Of a stretch of 64,000 nucleotides of DNA, positions 1 to 64,000 are shown piece after piece; within the stretch, counting starts at the first letter, position 1, and each line of letters begins with the position of its first letter. The notes under the pieces are model-generated. The model was not told where the DNA came from. It worked only from the letters and a program-made list of their open reading frames with translations, and searched no databases. Source of the stretch: an uncultured Verrucomicrobiae bacterium (lineage in GTDB: Bacteria; Verrucomicrobiota; Verrucomicrobiia; Limisphaerales; Palsa-1400); NCBI GenBank assembly GCA_963702845.1, contig OY969763.1, positions 1,760,001 to 1,824,000 of the forward strand. Reading direction: 5' to 3'. A program made the translations under genes and the position numbers.

Positions 1-318
1 GCCAGCCGCGGCAACGACGATCGCCACGCTCGTTGAAATGTTGAAAGTATTCAACCGATCCCCGCCGGTTCCGCAAACATCGAGAATTTCCAACGAACGA
101 GTGTGGGCATCAATCGGAGGTTGAATGGACAACTCACGAAGTGCTTCGGCAAACGCGGCGATCTCATTCGGGGTTTCGCCTTTTTGCGCAAGGGCCGTCA
201 GGAACTCGGCTTTAACTGCGATCGAAACTTTCTCGCCGACGAGCAACTCAACCGCGTAGCTGACCTGTTCGCGAGACAGCTCTTTGCCCGATTTGAGTTG
301 TTCGATCAGTAATTGCAC
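1..318 (-). CDS. trpD: Anthranilate phosphoribosyltransferase, 5' part (runs off window start)
   Basis: Manual minus-strand translation from GTG at 318: MQLLIEQLKSGKELSREQVSYAVELL...KGETPNEIAAFA...LDVCGTGGDRLNTFNISTSVAIVVAAAG; contains the TrpD D-x-CGTGGD...TFNIST PRPP-binding motif. Confidence 0.93.
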   Translation of the reverse strand, partial: MQLLIEQLKSGKELSREQVSYAVELLVGEKVSIAVKAEFLTALAQKGETPNEIAAFAEALRELSIQPPIDAHTRSLEILDVCGTGGDRLNTFNISTSVAIVVAAAG

Positions 319-424
319 TTGCGTAGTTTAAGTTGAACAACTCGGCTTTGCCAATCCTCCGTCGCTGCCAAAAATGCGGTGTGTTCAAATCGGCCGCGTT
401 TATGTTTAGGATGAAGCTCTGTCG

Positions 425-1432
425 ATGAGACCAGAAATTTTGCCAACACATACGGCGGCGTTGTTTGATGCGGCGGTTGAACGAGCCGTTGATTTGTTGC
501 GCGCGGGCGATATTGTCGCGCTGCCGACCGAAACAGTTTATGGGTTGGCTGCAAACGCGTTTAATCCGGCGGCGGTGGAGAAAATTTACCAGGCAAAAGG
601 TCGGCCGGCCCACAATCCCATCATTGTTCACGTCGCCAGCCATGCGATGGCAGTCGAGTGCGTTGCACAATGGCCCGACTCGGCAGCGAGGCTGGCAAAA
701 TCATTTTGGCCGGGACCACTCACGTTGGTGTTGCCGAAGGCGGAGAAGGTTCCCGACATCGTGACGGCTGGAGGATCTACAGTTGGAGTTCGCTGGCCGA
801 GCCATCCAATTATACAAGCGGTGATTAAAAAATGTGGATTCCCACTGGCAGCGCCGAGCGCGAATCGCTCGAATGAAATCTCGCCCACGACAGCCGAACA
901 CGTGTGCAAAAGCCTGGGTGATTCCGTGAAGTTAATTGTCGACGGCGGCGCGGCAAATGTCGGTATTGAGTCGACGGTCGTTGACCTGGCCTCTGAGCGT
1001 CCCCGAATCCTGCGCCCGGGGATGATTCACGAAGAGTCTTTGTCAGCGGCACTTGGAGATGCAGCGATCAGCTCAAACGATGGGCGCGACGAAACGCTGC
1101 GCAGTCCAGGAATGTTGCCGAAGCACTACGCGCCAAAGGCGAAATTGGTGGTGCTGAGTTGGGACTCTGCCGAGCAACTGCGCTCGCGAATTGCGAGTTA
1201 CAATTTGCCCGGACAGCTTGTGCACATTGTGGCGCACACTCATATTCCGTCCGAAGACATATTCGGAAGAGTGTCTGTCATTCCCCATGATCCCGAAGCA
1301 TTTGCACGCGCGCTTTACGGGGAATTGCACCGGTGCGACGAAGAGAGCGCAAAATTAATCGTTGTTGAAGCGCCACCAGACGAACCGGCCTGGCGCGGAA
1401 TCGCCGATCGCCTCGCTCGCGCTGCGGTTTGA
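425..1432 (+). CDS. tsaC: L-threonylcarbamoyladenylate synthase (Sua5 type, with C-terminal SUA5 domain)
   Basis: VALPTETVYGLAAN, KGRPAHNPIIVH, FWPGPLTLV, AAPSANRS, GIESTVVD, SPGMLPKHYAP motifs. Confidence 0.95.
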   Translation: MRPEILPTHTAALFDAAVERAVDLLRAGDIVALPTETVYGLAANAFNPAAVEKIYQAKGRPAHNPIIVHVASHAMAVECVAQWPDSAARLAKSFWPGPLTLVLPKAEKVPDIVTAGGSTVGVRWPSHPIIQAVIKKCGFPLAAPSANRSNEISPTTAEHVCKSLGDSVKLIVDGGAANVGIESTVVDLASERPRILRPGMIHEESLSAALGDAAISSNDGRDETLRSPGMLPKHYAPKAKLVVLSWDSAEQLRSRIASYNLPGQLVHIVAHTHIPSEDIFGRVSVIPHDPEAFARALYGELHRCDEESAKLIVVEAPPDEPAWRGIADRLARAAV

Positions 1433-1523
1433 CACGCATCAAGTTTCGCCTCTACGACAGTTTGCGATGTGATTTGACGAAATGGTTGAAGTTCCGCACC
1501 CTGCCTGCCGTCAAATGCGATAC

Positions 1524-3044
1524 ATGAAACTAGTTTGTTTCGCTTGCTGCGCAATTACTTGCGCGGTGCAAGCTCAAGCCCAAACGAACAAGAGCCTTTC
1601 TCTGAGTTTGCAGCAGGCCGTGGAAATGGCTGTTGAACATAACCTTGATGTCCAGATTTCCCGATATCAGCCGATCATCGATGAATTTACGGTGAGCAAG
1701 GATTATGCGGTGTACGAGCCTGCGTTCAACAGCACTTTTCAGCGAGCGTGGCAAACCAATGCGGGCAGCATTAGCCCGAGTGGCGTTGCAAATGTCGGAC
1801 AACGTTCCGACGACTCGACTGCGCAGGCCAGCATCGGATCTGCAACCGGGGGGCCAGCGGTGACACCATGGGGGATGCAGTATCAGCTTTCGACTTCTGT
1901 CGATAAAACAACTTTTTTCCGTACAAATTTTTTCGACCAGGCTAAGTCGTCAGCTCTGGCTAGTGTCACGCAACCACTGTTGCGCAATGCATGGATCGAT
2001 GCCAATCGCCAGACCATATTGATTGCGAAGGAAACAGTGAAATTCGACACGCTTGGGTTCTGCCTTCAGGCGCTCAACACCGTGGCGCAAACGGAGCAGG
2101 CTTATTACGAGCTGATTTACGATTACGAAAATGTGAAGGTGCAGCAGGCGGCGGTTGATCTGGCGGCCCAACAGGCGAGGGAAGACCAGAAACGCGTTGA
2201 AGTCGGCGCCATGGCACCGCTGGATGCGAAGCAGAGTGAATCGCAATTAGCGACCAGCAAGGCAGCGCTACTGACAGCGCAACAGACATTGGGTACGCAG
2301 GAAAATAACCTTAAGGGACTCATCACTGATAAATATCGTGATATTTACTGTCTGCGGATAGTGCCGGCCGAAAAGCTGGTGGCAGTCCCGGAGCAGATTG
2401 ATTTGCAGGAGGCCTGGCAGAACAGCGTTAAGCTGCGACCAGACCTGCTGCAGGCGAAGGTTGTTCTGGCGAAGAATGGAATCAATTTGCGCTATGCGAA
2501 AAATCAATTGTTTCCTGAAGTGGACGCTTTTGGCACCTACGGTCGGCAGGGCTTCGCGCAGGCGACTGAGCCTTTTATGCAGCCTACGGTTGGTCCTTCG
2601 CTGCAGAATATTGCCGATGATCGATTTCCAAATTATTCATACGGGTTGCAGATGAGCATTCCGCTCGGGGCAACGGGTCAACGTGCTGGGTATCGGTCAG
2701 CCAAAGCGGCCATTGAGCAAGCGAAGCTGCAGTACGAAAAAACTGAGCAAGGCCTGTTGATTACGATCCAGAACACGGTAGGAAACATTAATTCCACAAT
2801 GGAAAGAATCCGGGCGACCCGCGAAGCGCGTGCATTTGCCCAGGACGCGCTCGAGGCGGGCCAAAAGAAACTTGAAGTAGGAAAGAGTACGACGTTCGAA
2901 GTGCTGGGGCTCCAGAAAAATCTCACCCAGGCACGCACTGATGAAATTCGTGCGCTGGCAGATTACAACGAGGCTCTGTCAACGTTGGCGCTAAACGAAG
3001 GCACGACATTGCGGAACCATCATTTGAACGTCAAAGTTAAATAG
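1524..3044 (+). CDS. TolC-family outer membrane efflux protein
   Basis: Signal peptide; LSLQQAVEMAVEHNLDV; two coiled-coil halves; KKLEVGKSTTFEVL motif. Start chosen at ATG 1524 (ORF track starts 1482). Confidence 0.88.
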   Translation: MKLVCFACCAITCAVQAQAQTNKSLSLSLQQAVEMAVEHNLDVQISRYQPIIDEFTVSKDYAVYEPAFNSTFQRAWQTNAGSISPSGVANVGQRSDDSTAQASIGSATGGPAVTPWGMQYQLSTSVDKTTFFRTNFFDQAKSSALASVTQPLLRNAWIDANRQTILIAKETVKFDTLGFCLQALNTVAQTEQAYYELIYDYENVKVQQAAVDLAAQQAREDQKRVEVGAMAPLDAKQSESQLATSKAALLTAQQTLGTQENNLKGLITDKYRDIYCLRIVPAEKLVAVPEQIDLQEAWQNSVKLRPDLLQAKVVLAKNGINLRYAKNQLFPEVDAFGTYGRQGFAQATEPFMQPTVGPSLQNIADDRFPNYSYGLQMSIPLGATGQRAGYRSAKAAIEQAKLQYEKTEQGLLITIQNTVGNINSTMERIRATREARAFAQDALEAGQKKLEVGKSTTFEVLGLQKNLTQARTDEIRALADYNEALSTLALNEGTTLRNHHLNVKVK

Positions 3045-3074
3045 TAGAGCGCCGCCTTGAGTCGGCGAGCCTGA

Positions 3075-5621
3075 ATGCCAGAAGTCCTCACATCCAGTCT
3101 TCGGCCGAGCGTTAGCGGCAAATTCTTCCGCGTCGGCGAGAAGAAGTTTTACCTCAAGGGTGTGACCTATGGGCCATTCGCCCCGAACGCGGAGGGTGAC
3201 GCTTTTCCCACCCACAAGCAAACCGCCCGCGATTTCACCCTGATTCGGAAACTCGGCGGCAACGTGCTGCGAATTTATCAAGTCCCGCCGCGTTGGTTTC
3301 TTGATCTCGCCGCCGAGCACGATCTCAAACTATTGATCGATATTTGCTGGGACAAACACATCTGCTTTCTCGATTCTCCAGAAAAGTGCGATCGTGCAAA
3401 AAGCGCGGTGCGTCGTGCGGTGCAGAGTTGCGCGAGGCATCCGGCTGTTTTCGCTTATAGCGTCGTAAATGAAATTCCGGCGGACGTGGTTCGCTGGAGC
3501 GGCGCTGATCGTATCGAAAAATTTATCGACGAACTGATCGCCGTCGCTAAAGACGTCGATCCGGAATGTCTCTGCACATTCGGTAACTATCCCCCCACGG
3601 AATTTCTCGCGCCGCATTTAATCGATTTCTTTTGCTTCAACGTCTACCTGCACAACCAGCGTCCGTTCGAAAATTACCTCGCGCGCTTGCAGATGATCGC
3701 TAATGAGAAGCCGCTGGTGCTGGGAGAAATTGGCATCGATACCATTCGCGAAGGCGAAGGGCAAAAGTGCGAGATGCTCGATTGGATGCTAGAATCGACC
3801 TTTCGCGGCGGTGCCGCAGGAGCGGTCGTGTTTAGTTTCACCGATGAATGGTTCAAAGATGGGCGCGAGATTCTCGAGTGGGGTTTCGGACTGACAACGC
3901 GCGAGCGTCAGCCGAAAGATTCTTTTGCAGTGGTGCAGAGCAAGTTCGAAACAGCCCCGTTCTTTCCTTTGCCGCGCACGCCGAAGGTTTCGATTGTCGT
4001 GGCCTGCTATAACGGAGGCCGCACGCTGCAGGCGTGTTTGGATTCATTGCTTCTGCTGAATTATCCCGACTACGAAGTCATTTTGGTTGACGACGGTTCA
4101 ACTGACATCACACCGCAGGTTGCGTCTTTGTATAAAAAAGTTCGATACTGCCGATTGTCGCATCACGGTCTATCGGTGGCGCGAAATGCCGGGATCGAAT
4201 TGGCCGAAGGCGAAGTGGTGGCGTTTACGGATGCAGACTGTCGAGCGGACGAAGATTGGCTGTATTACATCGTCAGCGACCTTTTGAAGGGTTCGTTTGT
4301 CGCGGTTGGCGGTCATAACTTTTTGCCGCCGGATGATTCTCCATTGGCAGCAGCCGTGATGGTTGCACCCGGCGGGCCGGCCCATGTGATGCTGACCGAT
4401 CGAGTCGCTGAACACATTCCTGGTTGCAACATGGCGTTCTACAAATGGTCGCTGAAAGAAATTGCCGGGTTTGATCCAATTTTCGAAAAAGCCGGAGACG
4501 ACGTTGATGTTTGCTGGCGATTGCAACAGCGCGGATACAAGATCGGTTTTTCTCCAGGGGGGTTCGTCTGGCATTATCGCCGGTCGACAGTGGGTGCATA
4601 TTTAAGACAGCAACGCGGTTACGGAGAAGCCGAGGCGTTGCTGGTCAGGCGGCATCCCGAATATTTCAATTCGTTTGGCTCCAGTATGTGGCAGGGGAAA
4701 ATTTATTCGAGTGCTGCCAGCGGGGTCACGCTTCGTCGCCCGATGATCTATCACGGTTCCTTCGGCACTGGGTTTTTCCAAAGCGTCTACCGCGCCGCCC
4801 CAGCCTTTGCCTTAATGCTGTGTACAACGCTCGAATACCACGCGCTTGTGACGTTGCCCCTGCTGGTGCTGTCCGTCCCATTTCATTACCTGATCCCGCT
4901 GGCCGTAACGAGTGTCGCCGTTTCGCTGTTGGTCTGCATTGCGGCGGCAGCCCAAGCTGAGCTGCCGGTCAACAAATATCGATTCTGGTCGCGGCCAGTG
5001 ATTGCGTTGATGTTTTTCCTTCAGCCGATCTTGCGCGGATGGGCTCGCTATCAGGGACGCCTTGCAATCGGACCGACGCCGCAATCGGCGATGCGCGGAT
5101 TGTCTTCCCGCGATATGAAGGATCAGCCGGACGAATTCCGGAACGTTAACTTCTGGGGCGACGTTGCAGTTGATCGTCTCGACTTCGTCCGCCGAATCAT
5201 CGCGCGACTGGAGGAGCAGGGGTGGCAATTAAAAGTCGACGCAGGCTGGAGCGACTTCGATTTGGAAATTCTCGGCAGCCGTTGGGCACATCTCCAGCTC
5301 ACGACCGTCTCCGAACCACAAGGTGATGGGAAACAACTGTTACGTTGTCGCCTGCGCACCGCCTGGTCGCTCTTCGCCAAAGTTGCCTTGGGTGCAATCA
5401 CCGCTTTCGACTTTCTAGTGATTGGCTTTGTCGGCACCGAAATCTTGTGGTTGTGGACTTTGCTCCTGACGATCCCGGCGTTTGCCTGGTTTGTCCGTAA
5501 TGAACAACGCAACCTGCGAAAGTTGATTGCTGTCATTATCAACGACGTTGCGCGTCAAAACGGTTTGACCAAAGTAAATTTGGATAAACCAAAGGAAAAG
5601 ACGGTGCCGGAGCACCTATAG
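3075..5621 (+). CDS. GT2 glycosyltransferase with N-terminal glycoside-hydrolase-like (GH2/clan A TIM barrel) domain and C-terminal TM segments
   Basis: N-term KGVTYGPF...VVNEIP...LGEIG (clan GH-A acid/base and nucleophile-like); GT2 motifs [37 protein letters not shown]; hydrophobic C-terminus. Confidence 0.88.
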
Positions 5622-5707
5622 GGTGCCCGGACCTGTCCTCTGCAAAAGATTTTTCCGGCAACTACTTGACGGCACACCGAATTGTTTGCGAATGTCTCTC
5701 CGCGACC

Positions 5708-6502
5708 ATGCGGCAGTACCACGAACTTCTCCGACTCGTTCTCGAAAACGGAAAATTCAAAGAAGACCGCACCGGCACCGGCACCTTCTCGGTGTTCGGC
5801 GCGCAGGCGCGGTTTCCTTTGCGCCCTGATTTTCCGTTGCTCACAACGAAAAAGCTTCACCTCAAGTCGATCATTTACGAACTGCTTTGGTTCTTGCGGG
5901 GTGACACCAACGTCAAATACCTCAACGACCACGGCGTCACCATCTGGAACGAATGGGCGGATGAGGACGGAAACCTCGGACGCGTTTACGGTGCGCAATG
6001 GACCGATTGGACAAGTCCAGACGGCCGGCACATCAATCAAATCGATCGCGTCATCGAACAAATCAAAACCAATCCGAACAGTCGTCGTTTGATTGTGAGC
6101 GCGTGGAATCCCGGAGAATTGGATAAAATGGCGCTGCCTCCGTGCCATGCCTTCTTCCAGTTTTTCGTGCACGAAGGCGAGTTGAGTTGCCAACTGTATC
6201 AGCGCAGCGCAGACCTGTTTTTGGGTGTGCCCTTCAACATTGCCTCCTATGCGATGCTGACGATGATGGTGGCCCAGGTTTGTGGCCTTAAACCGGGTGA
6301 ATTCGTCCATACCTTTGGCGATTTGCATCTATATCTCAATCACGTTGAACAGGCGAAGCTGCAATTAACGCGTGAGTCGCGGCCACTGCCGCAGATGATA
6401 TTGAATCCGGCGGTTAGTAATATTCGCGATTTCAAATTCGAGGACTTCCAACTCGTCAACTACAACCCGCATCCCAGCATCAAAGCCCCTATCGCCGTTT
6501 AA
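5708..6502 (+). CDS. thyA: Thymidylate synthase
   Basis: [51 protein letters not shown] at 5708. Confidence 0.97.
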
Positions 6503-6721
6503 CCCTGCGTTTGGAGGCTCTGTCAAATCGAACGGGTTGCTAGGTCAGTGCTGTTCGAAAAATTTTAATGGGGGCGGTTGCTCTTTGTGCTCCTCCAACG
6601 TTGCGTCGGAGTAGTCGTTCTGGCATCATCGCTCCCAATTAACACACCCATATGCTTACTTTGATCACCTTGCCTTCGACCTTGCTTTTTAGGCCAAAAA
6701 TTTGAATCATAAGTAACATGC

Positions 6722-6750
6722 TTGACTTACTAATGTAAGTCTGGCACACT
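6722..6750 (+). promoter_or_regulatory. Sigma70-like promoter overlapped by a perfect 7-bp inverted repeat (putative operator) upstream of the sulfate-activation operon
   Basis: TTGACT(6722)-17 bp-CACACT(6745); GACTTAC-TAAT-GTAAGTC at 6724-6741. Confidence 0.5.
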
Positions 6751-6760
6751 TCCAAACACA

Positions 6761-7072
6761 TTGAACTCGACCACGACAATCGAGCCAGTTCGCCCTGCGG
6801 AAGGAACGCAACCGCCGACACCAGCGCCAGTGCAAGGCAATGTGGCGGCAGACAACGGCGAGAGTCATTGGCGCAGCGTTGCAAAGGCCATTTCCTGGCG
6901 TGCAGTCGGCACTGTCGATACGATGGTCATTTCGTTTATTATAACTGGAAAAGTGAAATTGGCTGTCTCGATTGGCTGCGTTGAGTTATTTACGAAGATT
7001 GCGCTGTTTTACGTGCATGAGCGCGCCTGGCACCGAATTCCATATGGCCGTGTGCCCGGTAGCACTGAGTAG
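6761..7072 (+). CDS. DUF2061-family small membrane protein
   Basis: ESHWRSVAKAISWRAVGTVDT...YVHERAW signature; typical neighbour of cys genes; start codon uncertain (TTG). Confidence 0.85.
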   Translation: MNSTTTIEPVRPAEGTQPPTPAPVQGNVAADNGESHWRSVAKAISWRAVGTVDTMVISFIITGKVKLAVSIGCVELFTKIALFYVHERAWHRIPYGRVPGSTE

Positions 7073-7107
7073 GCTGATGACGACGACCGGCAACATTTAA
7101 TATCGCG

Positions 7108-7921
7108 ATGGACAACCTTTCAAAGCTGGAGAATCAGAGCATTTACATCATGCGCGAGGCATTCAACAAATTTGAAAACCTCGCGATGCTGTGGAGCATC
7201 GGTAAGGACTCGACCGTGTTGTTGTGGCTGGCGCGCAAAGCGTTTTTCGGTCACGTGCCGTTCCCGCTCGTGCATGTCGACACCACATACAAGATTCCGT
7301 CGATGATCGAGTATCGCGACAAACTCTGCAAAGACTGGGGATTGCAATTGGTCGTCGGTAAAAACGAAGAAGTGTTGAAAAGCGGTGTAACCTTTCCCAG
7401 CGGCAAAGCCACGCGCGTGGAATGCTGCGGCACATTGAAAAAAGACGCGCTCAAGGCCGTGCTCGATAAGCATCAAATTTACTGGCGTCATTGTCGGCGT
7501 GCGTCGCGACGAAGAACCGACTCGCGCCAAAGAACGTTATTTCAGTCCGCGCGACAAAAACATGGAATGGAACGTGGAAGATCAGCCGCCGGAGTTGTGG
7601 GACCAGTTCAAAACTGATTTTGCCAACGGCACCCACATCCGCATTCATCCGCTGCTGCATTGGACGGAATTGAACATTTGGGAATACATCCAGCGCGAAA
7701 ACATTCCTCTGATTCCGCTTTATTTTGCGAACGACAAAGGCGAGCGCTATCGCAGCCTTGGCTGCTATCCTTGCACGTTTCCCATCAAATCAAATGCCCG
7801 AACCGTCGCGGAGATCGTCGAAGAATTGCGCCACACCAAAACGCCCGAACGTGCCGGTCGCGCGCAGGACAAGGAAAGCGAAGACGCATTCGAGAAATTG
7901 CGCCGCGACGGTTACATGTAA
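7108..7921 (+). CDS. cysD: Sulfate adenylyltransferase subunit 2, one frameshift near 7471-7480 (probable sequencing error)
   Basis: [19 protein letters not shown] in ORF 7108-7617 continues in another frame as [22 protein letters not shown]...[10 protein letters not shown]...RYRSLGC...GYM. Confidence 0.92.
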
Positions 7922-7942
7922 GCCGACGATTGGAATTTGTAG

Positions 7943-9814
7943 ATGAGTGCTTCCGAACAATTAAAGATCGTTATCGTTGGCCACGTTGATCATGGCAAGT
8001 CAACTTTCGTCGGCCGGCTTTTCCACGACACCGGTTCGTTGCCCGAAGGCAAGCTGGAACAATTGCAGCGCGTCTCCGAACGCCGCGGCGTGCCTTTCGA
8101 ATGGGCCAATCTGATGGACGCGCTGCAATCCGAGCGCGACCAGAACATCACCATCGACACGGCGCAGATTTGGTTTCAAACCAAGAAGCGCCAATACGTC
8201 ATCATCGACGCGCCCGGGCATAAAGAATTTCTCAAGAACATGATTACCGGCGCCGCCAATGCGGAAGCGGCGCTGTTGTTGATCGACGCAAGTGAAGGCG
8301 TGCAGGAACAATCCCGACGTCACGGCTATCTATTGAACCTGCTCGGCATTCGTCAGATTGTCGTCCTCGTCAATAAAATGGATTTAGCCGCCTATTCGGA
8401 AACCCGTTTTCGTGAAATCGAATCGGAATTTCGCGCGTTTTTAAAGAGCATCGGCGTTGAACCCAGGTTGTTCATTCCCATTGCGGCCAAACACGGTGAC
8501 AACATTGCGAGTCGTAGTGCGAACATGACCTGGTATCACGGTCCGACCGTGTTGGATTCCCTGGACGAATTTAAACGCACCGATTTGCCCGATCACCAGC
8601 CGCTACGCTTTCCGATTCAGGACGTTTATCGGTTCGACCATCGCCGAATACTTTCTGGCCGAATCGAATCTGGAACAGTGAAGGTCGGTGACCGGCTGTT
8701 GTTCAGCCCGGGAAATAAAGTGAGCACTGTCAAAACGATTGAACGCTGGAACGCGCCTGAAACGCAGTCGGCAGGGGCAGGGGAATCGGTTGGTGTCACT
8801 TTGTCGGAACAGATTTTTGTGGAACGTGGTGCTGTCGCTGCCCTCGAGACGGCTCCCCCGTATGAGCTGACTCAATTCAAAGCGCGCTTGTTCTGGCTCG
8901 GCCGCGCGCCATTCGCCAGCGGCAAGATTTACAAGCTGAAACTGGCAACGCAGGAAGTTGAATGCGAGATCGATTCAATTGAGCGACTCGTTGACTCCTC
9001 AACGTTACAGACAATCACTCGGGCCGACCAATCAGTCGCTCGTAACGAAGTCGCTGAACTAACCATTCGCACGCGCAAGCCGGTCGCTTTCGACCCGCAT
9101 TCCGACATTATTGCCACCGGGCGATTTGTCATCGTTGACGGCTTCGAAGTTTCTGGCGGCGGTATTATTGCGGCGGACAACTATCCAAAGCGCTCCTCGG
9201 ATTTGCTGCACAAGAGCCACAACATTTTCTGGAGCAAGAGCAAGGTCACCGCGCAACAGCGCGAGCTGCGCAACATTCATCGTGGTTGTGTGGTCTGGCT
9301 GACCGGCTTGTCCGCGTCCGGCAAATCGACCATCGCAACCGAACTCGAACGCGAGTTGTTTAACATGGGCCGTAACGTGTATGTGTTGGACGGCGACAAC
9401 GTCCGCCACGGCTTGTGTTCTGACCTTGGATTTTTACCTGATGATCGCACCGAAAACATTCGGCGCGTCGGTGAAGTAGCGAAGCTCTTTGCCGATGCCG
9501 GTATTATTTGCGTCACTGCATTCATCTCACCATATCGTTCCGACCGCGACCTGGTGCGCAAGATATGTAAAGAAGGACGCTTCATTGAAGTGTTCGTGAA
9601 CGCGCCGATTGAAGTCTGCGAGCAGCGCGATCCGAAAGGCCTTTACGTCAAGGCGCGAGCCAACGAGATCAAAAACTTCACCGGCATCTCCGCGCCTTAC
9701 GAGCCGCCGGCCAAAGCTGAAATCGAACTCCGCACCGATCAACTCAGCGTTGCCGAATCGGTCGCCGAGATTATCGAATTCCTAACGACCCAAGATCGAG
9801 CCGACCGGAAGTAA
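7943..9814 (+). CDS. cysNC: Bifunctional sulfate adenylyltransferase subunit 1 / adenylylsulfate kinase
   Basis: [22 protein letters not shown] GTPase motifs; C-terminal APS kinase [29 protein letters not shown]. Confidence 0.95.
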
Positions 9815-9839
9815 TCCCGTGTTCGCGTCTGGAAAGCTC

Positions 9840-9965
9840 TCAACGCGTAAACACAAACCTCCACAGAATTAGAGCAATGATAATTGCCGCGATGAGATAG
9901 CCGACAATTGCCGGCGTTAGGTTTTTAGTTTCAGTTGGCGGCGGTCCCGCCGGATTAGTGTCCAT
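9840..9965 (-). CDS. Small single-TM protein (41 aa), below the ORF-track cutoff
   Basis: MDTNPAGPPPTETKNLTPAIVGYLIAAIIIALILWRFVFTR*, preceded by AGGAGG 4 nt before ATG. Confidence 0.6.
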   Translation of the reverse strand: MDTNPAGPPPTETKNLTPAIVGYLIAAIIIALILWRFVFTR

Positions 9966-10048
9966 AGTTCCTCCTGCCTCCACCTTTCAAGCGAACGGCC
10001 GGTTCGGCAAGAGTCGCGGTCCCCCGAATTGTGTCTGAGAGATTCCAA

Positions 10049-13000
10049 CTAATTCGACGTAGCACGCAGCCGATAGAACTTCTGCTGCGAGACAATTGGA
10101 ATCGTCACAACGTTTGTCGCTCCTAACGTATTCTGAACACCGCCGACGTTCGTGCTGAACTGTGCGTCGATAGAATTGGCACATTCAAGCACAGCTCCCG
10201 GTATCGTCCATGAGAGAACGATCGAATCGTTTTGTTTGGAAATCGTAATTCCGCTGGATGAAACCGCCGCCGACTGGAACAACGGAGGAGGCGGAAGTGG
10301 CCCTGAAGGCAAAACCGGCATCGTCTGGATCACACTGATCACACCAACACCTGGCAAAATCGGAACACTTCCCGAAATGAATCCATAGTCACCACCGTCG
10401 AGCGGCGGAACTGTGACCTGTTGACTGACAACCGCACCGTAGCGATTGCGTACGATCAGATCGTATTTCTGTCGCGCTGCAATTTGTGAGTTAGCCGGCG
10501 TGCGGACGCGTAAAAACGGAGTGGTGGTAGTTTTGATGACTTTACCGTTTAGCCGCCATGAATATGACATCGGCGAACGGCCCGAGACCTGGATATTGAT
10601 AACCGAGTATTGAGGATCGTCATCGGACTGCGACTGCGGTTGGTTAAGAATTACAGGAGCATAGATCAACGCGAGAATATGGGAGCCCCCGGCTGCAATA
10701 CGAGCGACGTGGCGGAGGCCTGTTGGAACAGGAGTCGTTTTCAAGCCGGTATTTGGATTAACGTTATCGGCATCGCCCCAGGTAATGACGCGTCCATCAG
10801 ACGTTAATGCGACGCTGTGATTCCCACCAGCCGCGATAGCGACAATCTTCGCCAATCCAGCAGGAATAGTGGTCTGACCGACACTGTTGTCTCCCCACGC
10901 GAACACCGTTCCATTTCTTCGCAGGCCGAGACCATGTTTATCGCCCGCTGCTATTGCGATAACGTCGTTGAAATGCGGAGGCATCAACTGCCCTTTGTCA
11001 TTGTTACCCCAACCAGCGATCCTGCCCGATCGCATCAGAGCCAAACTGAACGCGTCCCCGGCAGCAACAGCCGCTGCTCCTTTGACATCCTGGGGAACAT
11101 CGGTCTCGCCAGAGTCATCGGAGCCCCACGCGCTAACCGTCCCATCACGATTGACCGCTACCAGATGGGTAGAGCCAACGCAAAAACTGCGCACGTCCGT
11201 AAGTATTGTCTGCTCGCTAAAGATCTCATCTGGATCCCAAATATTCAGCGAACCATTTTTCGAGAGAACCGCTGCAAAACCTGAGCCGATTCCGATCATG
11301 GTAACATCACTCAAGTCGTCTGGAACATACGCATCGGTCCCATCAGAATTATTCCAGACACGCACCGTCCCATCTCCGAGCAGAGCGATACTTCTGGAGA
11401 TGCCCGGTACTGATTGCTTTTACATCGTACAAATCTGCTGGCACGGCCATTTCACCGCCATTGGCATCGTCGGTTCCCCACCCGATTACGGCGCCCGGAT
11501 AGAGGATGCTGACCGGAGCCTGTGCCTGCCACGTATAACCGGAGTGATCATTAACTGCCGTCAGGCCGAAAGTACCGCTGTCGTATGTCGTCGTGTTTTT
11601 GATTTTCAGAACCGGGCTGGTTGATCCAACGATGTGCCCATCGTCGGTAAGCGGACTGTCATATTGTGACCACGTGTACGTAGTGGGAATTTCACCAGAC
11701 GTATTTAGTTTCAGACGAACTTCGCTGCCAGCAATCGCACGGACACCGTCCAATGCCGATTTGACGTGTAATATCGCAGAATCAATGGAGCCCCCGGAAT
11801 CGCCACCGACACTGACACTATACGTCCCGGCATCGCCGAAAGTCGCTGGTATGACTTTGAGGTCTGGACCGGTCGAAATCTCGTATCCACTAGGGTTACC
11901 CCATGAATAGCTTGTCGGCGGAACGCCGCGCGTGACAGTCTGGAACCGCGCGACTGAACCGTCGTAGACAGTCTGCTCGTGAGGAATGATTTCCACCAAA
12001 TTTGCCGGATCGGGCGTGAATTTGATGTCCGAAATCCATCCACAATCCATGCCCGCGAACGAGACTCCATCCTTCGCATACACCCATGAAACGGATTGTT
12101 GCCCGTTATAGATATGGAATGATGCGTATCGCCAGCCCGTCTCGCCCGAAATTTGAGCCATCAAAGTGCCATCGATAAAAAATTCCAGGAAGTCGAAGTT
12201 TGTTTCCGAAGAGACCTTCCACCAGAAGCTAACCATTCCAGGCCCGATGATGGAATTGTCTATCTCCGACGCACCATTATCCGGCGTCGGCATCGATTGC
12301 AGTGCCGATGACTTTCCATGTTTGATTCGATTCTGCAAAAACCATGGGGGAGCATCATAATAGTCAGACATACTCCATCCAAATCCGGGCTCACCGACGG
12401 CCGTCCCAAAATCCGTTTTCGCCGACAAAAACACAGGTATCGAATTGGTTGTTCCGAAAGGATCGGTGATACGGACGCCGTAAACCCCAATGAAATCGGA
12501 CGTCACATTCGAAAGTACCAGTGAAGCGTTGGTGGCATCGGACATATCCGAACCGTTGAAAGCCCATTGGTAAGAAGCTGGAGGAGCGGAGATCGCTTTG
12601 ACTGTGAACGTCACGGTCGCGGTCCCGTCCATATCCGCGTGCTGATCGTTTGGTTGTTCGATAATTTGTGGAGGTGAATAAGTTTTTGGCGTGAAATGGA
12701 CTGAGTCTATGAATGAGGATTCCGAATCACTAACCCATTGGACCATATGCGGGCCCGGGGTGAAGGCGATGGACGCCTGTTTCCATTCACCGCTACCGTC
12801 ATAATTGAAATAGGGCGTGATATACGTGACACCGCCATCGACAACGTAATCGGAAACCTCGATGTTACCCGCTGATTTCCACCAGAACGTCAGCAGTCCC
12901 GGGCCTACGACTGTCGTTTGCAAGGCTGATCCCAAATTGCCCTGCGCTGCGCTTCGGTGATCATGCGTCACATGGGATTCGCCAAACCATGGAACATCCG

Positions 13001-14483
13001 AGCCTGTCACCCAAACAAAATCCGGTTCATCAAGAGCGGTACGCAGCGAGATCGAAGACGGCACAACCGTCAGGTTTAGGCTCGAAAATACGGTGCCAAA
13101 AAGATTGCTGACCATCACTGAATACCCTCCTTGATCGGGAATGTTTGGCGAGATCGTCAATGTAGCATTGGTTCCAAGGTCGATCGGGTTGCCCAAGAAA
13201 AACCATTGATAGGCGAGGTTCGTTCCAGCCGCGGTGACGGAAAGCGAAACGGTATCACCCTGGGTCGCCGTTGTATCACCCGTGGCGCTCACGATCGTCG
13301 GCGGATCACCCGTCAGCGGCTCAACCGTCATTTGATCGATCCATACTGTGTCGGCTCCATAATAACCGCTGTTATATACCCAACTCACAGCATGGTCACC
13401 AGCCGGCACGAGAATCTCCTTCTGCGTCCAATCATAACTGCCGTCGCCGCCTGAATGGCTTTCAACTGTTGCGTTATCGAGAGTGGTAGTGAAGGATGAG
13501 TCGGCTATGGCTGAATACTTCGCCCAGAATTTGACCGACGCCGGCCCAGTGATCTGTGACGTTAAAACAGCGTCGTTGTAATAATTCCAACGCCCGGGAC
13601 TTTGAAGGGCATCTTCCCCGTCATGCGTTACCGCCGTTTGACGAAACCAATCGACGTCGCCGGATAGCGACCAATCAATATTCGTCGTATCGAGAGCTTC
13701 AGGAATTCCTGCAAGACTAGGCGTGAGCGTTGCCGTCCCCTGGGAACTGCCATAAAAATTCGTAACGGTGATTGTGTAGGTTCCCGCATTTCTACGGCTC
13801 ACCGGGTTGAAGACGAGATCCGGGCTATTTCCACCGACGGAAGAGTCAAAACTCGACCCGGGATAGCGCACCGTCCAACTGTAATGGAGCGGTCCATCGC
13901 CTGTGGCTGTGGCATGAAATGTTAAGGGCAGCCCCACTTCGCTTGTTGAAGCATCGGGCGAAACGGTTACTTGCGGCGCATCACCCACAAGCGGAGTTAC
14001 ACTGACGTCATCGACGATCGATAGCAGTTGGAACCCCAAGCCATAATTATTTATGGCGTTCCAGGATAAAGTATGACTGCCGTATGGCAGGTCTACATAA
14101 TTGCTCACCCAAACACTGTTCTGGGCCGTCAGCACAAGGCGTTGGTCGATGGTTAAGTTGAGGAAGGCTGTCGTCGGAGTGACCGTGTCAAACAACCACC
14201 AAAAACCGACGCGCGCCGGTCCGGTGACTGTCGTCCTCAACCATGTGGAATCGTTGCGTGAGCCGTCAAGGATGACCATCGCCGCGTCGACACCATCGTG
14301 AGAAAAGTCGGTTTGGGCATACCACGGGTGAAACGGTGAAGTCGTGACCGGCAACGCGCAATCGAGCGCTGCCGAAATATCAGGATAAAGTTTCTGCCCG
14401 AGTGACGGTCGCGGCAGAAAGAGAATAAAGCACGCTACTAAGAGAGACGACGCGGCGGTCGCCTGTTTGAGAATCGTTTTCAA
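10049..14483 (-). CDS. Large secreted multidomain surface protein: four repeated beta-sandwich modules alternating with Ig-like domains, RCC1-like repeats and a C-terminal 'FYRL' domain; single frameshift near 11403
   Basis: Repeats of W(F/Y)xQxxxxHDGxxA...TGPxxVxFWW; Ig motifs (LxYQW, DxGxYxVxVxN); RCC1 repeats (AIAAGxxHxxAL...GTVxAWG). Removing one base in ACC-GGG-C-ATC joins ORF 11349-14717 to ORF 10049-11365 (KAISTGISRSIALLGDGTVRVW). Start (TTG 14483, signal peptide) uncertain. Confidence 0.8.
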
Positions 14484-14867
14484 GTTGTTTGTGCCCGAAT
14501 TTGGTTGTTGGCGTATAGAATTCGATATTACCGTAACGCGGTCAAGCAAATGCAAGTCAACCCCTTGCAATAGAATGAGAACGCCGCCCACCAACGCTAT
14601 CTGTGTTGACTCAGTAGCTACTTTATTATATTCTACAACCGTTGCTGAATACGCAGCCCTGGACCGAGGCGTTCGTTGGCCGTGCCCAAAACCTTTGCGC
14701 GGGACGCTCTTTGACAAAATGCAGCGAATTGGCCGCCGGAAAACCGCCGCCTACCGTGGAATTCCGGCCAGTACCCGCTTTTTACCACCAGAACAAAAAG
14801 ATGTTAAAGGTTGCGAGGCGGACCGCTTGCCACGTTGGTTCGGCATCACTTTGACAAACCCTTGCGA

Positions 14868-15070
14868 ATCAAGGTTCCTAAAGGTTTATCAAGGTTCTTA
14901 AAGCTTAATTTTTTTTTGAGCCTTGTTTTGGAAGGCGCTCAAAAAGCTAAGGCGGCAGGAGAAACTTAGGAGAAACAATTAACGTTAAAGAGTTTCTCAT
15001 TTGTTTCTCCTAACCTTCTCCATGTTTCTCATTTGAGAAGGAATGAGAAGCAATGTGCCACAATGAGCCA
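14868..15070. repeat. Cluster of helically phased (10-11 bp period) short direct-repeat arrays in the divergent intergenic region
   Basis: AAGGTT at 14871/14881/14891 and AAGCTT at 14901; AGGAGAAAC at 14957/14968; TTCTC at 14994/15005/15016/15026; TGAGAAG/TGAGAAG/TGTGCCA/TGAGCCA at 15034/15044/15054/15064. Confidence 0.8.
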
Positions 15071-15173
15071 CTTTTTCGAAAAATCGGTTTGGTGTCATTT
15101 TCGGATCGCCAACGTGGGACTGACGCAGCGTCTTTTTTGTGTTCTTCGCAACTTTTGCGGTTAAATTCCCGCC

Positions 15174-16529
15174 ATGAACGTTCGTGTTCGATTTGCTCCG
15201 AGCCCCACCGGCTATTTGCACATAGGCGGTGCGCGCACGGCTTTATTTAACTGGCTTTACGCTCGCCACGTCGGTGGCACGTTTGTGTTGCGCGTGGAAG
15301 ACACCGACACCGCTCGCAACACCCAGGAAGCGACCGACGTCATCCTGCACGGCTTGCGCTGGCTTGGTTTGGACTGGGACGAAGGTCCCGAAACGCCGAA
15401 CCCGAAAGGCCCGAGCAAAGGCGATTACGGTCCATATTTTCAATCACAGCGCAACGACATCTATCGCAAACGCATCCAGGAACTGCGTGACAAAGGCATG
15501 GCTTACGAAAAGGACGGCGCGATCAAGTTCAAGATGGACCTTAATCCGATTATCATTCCTGACCTGGTGATTGGCGATGTGCGCCGTGAGCCAACCGACC
15601 GCGAAGCTGTCGATCCCGATTTCGTCATTGTGCGCTCAGACGGCCAGCCCGTGTTCCATTTCGTCAACGTCGTCGACGACATCGAAATGAAAATCACTCA
15701 CGTCATCCGCGGTGAAGACCACGTGAGCAACACCGCCAAACACATCGCGCTCTTTCGCGCCTTCGGTGTTGAGATTCCAAAATACGCACACATCCCGCTC
15801 ATCCTGAATCCTGATGGCTCCAAGATGAGCAAACGCGATCGCGGCGCATCGTTGCAGACTTACGTCGATGAAGGATTTGATCCAAAAGCTGTCGTAAATT
15901 ACCTGTCGCTACTTGGTTGGTCGCCGAAAGAAAACCGCGAAAAAATGCCGGTTGAAGAAATCGTCCAGCGCTTCGACTTGCCGCAAATCCTGCGTCACAA
16001 CGCGCGCTTTGACATGACAAAACTCCAGTGGCTCGACGGTGAGTATCTGCGCGAGTTGCCGGACGACAAGTTTCGGGAATTGGCCATCGACGCATTTCGC
16101 CGCGCTGGAGTCAATTTGGACAAATATCCATCCGACTACGTAAACGCCGCGATCGCGACCTGTAAGGGCAAGGTAAAACGTTTCAGTGAGTTGCCTGCTT
16201 ACGCCGGATTTTATTTTGCCGATGACGTGAAAATCGATCCAACGGTCGCGGCAAACGATTTTACACCCGACAACCTGGCGCGCCTAAAAAAGTTTCGCGA
16301 CGCGCTCGAAGCATTGCCCGAGTTCAACGCCACCACCATCGAGCAAACAATCAAAGCAACCGCAAAAGAGTTGGGCGTGAAAGTCGGCCAATTAATCCAC
16401 CCGACGCGTATGGCCTGCACCGGCAGCACTGCCGGCCCGAGTCTCTATCATCTGATGGAGATAATTGGAAAATCGACGGTGATTAAACGGTTGGACTCAG
16501 TTTTAGGTGGGGTCGTTGTATCGGGTTAA
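15174..16529 (+). CDS. gltX: Glutamate--tRNA ligase
   Basis: RFAPSPTGYLHIGGARTALFN, RVEDTD, IRGEDH, KMSKR; short form lacking the Cys zinc-binding insert. Confidence 0.96.
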   Translation: MNVRVRFAPSPTGYLHIGGARTALFNWLYARHVGGTFVLRVEDTDTARNTQEATDVILHGLRWLGLDWDEGPETPNPKGPSKGDYGPYFQSQRNDIYRKRIQELRDKGMAYEKDGAIKFKMDLNPIIIPDLVIGDVRREPTDREAVDPDFVIVRSDGQPVFHFVNVVDDIEMKITHVIRGEDHVSNTAKHIALFRAFGVEIPKYAHIPLILNPDGSKMSKRDRGASLQTYVDEGFDPKAVVNYLSLLGWSPKENREKMPVEEIVQRFDLPQILRHNARFDMTKLQWLDGEYLRELPDDKFRELAIDAFRRAGVNLDKYPSDYVNAAIATCKGKVKRFSELPAYAGFYFADDVKIDPTVAANDFTPDNLARLKKFRDALEALPEFNATTIEQTIKATAKELGVKVGQLIHPTRMACTGSTAGPSLYHLMEIIGKSTVIKRLDSVLGGVVVSG

Positions 16530-16613
16530 AACGGTCAGAGCCCAAGTTGCTTGCAACACCAAACCCAAGCATGTTGAATGTAGTGGATTGCGTCTCGTCT
16601 AAATAAAGGACAT

Positions 16614-17003
16614 ATGAAATTGATTGTTGCAAGGGCATTGCTGGTGGTCGCTGTCGCCGCCGGTGTTATTGGCTGTGGAACGCCCTACACCTACTCACCG
16701 TACGTTGGACAACAAAAAAATTGGACGACCAGCCCCGGCGGTTACGTCCGCAATGTTCAAGGCGTGCCATTCTACGCTCCCGGCCAATATCCAAACCGCC
16801 CCTACATGATCCTCGGCGCCGTCAGCACCGACAGTGAGGACAATATGGCTCGCGCCGCGCACGAACAACATGCCGATGCCGTCCTCGTTTCACACGACCA
16901 GATTTATCCCACCGGCTCAGTCGCGATGGCTGGAGCTGGAGTGGTTTGGTCCGAGCCGCTGACCGGCCGCGCCATCACGGCTAATTTGATTCGATTCCAA
17001 TAA
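16614..17003 (+). CDS. Hypothetical lipoprotein
   Basis: Lipobox-like VAAGVIGC after a hydrophobic signal; SD-like AAGGA upstream. Confidence 0.7.
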   Translation: MKLIVARALLVVAVAAGVIGCGTPYTYSPYVGQQKNWTTSPGGYVRNVQGVPFYAPGQYPNRPYMILGAVSTDSEDNMARAAHEQHADAVLVSHDQIYPTGSVAMAGAGVVWSEPLTGRAITANLIRFQ

Positions 17004-17073
17004 AAATCCGCGTCAGCAGGGCATTTTCATTGAACATAAAACGGACTTTGTGAGTCTGTTCTATGCCAAGATT

Positions 17074-18294
17074 ATGTCTAATTCTCTACTGCAAACCGCT
17101 GCCAAATTTAACACGCGAATTGTTAAAATTGCCGCTGCCCTAATTCTGTGTTTTAGCCTGTGTTCTGCTAAAGCGGATCAAGCCACGCTCTCCCCGGGCG
17201 TGCAACAAGTTCTCAAATTGTCCCAGGCACACATGACCGACGACGTCATCACGTCGTACATCCGCAATTCAAACGATAGTTACAAATTGAGCGCCGACGA
17301 CGTTCTTTACCTGAGCGGGCAGGGCGTATCTCAACCGGTCATTTCAGCGCTGTTGCAGAAGAGCAGCACTGCAACTGCCACCACCGCGCCAGCACCCGCT
17401 CAACCACAAGTCGCTCCAGCGCCAATCTCAGCACCCCCTGTGACCGCGCCAACATTCGCTCCGGCGCAAATCGCGTCACAGCCACAAGTGCTCCCACCTG
17501 GAGGACTGCCACCAATGTCCGCTCAAGTCGCCGTTGCTCCCGAGACGCCGCCACCCGGTTCATCGATGGACCTGAATTACTTCCAGGCTCAACTCGCACC
17601 TTACGGTCGATGGGTTGATATGGCGCCGTATGGACTGTGCTGGGTTCCATCCATTCAGAACGGCGATCCAGATTGGCGCCCCTACTTTAACGGCGGTCAC
17701 TGGGATTACACCGACGCCGGCTGGAATTGGTCATCTGACTATCCATGGGGCGAGTATGTTTTCCATTATGGTCGCTGGGCACGCACAGCCTCAAATGGAT
17801 GGGTTTGGATTCCCGGTTATCAATGGGGGCCGGCCTGGGTTTGTTGGCGTAACGCTGAGGCTGAAGGGTATTGCGGTTGGGCACCGTTGCCGCCCGGTGC
17901 GCGTTTCGTGCCCGGCATGGGACTCATGTGGGATGGTCGCGTCGCAACTGACGTGGACTTTGGCCTCGCTCCCGATGCGTTCGTCTTCGTTCCATTCGAT
18001 CACTTCTGGGTCCATGACTACGTGCCGTGGGGCGCGCCGTATCATCGCGTGCCAATCCTTTTCCGCAGCAGCGTCGTCATTAACGGCTATGGCTTTGTCG
18101 GTGGACGCTTCTTCGTTGGCGGGCTCGGCCGCGATCGGATCGTATTGCGAACGCATCACGAAGTTGCGATTGTAACAATTGGATTCCACGATTCGCGCAT
18201 CGAACACGAACACCGGGTCGTCGAACACGAACGCGTGATTCAACGTGACCGCGCCTACGATCGCCACGATCGTCATGACCGCTTCTTCCGTTAA
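17074..18294 (+). CDS. Secreted DUF6600-type (Trp/Gly/Tyr-rich) protein with N-terminal helical module and Pro-rich linker
   Basis: LAPYGRWV...WRPYFNGGHW...SDYPWG...FHYGRW...WGPAWVCWR...GWAPLPP; paralog of 55252-57282. Confidence 0.8.
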   Translation: MSNSLLQTAAKFNTRIVKIAAALILCFSLCSAKADQATLSPGVQQVLKLSQAHMTDDVITSYIRNSNDSYKLSADDVLYLSGQGVSQPVISALLQKSSTATATTAPAPAQPQVAPAPISAPPVTAPTFAPAQIASQPQVLPPGGLPPMSAQVAVAPETPPPGSSMDLNYFQAQLAPYGRWVDMAPYGLCWVPSIQNGDPDWRPYFNGGHWDYTDAGWNWSSDYPWGEYVFHYGRWARTASNGWVWIPGYQWGPAWVCWRNAEAEGYCGWAPLPPGARFVPGMGLMWDGRVATDVDFGLAPDAFVFVPFDHFWVHDYVPWGAPYHRVPILFRSSVVINGYGFVGGRFFVGGLGRDRIVLRTHHEVAIVTIGFHDSRIEHEHRVVEHERVIQRDRAYDRHDRHDRFFR

Positions 18295-18390
18295 ACGACA
18301 GAGCATTGGACGACGCTAACAAAGGCAAAACGCAAATTGGATTCTTGCGTTCGCGTATTTGCCTGTGATATTTGTGAGCAGCAACGTGAA

Positions 18391-18475
18391 GCCCACGTGG
18401 CGGAATTGGCAGACGCGCTAGATTCAGGTTCTAGTGAGTAACATCGTACAGGTTCAAGTCCTGTCGTGGGCACCA
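18391..18475 (+). tRNA. tRNA-Leu (anticodon CAG)
   Basis: GCCCACG acceptor stem/CGTGGGC-A-CCA, D-arm GGCGGAATTGGCAGACGC, anticodon arm CTAGA-TTCAGGT-TCTAG, long variable arm, T-loop GGTTCAAGTCC. Confidence 0.97.
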
Positions 18476-18482
18476 CTTCGAC

Positions 18483-19019
18483 TCACCAGTCCACATTCAC
18501 GCTCATCTTCTTCCCGAAACGATTGGTGTAAAATAATTGCTTCTGGGTTTTGCCGTATTCGTGCACGAGCTTGGTGATCTTCACGTCGTAGCAGCAATAC
18601 TCCGCGATGTCCAAAAGCTTGCCTTCCTTGTACCAATAAATCGCCTGCATGCCTTCGCTGGTCTTTTCAACGCCTAGCGTGGCGTTGGCAATCGAATCCA
18701 AGGACAGTCGATGCTGTAACGTCTTCTGCAAATCCAACATCAGGTCGAGGCTAGGAACTTGTTCGAAATCGAAGAACGGGTTGTGACCTTGCAACACCGC
18801 GAAATCGAAGCGTTCGCTGTTGAACCCAACGACCAGGTCGGCGCGGCGGAGCTCTTCGATCAAGTCATTGACCTGACCCTCACCGTAAATTTTGTAATCA
18901 CCACGAGCGGTGCTGTAGGTCACGCCGATGCTCATTCGCATGTCGCGAATTTTGTCCCATCCGCCGACTTCCGCGGCCGATTTTTGAGTTTCGATGTCGA
19001 AGTAAACGATGTTTGTCAC
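18483..19019 (-). CDS. RNase H-like (DEDD, YprB/RNase_H_2-type) domain protein
   Basis: VYFDIET, VVGFNSERFD, SLDSIA, YCCYDV acidic motifs. Confidence 0.8.
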   Translation of the reverse strand: MTNIVYFDIETQKSAAEVGGWDKIRDMRMSIGVTYSTARGDYKIYGEGQVNDLIEELRRADLVVGFNSERFDFAVLQGHNPFFDFEQVPSLDLMLDLQKTLQHRLSLDSIANATLGVEKTSEGMQAIYWYKEGKLLDIAEYCCYDVKITKLVHEYGKTQKQLFYTNRFGKKMSVNVDW

Positions 19020-19050
19020 AGGAAGCTATTGGTTGCTGGGCGTTTTTAAC

Positions 19051-19131
19051 ACAGAGCAGCGCGCGTGAGCAAGCGGTTTGCAATGGTGGACGTCAAAAAT
19101 ATAAACCGCTTACTCACGCGCGCGGCTCTGT
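19051..19131. repeat. REP-like palindromic element (family A, copy 1)
   Basis: Arms ACAGAGCAGCGCGCGTGAGCAAGCGGTTT / AAACCGCTTACTCACGCGCGCGGCTCTGT (27/29 complementary); second copy at 54011-54108. Confidence 0.8.
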
Positions 19132-21353
19132 TAGCTCAATTTCTCGATGCGCGCCTGGGCGTTGTAGTCGGGCACGCCGCCGACGGCATCGTAGTTGCCG
19201 CGTCGGATAATGACGTTTCCCTCGGGCCAATGGACTTGCAGATTTCCGCGCGCGATCGGGGCGATGAACACGCGTCCTTCCAGGCGACCAAGCGTGTTCA
19301 CCAAAGCGATTCGGTCGTTCTGTCGAAGCTTCAATTGTTCGGCATCTTCAGGGCTGATGAAGATGGCATCGCGTTGAGCGCCAGTAATGGAACATGTCTC
19401 GTGGTAAATGAGCGTGTTGAATTGTTTGCCGCGACGCGTGCTGATCTCGAAAACACCTGCCGGTTTGGAAATGTTCGGGAGCGAGACGGCTTTGAAATGA
19501 GCTTTGCCGTCGAGCGTGGCAAATCTCCAATCGGCACACAAATGCGCTCCGCCGTATTGAATGGCATCGCCGGTTTTGCGCAGGTTTTGAATGCCGTCGT
19601 AAAATGGAACGACACGCGCAATTTCATCACGCATCTTCCAGCCGGTCTCGCATTTTAACAGATGCGCTTTCTCTGGATACACGGCTGCGGCGAGTTCGCG
19701 TAAAATCTTCCATTCAGCTTTCGCTTCGCCAAGTTGGCGTGGGATTTCGGGACTGAACGCGACGCGACGTTCGGTCGTTGTTTCGATGCCGCCATCGTCT
19801 TGTTCGTAACGCGTTTTGGCGGGCAGCAGAAGAACGTCTTCTTTCGCATCAATCAGCATCTGGTCGCAAAGGATGATGTCTTGATGGACGCGCATTGAAA
19901 CATTCGCCAGGGCGCGTGTGACGTAATTCGGATCGGGCAATGTGCGAAGGAAATTGCCGCCTACAGAGTAGAGCAGGTCCAGGTCCCCGTTGGCACACGC
20001 ATCGACCATCTCGGGGCTCGTCATTCCCTGCCAGTCGGGAACTTCGAATCCGTATTCCTTCGACAGGATGACTGCGTTTTGTGCGTTGATCGGTTTGCCG
20101 CCAGGAAACACGGTCGAGTAGGCACCCATTTCCGCGCCGCCTTGAACACTCGAGTGACCGCGGATCGGCATCAGTCCGCATTTGTCGCGACCGACGTAGC
20201 CTTTGAGCAGTCCAAGATTCAATACAGCCGAAACCGCATCGCCGCCATACGAGTGCTGGGTAATGCCCATGCTCCAGACCAGCACAGCGTTTTTCGCGTC
20301 GCGAATAAGCTCCGCAAATTCCTGCATCGAACTGCGCGGTAGTCCGGAATCACGTTCCAATATTGGCCATTCGATTTTTTGCGCGGCGGCTTTGAATGAC
20401 TCGAATTCAGCGGCATGGTTCTCGATAAAGTTTTTATCTTCCCATCCATTTTCCAAAATAATTTTCGCAACGCCGGTCAAGAACGCGATGTCGCCGCCTT
20501 GGGAAACGGGGAACCAATAATCCATGATGTCGGTTCCGAAAACTGCGCTCTTCGCCGTCGATGGCACCCAATAACGTTCCAGCCCGGGTTCGCGGTATGG
20601 ATTGACGACGACGACTTTCGTGCCGAGCAGTTTTGCTTCGTGCAGATATTTCGTCGTGACCGGTTGATCGTTCGCCGGGTTTGCGCCGAAGAAGATGATC
20701 AGATCCGTTCCGTACCAATCTTTGTAACTGCACGTTGTCGCCGCGACGCCGACGGCGTGCTTCATCGCACCGGTCGAGGGCGAATGACAGAGGCGCGCGG
20801 CGTTATCGACGTTATTCGTTCCAAGAAACCGCGCGGCCTTTTGAGCCATGTAATAAACTTCGTTTGTAACACCGCGCGATGTCACAAAGAACGCGAATCG
20901 TTTTGGATTACTCGAACGAATGCGCGCCGCGATGCGCGAGTAAGCGTCGTCCCATGAAATGCGCCGAAACCCTTTGTCGCCGCGCTGGCGAAGCATCGGG
21001 TAGGGGAGACGACCAAGTTCGCGCAACTGCGCATTGTCCTTCGAACGCAACTTGGACACGTCTTCCAGCAAAGACACATCCATCGCGGGCATCGTGTTCA
21101 GACGAAGCAGATTCAGCCGCGTCATGCACAGGTGAACGCCGTCGATCGTCCAATCGTGCAAGCCCGCAACGCCGAGCGCACAGCCATCGCACACGCCCTT
21201 CGTAATGACGTTCCACGCGTAACCGAGATTGTCGCGGTTTTGCCAAACGATGTTGGCCATGTCGCGAAAGTGCTTCGGCTTCGTTTGGCCAATGCCGAAC
21301 GGAACGAGCGCCTTCAACTTGTCGCGCCAGGTTTTATGTAAACGATGACTCAT
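19131..21353 (-). CDS. FdhF/YdeP-family molybdopterin oxidoreductase
   Basis: GVCDGCALG, HLCMTRL, NNVDNAARLCHSPS, PIRGHSSVQG, STRRGKQFN. Confidence 0.9.
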   Translation of the reverse strand: MSHRLHKTWRDKLKALVPFGIGQTKPKHFRDMANIVWQNRDNLGYAWNVITKGVCDGCALGVAGLHDWTIDGVHLCMTRLNLLRLNTMPAMDVSLLEDVSKLRSKDNAQLRELGRLPYPMLRQRGDKGFRRISWDDAYSRIAARIRSSNPKRFAFFVTSRGVTNEVYYMAQKAARFLGTNNVDNAARLCHSPSTGAMKHAVGVAATTCSYKDWYGTDLIIFFGANPANDQPVTTKYLHEAKLLGTKVVVVNPYREPGLERYWVPSTAKSAVFGTDIMDYWFPVSQGGDIAFLTGVAKIILENGWEDKNFIENHAAEFESFKAAAQKIEWPILERDSGLPRSSMQEFAELIRDAKNAVLVWSMGITQHSYGGDAVSAVLNLGLLKGYVGRDKCGLMPIRGHSSVQGGAEMGAYSTVFPGGKPINAQNAVILSKEYGFEVPDWQGMTSPEMVDACANGDLDLLYSVGGNFLRTLPDPNYVTRALANVSMRVHQDIILCDQMLIDAKEDVLLLPAKTRYEQDDGGIETTTERRVAFSPEIPRQLGEAKAEWKILRELAAAVYPEKAHLLKCETGWKMRDEIARVVPFYDGIQNLRKTGDAIQYGGAHLCADWRFATLDGKAHFKAVSLPNISKPAGVFEISTRRGKQFNTLIYHETCSITGAQRDAIFISPEDAEQLKLRQNDRIALVNTLGRLEGRVFIAPIARGNLQVHWPEGNVIIRRGNYDAVGGVPDYNAQARIEKLS

Positions 21354-21416
21354 GGACGTTGCGCTCTAGCTCAACTTCCTAAAACCGTTGCGCGTCTTTG
21401 CGTCCTTTGCGTTGAA

Positions 21417-22295
21417 TTATTTATGCAAATGGCGACCTTTGAAGGTCAGTTCGGCGATGCCGGATTTGTCCAACTCGCCCAAATCTTCGGCGGTCATCTT
21501 GTCGTATTGTTTCTTAGTCGCAGTCGCGAGGGGCAGGTTCAAGCCCTGTTCCTTCGCGAGTTTGAGTGCGATGCCGGAATCTTTGGCGGCGTGTGATGCC
21601 GAGAAAAAACAGCTATGGTCGCGGTTCTGCATGTCTTCACCGTCCGTTTGCAGGACGCGAGAGTTGGCGCCGGTTTGAGAAAACACTTCGCGGAGCATGG
21701 CGAGATCAAGACCGAGCGCGGCGCCGAGGCCGAGGCCTTCAGCGAGACCAGCAGTGTTGATGTTCATGACCATGTTGACCAGCGCTTTGACTTGGGCCGC
21801 TTTGCCGGAACCGCCGACGTAACGCATCGAGGCCGCGAGTTTTTCGAGCACGGGTTTGGCGCGATTGAAAGCTTCTTCTTTGCCGCCGAGCATCAAATAC
21901 AACGTGCCTTCGCGCGCCTGGGTGATGCTGGAAGCCATACAGGTTTCGAGCGATTGCGCGCCGATTTTTTCGGCCTTTTGTTCGACCCAAACGTGAGTCG
22001 CGGGACTGACCGTGGCGCAATTGATGAAGAGTTTTCCTTTAGCGCGGCTGAGCAGACCTTTGGTGAAAATGGTTTTCATCGCCTTGTCATCGGTGACGAC
22101 GGTGATGATCACGTCCGAAGCGCGGGTGACATCTTTGAGGTTTTCAAAAGATTGTGCGCCGAGTTCTTTGGCCAACTCCGCGGCTGCTTCAGGTTTCACG
22201 TCGTAAAGAGCGGTGACGTTGAAACCTTGTTCTTTGAGGCGGCGGGCCATGTTGGCACCCATTCGCCCAACTCCGACAAATCCGATTCGTTCCAT
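21417..22295 (-). CDS. NAD(P)-dependent beta-hydroxyacid dehydrogenase (3-hydroxyisobutyrate dehydrogenase family)
   Basis: IGFVGVGRMGANMARRL Rossmann motif; catalytic Lys in AAQVKALVN; AAKDSGIA. Confidence 0.88.
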   Translation of the reverse strand: MERIGFVGVGRMGANMARRLKEQGFNVTALYDVKPEAAAELAKELGAQSFENLKDVTRASDVIITVVTDDKAMKTIFTKGLLSRAKGKLFINCATVSPATHVWVEQKAEKIGAQSLETCMASSITQAREGTLYLMLGGKEEAFNRAKPVLEKLAASMRYVGGSGKAAQVKALVNMVMNINTAGLAEGLGLGAALGLDLAMLREVFSQTGANSRVLQTDGEDMQNRDHSCFFSASHAAKDSGIALKLAKEQGLNLPLATATKKQYDKMTAEDLGELDKSGIAELTFKGRHLHK

Positions 22296-22520
22296 AGCAA
22301 TTCTCCAGGTTAAAGGTTATTAAACAATGCGTGGCTGCGCGTCGGCAAAGTTACACGCTGAGCCGCAGCGATGAAAAGGTTTTTTGGGCCTATTCGGAGT
22401 GCGAAATGCGAGGCCGACGTTCGGCTCTGCCACCCGCAGATCGTCAGAACGCGAATTGAATCTCCGAGCATGTTCAATCGTTCCCATTCGCATTCCGACT
22501 TAGGCACCTTCACCCTTTCC

Positions 22521-23382
22521 CTACAACCTCGCCATCGCCGCTTCAATCTGCTTCAGCGTCTCCGGCGTCAGCCCTTGTTTCATTTGGGGTTCAACACTCG
22601 CCTTCTTCTCCGTCTGTACGTCATCATACTTCCGCACCAACAAATTCGCCCGCTTCCTCCTCGCCCGATCCTGCGCTTGATCACTCGCCACCCGCGCAAT
22701 TCGGAAAACCAACTCTGGCTTCGCTTCCACTAACTCCTTCAACGTCCCCCGATGCAAGTCCTGCAACGAACGCACAATCTGCATCCCAATCAACATCTCA
22801 TTAAACCGTTCAATTCCTTCTGCCTCATTCCGACAACTTCTCCACCGCCTTAACCACTCGGCCAACATCATTCCGAATCGCCGCCATCCGTTCCTGGTCG
22901 CGCAACCAATCCTGATGCCCGCCGCGTCGCCACGTCGACAAATCAAACTTCGTCACCCCATCAAACCCCTTCTTCTTCAGCGCCGCCGAAATCTCCACAT
23001 ATTTCATTCCATCCCGGATTTGTTCATTCAACCATTCCCGCGTCTCAAACGGCATCCGCGCAATCTTCCCCCACCGCTTCCTTCCCGGCAAAACCCCCGC
23101 CACCTCACCACAAACCGACTCCCTCGCCACGGCTGTAATCCGTGCTCCGCGTTTCTTCCATCGAACTTTACTTCCTCCCTCCACTGCAACCCGTGAACCC
23201 TCCGCCACCACCGTCACCGCCGCATCCCCAACCGCCACAGCCTCCGACGTAACCCCAACCGCGCCCGCCGCGGCATTCCCAGCCTCGACCGACGCTTCTT
23301 TACGCTCTAAAACCTGCCCCTCTTTCAAATCCGAAATTTCAAATTTGAAATTCTCTCCGTCATTGTTCTCGCTGGCATTCAT
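22521..23382 (-). CDS. Phage Mu gp27/DUF3486-like protein (copy 1), split by one frameshift near 22830
   Basis: N-term RKRWGKIARMPFETREWLNEQIRDGMKYVEISAALKKKG; C-term GLTPETLKQIEAAMARL; the joined halves align end-to-end with the 49767-50462 protein. Confidence 0.65.
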
Positions 23383-23394
23383 ATCAATCCAAAA

Positions 23395-23488
23395 ACAATA
23401 CAAATGAAGTGACTACCCTGTCAACACTGCCGCCAAACTATTTGTTATGCTACATCCTATTGACAGACCGCTACTTCCCGCCTAACAT
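23395..23488. promoter_or_regulatory. Back-to-back sigma70-like promoters
   Basis: Minus strand: TTGACA(23424-23419)-18 bp-TATTGT(23400-23395) just before ATG 23382. Plus strand: TTGACA(23460)-17 bp-TAACAT(23483). Confidence 0.55.
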
Positions 23489-23580
23489 CTCAACCATGGT
23501 CGCCGGCCAAGCCGGCCTCGAGCCCAAAACGGCCCGATTCGTTCTTTGAAATAGCAACAAATACCTCGGCAAAGGCGCAA

Positions 23581-23620
23581 CCAGTTGCCGCCAGTAGTGA
23601 CTTGTAGCAACTAGTAGCAA
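23581..23620. repeat. 10-bp-period direct repeat array upstream of DUF3486-like copy 1
   Basis: ccagttgccg / ccagtagtga / cttgtagcaa / ctagtagcaa. Confidence 0.6.
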
Positions 23621-23637
23621 CATTCCCGCGCATTTTC

Positions 23638-23750
23638 CGGAGTGCGGACGTCCTCGCCCGCAGCAACGCACGATTGCAACCTGCGCGCCAGGAGATCCGC
23701 AGCGTCGACGTTGCATCCTGCCTTGCTGCGCCCGAGACTGGCGCACTCCG
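23638..23750. repeat. REP-like imperfect palindrome (family B)
   Basis: CGGAGTGCGGACGTCCTCGCCCGCAGCAA ... TTGCTGCGCCCGAGACTGGCGCACTCCG. Confidence 0.65.
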
Positions 23751-23792
23751 AAGAAACTGGATTAGTGCCCATGAATCACACCCCGTTTTTGA

Positions 23793-24338
23793 TCAAAGCG
23801 CGGGCGATGTAGCGTTGGAGGATGCGATTTGGCGATCGTGTAATGCACGCCAGATGATGCAGGCGCAGGCGATTGCGATGCCAGTCCATGCGATGATGTT
23901 GAGCGCTGCGGCTATGCGCGTATCGTATTGCAGCAGACCCCAGCGCCGCAGAATGGTGTGCCAGTCGTGATCGCCACCACCGACGAGCGGCAGCGCCATG
24001 GTGCGCGCGTCAGCCATGTAACGGGCAATGTTGAGCCAGTTTTCGAAAAACCAAATGGCAGCCGCGGCGACCGCCAGGGGATTGCCTTTGCGCCAAAAGC
24101 TCACGGCTAAGACGCACGGAAAAACTAATTGGCCAATCGTGCCGCCATAAGGTTCGAGGCGCGAACTGAACAGACCGATAATTGGATGACCAGCTTCGTG
24201 GAAAAGCAGGTTGGCGTGGTCGAGCACGAAAATAAATCCGCGTTCCGACCGGAACAATAGAACGAGGAAAAGGGCTAGGCCGGCGGCGAAGCCGGCAAGT
24301 CCTTTGGTCGTTATACGATCCCATTCGCGTTCTTCCAT
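23793..24338 (-). CDS. Conserved membrane protein with HExxH motif (possible M50-like metallopeptidase)
   Basis: LLFHEAGH, GGTIGQL, YMADAR...HDW; several TM helices. Confidence 0.65.
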   Translation of the reverse strand: MEEREWDRITTKGLAGFAAGLALFLVLLFRSERGFIFVLDHANLLFHEAGHPIIGLFSSRLEPYGGTIGQLVFPCVLAVSFWRKGNPLAVAAAAIWFFENWLNIARYMADARTMALPLVGGGDHDWHTILRRWGLLQYDTRIAAALNIIAWTGIAIACACIIWRALHDRQIASSNATSPAL

Positions 24339-24469
24339 GAAGGCGAATTAAGCAGGATTTCAGCCAGAAAAGAACGGTTATTGATATGCTGCCGGACGTA
24401 ACAACTTCGCTGCACGCCCCAGCATTCATTGCCAGCTATCGTGCTCTTATTGCGCCAGTGCAAGGATAC

Positions 24470-24850
24470 CTATTTAGGCTTGGTATATACTCCGTTCGGT
24501 GTGCGGACGGCTGTTCCGTTGGGGGTTTCAACCGCGGTTCGGTTTTGCGTGCGATTAACCGATCCATTATCTGACGGCTCTGTATAAACGTTTCCGTTTC
24601 GAGTCTGGACAGCTGTTCCGTTTTGCGTTTGGACGGCTGTGCCTCCCCTTCGAGTGGTGACAGCTCCTCCGTTCTTGGTCTCGACAGCACCAGCTCCGTT
24701 ACGTGTCTCCACAGCGCCACCATTTTGTGTCTCGACGCCCCTGACACGACGCCCTTCATAAGTGTTGGGCTCAGCCTGAACCGTCAAGGCGGCGACGCTG
24801 AACAGTGTCAGGACTCCGCTCACGATTTTTAATTTGAATGTGGTTTTCAT
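24470..24850 (-). CDS. Small secreted protein made of ~8-aa beta-turn repeats
   Basis: Signal peptide then ETQNGGAV/ETRNGAGAV/ETKNGGAV/QTQNGTAV/ETPNGTAV; SD GGAGG upstream. Confidence 0.75.
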   Translation of the reverse strand: MKTTFKLKIVSGVLTLFSVAALTVQAEPNTYEGRRVRGVETQNGGAVETRNGAGAVETKNGGAVTTRRGGTAVQTQNGTAVQTRNGNVYTEPSDNGSVNRTQNRTAVETPNGTAVRTPNGVYTKPK

Positions 24851-24994
24851 TTAATCCTCCTCACTCAACCTAGGAGCGAAATAGTTTATCGGTAAGGGGA
24901 ATTGTTTAGCCAACAAGTCACCAAGGGGCTGGGTGTGGAAACTTCAAATTCCAAAACTTCAAACCGCCGTGCTCCGAGACCAGTCGCGAAATCT

Positions 24995-27040
24995 CTAGCG
25001 ATCGGGGGTGTGGAAGGGTTTGGATTGGTGGTAGAGGGTGATGCGTTGTTCAGCCATCATCGCCGCGTTGGTGTTGCCGGATTGCATATATAACTCACGC
25101 TCATGGTCAGCAGCGGCAATTGCGTCGGGGAAGCGTCCGGCTTCGGCGTAGGCCACGTCTAAGACGTTGAGGCATTGCGGGTCGTTATTACGAGTGATGT
25201 GGCAGGCGCGTTCGGCGAGGGAGACGGCTTCGGGGCCGTTGCGGATTTCGGGGCGCGGACAGGTGGCGAGGAGCCAGGCCATGTCTTTGAGCGCGGGCAG
25301 GAAATGTGGATCGTAGTGCAGGACGGTGCGGTATTGGTCGAGCGCTTCGGGCAAGTGGTCGGCGGCAACGAGGGCGTGCGCTAGTTCGTAACGGTATTCG
25401 GTGTGTGAAGGGCGGGCGTCGACGGCTTTGCGAATGAGGTCGATGCCTTCGTTTATTTTGCCGCTGCTGACAGCGAGTGTGCCCAACGTGCAAAGGGCCT
25501 GGGCGTCGTTGGGATTTATTTTCAAAACTTCGTGAAATTTCTCCTGTGCTTCGGCGGTGTGGCCTTGAGTCATGAGAACCCAACCGAGAGCGTTTAGGCC
25601 ACCGGGATCGCCGGGGTGCAAGCGGTCGGATTCGCGCAATAGTTGGAGCGCGAGGTCCGGGCGGTCGTGGCGAAACCAATACATACCGAGGTTTTGGTGG
25701 ACGTAGGCGTTGTGCGGGTCGATGTCGATGGCGTGCTGCGCGAGGGTGGCGCTGTTTTGCCAATAGCTGATTTGTTTGTGTGCGGCAACGGCGAGCGTTG
25801 CGCTGGCGGCGATTGCGGCTGCGCTCAGAAAGATGGCGCGCGCGGAGCGACGCGCGCTACCGGAGCTGAGTTTTTGGGCGAGTTCGCAAATGGTCCAGGT
25901 CACGGCGATGAAGAGGCCAATGGAGGGCAGGTAAGAGTAACGGTCGGCCATGCCTTGCCGGCCGACTTGCACGATACCGATGACGGGCAGCAACATTCCG
26001 ATAAACCAGAACCAGCCAGTGGCAGCCCACGGGAATTTGCGCCAGGCAGCGAGGACGAGGGCCGAGACGATGACGAGTAGCGCGATGGATGGGACGACGA
26101 GGTCCCATGGAATGGGTTTTGGGAAGACGTAGAAAAATGTGAGGTCAGCCGGCCAGAATAGTTTTTGGATGTAGCGGACGTAGGAAAGGAGTGCGTTGCC
26201 GAGGCGGTCGTGCAGAGGCAATCGTTCCAATGGCGCGACGCTACCGCCGGTTTTTTGAGCGATGTAAGTGACGACGCTCAAGGCGGCGGCGAGCGCGAAG
26301 AACGGAATTTTTTCGCGAACCAACCGAACGATCGTTTGTTTGTCGGCTTTAAATCGGCCAAGTGGCCATCCGTCCAACAGCAGCAGGACGAAGGGCAGGG
26401 TGACGAGCATGGGTTTGGAGAGGAGACCGAGCGCGTAGAGAATAATGCTGAGCCAGTAATATCGGCCGAATCTCGGCTTCGCCTGGTGAGTCGGTGAGGC
26501 TGAGTTTGTCCGTTCGACATAGCAGGCGTAGGACATCAAGGTGAGGACGAAGAACAAGGCGCTCAAAACATCTTTGCGTTCGGAAATCCACGCGACGGAT
26601 TCGATGTGCATCGGGTGCCAAAGAAACAATGCGGCGACAAATGTGCTTCGCCACATCGCGCCAGTTACGCGGTTTAAGAACAGGAACAGCAACGTTCCGG
26701 TGACAGTGTGAAGCAGTAGGTTGATGATATGATGGCCGCCGGCATCCAAACCGAACAGCTGGCAATCGATCATGTGCGAGATCCATGTGAGCGGATGCCA
26801 GTTGGCCGAGTGTTCGCGCGCAAAGGCCCAAACGATTCCGGGCCAGGTGACGCCCTGTTGCACGACATCGTTTTCGTAGACGTAAGCGGGATCGTCGAAG
26901 TTGATGAAGTCGAAATGCGCGACCTGATAATAGATGCCAAGGGTGATGGCGATGAGGATGGCGCAGATGATGAAACGCGTGCGTTGGTCGCGTAGTCTGC
27001 TTGCATCGATTTCGCCGTTACTCACGAGCTTATGATTCAC
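24995..27040 (-). CDS. TMTC-like GT-C membrane glycosyltransferase with C-terminal TPRs
   Basis: FINFDDPAYV, NWHPLTWISH, HPMHIESVAWISERKDVL, MADRYSYLP; TPR repeats. Confidence 0.85.
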   Translation of the reverse strand: MNHKLVSNGEIDASRLRDQRTRFIICAILIAITLGIYYQVAHFDFINFDDPAYVYENDVVQQGVTWPGIVWAFAREHSANWHPLTWISHMIDCQLFGLDAGGHHIINLLLHTVTGTLLFLFLNRVTGAMWRSTFVAALFLWHPMHIESVAWISERKDVLSALFFVLTLMSYACYVERTNSASPTHQAKPRFGRYYWLSIILYALGLLSKPMLVTLPFVLLLLDGWPLGRFKADKQTIVRLVREKIPFFALAAALSVVTYIAQKTGGSVAPLERLPLHDRLGNALLSYVRYIQKLFWPADLTFFYVFPKPIPWDLVVPSIALLVIVSALVLAAWRKFPWAATGWFWFIGMLLPVIGIVQVGRQGMADRYSYLPSIGLFIAVTWTICELAQKLSSGSARRSARAIFLSAAAIAASATLAVAAHKQISYWQNSATLAQHAIDIDPHNAYVHQNLGMYWFRHDRPDLALQLLRESDRLHPGDPGGLNALGWVLMTQGHTAEAQEKFHEVLKINPNDAQALCTLGTLAVSSGKINEGIDLIRKAVDARPSHTEYRYELAHALVAADHLPEALDQYRTVLHYDPHFLPALKDMAWLLATCPRPEIRNGPEAVSLAERACHITRNNDPQCLNVLDVAYAEAGRFPDAIAAADHERELYMQSGNTNAAMMAEQRITLYHQSKPFHTPDR

Positions 27041-27253
27041 GCTGTTGGCTGAAGGCGCACGAAATATTTAAGGTCCGTCTCCAGTGGTGGCCTATTCGAT
27101 AAAGAATTGGTGCTTGACACTTTTGCCGGGCTTTCGGAAGCTCGCGACATCCCATTAGAGCGGTTGTGCCCCCGCGGTTTTATCCGATGACGGATGGACT
27201 ATGCCCATCCTTAACTCGGCACTCCCAACGGTGCCGCAAACAGAAAGCTCATT

Positions 27254-28888
27254 ATGACCGCGTTTCGAAACCGAAAGTTCGGATCCTCGCTGGCGTTGGC
27301 AGTTGGCGCCGCAGTGTCCATCATCTCGCTCAACACATTTGCACGCCCGATTGGTATCGACGTGTCGTCGTACCAAGGCTCTCCCAATTGGGCGAGCATC
27401 AAGAGTTGCGGCTGGACGTTCGCGTGGGCGAAAGCAACTGAAGGCGCGACGATCAACGATGGCAGCTATCGCTACAACATCAACAATGCGAAAGCCAATG
27501 GCGTCTATGTTGGCGCGTATCATTTTGCGCATCCAAACCTGAACTCGCCCGGAACTGAATCAAGTCATTTTTGGAGTATCATCAGCGGGGATATCGCCAA
27601 GGATGGCAAGAGCTTGCAGCCGACTTTGGATTTTGAAGTGTTCAGCGGCGTCACAGGCGCGAGCAGTTATACGACGTGGGCTGATGCATTTAATAATGCG
27701 ATCGTCAGCAGTGCCAAGGCGAAGGGAGTAACGGTGAGTCCGGTTCTTTACACGAGTTCGTGCAGCGCCTGTAATTTTGGTAGCGGCATCGGTTCGTGGA
27801 TTCCGTGGATCGCCAACTACAACGGGCAAAGTTCGCAAACCGGCACTCCGTGGAGTGTGTGCAGCAGTTGCGATATCTGGAATAAATGGACGGCCTGGCA
27901 ATATAGCAGCAGCGGCTCTGTTTGCGGCATCAGTGGCGCGGTTGACGTGGATTCGTTCAACGGCACTTCGGCATCACTCGTGAACACGCTGGTGATTGAT
28001 GGCGATGGTGCGGCTTCGTTCGCACCGGCACCGGCGGCTGTATCGTGGGGTTCCGGACGTCTCGACGTCATTGTTCGCGGTGGTGGCGATGCCATTTATC
28101 ACAAATATTATGTCAGCGGCACAGGTTGGTTGCCGAATGGGGCGACTGGAAGCTTTGAAAGGCTTGGCGGCGTTTCGGAATATGGACCTGGCATAGCTTC
28201 GTGGGCGGCAAATCGCCTTGATGCCTTCTGCATCGCGACGGACGATTCTCTGCAACACAAGTATTGGGACGGTTCGAACTGGCTTCCTGATCCGCATTGG
28301 GAAGATATGGGTGGCACGGCCACCTCCAGCCCAGCAGCGGTTTCGTGGGGTAGTGGTCGCATCGACGTGGTTGTGCGCGGTGGATCGAACCATATCTATC
28401 ACAAGTATTACATCAGCGGCCAAGGATGGTTGCCGACCAACTTTGAAGATATCGGCGGCAACTCGACTTCCAGCCCGGCTATCTGCTCGTGGGGTGCGGG
28501 TAACCTGGATGTGTTCTATCGCGGCACGGACAACACCTTGAAACACCTCTATTATCGCAGCGGAGCGTGGAGTGGGCCGGAAGATCTGGGTGGCACGTTG
28601 ACTTCTGGTCCGTGCGCCGTTTCCCCGAGCTCTGGTCGCATTGACGTCTTTGTGCGCGGTGGTTTGAATCACATTTATCACAAATATTACATCACCGGCC
28701 AAGGTTGGTTGCCGAGTGGTTCGTTCAACGACATCGGCGGCGACGCGACTTCGCCACCGGGAGCTTGTTCGATGGGTGGGGATAGTTTCGACGTGTTCTA
28801 TCGCGGCACAGACAACAACTTGAAGCATCTGTATTGGCGCGGCAGCAGCTGGCTCGGTCCTGAAGACCTCGGCGGTACGTTGCAGTAA
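27254..28888 (+). CDS. Secreted GH25 muramidase fused to a 6-blade lectin-like beta-propeller (DUF346/fucose-lectin-like repeats)
   Basis: Signal peptide; GIDVSSYQG, KATEG, GAYHFA, LDFE (DxE), WQYSS, VDVD; six repeats of PAxxSWGxGRxDVxxRG...HKYY...W...EDxGG. Confidence 0.88.
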   Translation: MTAFRNRKFGSSLALAVGAAVSIISLNTFARPIGIDVSSYQGSPNWASIKSCGWTFAWAKATEGATINDGSYRYNINNAKANGVYVGAYHFAHPNLNSPGTESSHFWSIISGDIAKDGKSLQPTLDFEVFSGVTGASSYTTWADAFNNAIVSSAKAKGVTVSPVLYTSSCSACNFGSGIGSWIPWIANYNGQSSQTGTPWSVCSSCDIWNKWTAWQYSSSGSVCGISGAVDVDSFNGTSASLVNTLVIDGDGAASFAPAPAAVSWGSGRLDVIVRGGGDAIYHKYYVSGTGWLPNGATGSFERLGGVSEYGPGIASWAANRLDAFCIATDDSLQHKYWDGSNWLPDPHWEDMGGTATSSPAAVSWGSGRIDVVVRGGSNHIYHKYYISGQGWLPTNFEDIGGNSTSSPAICSWGAGNLDVFYRGTDNTLKHLYYRSGAWSGPEDLGGTLTSGPCAVSPSSGRIDVFVRGGLNHIYHKYYITGQGWLPSGSFNDIGGDATSPPGACSMGGDSFDVFYRGTDNNLKHLYWRGSSWLGPEDLGGTLQ

Positions 28889-28985
28889 AATCGTCATGTT
28901 GCCCTTTCCTCGAAAGGGGAGAGGGCATCGTTCATCACTCTCCGAAACATAGCGCTTATCCAAGGCGCATCACAAAAAACAAACC

Positions 28986-30605
28986 ATGAAAAAGTTAATT
29001 ATCCGATCAGGTTGGCGTCATGCCATTACGGCGAGCGCCATGATGTTTGCCATCGAAACCATTCACGCCAGACCTTTGGGGCTGGACGTCTCGTCGTTTC
29101 AGGGCTCACCCAGTTGGAGTAGCATCGCCGGTGCGCGCGACTTTGCTTTCATCAAAGCAACGGAGGGCGCGACCATCAATGATGGCAGCTATAGCTACAA
29201 CATCAGCCATGCAAAATCCGCCGGCGTTTTGGTCGGCCCGTATCACTTCGCGCATCCGAACTTGAACAGCCCCGGCACTGAATCCGGTCATTTCTGGAGC
29301 ATCATCGGCGGCAACATCCTTGGCGATGGCAAGACTCTCCAGCCGGTGCTTGATTTTGAAGTGTTCAGCGGTGTGACTGGCGCCAGCAGTTACACCGGTT
29401 GGGCAAATGCGTTCAATGACGACATCAAAAGTAAAGGAAGCGCAAAAAGCCTGATCCTGAAGCCGATGCTTTACACCAGCGCGTGTAGCGCATGTAACTT
29501 CAGCTCGAGCATTGATCAATGGATTCCGTGGATCGCCAATTACAACGGCCAAAGCTCGCAGACTGGCACGCCTTGGAGCGCGTGCAGCAGTTGCGATCAA
29601 TGGTCCGATTGGACGGTGTGGCAATACAGCGACAGCGGCTCGGTTCCGGGCGTGAGCGGCGGTTGTGACGTGGACGTGTATCACGGTAGCAGCGTCGCTG
29701 GACTCACGGATGAACTTGTCATCGATGGCAATGGCACGAGTTCATACGCGCCGGCTCCCGCGGCAGTGTCGTGGGGCGTCGGTCGTATCGATGTTGTCGC
29801 TCGCGGTGGTGGCGATGCTATCTATCACAAGTATTACATCAGCGGCCAGGGATGGTTGCCGGCGGATCACTTCGAAGACATCGGAGGTATTGCCAACAAC
29901 GGACCGGGCATCGCGTCGTGGGGTGTCAACCGTCTGGATGTTTTCTGTCCTGATACGAGCGATTCGCTCCGCCATAAATACTTCAACGGAACTGATTGGT
30001 TGCCGACGCCACACTGGGAAGACATAGGAGGCACGCTGACCTCAGCGCCCGCCGCGGTTTCGTGGGGGCCCAATCGCATCGATATCATTGTTAAAGGCGG
30101 TCAAAACAATCTGTATCACAAATGGTGGGATGGCAGCTCATGGCAGCCTAGCACTGGTTTCGAAAACATCGGTGGCACGGGGGTAAATCAACCGGGCATT
30201 TGCTCATGGGGAACGAACCGGCTGGATGTTTTTTATCGAGGCTCCGACAACGCATTGCATCATTTCTGGTATATCAGCGGTGTCTGGAATGGTCCTGAAA
30301 ATCTCGGTGGAACTTTGACCGGAGGTGTCTCTGCCGTGTCGTGGGGTAGTGGCCGTATCGACGTCGTCGTTCGTGGCGGACAAAATCACATCTACCACAA
30401 ATATTATATTAGCGGACAAGGCTGGCTGCCGAGCGGCGGCTTCGAAGATCTCGGCGGCAGCGCCACATCTGCGCCGGGGATTTGTTCGTGGGGTTCAGGC
30501 CGTCTGGATGTGTTCTGCCGCGGCACCGACAACGCACTTTGGCATAACTGGTACGACAGTGGCACATGGAATAGCTGGCAGAGCCTCGGTGGCACGTTGG
30601 AATAA
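28986..30605 (+). CDS. Secreted GH25 muramidase fused to a 6-blade lectin-like propeller (paralog 2)
   Basis: Same GH25 motifs (GLDVSSFQG, KATEG, LDFE, CDVD) and six propeller repeats. Confidence 0.88.
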   Translation: MKKLIIRSGWRHAITASAMMFAIETIHARPLGLDVSSFQGSPSWSSIAGARDFAFIKATEGATINDGSYSYNISHAKSAGVLVGPYHFAHPNLNSPGTESGHFWSIIGGNILGDGKTLQPVLDFEVFSGVTGASSYTGWANAFNDDIKSKGSAKSLILKPMLYTSACSACNFSSSIDQWIPWIANYNGQSSQTGTPWSACSSCDQWSDWTVWQYSDSGSVPGVSGGCDVDVYHGSSVAGLTDELVIDGNGTSSYAPAPAAVSWGVGRIDVVARGGGDAIYHKYYISGQGWLPADHFEDIGGIANNGPGIASWGVNRLDVFCPDTSDSLRHKYFNGTDWLPTPHWEDIGGTLTSAPAAVSWGPNRIDIIVKGGQNNLYHKWWDGSSWQPSTGFENIGGTGVNQPGICSWGTNRLDVFYRGSDNALHHFWYISGVWNGPENLGGTLTGGVSAVSWGSGRIDVVVRGGQNHIYHKYYISGQGWLPSGGFEDLGGSATSAPGICSWGSGRLDVFCRGTDNALWHNWYDSGTWNSWQSLGGTLE

Positions 30606-30629
30606 TCTAATTTGTTCCTAGCCACCTCG

Positions 30630-30669
30630 CGCCCGCGCAGTTCAACACCCTGCGCGGGCGTTTTTGTTT
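30630..30669 (+). terminator. Rho-independent terminator
   Basis: CGCCCGCGCAG-loop-CTGCGCGGGCG followed by TTTTTGTTT. Confidence 0.85.
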
Positions 30670-30982
30670 CGAAACTGCGCGTTTGAAATTTCTTCGTAAT
30701 AGCGGGGCAAATACAGTCTGCGTTTTCGTTCGAAATCGAAATTATGCTGTTGACAGCTTTTTCTGATTAGGTAAGTCTCGGCTCGTTCCCAATTAAGGCG
30801 GTGACCCGCCAGCAATTCAATCGAGTTGGTATCTGCCTACCTCAGATTGACGCAGAACATATGAACGCGTTTAACCGATTGCACAGGACCACTGACGAAC
30901 AGGTGTAGCGGAACATCATTTCCCCGAAACAATGCTCATCAACCGCACTTCAAACGAAACGCAAAAAACGAAAGAAACGCAA

Positions 30983-32800
30983 ATGATCAAAACAACCGAT
31001 CAAAAGTCCAGCTGGTGGCGAACGCTTTTTGCGTCTACCGCAGTTCTGGGAATTCTCACATCCGCACACGCGCGAACCACAGGTATCGACGTCTCGTCGT
31101 TCCAAGGCACTCCCAGTTGGAGCAGCATAAAAAGCTGTGGCTGGACTTTTGGTATTGCGAAAGCGACTGAAGGCCAGACCACCGACGATCCAGACTTTAG
31201 CTACAACATGAGCAATGGTAAAGCGAATGGTGTTTACATGGGTGCGTATCACTTTGCACATCCCGAACTGCACTCGCCCTCGACCGAATCCAGCCACTTC
31301 TGGGGTACGGCCGGTGGAACGCAATTGGCAGATGGCAAAACTGTTTCGCCGACGTTGGACTTTGAAGTGTTCAGCGGTGTCGTGGGTGCGAGCAGCTACT
31401 CCGACTGGGCCAACCAATGGTTCAATGACATTTTGAACGACCTTGGCGGCAAAGAATCACAACCGATCCTCTATGTCAGCGCGTGTAATGCTGCTAATTT
31501 CAACAACAGCGTTGACGCGTGGTCACCGTGGATCGCGAACTATAACGGGCAGAGTCCGCAAACGGGCACACCATGGAGCGTTTGCAGCAGCGGCAATGTG
31601 TGGGGCAATTGGTCGATGTGGCAATACAGCAGCAGCGGCTCTGTTTGCGGTGTCAGCGGTTCTTGCGACGTGGACGTTTATAATGGCACCACTGCGCAAT
31701 TCACCACGGAACTGCTCATCGACAATCCCGGCGGCACGACCAAGCCGACAACATGGTCGTCCGTGAATGGCGGCCCGATTGCGATGAACACGGATGGCAC
31801 GCTTGAAATTTTCGGCGTGCAAGGCACGACAGCAAAGCACGAACATCAGAACACCCCTAACGGCACATGGACTGCATTGATCAACATGGGTGGAATCACG
31901 GCGATTCCGGGTGTGGCTGTCGCACGCAATACCGACGGGCGCCTGGAAGCGTTTTGCTACAATACCGGCGATGGCACAGTCTATCACCAATACCAAACGG
32001 CGGCACACATGGGCTTCACGACGTGGTTCCAGATGGGCGCAAGCGCTGGCGTGACGAATCTGGTCGCCATAACCAATCTGGATGGCCGTATGGAAATCTG
32101 GGGTATCAAGAACGGCACGACCTGGCATGATTACCAAACTGCAGCTGGCCAAGGCTGGAATGGTTGGGTCAGCCACGGTGGAACGGTTAAGGCTGGCTAT
32201 GGGATCGCTCGCAACCCGGATGGTCGTCTGGAAATCTTCGGCGTCGGAACTGATGGCGCCGTCTGGCACGACTATCAAACGGCGGCGGGCAGCGGCTGGA
32301 ACGGTTGGGTCAGTTTGGGTGGCGCAACGATGGATGGAAATATCGCCGTCGCCAACAATGCTGACGGTCGTCTAGACCTTTATGCTTGCCACAGCGACGG
32401 TCACGTTTGGCACAACTACCAGGTTAAAGGCGGCGGCGGCGCGTGGAATGGCTGGGGTGATACCGGCGTTCCTGGCACCGGCGGTCGCGGCGGCATGTGC
32501 ATCGGCATCAACAAAGATGGACGCCTCGAAGTGTTCGTCAGCACGCCTTCTGGTGTTGTCTGGCATCGCTATCAGAACACCAGGAACGGCGATTGGACGT
32601 CATGGTCTAGCCTGGGCAGCAGCGCCATTGATCAGCATCTGTTCTGCGCGAATAACGCGAACGGTGCGCTGCAAGTCTTCGGCATCCATACTGGCGACAA
32701 CGTCATCTATACCAACTACCAGAATCCGCCCGGCGGTGGTTGGAATGGTTGGTTCAGCATGGGCAATGCTGGGACGATGTTCTACTACGGTCAGCCGTAA
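30983..32800 (+). CDS. Secreted GH25 muramidase fused to a 7-blade PLL-like lectin propeller (paralog 3)
   Basis: GH25 motifs; seven repeats of NxDGRLE(V/I)F...WHxYQ...GWxGWxSxGG, as in Photorhabdus PLL-type lectins; ATG 30983. Confidence 0.86.
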   Translation: MIKTTDQKSSWWRTLFASTAVLGILTSAHARTTGIDVSSFQGTPSWSSIKSCGWTFGIAKATEGQTTDDPDFSYNMSNGKANGVYMGAYHFAHPELHSPSTESSHFWGTAGGTQLADGKTVSPTLDFEVFSGVVGASSYSDWANQWFNDILNDLGGKESQPILYVSACNAANFNNSVDAWSPWIANYNGQSPQTGTPWSVCSSGNVWGNWSMWQYSSSGSVCGVSGSCDVDVYNGTTAQFTTELLIDNPGGTTKPTTWSSVNGGPIAMNTDGTLEIFGVQGTTAKHEHQNTPNGTWTALINMGGITAIPGVAVARNTDGRLEAFCYNTGDGTVYHQYQTAAHMGFTTWFQMGASAGVTNLVAITNLDGRMEIWGIKNGTTWHDYQTAAGQGWNGWVSHGGTVKAGYGIARNPDGRLEIFGVGTDGAVWHDYQTAAGSGWNGWVSLGGATMDGNIAVANNADGRLDLYACHSDGHVWHNYQVKGGGGAWNGWGDTGVPGTGGRGGMCIGINKDGRLEVFVSTPSGVVWHRYQNTRNGDWTSWSSLGSSAIDQHLFCANNANGALQVFGIHTGDNVIYTNYQNPPGGGWNGWFSMGNAGTMFYYGQP

Positions 32801-32822
32801 ATAATTCGAACCTAACCAACTC

Positions 32823-32862
32823 ACGCCCGCGCGAGCCAACAACCCGCGCGGGCGTTTTCTTT
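32823..32862 (+). terminator. Rho-independent terminator
   Basis: ACGCCCGCGCG-loop-CGCGCGGGCGT followed by TTTCTTT. Confidence 0.8.
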
Positions 32863-32905
32863 GCTTCTGGCTTGAAAATGTGTCCGAGATTCGCACCCTA
32901 AAAGC

Positions 32906-34831
32906 TTGCGCAAATCCCCTTCGAAAATGCCCCCGACTTCTCGAATAGCGTGGAAGGATTATGCCCCGGGTTTGCTGATATTCTGCGCCGTGGTCGTCGT
33001 GTTCTGGCCGGTCTATTCGGCTGGGTTCATTTGGGATGACAACGTGATGTTGACGGAAACGCCGTTGATGCACGGGCCGTTCCACGCGCTTTGGACTGGA
33101 GCGTCGGGCGTGGATTACTTTCCGGTGACGTATTCCAGTCTTTGGATTGAATGGCGACTGTGGGGGTTGAATGCGGCTGGTTATCACGTGACGAATGTAT
33201 TGTTGCACGCAGTCAGTTGTGTCGTTCTGTGGCGAGTTTTTGTGCGACTCAAAATTCCCGGAGCGTGGCTAGCAGCACTACTTTTCGCGGTGCATCCGGT
33301 GAATGTGGAATCGGTCGCATGGATCGCCGAGCGGAAGAACGTGCTCGCAATGTTATTCTACGCGGTGACGGCGTGGGCGCTCATCAGATTTGTGCAGGGC
33401 GGGGAACGCAGATGGTATTTTATTTCGCTTGCCGCGTTTTTGTTATCGCTGCTCGCTAAACCAGCGGCGGTGGCGTGGCCGTGTGTGGCGTTCGGGATTG
33501 TATGGTGGATGACGAGGTTCAAGTCTGAGGACCAAAGTGCCGGCAGTCGGAGCAGTGCTGTGCCCACACCGAAGATTATTGTCTGGGTAGCGCCGTTTTT
33601 ATTGATGGCGGTCGTGCTGGCGCTGGTTACGGTTTGGTTCCAAAATCATTTCGCGATTAAGGGGGATGTGGTTTATGAGCGGGATTTTTCGAGCCGAGTC
33701 GCGACCGCGGGTCTGGCAATTTGGTTTTACCTCGGGAAAGCACTGGTTCCGTGGCCGCTCTCGTTTATCTATCCGATGTGGAAAATGACGCCGCTTTCAT
33801 TGGTTTATTTTCTGCCGCTCATTGGGTTAGTCGTCACGTTTGTGGTTGGTTGGGTATTTCGAAAGCGCTGGGGGACACCGGTTTTATTGGGGCTTATTTA
33901 TTTTGTTTTGTTGCTCGCACCGATCCTGGGGATTTTCAAGATTTCGTTCCAAAGATATTCGTATGTTGCCGATCATTGGCAATATTTTGCGTTGCCGGCA
34001 ATCACGGTTGTAGTCGCGCTGACAATAAGGAGGTTGCCGTATTTCCGGTTCGTCGGAGTGATGCTTGTCATGCTGTTTGGTTGGCTGACGATCTTGCAGG
34101 CGCGCATTTATCACGACAGTGAAACGATTTGGACGGATACATTGCGCAAAAACCCGGATTCATGGGTCGCCTTGGGAGGGCTTGGCCTGAAGCGGATGCG
34201 GGCCGGACGGTTGGAGGAGGGGATTGTGTTATGTGAGCGATCGCTCGAAATCTATCCGCACCAGGGAGAATCTCATGCGAATTTGGGGCTCGCCTTGTTA
34301 AAGCTGGGCCGGGTGGATGAAGGCATTCAGCATCTGCGCAACGCGATTCAAATCGAACCTGATTATGTTCCCACCTACTGCAATCTGGCGGATGCCTTGA
34401 AGGCGCAAGGGAAGTTCGACGAAGCAATTGCCTTGTATAAAGAAGCGATCCGGCTGGGGCCGACTGTGCCGCTGTCCTACAACGCCCTCGGATCGTTATA
34501 TGCAGAGCAGCGCCGGAAAGATGAAGCGCTCGAACTGTTTCGGAAAGCGGTGGCGCTCTGGCCGAATTACATGAATGCGCTCTCAAACCTCGGCGCGATG
34601 TTGACGAGCCAAGGCAAACCCAAGGAAGGACTTCCATATCTCAAAAAAGCGGTTGCCCTGGACCCGAACTATGCCGGTGCCCGCGCGAATCTAGGGAATG
34701 CGTTGCTGGATTTAAAACAATTCACAGAGGCGCGCGAGCAGTTTGAAGTCGCGCTACGAATTGATCCCGAGCTGGTGCCGGCAAAATATGGTTTGGCCGA
34801 TTGTCTCAAGATGGCGGCAGAAAGCAACTAA
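32906..34831 (+). CDS. TMTC-like GT-C membrane glycosyltransferase with C-terminal TPRs
   Basis: FIWDDNVML, YHVTNVLLH, HPVNVESVAWIAERKNVL, VADHWQYF; TPR repeats; start uncertain. Confidence 0.85.
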   Translation: MRKSPSKMPPTSRIAWKDYAPGLLIFCAVVVVFWPVYSAGFIWDDNVMLTETPLMHGPFHALWTGASGVDYFPVTYSSLWIEWRLWGLNAAGYHVTNVLLHAVSCVVLWRVFVRLKIPGAWLAALLFAVHPVNVESVAWIAERKNVLAMLFYAVTAWALIRFVQGGERRWYFISLAAFLLSLLAKPAAVAWPCVAFGIVWWMTRFKSEDQSAGSRSSAVPTPKIIVWVAPFLLMAVVLALVTVWFQNHFAIKGDVVYERDFSSRVATAGLAIWFYLGKALVPWPLSFIYPMWKMTPLSLVYFLPLIGLVVTFVVGWVFRKRWGTPVLLGLIYFVLLLAPILGIFKISFQRYSYVADHWQYFALPAITVVVALTIRRLPYFRFVGVMLVMLFGWLTILQARIYHDSETIWTDTLRKNPDSWVALGGLGLKRMRAGRLEEGIVLCERSLEIYPHQGESHANLGLALLKLGRVDEGIQHLRNAIQIEPDYVPTYCNLADALKAQGKFDEAIALYKEAIRLGPTVPLSYNALGSLYAEQRRKDEALELFRKAVALWPNYMNALSNLGAMLTSQGKPKEGLPYLKKAVALDPNYAGARANLGNALLDLKQFTEAREQFEVALRIDPELVPAKYGLADCLKMAAESN

Positions 34832-34837
34832 CGGTCA

Positions 34838-37800
34838 TCAGAACAGCACCTTAACCTGATGCGCTTGACCATCATCTTTCAGCGAGAGCGCATCGCCAGA
34901 TTGCTCCGCGCCATCGACTGAAATCGCTTTCACCTTTTGCCAACCCGCCTCGGCCTGTAGTTCAATGTCGTAAAGCGTTTTGCCAACGCGGTAATGAACC
35001 TTGAACGATTTCCATTCCGGTGGAATGCAGGGAACAAATCGCAGCCTGTCACCTTCGCGACGTAACCCCAAAAGGTGTTCGAGAGTCAATCGATACAACC
35101 AGCCCGCCGAGCCGGTGTACCAGGTCCAACCACCACGCCCGACGTGCGGCGGAACACCGTAAATATCCGCGACTGCAACGTAAGGTTCCACGCGATACAT
35201 CCCGGCTTCATCAGCGTTTTTACTGTGGTTGGGCGGCAGAATCATTCGGAACAATTCCCAGGCACGGCGATGATCGCCCATCATTGTGAACGCGATAATC
35301 GTCCAAACGGCGGCATGCGTATATTGGCCGCCATTTTCGCGAATGCCCGGGACGTAACCTTTGATGTATCCGGGGTTGAGCGCCGATTTGTCGAATGCGG
35401 GCGTGAAAAGCTGAATCAACCGGCCATCGCGGCGGACGAGTCGTTGATCGACCGCATCCATTGCTTTGCGGGCACGGCCCGAATCGCCTGCGCCGGAAAT
35501 CACCGCCCAACTTTGTGGCAACGAATCGATTTGGCATTCCTCGTTTTCTGCCGATCCCAGTGGTGTTCCATCATCGAACCACGCCCGTTTATACCAGTTA
35601 CCGTCCCATGCGTTCTCTTCGATGTAGTGGTGGAGCTGCTCTGCTTCTTCAACGCACTTTTGCGCGAACGCGTCATCGTGACGTTGGCGTGCGACCTGGG
35701 AGAACTGCGTCAACACATTGTGCAGGAAGAACCCGAGCCAGACGCTTTCGCCCTTGCCGTGTTCACCGACGAGATTCATGCCATCGTTCCAATCACCACA
35801 GCCGATCAGCGGAATTCCGTGCGCGCCGAATTTGAGCCCATTTGTTACTGCGCGGACGCAATGTTCGTAGAGCGTCGATGACGGGCCGACTCGCGGAAGA
35901 TCAAAATACGCTTCTTCATCGGGCTTGAGTGGCCGCCCTTCGATGAACGCAACCGTCTCGTTGAGGATGTCGTAATCACCGGTCGAGAACACGTATCGGC
36001 AAACCGCGAACGGCAACCACAAATAATCATCCGAAAAATGCGTGCGAACACCACGATTGGTCGGCGGGTGCCACCAATGTTGCACGTCACCTTCAACGAA
36101 CTGGTGCGCGGCGGCGTATAATATTTGATCGCGGAGCGCGCGCGGATTGCAGTGAACGAGCGCCATCGCGTCCTGGAGTTGATCGCGGAATCCAAACGCG
36201 CCGCTCGATTGATAATAGCCGGAGCGCGCCCACATCCGGCAACCGAGCGTCTGGTAGACAAGCCATTGATTCGCGAGTAAATCCAGCGCGGGTTCAGGCG
36301 TTTCGACCTGCACTGCGCCGAGCGTCTCGTTCCAATACGCCTTGACGGCATCGAGCTCGGCATGCACCGCCGCAGGATCTTTGAAGCGCTCGATTAACTG
36401 TTGCACTTCACCAGCATCGCGGGCCGCGCCGAGGCGGAAAATAATTTCGCGCTCCTGTCCTTCGCCCAAATCGAAGGGCACTTGCATCGCCGCACAAGGA
36501 TCAAATCCTGCGCCGACTCTGCCGGATAATCGCAATCGCCGCAAAGCCGCCGGTTGTGCAAGAGTGCCATTCCTTCCAATAAATTCGCACCTATCACCGG
36601 TCAGCGTGCGCGTCGGAACTTGGACGTCCACGAATGCGACGCGCCCTGGGAAATCGGTGTTGTAGGCATTGCGAGCAAGTAACGCGCCCGTTCGCGTATC
36701 TAGTTCGGTGATGACGTGCGGCAAGTTCTTCGACCGCAACTCGCCGAGCACCCATTCCCAATAACCAAATGCTGACAGCCGTTTCGCACGATTCGATGTA
36801 TTGCGGAATTTCAATACCGCAAATTTCACCGGAGCATCTTTGGCGACGAATATCGTTAGCTCGGATTCAACGCCGTATTCGCTGTAAGTGAAAACCGAGT
36901 AGCCGGCCCCGTGACGAATGCCATACGGCTGCGTGCCGCGGGCGGGCAGGGGAGTCGGCGACCAAAACTCGCCGGTCTGTTCGTCGCGAATGTAGAACGC
37001 CTCGCCCGTCGTATCCATGACCGCGTCATTGCCCCATTTCGTCAGGCGATACTCGTGGCTGTTTTCGAACCACGTGTAAGCGCTGCCGCTCTCCGAAAGC
37101 ACGGTGCCGAAGTGGGGATTAGCGATCACGTTCACCCACGGTGCAGGTGTCACCTGACCGGGCTTCAACGTGATGACGTATTCGTCGCCTTCCGGGCTGA
37201 AGCCGCCGAATCCGTTGTAAAACTTTAATCGTTGCTCCGGCGATCGAGGTGGAAATTGTCGATCTTGTTCCGCGCGTCGAACCGGAATCAACTGCGGAAT
37301 TGTTGGTTCAGGTCGAACGCGGCGATTGGTTTGATCGACTAAAGTTCCCGCTGAATCCGACAGCACCAGGCGCGCGACAGTTTGCAGCAATACCTGGTCG
37401 TCGGCCTGGATCTGGTCCGATCGTCGCACGAAAATCCCACCCGGCCGATCCAGCATCGCTGCTTCCGTTGATGCCGCTACCATGCCGACAACTTGATCGA
37501 ACAGGCTTTGGCGATAAATCGAATCTTCCTGCGTCAGAATGACCATGTCGCACTGGAGTCCCTTGAGCCGCCAATACGCGTGTGCTTGCAAAATCTTTTT
37601 CGCGAAATCATTCGAATTTATATCGCTCAAATAAATCAGTGCGATCGGCAGGTCGCCGGAGATTCCATAAGCCCACAAACTGCTTTGGCCGCGCTTGTTT
37701 TTTATCAGCGTAGCGGCAGGTGCGCGCCGGAACTGATGCGCATAAATCAATGCGGTCGCAAGCCTTCCAAAAAGCTGGGCGTCAGCTTCGGTTGAATTGA

Positions 37801-40800
37801 GTTGATGCAAGACCACCTGCGAATGCGTCCAGGCCAGGTCCATGATGCGGTCGGACAATGTCGCGTCGCGATACTTCGAGACAATGTGCATTGCCCCTTC
37901 ACGCGTTTCGCACACACCAAAAATCAGATCGACCCGAGCCGATTGATCCGGCGCGAGCTTTATCACACGGCGAATGGCAATGATCGGATCAAGCACTGGG
38001 CCCTCGCTGTTTGAGAGCGGCCCCGGCGCTTCCATGGCCACGGGATTCGCGGTCGTGCGGCAGCGGCCCACAAATTTACTGCGATCAGTTTCGTAGGAAA
38101 CCTCTTCTGTGACGGCCCCGTGGGGCAGCATCAAATGAACATAAAATGGTGGGCTATCCTTCTCCGAGCGTGGCCGGCGTTTACAAAGAATCGCGGCGTG
38201 CTGGCGAAGAATTTCCGTCTCGACAAACAAATTGCTAAACGCAGGGTGGGCGAGATCCGCGTTTTGTTGCGCCAGCACAACCTCCGCGTAAGTGGTCAGT
38301 TCAATCGTCTTCGGTTTCGGTGAGCGGTTCGTCAACGTGATGCGCCGCAATTCAACGTCGTCTTCGGTCGAGACGCTGATCTCGGTGTGCATGTCCAGCT
38401 CGTCGATGCGGCGGCGGAACTCGGCGCGACCTTGCGTGAAGATCGCCTCGTAAACTTTGGAAGGCTTTGTCGTCGGCTGATACGCAATCGAGGACACTTC
38501 GTTTGATTCCAAATCGCGCACGTAACAAAACGTTCCATCACAATCGCGCGTTGCGTCTTCGCGCCATCGTGTCAGAGCCAGTCCTTTCCAGTGGGCAAAC
38601 CCGGCGCCGCTCGTCGTGACCGCTGTTGTATATCGGCTGTTTGACAACAGGTGAACTTCTGGAAACGGCGTGTTTGGATTCGTGAAAACGCGAATGAACT
38701 CTTCCTTTTTATTTTCGCTTTCCGGACGTCCGGCTGCTTCCAATTCGCCGGGATACAGTGGCGTCACCACTTTCGGCACACGCTCCTGCAACAGCAGCTC
38801 CGTCGATTTAAAGAGCGGATACGATTGGAACCGGCGCTGCATCGGTTTGTTGCGCAACAACCCGACAAGCGCCAAAAATCCCATTCCCTGGTGATGAGCC
38901 ATGAACGACCGAACCGTTGCGCTCGACTGGCCGGGTCGTAATCGAGATGGAGTGTAATCAATCGCTTCGTAAAACCCATATCGACCCTCGCGACCTTCGC
39001 GTGAGAGCCGCTGGAGATTCTCACAGGCTTCGGTTGGGCAGACCATCAACGCCATCATCGTTGCATACGGCGCAACGACGAGGTCATCGGACAGCCCGCG
39101 TTTTAAACCGAGTCCTGGCACGCCGAACGCGCGATATTGATAGTTTAAATGCGCATCGGTCAGGTAATAGCCCGATTCGGAAAATCCCCATGGCACACCG
39201 CGCTCGCGGCCATATTCGATCTGGCGTTGCACAGCCGCTTTGCAGCTTCGATCGAGCAACGTGTTTTCGTAACTCGGCATCACCAGAATCGGCATCAGGT
39301 ACTCGAACATCGAACCGCTCCACGAAACGAGCACCGGAGATCCGCAGGGCGAAACGAGAATTCGGCTCAGGGCGAACCAATGTTCCTGTTGCACCTGATA
39401 CTGCGAGATTGCCAAATAGCTCGTCAGGCGCGCTTCCGATGCGAGCAAATCGTAGAAGCTGCCGTCCATGCGATGGTCCGTCGCATTGTAACCGATCGAG
39501 AACAGTTCGCGCGATTCGTCGAACAAAAACCGGAAATCCATTTCCGCGACGTCCCCGCATCGATGTGCCAAAGCGTTGATTGCGTCCATGCGATGCCTTG
39601 CATTCCGCGAGGCTTCCATGATGCATTGCGAGGCCGACTTGAGCCACTGCAACGCTTCTTCGCTCACCGTCTTCTGCGAAGAAACTTTGTGTAGGACAAG
39701 GTTCAGCAGCGGGAGCAACGTTTGGTCAAAACGCGCGGCTTCCCGCAACGTCGGAAACCGTTCAAGCATCGCCAGAAATCCAGACAGTTCGTGCAGGCGA
39801 TTGGCATCTGGAGCGAACACCAGTTTCGTCAGTTCCATTGGAGGCCGGGGAAGCTCGACCCACGGTGTCAGCAAGCGCAACTCTTCCTGTTGTGCGACAC
39901 ACATGTTCGCCAGGTTTTGCGCCCACCATTTGCAATCGGCATCGGCGACGTCATGGGTCGCCGTGGCTACTTCCGCGGCGGCGATCGAGACTTCGTTCAA
40001 TACCGCCGCCAATTCTGTGGGCGTATGGTTCTTGCGATCGCGATGACGACTGAGAATTAAATGTAGATTGCTAAGTTTCTTTTCAACCTGCTGCCCGTCC
40101 CCATTAAGCGATGTGCTGGCCGATATAGCATCGTTCAACACCATGTAGGTATGTTCGATTGCCTGCACCCCGACGCAATTCGCCACCGGCAGATCCGGCG
40201 ACTCGAGCAGGCCCGAGCGCAACGTTAGTGTATGTGCGGCGAAGTTGCCGCTGTCGACGCTGGACAAATACAGCGGCAGCATCGGTTTTAACGTGCGTGT
40301 GTCGTACCAGTTATAAAAATGTCCACGATGACGCTCCAGTTGATCCAACGTGGTGAGTGTTCGCGTTAACCGTTCCAGCAGTTGCTGCGTTGTGATGTAA
40401 CCGAAGTCCCATGCGCCCAACGCCGCCAGCATGCTCAGTCCAATATTGGTCGGTGAAGTGCGAGTCGCCAAAACTTCTCTCGGGCTTTCCTGAAAATTAT
40501 CCGGAGGCAACCAGTGATCGTCGTCGTTGATAAATGTTTCGAAGAATCGCCACGTTTTGCGCGCAGTCTTTTGCAAAAACTGGAATTGCTTATCGCTTAG
40601 CGACGGTTTGGCCGGCTTCAACGGCAGGCTTATCCACCACGCAATCAGTGGCGAAACAAACCACAACGCCAGTAAAGCCGCGCAAAACTCGATCTGGGTG
40701 CTCTGTAATGAAAAGATCGCAACTGCAAGCATCACCGCGAAAACCGGCACACCCCACATTTTGCCCAGCACCGAGCGGAAGTCCGTCCGCGCTTTTCCTT

Positions 40801-43609
40801 CAGCGTCGGTGGATGTTTGCCATTCCAGTAATTTTTCGCGACTGGCCGACATTCGCCACAAGGTGCGAACAATTGCATCCAGGCTGAGGAACGCCTCAAA
40901 CGGCAAGAACACGATTGTGAAAACTGCAATGGCGAGTTGTTTCACCACTGCTGCCCCAACCGACCGCCAATGAGCGCTCCAGGGCAACTGCTCTGATTTT
41001 CGCGCCGCCTGGGCCAGCGACGCAAACAACCCCGGCACGACCACGATGCCAATCACCAATGCGGTCCAGAAACTGGCATTGCCCATCACGCCCAACCACC
41101 CCAGCGCCAACATCGCCGTAAGCGCGATTGGAACGACGCTGCGCCGCAGGTTGTCGAAGATTTTCCAGCGAGTGAGGAGATTTAGGCGATTCGTAACACT
41201 TCGACCGGATGCGTCGTTTACTCGCGGCCAAAGCCAGCGCGCAATCTGCCAATCGCCGCGAATCCAGCGATGGCGACGGTTCGCGTCCGCAAGAAAGCGC
41301 GAAGGATGTTCCTCGAAAAATTCCACGTCACTAACCAGCGCCGAACGGGTGTATCCGGACTCAATCAAGTCATGGCTGAGAATTGTATTCTCCGCGAACC
41401 GGCCGCTCAACGATGTGACGAACGCCTCCCTGTCATACATTCCTTTGCCAATGAATGACCCTTCGCGAAAGAGATCCTGGTAAACATCAGAAATAGCCTT
41501 TGTGTAAGGATCGATGCCGGTTTCACCGGCAAACAGGCGCACAAACCACGACCGCTCGGCGCTCGGCAGGCTCACGCCGACACGCGGCTGCAAAATGCCG
41601 TAGCCTTGCGTGACCACTCGCGTCTCAAGATCGATCTGTGGCGCATTTAAAACATGCGCCATATTTCCGATGAGCTTCCTCGCGGTATCGCGTGGAAGTT
41701 GGGTATCAGTGTCGAGGGTGATCACATGCCGCATTGATGCCAACAATTCCAGATCGCCGACGACTTCGGAGAATGCCTCCGCTTTCCCGCCCTGCAGCAC
41801 GTGATTGAAATCTTCCAGCTTGCCGCGTTTTCGTTCCCAGCCCATCCACAATTGCTCTTGCGGATTCCAGCGACGCGGACGGTGCAACAGAAAGAAAATG
41901 CAGGCACGATCACGTGAATATCTATGGTTCAACGCCGAGATGCCGCTATTGATACGGCGCAGCAACGGTTCGTCCGCTGGCTGCGTTTGTTCGGTCGAAT
42001 CAACGAAGTCCGTCAGCAGTGCGAAATACAAATTCGCATCTCGATTGGCGAGGTAATGAATCTCTAGTCGTTCAAGCATCGTATCGACCCCGCTGATGCT
42101 CGTTAGCATCGTCGGAACCACCACGACCGTCCTGTGTTCGTTCGGAATGCCTTCTGATAGATCGAGCCGTGGCAACAATTGCGGCGGCAGAACCAACATG
42201 ACGAACCAATTTATGAGGGATATCGCAACGTGACTGAAACCAATGACCAATAGAACTATGAGCAGTGCTGTAATCCACCCGGCGGCACCGAACGTGTGGC
42301 CGATGGAAATGGCCCATCCAGTTAATCCAAAGGCGAGGATTGTGATAGAACCGCTGTAAAAGAGCAGTGGACGTTTTTGCAGTGTTCGTCGCAACGTTTC
42401 GGAGATCGGTAGCCGCGCTTCGAGTTTCTTTTCTATTTCAGCTCGGCCTCGATTAACCAAATAATAACCCACGTGACCCAGCCGCTTGTCATTTGTCGCC
42501 GCAGGATGCGTCGCAAATTCAACCGCTGTTCGCGAAACTTCGCTCTCCGACCGCTTACTGTGGCGCGCGATTTGTTCGACCACGTGGCGATATAAATCAC
42601 GCGTCGGAAAATCCATTTGCGGATAGATTCGCCCGGGGTCGCCGCGCAGTGTTTGTTCAACAACGCTAAGCGTCTCGACAAACTCCCGCCAATCCAGCGC
42701 GCCAAGGTTGCGCAAGCTTGTGATACTGTTGCCGACCGAGACCTGATCGGCGGCCTGCATTTGGCTCTCGAGCTGGATCAGTTCTTCAAGATTCCTTCCT
42801 TCGTCTTCCAGGCGTTGTTCGAGCCAATGGCTGGCATGTTGCAGAACTGGACCGTGACCCTGCAAGCGCCGCGATAACTCAGCCACAAACGCGCTTGTTA
42901 ACCTCGGCTTGGATTGCGCGAGTTCAGCAATAGTAATGAACAGATCGCTCGGATTTGCTTCCGTGACCTTAATCATCCGCTCGGCCCAGCCATCCGCGAG
43001 GTCGCGCTGTTCGCGTCCGTAGGTGAGTTGCTGGACGATGCGGCGCAGGTTTTCAATCAACGCCAGGCGCAGCATGATCGGAATGGCCCACAATTCACCA
43101 AGTGTCAGTTCTTTGATCGTCTGATACGCGGCAACGAACGCGCTCAATTGGTCCATCGTCACCCGGCCGTCCACGTGGATAATCAGTTCGGTAATCAGCC
43201 CGTAAACGCGTGGAAAACCAGCAGCAGGTCCATTCAGTAACTTTGGCAGTTGCCGATTGTAATTCGATGGCAGATGCCGCCGCGTCAGCGCGATTTGTTC
43301 CTTAACGAGATAGAAGTTGTCCAGCAACCACTCCGACGCAGGCGTCAGCGGTCGTTTCGGCTCGTTCCTCGCGGCGTACAAGTTGTAGTCGCGCAGGATT
43401 CTTTCATTCTCGGTAAGGCGCGGCAGCAGTTCTTTGGGTGGACTTCGTGAGGTGACCTGGTGTTGGCCGGCCAGAATTCGCGCGTGCTGCTCCAATTGTT
43501 GCGTCCCGAACAACTCGGCACGCAGCGGGGCGTCGCTTGCGATTGGCGCACCTGTGCCGTTCGGAGTTTCTACCCGGGGTTTTCGATTTCTCCGCGCCAA
43601 AAGTTCCAT
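34838..43609 (-). CDS. ndvB: Cyclic beta-1,2-glucan synthase (GT84 + TM + glucoamylase-like + GH94 phosphorylase)
   Basis: 2923 aa; EWLLDNFY, LGELWAIPIMLRLALIENL, WMGWERKRGKL, SHDLIE, RRHRWIRGDWQ, TSPTNIG, YDLLASEARL, GAFGFRDQLQD, GDWNDGMN, RENGGQYTH, WYTGSAGW. Confidence 0.93.
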   Translation of the reverse strand: MELLARRNRKPRVETPNGTGAPIASDAPLRAELFGTQQLEQHARILAGQHQVTSRSPPKELLPRLTENERILRDYNLYAARNEPKRPLTPASEWLLDNFYLVKEQIALTRRHLPSNYNRQLPKLLNGPAAGFPRVYGLITELIIHVDGRVTMDQLSAFVAAYQTIKELTLGELWAIPIMLRLALIENLRRIVQQLTYGREQRDLADGWAERMIKVTEANPSDLFITIAELAQSKPRLTSAFVAELSRRLQGHGPVLQHASHWLEQRLEDEGRNLEELIQLESQMQAADQVSVGNSITSLRNLGALDWREFVETLSVVEQTLRGDPGRIYPQMDFPTRDLYRHVVEQIARHSKRSESEVSRTAVEFATHPAATNDKRLGHVGYYLVNRGRAEIEKKLEARLPISETLRRTLQKRPLLFYSGSITILAFGLTGWAISIGHTFGAAGWITALLIVLLVIGFSHVAISLINWFVMLVLPPQLLPRLDLSEGIPNEHRTVVVVPTMLTSISGVDTMLERLEIHYLANRDANLYFALLTDFVDSTEQTQPADEPLLRRINSGISALNHRYSRDRACIFFLLHRPRRWNPQEQLWMGWERKRGKLEDFNHVLQGGKAEAFSEVVGDLELLASMRHVITLDTDTQLPRDTARKLIGNMAHVLNAPQIDLETRVVTQGYGILQPRVGVSLPSAERSWFVRLFAGETGIDPYTKAISDVYQDLFREGSFIGKGMYDREAFVTSLSGRFAENTILSHDLIESGYTRSALVSDVEFFEEHPSRFLADANRRHRWIRGDWQIARWLWPRVNDASGRSVTNRLNLLTRWKIFDNLRRSVVPIALTAMLALGWLGVMGNASFWTALVIGIVVVPGLFASLAQAARKSEQLPWSAHWRSVGAAVVKQLAIAVFTIVFLPFEAFLSLDAIVRTLWRMSASREKLLEWQTSTDAEGKARTDFRSVLGKMWGVPVFAVMLAVAIFSLQSTQIEFCAALLALWFVSPLIAWWISLPLKPAKPSLSDKQFQFLQKTARKTWRFFETFINDDDHWLPPDNFQESPREVLATRTSPTNIGLSMLAALGAWDFGYITTQQLLERLTRTLTTLDQLERHRGHFYNWYDTRTLKPMLPLYLSSVDSGNFAAHTLTLRSGLLESPDLPVANCVGVQAIEHTYMVLNDAISASTSLNGDGQQVEKKLSNLHLILSRHRDRKNHTPTELAAVLNEVSIAAAEVATATHDVADADCKWWAQNLANMCVAQQEELRLLTPWVELPRPPMELTKLVFAPDANRLHELSGFLAMLERFPTLREAARFDQTLLPLLNLVLHKVSSQKTVSEEALQWLKSASQCIMEASRNARHRMDAINALAHRCGDVAEMDFRFLFDESRELFSIGYNATDHRMDGSFYDLLASEARLTSYLAISQYQVQQEHWFALSRILVSPCGSPVLVSWSGSMFEYLMPILVMPSYENTLLDRSCKAAVQRQIEYGRERGVPWGFSESGYYLTDAHLNYQYRAFGVPGLGLKRGLSDDLVVAPYATMMALMVCPTEACENLQRLSREGREGRYGFYEAIDYTPSRLRPGQSSATVRSFMAHHQGMGFLALVGLLRNKPMQRRFQSYPLFKSTELLLQERVPKVVTPLYPGELEAAGRPESENKKEEFIRVFTNPNTPFPEVHLLSNSRYTTAVTTSGAGFAHWKGLALTRWREDATRDCDGTFCYVRDLESNEVSSIAYQPTTKPSKVYEAIFTQGRAEFRRRIDELDMHTEISVSTEDDVELRRITLTNRSPKPKTIELTTYAEVVLAQQNADLAHPAFSNLFVETEILRQHAAILCKRRPRSEKDSPPFYVHLMLPHGAVTEEVSYETDRSKFVGRCRTTANPVAMEAPGPLSNSEGPVLDPIIAIRRVIKLAPDQSARVDLIFGVCETREGAMHIVSKYRDATLSDRIMDLAWTHSQVVLHQLNSTEADAQLFGRLATALIYAHQFRRAPAATLIKNKRGQSSLWAYGISGDLPIALIYLSDINSNDFAKKILQAHAYWRLKGLQCDMVILTQEDSIYRQSLFDQVVGMVAASTEAAMLDRPGGIFVRRSDQIQADDQVLLQTVARLVLSDSAGTLVDQTNRRVRPEPTIPQLIPVRRAEQDRQFPPRSPEQRLKFYNGFGGFSPEGDEYVITLKPGQVTPAPWVNVIANPHFGTVLSESGSAYTWFENSHEYRLTKWGNDAVMDTTGEAFYIRDEQTGEFWSPTPLPARGTQPYGIRHGAGYSVFTYSEYGVESELTIFVAKDAPVKFAVLKFRNTSNRAKRLSAFGYWEWVLGELRSKNLPHVITELDTRTGALLARNAYNTDFPGRVAFVDVQVPTRTLTGDRCEFIGRNGTLAQPAALRRLRLSGRVGAGFDPCAAMQVPFDLGEGQEREIIFRLGAARDAGEVQQLIERFKDPAAVHAELDAVKAYWNETLGAVQVETPEPALDLLANQWLVYQTLGCRMWARSGYYQSSGAFGFRDQLQDAMALVHCNPRALRDQILYAAAHQFVEGDVQHWWHPPTNRGVRTHFSDDYLWLPFAVCRYVFSTGDYDILNETVAFIEGRPLKPDEEAYFDLPRVGPSSTLYEHCVRAVTNGLKFGAHGIPLIGCGDWNDGMNLVGEHGKGESVWLGFFLHNVLTQFSQVARQRHDDAFAQKCVEEAEQLHHYIEENAWDGNWYKRAWFDDGTPLGSAENEECQIDSLPQSWAVISGAGDSGRARKAMDAVDQRLVRRDGRLIQLFTPAFDKSALNPGYIKGYVPGIRENGGQYTHAAVWTIIAFTMMGDHRRAWELFRMILPPNHSKNADEAGMYRVEPYVAVADIYGVPPHVGRGGWTWYTGSAGWLYRLTLEHLLGLRREGDRLRFVPCIPPEWKSFKVHYRVGKTLYDIELQAEAGWQKVKAISVDGAEQSGDALSLKDDGQAHQVKVLF

Positions 43610-43622
43610 GCAATAAACAATC

Positions 43623-45617
43623 TCAATCCTTCACCGACGCCTTAGCATCCAGCGCGGCACGGATTGTTTTGATCAATGCATCCTGGTGATAGGGCTTTTG
43701 CAAAAAGTTTACCTCGCTGCGAAGCGCAAAATCCTGTTGCAAAACTTCCTCGCTGTAACCGCTGGTGTAAACCACCTTCAGATCCGGCTTTTGCGCCTGC
43801 AATGTCTCAGCCAGCTCGCTGCCCGTCATGCCGTCGGGCATCACCATATCCGTAAATAAAAGAGCAATGTCCTTTCCGTGTTGCGCCCACAACCCGAGAG
43901 CATCCTTGCCGGAATTCGCCTGAATAATCTGGTAGCCTTGCCGTCGCAATTGGCGGGTGACCAATTCGCGCAGCGCCGGTTCATCCTCCACCACAAGAAT
44001 CGTTTCTGCTCCCGACGTTTGTTTGTCAGGCGCAATCGGGCGCTTGCCGGCGGTGGTGGGAGACAGGGCCACGGGAAGGTAAATTTTAAACGTTGAACCC
44101 ACGCCAACCTCACTGCTCACTTCAACCCAACCGCGATGTTGACGCACGATCCCGTATGCACTGGAAAGACCCAGCCCAAGGCCGCTTTCCTTCGTAGTAA
44201 AAAATGGTTCGAAAATCCTTTTGACCGTCTCGCGATCCATTCCTTTGCCCGTATCCGTGATCGTCAGACAAATATATTTGCCCGGGTGCGCATCTGGATT
44301 TCGCAAGGCAATGTCCCGTCCAACATCGATCAATGCCGTCGAAACAAGAATGCGGCCCCCGCGTGGCATCGCATCGCGTGCGTTCATGGCCATATTCATG
44401 ACGACCTGCTCGATCATGGTCGTATCACCCTGAATTTGTGGAAGGTTCGGCGCGAGCTTCAACTCCTGATGAATATTTTGGCCCAGCAAACCCCGGATTG
44501 TCTGACTCGTCCGATTGAGTAACTCATTCAAATCGACTGTCTTCGGCAGGAACGTCTGCTTGCGACTAAAAGTCATCAGCTGCCCTGTGAGGTAGGTTGC
44601 GCGTTCGGCCGCCGTGGAGATCTGGCGTAAGGATTCCTGTGTTTCCGCCGGCAATGCAGACTGCGACAGAAGCAGGCAGGTGTAGCCCTGAATAATTCCA
44701 AGCACGTTATTGAAGTCGTGTGCGACGTTTGAAGCGAGATGGCTCACTGTTTCCAGTTTTCGGGCCTGTTCCAATTGGGACTCCAATTGCAGCCGCTCCG
44801 TCAGATCGGTTCCGTAACAATGGACGACGTTGCCGTTCGGCACCGGGAAAAACGACCAATACAAATGCCGGTCTCCGATAACAGTTTCTTCGCGAATGCG
44901 ATTCTCCCGAGTTTTCAAACACTGCCTGACAATTTCGGCTGCGTCCGGCGGTGCAATTTGCAACGGCGAACCAAGGCCCAGATATTTTGCCAGATCCAGT
45001 GCGGAGTCGTTGAACCACGTCAACGTTCCATCCGCTGAAAATTCCAAAATCGGGTTTGGATTGGATGTCGGGAATGATGCCAGCCGAAGAATCTTCTCTT
45101 CTGCGTCTTTGATGTTGGTCACGTCCGCTAGAGCGATGCGGTAGTTCTTTTGATCCGGACCGCGCGGAAGGCAAACCAGTTGCACGTCATGGTTCGAACG
45201 TTTCAGACGAAATTCTCCTGCGAACTGCGTTTGCTCGCCTCTGCTGCAACGGTGCAGATGTTCGCGCATCTTTGGCGCGTCAGCTTCGGAAACAAATTCA
45301 ACCATTGATTTGCCGATGAGTTGTTGAGGTTCCGCGCCGAAAATTGCGGCGCCTGACTTATTGATGCGCTGGATGACTGTTGCTTCGTTGCTTTCGAGGT
45401 AGGCGACGTCGCCCTTGTCGTAAATTTCGTTGAAAGCTGCTGGAGAAGATTTCTCGAGTTGTTGACGGTGCAACTCGAGGTTTTCCAAAGCGACATAGAG
45501 AAGCCGCTCTTGAAGGTGCCGGAATGCACCCAGCAAATCACGCGCTGGAAAACTGCTGGCCTTTTGCCAGTCCACGCCTGGTTCACTTGGTGACAAAGTT
45601 GTACCTTGCTCATTCAT
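43623..45617 (-). CDS. PAS-domain hybrid sensor histidine kinase / receiver
   Basis: Two PAS-like domains, VAHDFNNVL H-box, NARDAMP, FEPFFTTK, GLGL; C-terminal receiver VVEDE...TDMVMP...LQKP. Confidence 0.92.
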   Translation of the reverse strand: MNEQGTTLSPSEPGVDWQKASSFPARDLLGAFRHLQERLLYVALENLELHRQQLEKSSPAAFNEIYDKGDVAYLESNEATVIQRINKSGAAIFGAEPQQLIGKSMVEFVSEADAPKMREHLHRCSRGEQTQFAGEFRLKRSNHDVQLVCLPRGPDQKNYRIALADVTNIKDAEEKILRLASFPTSNPNPILEFSADGTLTWFNDSALDLAKYLGLGSPLQIAPPDAAEIVRQCLKTRENRIREETVIGDRHLYWSFFPVPNGNVVHCYGTDLTERLQLESQLEQARKLETVSHLASNVAHDFNNVLGIIQGYTCLLLSQSALPAETQESLRQISTAAERATYLTGQLMTFSRKQTFLPKTVDLNELLNRTSQTIRGLLGQNIHQELKLAPNLPQIQGDTTMIEQVVMNMAMNARDAMPRGGRILVSTALIDVGRDIALRNPDAHPGKYICLTITDTGKGMDRETVKRIFEPFFTTKESGLGLGLSSAYGIVRQHRGWVEVSSEVGVGSTFKIYLPVALSPTTAGKRPIAPDKQTSGAETILVVEDEPALRELVTRQLRRQGYQIIQANSGKDALGLWAQHGKDIALLFTDMVMPDGMTGSELAETLQAQKPDLKVVYTSGYSEEVLQQDFALRSEVNFLQKPYHQDALIKTIRAALDAKASVKD

Positions 45618-45738
45618 GAAGTTCGGCCCGCCCTCTCTTGTTGAACACTAATCGCAACTTTCCCGAGACGCAATTAGCGGAGCCTGCGGGTTTATTCCTG
45701 CGCATTTGCCCCGAGCATCGTTGTGCCGAGGGCTCGAC

Positions 45739-46071
45739 TCAACTTACGAGGACCTCATCCTGTAGTTTCTCTTTCGCGCGTGAAACGAATTCGTGGTGTA
45801 ACGTCTTGGCGAGATCAGACATTTCGGGGCGCGAGATAGTAGCAGGTTCCAAAAAAATCTGCGGACGAACCCACGGCTGATCGGGAACGTCTTCCCCGTG
45901 ACGCACGTAACAGTGCTGCTCAATCTTAAGCAAACCCTGGGCGACCGCGCCTACGGTATGCACCCAAATCTCGGCGTAATCCGGTTCGGCGTAGCGAAAT
46001 CCGTTCGCCTCCAGACAATCGTAGTCGCATTTGCCGATTAATGTTTCTGATTCAAAGATCACCTTTGTCAT
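45739..46071 (-). CDS. Hypothetical protein
   Basis: 110-aa ORF with protein-like composition, co-oriented upstream of the kinase. Confidence 0.55.
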   Translation of the reverse strand: MTKVIFESETLIGKCDYDCLEANGFRYAEPDYAEIWVHTVGAVAQGLLKIEQHCYVRHGEDVPDQPWVRPQIFLEPATISRPEMSDLAKTLHHEFVSRAKEKLQDEVLVS

Positions 46072-46249
46072 AACGTGGAGTGTATTCAGCTCTCCCTTCG
46101 GATTTTATCAACCGGTCCATCGTGAGACGTGGGTCGGTTCGATACCATTCGATTGGAAAGGGGGCCTGAAGCTGTTCGACGGACATTGTGATGAACTCCG
46201 GATTTGAGGAATCCGTTGTTTCTGTCCAATTCTCAAGCTGCCGAGCCAT
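46052..46249 (-). CDS. Hypothetical small protein
   Basis: 65-aa ORF overlapping the next start by 20 nt. Confidence 0.35.
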   Translation of the reverse strand: MARQLENWTETTDSSNPEFITMSVEQLQAPFPIEWYRTDPRLTMDRLIKSEGRAEYTPRYDKGDL

Positions 46250-46389
46250 AGTGCATGTTTACTCGTGAATGGACCACCCGCTCACGATGCCGATAGCACA
46301 CCAGATTCCTCTAGGTCCCGGAAGGGGGGCGCGTCCTCGAAGAACGAGCAAGAAATGGCTATGAGCCCTATACTGGAATGGCTGACGTC

Positions 46390-47864
46390 TTAAGCCGCCG
46401 CAATCTGCGGGGCCGCGGAGCGTTGGGCACGCAGGTCAGATTTGCGTTGGCGCAGGCTCTTGAAGAATTCGAATCCTTCGCGGCAACGGCGCACGCAAAC
46501 GTCCTTGTCCTCGAGCATCGTCTTGATGATGCGCAGAATCGGTTTCGGACGCAGATAGTAGGCGCGATAAAAACGATCCACCGCTTCGAAAATCTCGTCC
46601 TTCGGCAAGCCAGGATATTCCAGAGCGCTTTGTTGGAAGCCGTGGTCGTGCACGATGTCGGTCTTGTCCTTTTTGCGAAAACCAGCCGTTTTGACGGGCC
46701 ATCTCGAAAAGCTCCGTGCCGGGATAGGGCGCGGCGAGCGAAACCTGGATGCTGAACACGTCGAGTTCTTGCGCGAAACGAATCGTGTTCTCAATCGTTT
46801 GCTGCGTTTCGATCGGCAGACCCAGAATGAACGTGCCGTGAATGACCACGCCCGCCTTGTGGCAGGACTTGGTGAAGCGGCGCATTTCGTCCATCGTCAC
46901 GCCCTTCTTGATGCGCGTGAGGATGTCGTCGTTGCCCGATTCGTAACCGACCAGGAACAAGCGCAGACCGGAGTCCTTGAATTGTTTAATCGTATCGTAA
47001 TCGAGGTTGGCGCGGCTGTTGCAGGACCAGGTCAAGCCAAGCGGCGCGAGTTTCTTGGCGATTTCGCGAGCGCGCGGCAGGTTCGCGGTAAAGGTATCGT
47101 CATCGAAGAAGAATTCCGGCTACTTGCGGGAACAGCTTCTTCGCGTAGGCCATTTCATCGGCGACATTTTCGGGCGAGCGCACGCGGTATTTGTGTCCGC
47201 CGATCGTCTGCGGCCACAGGCAGAAGCTGCATTGCGCCGGGCAACCGCGTCCGGTGTAGAGGCTGATGTAAGGGTGCAGCAGGTAACCGATGAAATACTT
47301 TTCGATCTCGCAGGTCGCGCTTGTAGGTGTCGATCACCCACGGGAGCACGTCCATGTTCGAAATCATCTCGCGCTCTTTGTTGTGGATGATTTTGCCATC
47401 GGCATTGCGATAGGAAAGTCCATCGATTTTGTCGAGCGGGCGGCCTTCGGCAACTTCTTTGCAGGTGAAATCAAATTCTTTGCGGCCGACCCAATCGATG
47501 GATGCCGACGCCTTCAGCGTCTCGGTCGGAAGCACCGCGGCGTGTGCGCCGACGAAACCGATTTTGACTTTGGGGTTCTGCTGCTTGATCGCTTCGGCGA
47601 CTTTGCAATCGTTCTTCAACGACGGCGTCGAGGTGTTGATGATGACGTGATCGTACCTGCAGCGCCTCGGCCAGGCATTGCTTGATGTCGATGTCGATGC
47701 GGCGGGCAATCGAGCAGCCGGCTGTTCGGCGTGAGCGCGGCTGGTTGCGCGAGCCACGTCGGATACCAGTACGACGTCACTTCGCGACGCGCCTGGTAGC
47801 GCGCACCGGCGCCGCCGTCAAATCCATCAAAACTTGGTGGTGAAAGAAACAGGGTCTTGCTCAT
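46390..47864 (-). CDS. hpnJ: Hopanoid biosynthesis-associated radical SAM protein HpnJ, broken by several frameshifts (probable sequencing errors)
   Basis: MSKTLFLSPPSFDGFDGGAGARYQARREVTSYWYPTWLAQPAAL; TSTPSLKND; YTGRGCPAQCSFCLWPQT (CxxxCxxC, read across frames); LVGYESG; QVSLAAPYPGT; FYRAYYLRPKPI. Confidence 0.88.
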
Positions 47865-47918
47865 CTTAGTAAATCGGGTCTTCGTTTGTTGAACCAACGA
47901 ACATTCGGAAATTATCTG

Positions 47919-49331
47919 CTACTCCGCTTTTTTATTGGCCGCAATTTTGGCCAGCAACTCATCGCGTTGGGTCGTGTCACCGGTGCCGCAGGAACCGCCT
48001 TCTTTGTGATCGTGCGGTTCTTCGCGGCGTTGGAAAACGGATTGCGCGCCATTCATGGCTGCACGTGGCGAATTGATCGCCGCCTTCGCTTCGGCCAGAT
48101 GGCCTTTGCCGATCGAAACGCCGTTGAACGCTTTGACATTCGCGCCAGCGTAGTAAGGTTTGGGCTTGGAACTGAAATTATATTTCATGTTCTTCCAGTT
48201 ATCGGTCGGGTTGCTCGAGAGCGCGCCGCTCGGATCGTAGCCGCAATGGACCATGCAATTCTCGCAACGCGGGTCGCGCGCGACGCCGTCCACCACGCCG
48301 TATTTGTTCCAATCCACCTTCGTGAGCATTTCCTGATAACCGGCGTAATGCCCGTCGGTCATGAGATAGCAGGGGGCCTTCCAACCTTTAATATTGCGGG
48401 TGGGAATGGCCCAGGCGGTGCAGGTCAATTCGCGTTTGCCCGCGAGAAATTCCTGGTAAACGACCGTGCCGAAAATCGTAAAACGTTCGCCCCATTCCTG
48501 AATTTTCGCGAATTTTTCGCGCGTCATTTTGCGCGTGAGGAAAAAGTCTTCGGGCTGTTTGCCCAGGCGCGAGACCATGTCTTTCTTGGCGGCGTCGTAT
48601 TCGTAGCCGGGAGAAATCGTGTGGCCATCAACTTCCATCGACGAGAAGAATTCGAACATCTCGCTGATTTCTTTGACGTCGGTTTCTTTGTAAACCGTCG
48701 TGTTGGTCGCGACCTGATAACCAAGAATTTTGGCCATCTTGATCGCTTCGACGCATTCCTTGAAAACGCCTTCGCGTTCGACAATCAAATCGTGCGTGTA
48801 TTCCAGACCGTCGATGTGGACGTTCCAATACATCCACTTCGTCGGGCGAATCACAACGCGACCATCGTTTTTGCCTTTGCGAATTGTTTCGACGTCTTTT
48901 TCGGAAACTAATTTTTTCTCGAGCAATTCCGCGATCTTCGGCTCAAGCGCCGGGCTGTAAATGGCAGCCATGTAATCGCGCATCTTTTTGCGCATGAACA
49001 TGCCGTTCGTGCAGACGTAAACGATGCGGCCTTGTTTGAGAATGCCGTCGATGCATTCCTCGATCTTCGGATAAATCAGCGGTTCACCGCCGCAAATGGA
49101 CACCATCGGCGCATCGCATTCCTGCGCGGCACCGAGGCAATCCTCCAGCGACATCATGTCCTTCAGGCTGGTGGAATATTCGCGAATACGCCCGCAGCCG
49201 GTGCAGGTCAGATTGCAGGTGTGGAGCGGTTCCAGCTGCAGCACCATGGCAAATTTTGGTGTGCGGCGGATGATCTTATGTTTGACAATATGAGCGGCGA
49301 TTTTCGCCGTCAACGCGAGTGGAAATCGCAT
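47919..49331 (-). CDS. hpnH: Adenosyl-hopene transferase (radical SAM)
   Basis: LEPLHTCNLTCTGCGRI, SICGGEPL, CTAWAIPTRN, APCYL, RCENCMVHCGY. Confidence 0.92.
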   Translation of the reverse strand: MRFPLALTAKIAAHIVKHKIIRRTPKFAMVLQLEPLHTCNLTCTGCGRIREYSTSLKDMMSLEDCLGAAQECDAPMVSICGGEPLIYPKIEECIDGILKQGRIVYVCTNGMFMRKKMRDYMAAIYSPALEPKIAELLEKKLVSEKDVETIRKGKNDGRVVIRPTKWMYWNVHIDGLEYTHDLIVEREGVFKECVEAIKMAKILGYQVATNTTVYKETDVKEISEMFEFFSSMEVDGHTISPGYEYDAAKKDMVSRLGKQPEDFFLTRKMTREKFAKIQEWGERFTIFGTVVYQEFLAGKRELTCTAWAIPTRNIKGWKAPCYLMTDGHYAGYQEMLTKVDWNKYGVVDGVARDPRCENCMVHCGYDPSGALSSNPTDNWKNMKYNFSSKPKPYYAGANVKAFNGVSIGKGHLAEAKAAINSPRAAMNGAQSVFQRREEPHDHKEGGSCGTGDTTQRDELLAKIAANKKAE

Positions 49332-49336
49332 ATCGA

Positions 49337-49570
49337 TTAGTTGAGTTGCACTGAATCCGTTGTGTCCCCTGCCTTATGCGTCAAAGAAGCGGTCTGAGTA
49401 GCTGTAGCTGCCGCCGGTTGCTTCTCGGCAGGCTTGGTTTGTCCGATCCCCGGCAAAAAGAACATCAGAGGATTGATCGTCTGCTGGGTATTGATACCGG
49501 TGCAGCCGGTGCCGACGATTATAAGCGTCGCCACCAATCCGAACGTTCTTGTAAACCATCCTAATTTCAC
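49337..49570 (-). CDS. Small hypothetical lipoprotein
   Basis: Hydrophobic N-terminus with IVGTGC lipobox-like motif; ends 5 nt before the hpnH start. Confidence 0.55.
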   Translation of the reverse strand: MKLGWFTRTFGLVATLIIVGTGCTGINTQQTINPLMFFLPGIGQTKPAEKQPAAATATQTASLTHKAGDTTDSVQLN

Positions 49571-49766
49571 TGATCGAAGTATAGGACTCGGTCAAGGGTT
49601 GGCAATACTTTAATCGCGTAGGGGAATACACGAGCGCAACCGGTGGTCGTATGGATGCCCCGACACCGCAACGGGCAGCATACGCCACCGGTCCGCGATG
49701 CATTCTTTGACCGTCGTCAACTATTCGCAAATTCCGTGTGTTCATAGATTTGGCCTTTCTGTTTTG

Positions 49767-50462
49767 TTAGATTTTCATTTCGCGTTTGATGCGTTCCAGT
49801 TGCTCGCGTGTTATTCCGCCTTTCTGTGGGACTTTGGGGCGGTTTGGTTTCTTCGAGACGTCAGCGTATTTTTTCAATTCCAGTGCGGCGCGGTCGCGCA
49901 TGATGGCGTTGCGTTCGTGGACGGCATGGGCGCGGATGAGACGAAAAAAGTTTTCGGGTTTTTCGTTCATGAGGGCGCGCAGTTCCTGGATGTTGCAGTT
50001 TTTGATGATGTCGTGGATTTGCAGCGCGATATCGAAGTCGGAACTGTCGCGGACGGCTTCGCGATTGGATTTGTCGGATTTTGTGCGCGAGGCGGCCAAG
50101 GCTTCGGCATGGAGACGTTTGTTTTCGGTCGCGACTTGTTCGGCGAGCCAATCGGTGTAGCCAGAGTTTTTCCAGGAGCGGAGTTGTTTGTGAGTGATGT
50201 TTTCGCAGTGGCGCTCTTTCAAGCCGGCCAAAATTTGGGTGTAGGTGAGGCCGTCGCGAAAGGCGGTGTTGATCCATTTGCGAGTGCGCGGGGAAAGGCT
50301 TTGGATAGTGCCCCAGCGGCGGCGATTTGACGCGGGTTTGGTTGTTTCACTGGTGGCGTTGGGTTCAGCCGTCCCTTCGGGACAGGTCGCCGGAGCAGAC
50401 GTAGGAGTGATGTTGTTGACGTTGGCAACATCGGTGTTTTCAAGTTGTTCAGGTGTGTTCAT
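49767..50462 (-). CDS. Phage Mu gp27/DUF3486-like protein (copy 2, intact)
   Basis: RRRWGTIQSLSPRTRKWINTAFRDGLTYTQILAGLKE...WKNSGYTDWL; C-term GGITREQLERIKREMKI. Confidence 0.65.
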   Translation of the reverse strand: MNTPEQLENTDVANVNNITPTSAPATCPEGTAEPNATSETTKPASNRRRWGTIQSLSPRTRKWINTAFRDGLTYTQILAGLKERHCENITHKQLRSWKNSGYTDWLAEQVATENKRLHAEALAASRTKSDKSNREAVRDSSDFDIALQIHDIIKNCNIQELRALMNEKPENFFRLIRAHAVHERNAIMRDRAALELKKYADVSKKPNRPKVPQKGGITREQLERIKREMKI

Positions 50463-50480
50463 AGGTTTGATACAAATATT

Positions 50481-50600
50481 TTTTTTGGGTTTTAGTGGAT
50501 GCAGGTGGTCGGTGTTGGGCGAGATTGGATGTTAATGAACGAAAGTGGGCACCCCCCCCCCCCTTTGGTCGAAAATGGATGAAAGTGGGCAATCGCGGGT
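50481..50600. repeat. Helically phased 10-bp repeat array starting ~20 bp upstream of DUF3486-like copy 2
   Basis: TGG in the same register in decamers starting 50481, 50491, 50501, 50511, 50521, 50541, 50561, 50571, 50581 (TGA at 50531, CGG at 50591); GAAAGTGGGC occurs twice. Confidence 0.8.
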
Positions 50601-51014
50601 GGTAAGCAAATCAGAGCCAGCAGCGACAAAGAATTGTCGCGGCTTGCTACGTTCGGTGCGGGAATCGGAATCGCCGCGTTGTGTTTATGTTGCATGCATC
50701 GCATAACGCGACCGATTGTGCCATAAAGTAGCTACGCGTCAAAAACTGTAGGGAAAGGAGGGAAGCCGGGGAAAGAAATGATAGTTTTTTTGAGAAAAAG
50801 GTGGTGGTTTTAGAGGGTTGGCATGGAAGTTGAGTCAACGCAAAGGCGCGAGGATGCAAAGACGCAAAGAGGACTGGAAACACGGACGGAGAAAACCACG
50901 GAGACACAGAGGTTGTTGGAAAGGAAATATTGCCATCCTTGGCCTGCTTTCGGTTGACTGTCCGCAGACACGGGTCCAGCATCAACCAACACGCGAATAC
51001 ACCTGAAACTGAGG

Positions 51015-51061
51015 CATATGTTATTATCAGGTCAAATCAGCATAATAATGAATAGTTAGCC
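51015..51061 (+). mobile_element. attI-like site heading an integron cassette array
   Basis: GTTAGCC core at 51055 with no upstream RYYYAAC stem; AT-rich, with TTATTAT/ATAATAA inverted motif; exact complement of the first cassette's R'' GGCTAAC. Confidence 0.6.
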
Positions 51062-51074
51062 GTTTTCACGCGCC

Positions 51075-51635
51075 ATGATTTTCGGAGACCCAAAAGACTT
51101 TGCGATTGAGGCGTATCACGAACCCTCCGGCTCTCAGTATGGTGGGTTTGGTAGAATGTGCATTCACATCCAGGGCATGTCCCTCGGCGATATTCGCGAC
51201 AATCACTGCTCATTGGTTCACGCTACGGACCGCATTCGAGAGGTGGCTGCTGATTTCGAGTCGCTCTGGCATGCTAGTTTCGCCGGCTTATCGGACGCGG
51301 ATGTGTTTGGTCTCATTGACCGGGAGATTTACACGGGTGATGCGTCCGAGAGTGGTCCGAGCTATGATGCCTCCGATTTTCTCACAAACACAGGCGAGAT
51401 GTTCGATGGCACGAAGACCTTCATCATCTTCCGACCGCCCGACCGGATTCACATTCTGTTTCGTCTTCGGGATGACACGTTTGGAGCTGCTTCATGTAGC
51501 GTCCAGAGTTTCCGCGGAGTTGCCGACGCCTTTGTTAGCTGGTTCGAGGAGCAGGTGCGAATGACTGCTCCACCATTTTTTCCCATCAACCCATTTGACC
51601 TGAATGAGAAAGTTCCAGACGACCGAAACGGCTAA
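51075..51635 (+). CDS. Cassette 1: Imm42-like polymorphic-toxin immunity protein
   Basis: N-terminus MIFGDPKDFAIE...GRMCIHIQGMSLGD resembles Imm42 (from memory, not searched); stop codon lies inside attC R''. Confidence 0.55.
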   Translation: MIFGDPKDFAIEAYHEPSGSQYGGFGRMCIHIQGMSLGDIRDNHCSLVHATDRIREVAADFESLWHASFAGLSDADVFGLIDREIYTGDASESGPSYDASDFLTNTGEMFDGTKTFIIFRPPDRIHILFRLRDDTFGAASCSVQSFRGVADAFVSWFEEQVRMTAPPFFPINPFDLNEKVPDDRNG

Positions 51636-51722
51636 CCATCGCGCTACACTCAAAGTCGGGAATGCCTTCTGTTACATATCGGGCGTCATTGGCACAGCGC
51701 GAGTAAGCGCGGGTCGTTAGGC
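51630..51722 (+). mobile_element. attC site 1
   Basis: GGCTAAC...CGCGCTACACTC...GAGTAAGCGCG...GTTAGGC. Confidence 0.88.
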
Positions 51723-51734
51723 GGCATCACGCGT

Positions 51735-52241
51735 ATGCAATGTTTTACACCAAGTGAGTGTTCGGAATGGTTGCAGCAGCGTGGGATTATTGAGTTTCCA
51801 TATGGCACCAAACGAGAGGCGATGACGCTTCAGTTTGAACCGCCACGCAACCCTCGGAAGCTTACTGCGTTTACTCGTGAGTTATTCGGCGCTTTTGGAG
51901 AGTTTTCAGGAGCGTTGTTGCAGTTCACGGATTGGCCGCTTTACCAGCCGGATGAGATGGCTTTGATTGTTTCGTTACGGCGCAGTCATGGCGAGCAGCG
52001 TTGGTTGATTGATGCCCCCGGCCATTTATTTGCTCCCACAGAGATGGCAGAAGCTATTGGGCATTATTATTTGGCTTCGATTTTTGATTGGAGCGTCTAT
52101 TTGTATATGGCATCTGGAGCGGGCACAGTTTATTTCTGGGAAGGCGACCTGATTGATGTATTTGGATTCGACAAAAGTATCAGCCAAAACATTCACGAAC
52201 TTGTTAAGAGTTATGATTTGCGAGTTACATATGGCGCGTAG
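51735..52241 (+). CDS. Cassette 2: hypothetical protein
   Basis: 168-aa ORF filling the space between attC1 and attC2. Confidence 0.8.
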   Translation: MQCFTPSECSEWLQQRGIIEFPYGTKREAMTLQFEPPRNPRKLTAFTRELFGAFGEFSGALLQFTDWPLYQPDEMALIVSLRRSHGEQRWLIDAPGHLFAPTEMAEAIGHYYLASIFDWSVYLYMASGAGTVYFWEGDLIDVFGFDKSISQNIHELVKSYDLRVTYGA

Positions 52242-52335
52242 CAATCCGCTGGGGACAACGCCGGTTGGGTGTTGCCAGTTCCGCTTTGCGGACTACGGTT
52301 TTAGGTCCGGCGCGCCGGAGCTCTGGACGTTAGGA
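52236..52335 (+). mobile_element. attC site 2 (degenerate)
   Basis: GCGTAGC (2 changes from GCCTAAC)...GCCGG...CCGGC...GTTAGGA. Confidence 0.7.
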
Positions 52336-52346
52336 AGCGGCAAAGT

Positions 52347-52487
52347 ATGCGAAGTGTCCTGTCGATATTTTCAGCAATTTGGTCGGCAACATTAGGGCGG
52401 CCTCTGTCATGGCAGACCGCTCTCGTGGTGGTGATCATTATTGCGCTTGCGATTGCAGTGCTGCTCCCATTTCTAGCGTCGACATGA
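52347..52487 (+). CDS. Cassette 3: 46-aa membrane peptide
   Basis: MRSVLSIFSAIWSATLGRPLSWQTALVVVIIIALAIAVLLPFLAST*, placed between attC2 and attC3. Confidence 0.6.
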   Translation: MRSVLSIFSAIWSATLGRPLSWQTALVVVIIIALAIAVLLPFLAST

Positions 52488-52503
52488 ACAATTCAATTTT
52501 ATT

Positions 52504-52663
52504 GCCTAACCAGAGCGCTGGAGATTTGAACAAATTATTTTGCTCTTCGCTGCCGCGAAGTGCGGACGGCGAGTTGACGATTCCTCCTTCGCCATGGCTA
52601 TGGAGGACGGGGCTTTTACAATCCGTGAGTCAGTGGGCGGCCGCCGTTGAGTTTGAGTTAGGT
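52504..52663 (+). mobile_element. attC site 3, enlarged by a 39-bp insertion and a loop hairpin
   Basis: GCCTAAC-CAGAGC-GCTGGA[39 bp]GCGGACGGC...GCCGCCGTTGAGT...GTTAGGT. Confidence 0.8.
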
Positions 52664-52667
52664 GAAC

Positions 52668-52892
52668 ATGAAGAACATTCAGCTATCTTCGCAGGAGAGT
52701 GACCGCAAAGTCGCAAGAATTGCATCACTCATCTTTATGGGTGTCGCTTGGCTGTCTCTGACGGCATTTTTAGCCTGGTACCTCACCACAAATGGAAATG
52801 CGTTGAGCCACAGCATCGTCGTCGTTAGCATCTTTTCGATTCCCCTGCTGCTTATTCCATTTCAGTTGTGGCGCTATTTCAAAAACAAATGA
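52668..52892 (+). CDS. Cassette 4: 74-aa two-TM membrane protein
   Basis: ATG 4 nt after the attC3 core; two hydrophobic helices; ends 4 nt before attC4. Confidence 0.7.
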   Translation: MKNIQLSSQESDRKVARIASLIFMGVAWLSLTAFLAWYLTTNGNALSHSIVVVSIFSIPLLLIPFQLWRYFKNK

Positions 52893-52896
52893 CTAA

Positions 52897-53028
52897 GGCT
52901 AACCAGAGTGCTGGAGATTTGAACAAATTATTTTGCACGTCGCTACCGCGAAGCGCGGACGGCGGGACGACGCCGCCTTTGCAATCGTTGAGTCAGTGGC
53001 CCGCCGCCGCTGAACTGAATATTTAGGC
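52897..53028 (+). mobile_element. attC site 4, with the same 39-bp insertion and a mutated core (TTTAGGC)
   Basis: GGCTAAC-CAGAGT-GCTGGA[39 bp]GCGGACGGCGGG...CCCGCCGCCGCT...TTTAGGC. Confidence 0.78.
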
Positions 53029-53044
53029 GACTAGCAAACGTCAC

Positions 53045-53215
53045 ATGAAACGCCATTTTTACGCAACAAACGAGGATTTGCTACAGGTTATCGAAATGCC
53101 GAACGAAAGCACAAAGTTGCCTATACGCTCACAGGCGCTTACGACCAATCCGCCCAAATCGCTCGTGGCGCCATCATTGATGGAACGCAGACCGGCGAAA
53201 TTGACCTGAATTGAT
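53045..53215 (+). pseudogene. Cassette 5 remnant: truncated or frameshifted ORF, no downstream attC
   Basis: MKRHFYATNEDLLQVIE... begins 16 nt after the attC4 core and degrades quickly. Confidence 0.4.
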
Positions 53216-53334
53216 CAGAGCGGTCTCGCGATATCCGTTTCGAATCGGGATGCAGAGCATCGCCGACAAAATGGCTGGCGGCGCGAGGTCGACTAAGTGA
53301 GGTCCTTAATCGGAGTCGCGCGACGTGCGCTGGG

Positions 53335-53820
53335 CTACTGTTTAACTTCAGTCGCGATCCGTTTCTCCGGCGGTTTCCAATTGACGTTGATGCCGCCGGC
53401 GGTGATGAGTTTGCAGCTCTGGATTTCTTTCAGGGCATCGGTCTCGGTCACCGGCTTGGGCGCGACGTGCAAGAAAGTCGCTCCGGGAAGGACGGTCAAT
53501 CGGATGTATTGGACCTGGTTTTCTTTGAGTGTCAGTTGCGTTTTTTCGGCCGATTCGGTCGTGCATTGAACCGTGTAATCGCCGGGTTTGCGGTCGACAT
53601 AGAAGAAGCAGCCGGGCTGACATTTGCCGATGGCTGTGTCGTTGATGAAAACTTCCGGCTGCGTCATGGTGCCGAAGAGCTTGCTCGGGCGATAGAACCA
53701 GACGCGGGCGTCGCCTTTGGGCGGCGGTGTCAGGGCGGTGGTATAGGTTTTATAACTTGGTCCGCTGGCGCAGCCGGCAAAGCCGGCGCAAAGAATAACG
53801 AGAAGTGTGACATGTTTCAT
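53335..53820 (-). CDS. DUF2846-like lipoprotein
   Basis: GFAGC lipobox; ARVWFYRPSK...PEVFIND...GCFFYVDRKPGDY; SD GGAGG before ATG 53820. Confidence 0.8.
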   Translation of the reverse strand: MKHVTLLVILCAGFAGCASGPSYKTYTTALTPPPKGDARVWFYRPSKLFGTMTQPEVFINDTAIGKCQPGCFFYVDRKPGDYTVQCTTESAEKTQLTLKENQVQYIRLTVLPGATFLHVAPKPVTETDALKEIQSCKLITAGGINVNWKPPEKRIATEVKQ

Positions 53821-54010
53821 CTGGTTCCTCCTGTTAACGTTGATTTTACAACCAACGTTGTCGGCGCACCGCCGACGCGTGGAACGAAACACGAAAAGCC
53901 TTGGTTTGACAGTGTGGATTTTCTTGGTTGTTGGCTGCTGGAATCCCTGTGGTTGATTGAGGCTTTGTCCGCGTCAACAAGCGAGTGCGGTGCGTCAAAT
54001 CGGGACGAAC

Positions 54011-54108
54011 AACAGAGGCCGTGAGCACGCGGTTGCAGGAATGAGGCCGATTGGTTGCAGGGTTAGGTCGATGGCAGAAAACCGCTTGCTCACGCGCGCG
54101 CCTCTGTT
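54011..54108. repeat. REP-like palindromic element (family A, copy 2)
   Basis: AACAGAGGCCGTGAGCACGCGGTT ... AACCGCTTGCTCACGCGCGCGCCTCTGTT; right arm nearly identical to 19103-19131. Confidence 0.75.
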
Positions 54109-54166
54109 CGCGTTCGCGCTGCGAACTTACTTGACCGGAATGGCCTTCCATTGCCAAATCACATCT

Positions 54167-55246
54167 ATGCGAACATACGTTCTCTCCAAATTGCGCCTAC
54201 TCTGGCCCGTCCTTCTCTTGAGTTTAATCATCAGTGGCTGCGTCACGCGTCCGGGAACAATGGCGAAGCGCACGGGAGATGAAATTATGGTTGCGGGCAA
54301 CTACGTTCACACCGGCACGCCGGTTGTGCTCTGGACGGATCCGGGTGGTTACGACGCGTATCGCGTGGATCGCCGCTTTGCGCCGATCGCTGATTCGGGC
54401 TGGGACAAGACCAAGGAAAAGGTCAAAGGGATGGATTCGCCGGCCCGCTATTCGATGCGCCAAGGCGATCTGAACGATGCCGAGATCGAACGCGTTCGTG
54501 GCGGTGGCTGGGATTTGCCAACGCTTCAACGTGTGGTTGACCAATTCGTAATTCATTTCGACGTCGCGGGCACGTCTCGCACTTGTTTCAAAGTTTTGCA
54601 CGATTCGCGCGATCTGAGCGTTCATTTCATGCTGGATGTCGACGGCACTCTCTATCAAACACTCGATTGCAAAGAGAAAGCATGGCAGGCGACGATTGCC
54701 AACGGCCGCTCGGTCGGCATCGAAATCGCGAACATGGGCGCGTATCCGTTGAACGACAACAAGACTTTGGGCGAATGGTATAAAACAGATGCAACCGGCC
54801 ACACCGCGTTGACGATTCCGGCACGTTACGGAAAGAATCCGGTGCGTACGGCTGATTTCCACGGCAAGCCGGCGCGCAAAGACGCGGTCGTCGGTGACAC
54901 GCAGGGACATCACCTCAAGCAATATGATTTCACGCCGCAACAATATGAGGCTTTGGCGCACTTGACGGCGACCTTGTGCACGGTGTTTCCGAAGATCACC
55001 TGCGACTTTCCGCGCGACAAAGATGGTAAATTAATTCCTCACAAATTGCCGAAAGAGGAACTCGATAATTATCACGGTGTGCTGGGTCACTTCCACGTGC
55101 AAACGAACAAGACCGATCCCGGTCCGGCGTTTCAGTGGGATTACGTGATCGGTCGCGCGCGCCAGCTCATGGGCAAACAGCCTGAACACGGCGCTGAAGG
55201 ATTGGTGCATCCGGTTCAGGCCACGTTGTTGTACGACAATCGATAA
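54167..55246 (+). CDS. N-acetylmuramoyl-L-alanine amidase (Amidase_2/AmiD-like), lipoprotein
   Basis: IISGC lipobox; FVIHFD, SVHFMLD, SVGIEIAN, GHFHVQTNKTDPGPAF zinc-ligand motifs. Confidence 0.88.
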   Translation: MRTYVLSKLRLLWPVLLLSLIISGCVTRPGTMAKRTGDEIMVAGNYVHTGTPVVLWTDPGGYDAYRVDRRFAPIADSGWDKTKEKVKGMDSPARYSMRQGDLNDAEIERVRGGGWDLPTLQRVVDQFVIHFDVAGTSRTCFKVLHDSRDLSVHFMLDVDGTLYQTLDCKEKAWQATIANGRSVGIEIANMGAYPLNDNKTLGEWYKTDATGHTALTIPARYGKNPVRTADFHGKPARKDAVVGDTQGHHLKQYDFTPQQYEALAHLTATLCTVFPKITCDFPRDKDGKLIPHKLPKEELDNYHGVLGHFHVQTNKTDPGPAFQWDYVIGRARQLMGKQPEHGAEGLVHPVQATLLYDNR

Positions 55247-55251
55247 TTGAA

Positions 55252-57282
55252 TTAGTGGTCAGGACGGTGTTGCTGTGCTGGCGGCGGTGCAGTGTGCACT
55301 TGAACGCTGGGGGCCGCTGCCGGTGGAGCAGGCGCAACATGCACCTGCGGTGGCGGCGCTGAGACGTGGGCAGGCGGGGCTGACACATGCGGAGGCGGCG
55401 CGGAGACGTGCGGAGGGGCGGAAACGTGTGGCACTGGTTCAGCGTGTGGCACTGCCTCCGGCGGTCTTGTTGCTCCCGCAGGTTCATGAACGGGTGCCTG
55501 AGGTGGTGCTTCAACTCGCGGAGCTTCAGGGGAAGCGCGATGAACTTCGGGCGCTGGTGTCGTCACGTGCGGTGCGGGAGCAGGCTTCGGGTGTGGAACT
55601 TCCGTTACTTGCGGATTCGTCGGATGAGGAGTCTCTGTCACGCGCGGAGTTGTGCTCGGATGCGGCACCTCTGTGATATGCGAATTAGGCTTTGGGACCT
55701 CTGTTGCTTTCGGATTTGTTGGTCGCGGAGTTTCGGTTACGCGCGGTGTTTCACTCGGGTGCGGCACTTCACTGGGATTTGTCGTTTTAGGAACCTCACT
55801 CACTCGCGGGTTGGTCGGATGAGGCGTTTCTGTCACGTTCGGAGTTGTGGACGTTCCCGGTGTGTGCGTCACGTTCGGATTGGTCGGATGCTGAGTTCCG
55901 GTGGTGCGACGAGTATTGCTCGTGCGCGGCGTTTGCAACGGTTGTTGCGTGGTCGTGTGCGGTTGCGTCGTTGTGGTCGTGCGCGGTTCTGTTGTCGTGG
56001 TTCGCGGAGTGGTCGTAGTTGTGTTTCGTCCCGCGGGCGCGTTGTTCACGCGGCCGGGACCGGTGTTATTGATCGGTGTAGTTGGAACCGAACGAGCATT
56101 CGGAGGAAGCCGGTGCCCAACAATTTGCGTGTTCCGAACAGGCGTCGGCGCTTGTTGCGGACGGACGATGGAAACTTGTGATCCATTGCGCACCACTCCA
56201 GGACGTGCCACGCGCGGGTCTTCTGTCGAGGTTCGAACTTGCGCCACATGCACTGGTCCCGTGTAACGCTGGACGGTTTGACGCGAGATGCCAGGATTGC
56301 GGGCATAGTTATTGTTTACGACGGTGACGTTGTTGATTACGCGCGTGCGGTTGTAAAACTGGTTTACGTCGTGGTGAGACAGCTCGTGGCGGTGATAGTC
56401 GCCGTGGAACATATCTCCAAAATGGATGAACGTGAATAAGTTCGCGCCGATTCCAAATCCAATGTCAGCGCCCACACCGAAATGGAATCCTGCCCGGCCA
56501 TAGCCGCGGAAGCCGGAAGGCGGCAGCGGTGCCCAGCCGCAATAGTCGCCGGAATCGCGCCACACGACCCAGCTCGGCGCCCAAATGGTGTCCGGGAACC
56601 AAACCCATCCGCACGACGCCTGCCACCAGCGGCCGTAGTGGAATGGTGCCCAACCCCAGTTGTAGCCGGATTGCCAATACCAACCGTCATCGCAATAAAG
56701 CCAATTGCCATTGTCGCAGTAAGGTTGCCAGTTCACCGAGGTGCGGACTACAGACGGCTGCCAGCACCAGCCGTAGCCTTCGAGGTAAATCCAGCTACCG
56801 TACGGTCGTAAGTCATTATAAAATGAAGCGACCTGCGGCGGTGCCTGGTCCGGTGCGACCTGCATGACTTGAGCCGATTGATCTGAATAGGGCTGTTGAT
56901 TGGCATAACCGTTCGCATACGCATCCGGCGGATTGACTTGCGCCGTTTGGTCGGTCGGAGGGCTTTGGTCGTAATTTTGTGGCTGCTGAGGATAATTCGG
57001 TTGCGCGGTGTTTTGCGTTTGCCCCTGCGCAATAGCGGTATCGTGCGCGATCATTGCAGAAATGATCGACTGCGGCACGCCGTTGTTTTGCAGATATAAT
57101 ATGTCGTCCGCATTTAGATTATAGGTCGCGCTGGAATTATTGACGTAACCTTCGAGCACTTGCTCGCTGACGCCCGATTGCGCCATTCGCAGAACGTCTT
57201 GGCTGGCGGAATTGATTGCGCCCGATGTCGAGAAACCAACGATTGCAATACACACCACAGGAAAGATGACCCAAGTTCTCAT
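55252..57282 (-). CDS. Secreted DUF6600-type protein with long Pro/Thr/His repeat tail
   Basis: LRPYGSWI...WQPYCDNGNW...WGWAPFHYGRW...WAPSWVVWR...GWAPLPP; tail repeats (V/I)TE(T/V)P(H/R/K)P and APP(P)HVS; SD GGAGG. Confidence 0.82.
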   Translation of the reverse strand: MRTWVIFPVVCIAIVGFSTSGAINSASQDVLRMAQSGVSEQVLEGYVNNSSATYNLNADDILYLQNNGVPQSIISAMIAHDTAIAQGQTQNTAQPNYPQQPQNYDQSPPTDQTAQVNPPDAYANGYANQQPYSDQSAQVMQVAPDQAPPQVASFYNDLRPYGSWIYLEGYGWCWQPSVVRTSVNWQPYCDNGNWLYCDDGWYWQSGYNWGWAPFHYGRWWQASCGWVWFPDTIWAPSWVVWRDSGDYCGWAPLPPSGFRGYGRAGFHFGVGADIGFGIGANLFTFIHFGDMFHGDYHRHELSHHDVNQFYNRTRVINNVTVVNNNYARNPGISRQTVQRYTGPVHVAQVRTSTEDPRVARPGVVRNGSQVSIVRPQQAPTPVRNTQIVGHRLPPNARSVPTTPINNTGPGRVNNAPAGRNTTTTTPRTTTTEPRTTTTTQPHTTTQQPLQTPRTSNTRRTTGTQHPTNPNVTHTPGTSTTPNVTETPHPTNPRVSEVPKTTNPSEVPHPSETPRVTETPRPTNPKATEVPKPNSHITEVPHPSTTPRVTETPHPTNPQVTEVPHPKPAPAPHVTTPAPEVHRASPEAPRVEAPPQAPVHEPAGATRPPEAVPHAEPVPHVSAPPHVSAPPPHVSAPPAHVSAPPPQVHVAPAPPAAAPSVQVHTAPPPAQQHRPDH

Positions 57283-57536
57283 GAAAACCTCCACCCCAAG
57301 TTACGATTGTTTTGGCGCTGGTCAAAGGGGGTTCCACCTGAATTTATTGGTCACATTGAAAGTTTTTTTTGAAGAAAAGGCAGGTTTGGTTTCGTAAAAA
57401 AGTTGACCGAACCGTTCATTGGCAACAACTTCTAGAGAGGGTAGGCAAATCAATTTGAACATTCGTAAGGAAAACCCTGTCATTAAGTTGAAATTACGGC
57501 GTACTTAGGCGACCCTATTCCGCTAAACAAATTGAA

Positions 57537-60089
57537 ATGAGATTAAGATTCTTCTCCATTACGGCACGGCTTTTTGCCGTTCTCGCTGCTTCGGCAATTT
57601 TCGCTCACGCAGAGCAAAAACCGTCGCAGGAACAAATCGAAAGCATCATCGCTCGCGTCACGGGTGAGCTGATGCAGCGCTCCCACTTCTCGCATCACCC
57701 GCTGGACGCGGAGATGTCGGCGAAGTTTTTGGACCGCTACCTCGACACGCTCGATCCGGTTCACCTGACCTTTCTTCAGAGCGATGTTCAGGACTTCGAG
57801 AAATATCGCACCACGCTCGGGCCGCTGACCAAAAAGGGCGACACCAAGCCGGCGCACGTCATTTTCGAGCGTTTTCTCCAACGCGCCGAACAGCGTAATG
57901 AACTGTCCACCAACCTGCTCGCGAAAGGTAATTTCGACTTCACCGGTCACGAAAAATTCCTGGCTAGTCGCAAAAACGCGCCCCAACCCAAGGACATGGA
58001 CGAAGCGAAAAAGATTTGGGAAGAAGAAGTGCGCTACGAATTCTTGCAGGAAAAACTTTCCGCGCCTGACATCAAATTGTCCGGTGATTTGAAGTCTGAG
58101 CCGTCGAAGTTCGTCATTACGATCACGACGAATAAAATGCATCCGCAGAATTTCGATCTGTTGCCGAAGAATTTTTACGATGCTGATGGCAAACCCGTTG
58201 CGTTCCTTCACGTTGAAGCGAATAAAACGAACGCAATCGTCGAAATTCCGAAGTTAAAAGGGGACAACCTGCAAAACTTCAAACGACCGTTCTATAGCGA
58301 AGACGGCAAAGAAATCGGTTCGATCATCTCGACGAATAAATCGACCAATTTCGTTGGCACGGTGCAGTTGAATCGCAAGAACTTCACGGACATTACGGAT
58401 ACATTGATCAAGCGCTACGGCCGGTTGATGAAGAGTTACAAGGATCTCGACCCGGATTCGGTTCTCGAACTGTATCTCGGTGCGCTCGCGCGCGCCTACG
58501 ACCCGCATTCTGAATACATGGGCCATGCCCAAACCGAGAACTTCAACATCTCGATGAAGCTTTCGCTCTTCGGCATCGGCGCCGTGCTCACCTCGGAAGA
58601 CGGTTTTTGCAAGGTCAAGGAACTCGTGCCCGGGCCTGCGATGAAGAGCAAAAAGATCAAGGCAAACGACAAAATTGTCGCTGTCGCGCAAGGTGATAAA
58701 GAAGCCGTCGATGTCATCGGTATGCGTCTCGATAAGGTGGTTGAGCAGATTCGCGGCCCGAAGGGCAGCGAAGTGCGCCTGACCATCGTTCCGTCCGATG
58801 CCCCGGATACTTCCACTCGCGAAGTGGTCACGCTCTATCGCGATCAAATCAAACTTGAAGACCAGGAAGCCAAAGCGCGTGTCTATGATACGAAGGCCGC
58901 CAATGGCAATCCCGTTCGCATTGGTGTTATTGATTTGCCATCCTTCTACGCTGACACGACGGGCGGCAAACGTTTGGCTAGCCAGGACGTCGCGTCCACC
59001 GCGACCAGCACGACGCTCGATTGCGCGCGTTTGATTCGTCGCATGAAAAAAGAGGGCGTCACCGGTATCATTCTCGACCTCCGCAAAAACGGCGGCGGTT
59101 ATCTCGAAGAAGCCATTGGTTTGACCGGGCTGTTCATCACCAAGGGGCCGGTTGTTCAGACCAAAGAACATAACGGTGAAATCGTCACTGAATCTGATCC
59201 TGATCCCGGCGTTCTTTGGGACGGTCCGTTGATCGTGCTCACGAGTCGCTTCAGCGCTTCAGCCTCGGAAATTTTGGCCGGTGCATTGCAGGATTACGAC
59301 CGTGCGTTGATCGTCGGTGAAAAATCGACCTTTGGCAAAGGCACTGTGCAAACGCTCGCCGGGCTGGCTAATTATATTGATTCGAGCCGCCTGCCCAAGG
59401 ATTACGATCCCGGCACGCTGCGCCTGACCATCCGCAAGTTCTATCGCGCGGGCGGTTCCTCGACGCAGCTGAAAGGCGTCGTTTCCGACATCGCGATGCC
59501 ATCCGTTCACGACGAATGGGAAGTTGGCGAAGGTTCGATGGAAAACGCGCTGCCCTGGGATGAAGTGCCCAGCGCCGATCCAGATAATCTCCGTCGCGTG
59601 AAGCCATACGTCACTGCCTTGCGCGAACACTCGCAAAAGCGCGTGAACACGGAAAAAGATTTTCAATACGAACGCGATCGTATCGCCGAGTACAAGAAAA
59701 CTCAGGCCGACAAAACTGTCTCTTTGAACGAAGCTGATCGCCTCGCCGAAAAGAAGCAGCAACAGGTCAAAGAAGATGCGCGCACGAAGGAAATCGCGTC
59801 TCGCAAGAAGCCGACGGAAAAAGTTTACGAAATCACTCAGGAAAACGTAAACCTCTCGACATTGCAGCCGCCGAAATCGAAAAACAGCGACACCGCGAAA
59901 AACGACAGTCCCACTCCCGCTCCCACGACCAGCGCTGCTGCCACCGATGAGGACGCGCCTGACGTCGGCGAAGAAGCCGTGGCCAACGAAGCCCGCTTGC
60001 GCGAGGCAAAGAACATCCTGATCGATTACATTTCGATGTTGAAGAAGGCCGACTCAGTCGTTGCGCACGAAGCTACGACTGCGAAGTAA
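57537..60089 (+). CDS. prc: Carboxy-terminal processing protease (tail-specific protease, S41)
   Basis: LDPVHLTFL, YDPHSEY, GIGA (PDZ), IRGPKGS, LDLRKNGGG, SASASEI, TFGKGTVQ, KFYRAGGSSTQLKGV. Confidence 0.92.
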   Translation: MRLRFFSITARLFAVLAASAIFAHAEQKPSQEQIESIIARVTGELMQRSHFSHHPLDAEMSAKFLDRYLDTLDPVHLTFLQSDVQDFEKYRTTLGPLTKKGDTKPAHVIFERFLQRAEQRNELSTNLLAKGNFDFTGHEKFLASRKNAPQPKDMDEAKKIWEEEVRYEFLQEKLSAPDIKLSGDLKSEPSKFVITITTNKMHPQNFDLLPKNFYDADGKPVAFLHVEANKTNAIVEIPKLKGDNLQNFKRPFYSEDGKEIGSIISTNKSTNFVGTVQLNRKNFTDITDTLIKRYGRLMKSYKDLDPDSVLELYLGALARAYDPHSEYMGHAQTENFNISMKLSLFGIGAVLTSEDGFCKVKELVPGPAMKSKKIKANDKIVAVAQGDKEAVDVIGMRLDKVVEQIRGPKGSEVRLTIVPSDAPDTSTREVVTLYRDQIKLEDQEAKARVYDTKAANGNPVRIGVIDLPSFYADTTGGKRLASQDVASTATSTTLDCARLIRRMKKEGVTGIILDLRKNGGGYLEEAIGLTGLFITKGPVVQTKEHNGEIVTESDPDPGVLWDGPLIVLTSRFSASASEILAGALQDYDRALIVGEKSTFGKGTVQTLAGLANYIDSSRLPKDYDPGTLRLTIRKFYRAGGSSTQLKGVVSDIAMPSVHDEWEVGEGSMENALPWDEVPSADPDNLRRVKPYVTALREHSQKRVNTEKDFQYERDRIAEYKKTQADKTVSLNEADRLAEKKQQQVKEDARTKEIASRKKPTEKVYEITQENVNLSTLQPPKSKNSDTAKNDSPTPAPTTSAAATDEDAPDVGEEAVANEARLREAKNILIDYISMLKKADSVVAHEATTAK

Positions 60090-61030
60090 GCAATTGTTCG
60101 CCGATGCGGATGGGGTTGCCCTGAAGAAATTCAGCGGCACCCATCTGCCGGCCGCCTTCGCGTTGTAACCTGACAATGCGCAAAGCGTCCGCTCCACACG
60201 CGACGGTGATTCCTGAATTGTCAGCCGCGAGCACGGCCCCGGGTTTGCCTTGAGCATCCGCGACCTCCGCTTGCCAGACTTTTAACAGGCGTGCCTTGTC
60301 GTTGGTTTTTTGGAAAGTGAAAGCTCCCGGCCACGGCGTGAATGCGCGAATTCGGTTTTGCAACACGCGAGCGGGTTGCGTCCAATCAAGCTGGCCGTCT
60401 TCCTTTTTGATTTTTTTAACATGCGTCGCATTGAGCGTGATCTTGCGCGCGCGCCTGGATTTTTCCCGCCGCAAAATCAATCAAGGTCGGTAGTAAAAAC
60501 TCCGCGCCGACAATCGCCAACTTATCGTGCAACGTCGCCGCGTCGTCATCGGCCTCAATGGGGATCGCGCCCTGGCTGATAATCGGCCCGGTATCCAACC
60601 CTTCATCCATCTGCATGATCGTGACGCCAGTTTCAGGATCGCCATTGAGCAACGCCGCCTGGATCGGGGCCGCGCCGCGGTATTTTGGCAGCAACGACGT
60701 GTGAACGTTAATACAACCAAACTTCGGCGTGTCCAAAATGGCACGTGGCAATATTTGGCCGTAGGCAATGACCACGATGTAATCCGGCGCGAACTGTTTG
60801 AGTTGTTCGATGAACTGCGGTTCGCGAGCGCGTTCCGGTTGCAGCACAGGAATGTTGGATGCCAGTGCGAGTTTCTTCACTTCGGACTGTTGCAGCTTGA
60901 GGTCCCGTCCTTTCGGTCGATCTGGCTGCGTGACGACCGCTTGCACGACAAATTCCGGCGAATTCAGCAACGCCTGCAAACTGGCGCAAGCCAGTTCGGC
61001 GGTTCCCATGAAAATGACGCGCAAAGGCAT
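60073..61030 (-). CDS. fmt: Methionyl-tRNA formyltransferase, one frameshift near 60430
   Basis: IFMGT, VVTQPDRPKGR, NVHTSLLPKYRGAAPIQ, MDEGLDTG; continues in a second frame ATHVKKIKKEDGQLDW...RAFTPWPGA. Confidence 0.93.
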
Positions 61031-61034
61031 GAAG

Positions 61035-61110
61035 CAGTATTGAGTATTCAGTATCCAGTTTTCAGTAAAGCGCAGTTATGAACTGATTACTGATCGCTTA
61101 AAACTACTGG
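61035..61110. repeat. Heptamer tandem repeats with a partial inverted counterpart
   Basis: cagtatt/gagtatt/cagtatc/cagtttt/cagtaaa ... actgatt/actgatc. Confidence 0.6.
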
Positions 61111-61304
61111 ATGGTCACAGCCGGTCGCTCTTGCGACACAGTCCGTTCCCCGAGAGAAGTTCCGCACTTGCGGCAAAGATATTCGTAAAGTTCGCCCGTT
61201 GGCAGCAGCAACAGCAATCGTTCGCGCACCGGTTGCGAGCATTTGCATTTTGGGCAATACAGTTCGCTGGCGACGAATGATCCAAATTGTTGTCCCATAA
61301 TCAA
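61104..61304 (-). CDS. Small zinc-ribbon protein
   Basis: CPKC...CRKC; lies between adk and fmt. Confidence 0.7.
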   Translation of the reverse strand: MIMGQQFGSFVASELYCPKCKCSQPVRERLLLLLPTGELYEYLCRKCGTSLGERTVSQERPAVTIQ

Positions 61305-61326
61305 TTTTCCCCGCGCTTCAAGAACG

Positions 61327-61908
61327 TTACACCGTTGCCAAAATTCGCAAGATGTCGCGCAATACGTTGATCGGCGATTGCGTCGAATCGATCGTGTGCA
61401 TCAGTTCTTTGCCGTAGAACTCCAACACCGGCTTGGTCGTCTGGTCGTAGGTGTCGAGCCGCTGGCGGATGATGTCCATATTCGCATCATCAAGCCGGTT
61501 CTCGCTCAAGGCGCGACGCTGAATGCGTTCCACCAGCTTGCTCAGGTCGGGGCAGCTCAAATAGAACAACGCTTTGACATCAATTGTGTCCTTGAGCATT
61601 TCAGCTTGATGGACATTTCGCGGAATGCCGTCGAGCACCATCGTATCGAATTCGCGACTGAAACGGCCGACACTTTCGGCGTTGTCGATGGTGTGCTGCC
61701 AAAGTCTTATCGTGTGCTCATCGGGCACCAGCTGGCCTTTGCTGGAATATTGGAGAAAGATTTTTCCCAGGGCGCTTTCCGACCTGACGTTCCGGAACAC
61801 TTCGCCACAGGAGAAATGGTAAAAGCGGGGAATGGTGCCGAGGATTTTGCCCTGCGTGCCTTTGCCTGAGCCTGGCGCGCCAAATAGAAGCACTGTGCGA
61901 TATTTCAT
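61327..61908 (-). CDS. adk: Adenylate kinase (short-LID type)
   Basis: LFGAPGSGKGTQ, GQLVPD, LDGIPRN, RLDD. Confidence 0.9.
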   Translation of the reverse strand: MKYRTVLLFGAPGSGKGTQGKILGTIPRFYHFSCGEVFRNVRSESALGKIFLQYSSKGQLVPDEHTIRLWQHTIDNAESVGRFSREFDTMVLDGIPRNVHQAEMLKDTIDVKALFYLSCPDLSKLVERIQRRALSENRLDDANMDIIRQRLDTYDQTTKPVLEFYGKELMHTIDSTQSPINVLRDILRILATV

Positions 61909-61942
61909 AACATCAGCTCGAACCTTGCCGTTGTATTTTTAA

Positions 61943-62995
61943 TTAAGCAAAGTTTTTGTGTCGGATCTGCACTTCGAACACGTCGTTAAAGGAATCACTT
62001 CGTTCGCCGTAGCCTCGGCCTTGAACGTCTGCAGCGTGAATTCGTTGGCATTGATATTCACGATTCGACGTCCCGAAAAATCGCCTCGCGCCGACTTGAT
62101 AAAAACAACCATGTCTTTGTCGGCTTCACTCGGGACTAACCTGAAAAAGCTCGCCAGCTTGGTTTCAAAAAACCGGCGGTTGAAAGAAAACTCACCGCGT
62201 TTGAAAACGATCGGCTGCAGGAATTGGTGCTGCCGCCGGGGCCGCGCGGTTGTTCATGCGCAAGGTGCAGAGCGGAATGTGCGACGCCGGACGGTGGCGC
62301 CAATGGATCTGAAACGTCTTGCGCAGCTGCGTCGCCAACCGGTGCTGGTTCAGGGTGTGGATGCGCGACTGCTTCCGCCGTGGAATCACCAGAAGTATGC
62401 GGCACCCGGCTGGTGCTTGCTCGACTTGCAGATTCGTCGGCATCGCGAGGAATATAATCGGACTCAACACTCCCAAAAATGGAACGGCCGCCAGCCCGCA
62501 CACCAGGCCCACCGGTTGATTGCGGAAAATCGCCACTTCAAACGCGGCAAAAATCGTCGCGCAATACAGCACGAAGAACAGGAACAATCCAATGCGGAGT
62601 CGAGAATAACGCGCGGAAGCCGATATTTTGCGTCGGTCGGGTCGCTTTGGGCGGTTCCTTGATGTGCTGGTTCATGTCGTCGATGCGCTGCTCGCGTTGC
62701 TTGGCTTTCGCATCGGCAGGCTGCTCGATCATCGGTTCGATAGAATGGCTTCGCCTTCTCAGGCGCGTGGCGGCCAGGATTGCTTGCAGACTATCCTGGC
62801 TGAATTTTCCCATCCAATGATGCTGGCGGGTCGCGCCGCTGTCGGGACTTAAACACGACGCCATTGGCATTCGCCGTATCCCAACTTAAATCCCCGGAAA
62901 TTTGCGTGCTGTCCGATCAGCGTGTAGGTGGCCCCGAAGGTCGCGCTGGAAAACAACGCGAGCCAGCAAAGCACAATGAGCGAAAACCTCGACAT
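61943..62995 (-). CDS. Hypothetical exported/membrane protein, fragmented by several frameshifts
   Basis: Signal peptide MSRFSLIVLCWLALFSSATFG; TM segment LYCATIFAAFEVAIFRNQP; C-term FKRGEFSFNRRFFETK...; pieces lie in different frames. Confidence 0.55.
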
Positions 62996-63024
62996 TCAGT
63001 GGACTTGGATAACAGACAGCGATT

Positions 63025-64000
63025 TTACAATGAAAGCACTTTTCGACCTAACTCACTTATCAGGTCTTCTACTGTCCAGTTTGAGCGTTGCCTGTGAAAG
63101 CCGATCGGCGGCTGCGCCATGTTCAAATACGGCGTAACGCATGCGTCGTGAGCGGATCCCGTTGCAACTCCGGTTGCGCGAGCAAGCCCGTGATAAATCC
63201 CGCCAACGCATCGCCGCTGCCGCCTTGCGCCAGGTACGCGTTGCCGCTGCTATTTATATAAAGGGCACCGTCGCTGCGCCCGACCAACGTCTGATGGCCT
63301 TTCAACACGACGAAGCAATCGTGAAACCTCCGGGATAATTCGCGCAACGCCCCAATGCGATCGGACTGCACCGCCGCACTCGAACTGCCCAATAATCGCG
63401 CTGCTTCACCGGGATGCGGAGTCATCACCCGAACCGCTTTGCCCACGTTGGCCCCGGCGCGAGCCACGATAAAGCGCTCGCATCCGCCACAACCGGCAGC
63501 AACGACGTTTGCCAGAGGGACCGCAGAAAATCTTTGTTGCGCTGCGGAAAATCGTCCGCAGCCAAACCGGGTCCCAGAGCCGATCGCACTGGTCGTTTTC
63601 GGCAACACCGGATCTGTATCTTTAATCCACGGATGCACCATCGCCGATTGCAATTGCGACGCCACCGGCAGATAAACTGCGTCTTGCGGATAGACCGTGA
63701 CCAACCCCGGTTGCGCCCGTTGCGCTCCGTGCGCCATCAACACCGCCGCGCCGTGATACCCGACGCTCCCCGCAAACAGCGCCGCGTGGCCATACGTCCC
63801 TTTGTGCGACGCCACCTTGCGCTGCGGCGGCACATTTTTAAAATCATCGGCAATCGTCCACTGCAAATCGGATTGCGTAGGGCAGGGGACGAGTCCCACG
63901 CCGTGCGCGACGTCAAGTCGGCCGACAAATTCCGTCGCATCCAACATCGCCCGTTTCGGCGCGCCGACCGTCAAAGTAACTTCCGCGCGAATCGCCGCAC
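63025..64000 (-). CDS. nnr: NAD(P)H-hydrate dehydratase part of bifunctional Nnr (5' end outside window), frameshifted
   Basis: SHKGTYGH, AGSVGYHGAA, MTPHPGEAARL, VLKGHQT, LAQGGSGDALAG; C-terminus HGAAAD...WTVEDLISELG in shifted frames. Confidence 0.88.

What the first reader, a model, noticed from the sequence alone, without database searches (positions are those of the whole stretch)
49767..50600. Candidate new system: solo small-terminase-like (Mu gp27/DUF3486) genes paired with 10-bp-phased DNA arrays
Seen: starting ~20 bp upstream of the start codon, 9 of 12 consecutive decamers have TGG in the same register, two more have TGA/CGG, and the phase continues across a poly-C tract. A diverged paralog at 22.5 kb has a different phased array, and a third array cluster lies at 14.9 kb. 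Neither gene has a large terminase, portal, capsid or transposase neighbour. Established: Mu gp27 is the presumed small terminase subunit with an N-terminal DNA-binding region, and small terminases are oligomers that wrap DNA. Inference: a dispersed multi-copy module in which each protein binds a cognate phased array. Possible roles are autoregulation, a pac-like site that hijacks or jams helper-phage packaging, or a domesticated nucleoid function. The family assignment is from motif recall, not a search.
Basis: partly seen in the sequence, partly recalled or inferred. Interest (0 to 1): 0.78.

Follow-up and report, generated by a model that had tools for sequence, protein, structure and literature searches.

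The report
Scattered terminase cassettes with matching arrays
A gene for the DNA-recognising part of a phage packaging motor has spread, without the rest of the phage, through many Verrucomicrobiota chromosomes, usually beside a short DNA repeat spaced one helical turn apart whose spelling changes together with the protein's DNA-reading helix, which points to an undescribed kind of self-addressed genetic cassette.

Summary
The gene and array are real: 9 of 12 decamers carry TGG in register. The protein is a Mu-gp27-like small terminase (TerS) homologue.

Corrections: the phase across the poly-C tract is absent from all 8 sister copies. The 22.5-kb paralog is frameshifted. The family is not only solo: 7 of 13 copies precede a large terminase, and the genome holds a tail-less head-gene cluster sharing this gene's promoter.

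Arrays lie beside 9 of 14 family genes versus 72 of 1285 control genes, and beside 41 of 76 homologues elsewhere versus 2 of 25 phage-borne ones. Array spelling tracks the recognition helix beyond phylogeny. Gene-less arrays abound, and the genes sit at different sites in congeners.

Best reading, inferred: a selfish TerS-plus-address cassette that tags DNA for packaging (0.45); an operator role is the main rival. Binding, packaging and movement are unshown. Earlier scan notes describe similar layouts on other DNA (unchecked).

The parts
49767..50462 (-). Intact gene for a 231-aa Mu-gp27-like small terminase homologue: variable 40-aa N-terminus, three-helix HTH (recognition helix about residues 90-99), long helices behind it
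   Evidence: pLDDT 87; HTH aligns to G20C TerS, Z 6.0, rmsd 2.1, 54 residues
50486..50598 (.). 10-bp-phased array (core YCCR on the gene strand): 7 units next to the start codon, a G/C tract (50552-50563), 3-4 further units
50463..50486 (-). A-rich stretch between array and start codon
   Evidence: sequence; A/T tracts border many arrays
50599..50714 (-). Conserved non-coding leader shared with the 8 gene-less sister copies; no Rfam match
50705..50801 (-). Promoter module Y (three TTTCCC repeats, then TTGACG-16-CACAAT at 50742-50715); 33 copies in the genome, also in front of the head-gene units
50430..50778 (-). About 350-bp repeat unit (promoter, leader, array, first codons): 9 copies at 81-86% identity, only this one keeps the whole gene
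49736..49752 (-). 17-nt near-copy (16 of 17) of the gene's own start context just behind the stop; no terminase remnant detected behind it; unexplained
22521..23382 (-). Paralog broken by a frameshift near 22828
23552..23640 (.). Short phased array of the paralog (core TGCTAC on the gene strand), next to a REP-like palindrome at 23633-23755
14871..15070 (.). Gene-less cluster of three short arrays upstream of the glutamyl-tRNA synthetase gene; an 87% copy lies at genome position 1.025 Mb

Best explanation
A phage small-terminase gene has become the core of a roughly 1-kb dispersed cassette: promoter, terS, and an array of that protein's own binding word repeated every 10 bp. SHOWN: the association, its near-absence in phages, the word-helix co-variation, purifying selection, turnover between sites, shared promoters with head genes. 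INFERRED: the protein forms a ring whose HTH domains read successive 10-bp units and wrap the array (P about 0.8 for cognate binding); co-resident cassettes diverge in word and helix so that each reads its own address. INFERRED, weaker: the bound ring does what TerS does and loads a large terminase (adjacent, chromosomal or from an infecting phage), so that packaging starts at the array and carries the cassette and flanking chromosome into heads made by a related phage or by the genome's own tail-less head genes. Gene-less arrays are non-autonomous copies served in trans. How a cassette lands at a new chromosomal site is not explained.
For: Arrays beside 9 of 14 family genes vs 72 of 1285 size- and gap-matched control ORFs (Fisher p 1e-8); 22 of 40 near windows vs 0 of 73 far windows in 12 other genomes; 41 of 76 homologues vs 3 of 76 at periods 11/13. 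Co-variation: partial correlation peaks on the recognition helix among 152 windows (r 0.25; best window elsewhere 0.146; 2 of 1000 max-over-window permutations), in both main clades (rank 3 and 2 of 152), and over 20 non-overlapping nearest pairs (rho 0.75). The closest relative (52%) has the same promoter and array position but another word and helix. Of 50 arrays, 31 lie at the 3' end of or inside the gene, where an operator makes little sense and pac sites can lie (P1 pac lies inside pacA, PMC10028697). 7 of 13 copies precede a TerL; the TerL alignment keeps Walker-like and acidic nuclease positions by eye. Promoter Y also heads the protease-capsid and adaptor-portal-TerL units. Capsid protein is 89-90% identical in two congeners, dN/dS 0.10-0.12; TerS pairs 0.22-0.55. 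Adjacent TerS HTH motifs are about one DNA turn apart (PMC4737164).
Against: Phage-borne homologues mostly lack arrays (2 of 25, both marginal), so the array is not simply the inherited pac site. Most homologues elsewhere have no TerL in the fetched locus (7 of 76 do), one genome with 12 TerS matches has one distant TerL match and one with 6 has none, and this capsid gene was found in only 6 of 24 same-family genomes. In the genome itself only 3 of 7 TerL-linked copies pass the array threshold against 6 of 6 solo copies. Headful packaging alone would not make 0.35-1 kb dispersed copies. The pre-chosen test for stronger conservation of array cores than spacers in the 8 gene-less copies failed (p 0.64). 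The head cluster's TerL has an in-frame TAG and no tail genes were found. The wrapping model is itself disputed (PMC9611059). No binding, expression or particle data.
Confidence: 0.45

Rival explanations
1. Exapted transcription factor: each TerS-like protein wraps its array as an operator or roadblock, repressing its own gene and controlling host genes behind gene-less copies, which act as portable promoters.
For: In the window the array lies between promoter and start codon. 28 of 31 Y copies and 20 of 24 X copies face a co-oriented ORF (the ORF set is crude and includes the family's own genes). 19 of 50 arrays are upstream. Co-variation fits this equally. Most homologues have no TerL nearby.
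Against: 31 of 50 arrays are downstream of or inside the gene. None of 7 congener loci has the gene at the matching site, unlike a stable regulator. The helical C-terminal part is kept across the family. Facing a gene may only reflect selection against antisense transcription.
Confidence: 0.27
2. Selfish element moved by a non-packaging enzyme: TerS on its array marks or organises the element end for a transposase or recombinase acting in trans, for example a REP-associated Y1 transposase.
For: Short dispersed copies with a shared left edge (7 of 8 sister copies have an aligned piece starting at one position or within 15 bp of it). About 1.1-kb units at 69-90% identity among unrelated flanks in another genus. 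REP-like palindromes border the 22.5-kb copy. Seven Y1 transposase matches in the genome, one beside a family gene.
Against: No terminal inverted repeats or target duplication around the window cassette; right edges are ragged; no enzyme gene consistently linked; at two matched sites the genome holds a different cassette rather than an empty site.
Confidence: 0.12
3. Anti-phage jamming: damage- or infection-induced TerS variants poison the terminase of related temperate phages, and arrays act as decoy sites.
For: Phages with close TerS relatives and full head modules exist. Module X heads five family genes as well as WYL regulators and an imuB/dnaE2-type operon, which suggests stress induction. 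Packaging-blocking defences are described (listings and abstract starts of PMC10884400 and 10.1101/2025.02.27.640495).
Against: Phage homologues mostly lack arrays, so decoys would have no phage reader. A private word-helix code is not needed for jamming. No PADLOC match in 11 of 11 paralogs.
Confidence: 0.12
4. Neutral prophage debris among unrelated minisatellites.
For: Two of 13 copies are frameshifted, stubs are common, and some arrays are perfect tandem expansions. Regulators, helicase, head and terminase genes at 5.22-5.25 Mb look like a prophage broken up by host genes.
Against: dN/dS below 0.6 in 23 of 23 TerS pairs with finite dS and 0.10-0.18 for capsid and portal; enrichment and helix co-variation; presence in 23 of 24 same-family genomes.
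Confidence: 0.04

Closest known systems
Mu gp27-like small terminase (Pfam PF11985 / DUF3486; PHROG 426) with its large terminase
   Same: Sequence family; HTH plus long helices; top BFVD match is a DUF3486 protein (prob 0.93, E 0.02); phage homologues sit before TerL, portal, protease and capsid.
   Different: Chromosomal, multi-copy, often without TerL; carries 10-bp arrays that phage-borne homologues mostly lack; recognition helix diversified.
pac modules of P1 (pacA with hexamer repeats) and SPP1/SF6 (G1P with box A repeats)
   Same: TerS next to or overlapping repeated words (PMC10028697 passages; PMC4737164 passages).
   Different: Those are single sites in a phage genome; SF6 recognition is described as largely sequence-independent. 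Here dozens of differently spelled arrays are scattered over a chromosome with a helix-word code.
Phage satellites that redirect packaging with their own TerS (SaPI/PICI; capsid-forming PICIs)
   Same: Own TerS as specificity factor; tail-less head genes in the genome (recalled, plus listings and abstract starts of PMC10085698 and 10.1101/2022.09.08.507074).
   Different: No integrase, replication genes or att-bounded island at the cassette; about 1 kb; many copies per genome; head genes in a separate single locus.
Gene transfer agents (RcGTA)
   Same: Chromosomal phage head genes under purifying selection, spread over several transcription units.
   Different: RcGTA TerS binds DNA weakly and without sequence preference (PMC6854486 section 9); GTAs have tails (recalled). 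Here many sequence-specific TerS, no tail genes found.
MITEs and REP/RAYT mosaics
   Same: Many short non-coding copies in intergenic mosaics; gene-bearing and gene-less versions.
   Different: No terminal inverted repeats or target duplication found; the linked gene is a terminase subunit with no catalytic domain.

Membership tests
Mu gp27-like small terminase family (protein) | Profile match to PF11985 / PHROG 426 | tested here: met
   Window protein: PHROG 426 E 2e-4, no Pfam match. Family: 81 of 104 match PHROG 426; 6 of 11 match PF11985, best E 7e-7.
Mu gp27-like small terminase family (protein) | N-terminal HTH followed by helical oligomerisation region | tested here: met
   Model pLDDT 87; HTH aligns to G20C TerS, Z 6.0, rmsd 2.1, 54 residues, top rank but a middling Z.
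Small terminase (function) | Forms a ring and binds/stimulates a large terminase | not testable with these tools
   Needs biochemistry.
Phage or prophage packaging module | terS directly followed by terL, portal and capsid genes | tested here: not met
   No TerL, portal or capsid match in the window.
Phage pac site | Same array present in phage-borne homologues | tested here: not met
   2 of 25 phage-borne homologues reach the threshold, both marginal.
Phage pac site | Packaging starts at the site | not testable with these tools
   No particle sequence data.
PICI / cf-PICI satellite | Integrase, excision and replication genes in one island with the TerS | tested here: not met
   Flanks are a hopanoid radical-SAM-type gene, a small ORF, an Imm42 gene and other host-type genes.
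Gene transfer agent | Conserved chromosomal head genes under purifying selection | tested here: met
   Capsid 89-90% in two congeners, dN/dS 0.10-0.12; same gene order in both as far as their contigs reach. Found in only 6 of 24 same-family genomes.
Gene transfer agent | Tail genes in the genome | tested here: inconclusive
   No PF10145 match; ORFs of four related phage loci hit only head and terminase genes. One tail family tested; genome 90% complete.
Gene transfer agent | Particles that package host DNA and transfer it | not testable with these tools
   Needs culture or virome data.
MITE / insertion sequence | Terminal inverted repeats and target-site duplication | tested here: not met
   None at the cassette edges; ragged right ends.
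Known RNA element | Rfam match in leader or array | tested here: not met
   0 matches at E up to 1 in 49300-51100.
Known anti-phage system | PADLOC profile match | tested here: not met
   0 of 11 paralogs.

The most novel reading that the evidence does not exclude
A distributed, stress-inducible, addressable gene-transfer system. A panel of TerS variants, each reading its own 10-bp array, licenses packaging from more than a hundred chromosomal addresses into tail-less heads made from one conserved locus, under two shared promoters (X with WYL regulators and damage-tolerance genes, Y with head genes). The helix-word code would also be a natural library of programmable ring-shaped DNA binders.
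Probability: 0.25. Interest if true: 0.92.

Novelty: categorically new. Interest (0 to 1): 0.74.

Why it matters
How small terminases achieve sequence-specific recognition is open: a review says neither wrapping nor threading explains it (PMC9611059 passages). This family offers about 40 natural protein-array pairs whose word changes with three to four helix positions, so the question becomes directly testable by swaps. If the cassettes start packaging, they are a new route of gene flow in a little-cultured phylum; if they regulate, they show a packaging protein turned into a family of transcription factors with portable operators. The 'categorically new' label refers to the cassette layout and code, which matched nothing in ten paper searches (open-access library only) or in Pfam, PHROGs, NCBIfam, PADLOC and Rfam. 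The protein itself belongs to a known family and the function is inferred.

Tried and rejected
Four-copy complex prediction: no answer, used neither way. No RNA holder listed, so no reads were laid. Foldseek against PDB gave no match at E below 0.001; G20C TerS ranked third at E 1.2; sequence search of solved structures gave nothing relevant. No tblastn match in the GenBank phage collection. The first metagenome scan found nothing; the second found 2 loci. Mu-type portal PF06074 and capsid PF10124 were not found; the portal control rang nowhere. The idea that the arrays belong to GxxExxY genes (association recalled) was dropped: no PF13366 match in the genome. The ORF behind the stop is not a detectable TerL remnant. 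Core-versus-spacer conservation in gene-less copies: not significant for the pre-chosen core (p 0.64) or the CCA triplet (p 0.16); the two C positions took only 2 of 55 changes, a post-hoc remark. Poly-C phase argument rejected. Module X is not shown to be the LexA box: no lexA motif hit in my crude scan, and the paper read concerns Bacteroidetes. Samples from six genomes without a family match (40-140 kb each) held no convincing array, against 2-3 convincing ones per 200 kb in two positive genomes (judged by eye; three GC-rich samples had as many hits at control periods): consistent but small. Rows dropped: 6 loci excluded by eye as noisy or mis-called in the 'curated' co-variation run (4 of them above threshold); the uncurated run gave the same result and one search used uncurated data. 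My two TerL profiles missed at least one divergent TerL (locus L080), so 'no TerL' counts are upper bounds on solo status. Supplements of papers were not read.

Full report
OBSERVATION. The window is part of a 6.03-Mb single-contig genome, about 90% complete. Records carrying close relatives of one of its genes are mostly titled Verrucomicrobiota (7 of 9). The ORF at 49767-50462 (-) encodes 231 aa. Nine of twelve decamers from 50480 carry TGG in register, with TGA, CGG and a C tract in the other three; 0 of 20,000 shuffles match the count. The phase across the C tract is peculiar to this copy: eight sister copies have a 3-6 nt tract and a 13-14 bp jog. The 22.5-kb paralog is frameshifted and has an intact 89% twin elsewhere. 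The 14.9-kb cluster has no such gene. The window holds no TerL, portal, capsid or Y1 transposase match.

THE PROTEIN. It matches PHROG 426 (small terminase) at E 2e-4 and no Pfam family. Of 104 aligned relatives 81 match PHROG 426; 6 of 11 paralogs match Pfam Phage_Mu_Gp27. The model (pLDDT 87) has a three-helix HTH and long helices. Its best structural matches are a viral DUF3486 protein and the HTH of G20C TerS (Z 6.0); both are weak alone but agree. The family has 3441 clusters at 50% identity. It was found in 23 of 24 same-family genomes (two or more matches in 20), 3 of 16 other families, and 27 of 201 genomes of the order at a stricter cut-off.

THE GENOME. Thirteen copies have the HTH, plus one C-terminal half. 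Seven precede a Mu-type large terminase, one of them also a portal; six are solo, two of these frameshifted. A second terminase family has seven TerL copies with their own TerS. One locus at 5.24-5.25 Mb holds protease, HK97-type capsid, adaptor, portal and a TerL split by TAG, interleaved with other genes. No tail gene was found. The capsid protein is 89-90% identical in two congeners with dN/dS 0.10-0.12, but was found in only 6 of 24 same-family genomes. Period-10 arrays are common: 147 regions against 15-51 at periods 8, 11, 13 and 14; 85 of 91 strict ones lie outside long ORFs; 127 of 186 candidates fall in 20 multi-copy families. Period-7 repeats are equally common and were not studied.

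THE CASSETTE. Promoter, leader, array and the first few codons of the window gene form a 350-bp unit with 9 copies at 81-86% identity; only this copy keeps the gene. Its promoter module Y (33 copies; sigma-70-like match) also heads three other family genes and the head-gene units. A second module X, a palindrome with 28 copies, heads five family genes, second-family TerS genes, at least two WYL regulators and an imuB/dnaE2-type operon, and one copy points at recA from about 500 bp (recA called by a recalled motif). That X is damage-induced and Y is a late promoter is inference. The site upstream of the flanking operon holds other DNA in two same-family genomes. None of 7 congener loci has a family gene at the matching site here (mostly one flank available), and at two sites this genome carries a different gene-less cassette. 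In another genus a 1.1-kb solo unit recurs at 69-90% identity, mostly among unrelated flanks, three pairs sharing a flank.

GENE-ARRAY LINK. Arrays (score 24 or more) lie by 9 of 14 family genes against 72 of 1285 control ORFs (p 1e-8). In 12 other genomes 22 of 40 near windows against 0 of 73 far windows pass (far windows are mostly coding). In the larger set 41 of 76 homologues pass, 3 of 76 at control periods, and 7 of 76 have a detected TerL. Of 25 distinct homologues in viral contigs only 2 pass, marginally (p 4e-5). The arrays therefore belong to the chromosomal offshoot. Of 50 arrays, 19 are upstream and 31 at the 3' end or inside the ORF.

THE CODE. For 37 curated and 40 uncurated dereplicated pairs, array similarity was correlated with each 8-column protein window after removing overall similarity. 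The peak falls on the recognition helix, with top single columns W-5, W-7, W-1 and one in the N-terminal arm (1 and 0 of 2000 permutations). With a tree built without the helix as covariate, r is 0.25 against 0.146 for the best window elsewhere (2 of 1000 max-over-window permutations); the helix ranks 3 and 2 of 152 in the two main clades; 20 non-overlapping nearest pairs give rho 0.75. These pairs are not strictly independent and array profiles rest on 2-7 units. The closest relative (52%) keeps promoter Y and the array position but has another word and helix. TerS pairs show dN/dS 0.22-0.55 over whole ORFs (23 of 24 pairs with finite dS). Against this, array cores are not significantly better kept than spacers in the gene-less copies.

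MECHANISM. Cognate binding is likely (about 0.8). TerS rings have 8-12 subunits (PMC9611059 passages) with HTH motifs about one DNA turn apart (PMC4737164 passages), which fits 7-12 units at 10 bp, though wrapping is disputed. For what binding does I favour a pac-like address (0.45): most arrays lie at the gene's 3' end or inside it, as P1 pac lies inside pacA (PMC10028697 passages); TerL, portal and head genes share the cassette's promoters in this genus; and divergence of word and helix among co-resident copies is what selfish elements needing cis preference would show. The weak points are that phages lack the arrays, that many host genomes lack a close TerL or this capsid, that solo copies carry arrays more often than TerL-linked ones, and that packaging does not explain short dispersed copies. 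An operator role (0.27) fits the window copy well. Movement by a trans-acting enzyme (0.12), jamming (0.12) and debris (0.04) follow.

KNOWN SYSTEMS AND NOVELTY. It works most like a phage or satellite pac module but fails membership of prophage modules, PICIs and MITEs, and differs from RcGTA, whose TerS binds without sequence preference (PMC6854486 abstract and section 9). Ten paper searches found no description (listings and abstract starts only, apart from the five papers cited by passage, including PMC8565304). Earlier notes of this scan report lone TerS-TerL pairs in this genome and TerS-plus-array cassettes on other DNA, one with helix co-variation. They are unchecked and are not counted as support, but they suggest the layout recurs. 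Interest 0.74.

Noticed in passing
L065:8000-19320 (G000 5.24-5.25 Mb): Tail-less head-gene cluster (protease, capsid, adaptor, portal, TerL with TAG) interleaved with host and accessory genes, three units each behind promoter Y; conserved in the genus; head genes also sit among host genes in G007, G034 and G037.
   Followed up: partly
L208 (G000 5.222-5.228 Mb): XRE-type HTH gene divergent from a small excisionase-like ORF, and a DnaB-N/AAA_25 gene behind promoter Y, 12-17 kb from the head cluster.
   Followed up: partly
L202, L205, L206 and 25 further sites in G000: Palindrome module X (GGACA-N5-TGTCC core) before WYL regulators, an imuB/dnaE2-type operon and, at a distance, recA: a candidate damage-response operator for this genus.
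   Followed up: partly
G000 0.13, 1.72, 2.25, 2.81, 4.30, 4.83, 6.00 Mb: Second terminase family, seven TerL copies; five in primase/AAA islands, two alone among host genes with module X upstream and a 10-bp array behind the TerL.
   Followed up: partly
G000 genome-wide: 193 regions of period-7 repeats and several REP-like palindrome families form mosaics with the period-10 arrays in intergenic regions.
   Followed up: no
window 49736-49752 and 50453-50469: The gene is flanked by a 17-nt direct repeat that contains its start codon; unexplained.
   Followed up: partly
window 50840-50915: Degenerate 7-9 bp repeats upstream of promoter Y, of a type seen at many other cassette edges.
   Followed up: no
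window 51075-53892: Run of short unrelated ORFs (one Imm42 match) beside the cassette, resembling a cassette array.
   Followed up: no
window 46390-47897: The radical-SAM-type gene downstream of 47919 appears as several overlapping ORF pieces, whereas relatives have one ORF (L061, L062): frameshifts or assembly errors.
   Followed up: no
L093 vs window 57754-61070: A congener carries a TerS-TerL cassette next to the genes at window 57.8-61.1 kb, where this genome has none.
   Followed up: partly
P0065, P0078, P0088, P0102, P0124, P0131, P0133: Family members of 380-540 aa carry a recurring N-terminal helical-looking region and long low-complexity linkers before the HTH.
   Followed up: no

Follow-up and report, generated by a model that had tools for sequence, protein, structure and literature searches.

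A 39-bp insert in two attC sites of a Verrucomicrobiota genome is best read as a non-autonomous micro-element resembling the SDRs of Nostoc

The window, the whole 64,000-nucleotide stretch of DNA analysed here, contains a cassette array with four attC-like sites and four cassettes, all on the forward strand. The first cassette (51075..51635) encodes a 186-aa protein of the Imm42 immunity-protein family (PF15593, E 4e-7), and the second (51735..52241) a 168-aa protein without a Pfam match. The third (52347..52487) holds a hydrophobic 46-aa ORF and the fourth (52662..52892) a predicted membrane protein of about 75 aa, both without a Pfam match as well. The sites attC1 (51630..51722; 93 bp) and attC2 (52236..52335; about 100 bp) carry no insert; attC1 belongs to a different attC family from that of attC3, and attC2 has a degenerate left core, with AGC replacing AAC. 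Cassette 4 is enclosed by two filled sites. The first of them, attC3 (52504..52663), is 160 bp long and is composed of an attC of about 91 bp from a genome-wide family, a 39-bp element beside the extrahelical L-box base, and a second insert (52580..52613), an unrelated hairpin in the variable part of the site with a net gain of about 30 bp and approximate limits. The second, attC4 (52897..53028), is the last site of the array; it measures 132 bp, or 93 bp once the element is subtracted, which is the length of attC1, as the initial annotation had pointed out. Its right core reads TTTAGGC, versus the expected GTTRRRY. Both sites are decayed even apart from the 39-mer, attC3 by its second insert and attC4 by its degenerate right core. 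Seven stretches similar to the second hairpin insert of attC3 occur elsewhere in the genome, and further small hairpin inserts are found in attC sites of the same family at positions 1702522, 1704447 and 2761815 of the window genome (G000:C1).

No integron integrase was found in the genome, which is a single contig (best TIGR02249 match 86 bits, cut-off 265). IntI-like matches were present in five of the 30 other genomes of the family, and in none from the genus of the window genome. The array is a CALIN, with at least two attC sites and no neighbouring intI, in line with the definition of CALIN as a cluster of attC sites without integrase (10.1101/030866). The leader before cassette 1 (50985-51063) resembles four other places in the genome, one of them directly behind a Y1 gene, and is possibly an attI-like junction. 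A segment of about 420 bp upstream of the array (50425-50850) is repeated eight times in the genome.

The two 39-mers (52523-52561 and 52916-52954) are identical at 35 of 39 positions and lie at equal offset in the left arms of attC3 and attC4; their coordinates, identity and shared insertion point were all confirmed. With its left dinucleotide included, the copy in attC3 spans 52521..52562 and consists of GA (52521-52522), a variable 5-nt spacer, a core (52528-52542) and a hairpin (52546-52559). The copy in attC4 spans 52914..52955 and has the same layout: GA (52914-52915), spacer, core (52921-52935) and hairpin (52939-52952). Each represents a net gain of 39 bp. The GA directly left of the 39-mer probably belongs to the element, since the uninterrupted left arms of the same attC family, compared by eye, read CA in 11 of 13 cases, CG in two and GA in none.

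Across the genome, the 39-mer proved not to be confined to the attC lineage. The 15-nt core, GAACAAATTRTTTTG, has 22 exact copies in the 6.03-Mb genome and none in two reversed controls, well above what chance would give; seven bases upstream of these cores stands GA in 17 cases and CA in five. A fuzzy search with the 39-mer recovered 12 copies at up to eight mismatches, a covariance model gave 27 matches, and a wider profile gave 28 matches at E < 0.1, with nothing in the reversed control. The working set of 30 copies is made up of the profile matches and two further variants. Assigned by eye, the hosts are attC sites (2 copies), a REP-like doublet (4), a second REP-like family (11), two more REP-like families (3 and 2), a family of CCCAGGG hairpins (6), a CTGACGG array (1) and a tandem repeat (1). 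Thus 28 of the 30 copies lie outside attC, in seven other repeat types that are mostly REP-like, and the proposal that the element targets attC sites is not supported. The orientation of the element is fixed within each host. Two of the 30 copies share one duplicated block, and the sole truncated copy (5551796) resembles a small deletion. In the copy at G000:C1 3172880-3172940, the hairpin loop is longer by about 18 bases, which themselves form a small hairpin. Long open frames cross some copies, which gives no evidence either way on insertion into genes; net gains are mostly multiples of three (36, 39, 72), and no copy was shown to be inside a real gene.

Empty hosts, in which the flanks are joined across the junction, were identified for 21 of the 30 copies at a score of 20, versus 0 of 300 random positions; 17 copies retained one at a score of 22 and 14 at a score of 25. 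For nine copies no empty host exceeded the threshold. These insert-free alleles support the view of the initial annotation that the 39-mer is a miniature, non-autonomous inserted element. The spacing of anchors drops from 49 bp when a site is filled to 10 bp when it is empty; this was seen in attC, for 21 of 23 doublet-family matches and for all seven matches of another REP family. Most hosts gain 39 bp, whereas the usual gain is 40 bp in the second REP-like family and 36 bp in CCCAGGG hosts. The junctions are reproducible and a few host bases are overwritten there: in the +39 subfamily, a host CA appears as GA or KGA when filled, the right junction being constant and the left variable. CA occupies the junction in 26 of 27 empty doublets (GA in none), in 7 of 8 and 2 of 2 empty members of the second REP-like family, and in 3 of 4 matches of the tandem host, besides the attC left arms counted above. 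In the +36 subfamilies, one base after an S-A dinucleotide is replaced by the unit. The filled/empty alignments contained neither a target duplication nor a terminal repeat, and the longest inverted-repeat candidate, the 5-bp GAACA/TGTTC, is present in some copies only and is broken in both window copies. Judged from these comparisons, the 39-mer family is very probably a mobile unit.

The anatomy of the unit is shared genome-wide: an S-A dinucleotide, about five variable bases, a conserved AT-rich core, four to five bases and a small CGC/GCG hairpin, in agreement with the AT-rich stretch plus small hairpin first described for the window copies. Conservation is much higher in the core than in the remainder of the element and extends across genera. 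Nearly every copy can form two small hairpins, with 83.8% of cells paired, a value reached by 17 of 500 shuffles; the covariation score of the hairpin was not above shuffles (396 of 500 reach it). The pair that lies outside the CGC/GCG stem varies among 22 distinct hairpins: A-T (eight), T-A (seven), C-G (one), G-T (one) or unpaired (five). No Rfam family matched the element. The search for a related full-length element found none, and profile searches of the genome revealed no half-element leading into a long element. Among plasmid records, none matched a 43-nt window stretch over 80% of its length, and five viral matches lacked the anatomy of the element. A comparison by eye of the variable parts with the target flanks gave no consistent guide-like match.

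The equal position of the inserts in attC3 and attC4 had been taken to allow that one modified attC was duplicated. With the inserts removed, the two sites are 74% identical, and their nearest empty sites are different ones (76% for attC3, 81% for attC4; four of six empty attC sites were compared). The inserts themselves differ at 4 of 41 positions, and the attC3 insert is equally distant from three copies outside attC. Duplication is disfavoured, given that each site is nearer to a different empty site and that the same-genus genome G002 has the insert at the equal spot in another attC family. Independent insertions into attC3 and attC4 would fit these comparisons best, and conversion between their similar left arms is less favoured.

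Diverged versions of the element are present in several genera of the family. Covariance-model matches in genomes of the family numbered 9 in G002 (8 with the anatomy), 1 in G001, 38 in G013, 7 in G005, 5 in G012 and 2 in G021, and the single weak matches in seven more of the 30 family genomes were judged to be chance. Among 401 genomes of the order, the core pattern of the relatives, which misses the core of the window genome itself (0 matches), is multi-copy only in G013 (36), G005 (15) and G012 (5). Eight single matches to this pattern outside the family lacked the anatomy; one diverged copy was found in another family (L184). A metagenome scan yielded four loci, three of them true and holding five copies in three host types. 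A scan of 36 of the 64 parts of a genome collection with a loose pattern gave 113 matches, among them a full copy in Verrucomicrobiales (L063) and a diverged copy in Limisphaerales (L045), the rest being judged chance. In G002, the insert sits at the equal L-box position in a different attC family, and the same array carries two variant inserts at another attC position. No empty alleles of the G002 attC family were found with the pattern used, and the limits of the G002 insert are putative. The inserts of attC3 and of the G002 attC have the foot of their hairpin in common.

The relatives also contain units within units. In G013, one host occurs empty, with +36 (L254, L257) and with +72 (L277), and a second host occurs empty and with +72 (L275, L276); among the fetched G013 loci, a second core lies within 35 nt in 10 of 38 instances. 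By these alignments, the unit nests in its own copies in G013. One G013 copy with +48 looks partly deleted. Self-nesting was not seen in the window genome. At a contig start in G005 (L295), five left halves stand against two right halves, an imbalance that may reflect slippage or assembly. At L166 (980-1240), a unit of host plus element with a period of 81 bp is present in three tandem copies; a release-factor-like gene lies downstream of them.

We know of no mobiliser described for the cyanobacterial SDRs since 2008. The element was not described in the literature searched, and the class of element is one already known but poorly understood. The best reading, by analogy, is that of a non-autonomous micro-element like the SDRs of Nostoc. 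These eight families, SDR1-8 of Nostoc punctiforme, are reportedly those of Elhai et al. 2008 (Genome Res 18:1484). Compared by description only, the SDRs of N. punctiforme and its relatives share several features with the element: they lack genes, are below 50 bp and are dispersed inside other repeats. The element is likewise embedded in eight host types, with empty versions for the 21 copies given above, and the units of G013 nest in themselves, as do SDR1 and SDR4. A fixed insertion point in a short target, as is the case for SDR5 (PMC4390886), is also common to both; further SDR background is given in PMC3116915. On the other hand, the element is longer, at 36-40 bp versus 21-27 nt, has a long conserved AT-rich core outside the hairpin, and overwrites junction bases, whereas SDR insertion is clean. 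It also resides in Verrucomicrobiota, multi-copy only in one family of the order of the window genome, whereas SDRs are described as confined to Nostocaceae (PMC5861425). By this comparison, the element works like Nostoc SDRs but fails their size and range, so we do not class it as an SDR.

Other known systems resemble the element in part. REP, BIME and REPIN sequences with RAYT (TnpA-REP, Y1 HUH) enzymes are also short hairpin units without coding capacity for which mobilisation in trans is proposed (PMC3333891, PMC3479197, PMC8266576, PMC3733652, PMC3116915), although the spread of REPs by their own transposases is still presented as a model (PMC3333891, PMC8266576). The main hosts of the element are REP-like repeats, and the genome encodes such enzymes; yet the element has no GTAG/CGTC tag 5' of a long palindrome, such tags belonging to its hosts, it flanks no RAYT gene and forms no doublet, being a passenger inside REPs. 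Like bacterial MITEs, it is non-autonomous, dispersed and structured; unlike them, it has no terminal inverted repeats, target duplication or parent IS, and it is half their minimum size (MITEs measure 70-300 bp, with 15-30-bp terminal repeats; PMC3733652). With the IS1111-attC group (ISKpn4, ISPst6, ISPa25) it shares the attC left arm, a single orientation and the lack of target duplication (PMC11187229), and true members of this group reside in the window genome. Those elements have subterminal inverted repeats of 11-13 bp located 7 and 3 bp from the ends (PMC11187229), whereas the element lacks such repeats, a DEDD transposase, a guide-RNA region and a single target, and its insertion point is 3 bp from that of the resident IS. 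It also differs from group IIC-attC introns, which the initial annotation had named as targeting attC sites, in having no Rfam ribozyme match, and the genome has no RVT_1 match; a descent from such introns is not supported. None of the four categories of REP, MITE, IS1111 derivative and intron fits the element.

What moves the element can be narrowed down to a short list of candidates. Tentatively, and at a little short of an even call, we favour the explanation that these are gene-less units of 36-40 bp inside unrelated hairpin repeats and their own copies, inserted in trans by REP-associated Y1 (HUH) transposases. The transposase would dock on the folded single-stranded host and nick it at a C|A or C|T step, and the unit would be joined or copied in, perhaps from the 3'-OH of the nick; copying from this 3'-OH would explain the overwritten junction bases. 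The conserved core would be a putative protein-recognition site. The target of the +39 subfamily is CAG/CTG, whose two strands offer a C|A and a C|T step, respectively, and the commonest hosts carry GTAG-type tags. TnpA-REP is described as cutting single-stranded DNA at C|T, on either side of its hairpin and far from it, with a group 3 enzyme cutting C|A as well; any 3'-OH may resolve the covalent intermediate, and nick priming is part of the published REP model (PMC3479197, PMC8266576, PMC3333891). In the window genome, three Y1 genes are flanked by host repeats (two repeat types; seven Y1 loci inspected), and one Y1 passes the cut-off for REP-associated tyrosine transposases (92 vs 80 bits), though this REP-linked RAYT ORF looks truncated at its start. 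Y1 genes were found in 31 of 31 genomes of the family, and their presence is therefore non-discriminating, as every genome searched had them.

Several findings count against the Y1 transposases. No copy flanks a Y1 gene, the nearest being 3.2 kb away; the alignment gives the element no GTAG tag of its own, and the attC hosts have none either. Plain Y1 strand transfer conserves target bases, whereas they are altered here (CA to GA or KGA in +39, one base lost in the +36 subfamilies), and the C|T or C|A step is missing at some sites, such as the GAC targets in G013, G005 and G012. An orientation bias with replication is stated for IS200/IS605 (PMC3333891) and was not found for the element (18/28, p = 0.18). 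A broader formulation, which we regard as speculative and rather doubtful, is that the units are mobile DNA, among the smallest known, with a protein-recognition core of their own, parasitising any folded single-stranded hairpin (REPs, attC sites, themselves) and overwriting one to three target bases on entry, by means of a new RAYT activity or of an enzyme yet to be described; the splitting of attC L boxes would also freeze orphan cassette arrays. With its defined filled, empty and doubly filled sites, conserved core, reproducible junction signature and short list of candidate enzymes, the family makes the mover of units below 50 bp directly testable.

The same mobile unit might instead be moved by an undescribed enzyme, a nuclease or recombinase able to bind the AT-rich core, with bases at the junction being overwritten in the process. 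The core is indeed the most conserved part, with its 22 exact copies and its conservation across genera, the junction pattern matches no chemistry familiar to us, and hosts without tags, such as attC sites and tandem repeats, are among the targets; but neither the neighbourhoods of the copies nor the repeated regions of the genome yielded a candidate gene, and we consider such an enzyme unlikely. An RNA route, in which an element transcript acts as primer for reverse transcription at a target nick, leaving one junction exact and overwriting the other, appears quite unlikely; a similar route has reportedly been proposed for Nostoc SDRs. It would suit the constant right and varying left junction of the +39 subfamily, the fixed orientation in each host and the switching of the hairpin pair between A-T and T-A. 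Against it, among six genomes searched, RVT_1 had no match in the window genome (a single contig), G002, G012 and G021, while G005 and G013 had one reverse transcriptase each, of different kinds; the lack of an Rfam match also speaks against it.

It is decidedly unlikely that a few founder insertions then spread passively, through gene conversion, template switching or amplification of host repeats, with the attC pair being one event copied between neighbouring left arms. Subfamilies do follow host families, and the duplicated block with two copies, the tandem triplication at L166, the unequal halves at L295 and the hairpin foot common to the attC3 and G002 inserts are all in keeping with such spread. 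However, the genome has at least eight unrelated hosts with no common flank for recombination, the +36/+72 nesting is exact in two hosts, and attC3 and attC4 are each nearer to other, empty sites.

A miniature or scar of an IS1111-attC element, moved by an RNA-guided recombinase of the IS110 family, is very improbable, and this reading is largely refuted. The genome does contain 10 IS110-family transposase genes, and two such elements are found in attC sites, one of which inserts 3 bp downstream of the site of the micro-element. Nevertheless, the 10 IS110-family loci contained no core match within two mismatches, and the ends of the resident elements are unrelated to the core, so that a descent from IS1111-attC elements is not supported. 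The missing subterminal repeats, the lack of a half-element joined to a long element, and the 28 copies outside attC likewise argue against it. IS110 genes went undetected in five of seven element-bearing genomes (G013, G005, G002, G001 and G021), though fragmented assemblies can lose IS genes, and the IS110-rich G016 (18) and G011 (13) had no convincing element copy. The element that enters attC 3 bp downstream is a 1.67-kb IS110/IS1111-type element with six copies (G000:C1 441906, 1728985, 2185912, 3665675, 4071003 and 4307023), five in the attC family of the micro-element and the sixth at a comparable target within a peptidase-like gene. A three-copy IS1111-type element with short subterminal repeats lies in other attC sites (G000:C1 96648, 1599753 and 2834462), with a premature transposase stop in two copies.

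Finally, although both window copies occupy the equal attC position, the idea of a new attC subtype in which the insert would form a large extrahelical loop, or of one modified attC that was duplicated, has a nearly negligible probability given the seven non-attC hosts, which rule out the subtype, the 13 empty left arms in the same attC family, a predicted fold that worsens, and a genome without IntI.

The natural empty site of this attC family is predicted to adopt the canonical bottom-strand hairpin fold. The element adjoins the extrahelical base and splits the L box. Removal of the insert had been described as restoring pairing of the arms; in attC3, the predicted bottom-strand R-box pairing is 0.27 with the element and 0.72-0.74 without it, and in attC4 it rises only from about 0.02 to about 0.1. 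On these predicted folds, attC recombination is likely lost through the element, and would be spoiled as a side effect of the split L box. Locking of cassettes is plausible from the folding, but there would be nothing to act on here, as no integrase was found; decay is for this reason a better reading of the element in attC than a locking device. For integron surveys, the caution is that an attC site in Verrucomicrobiota that looks long or odd can be an ordinary one with micro-inserts. In one cassette array of G002 (L231, G002:C583:1-2344), at least three attC sites hold a member of the element family, at two different positions.
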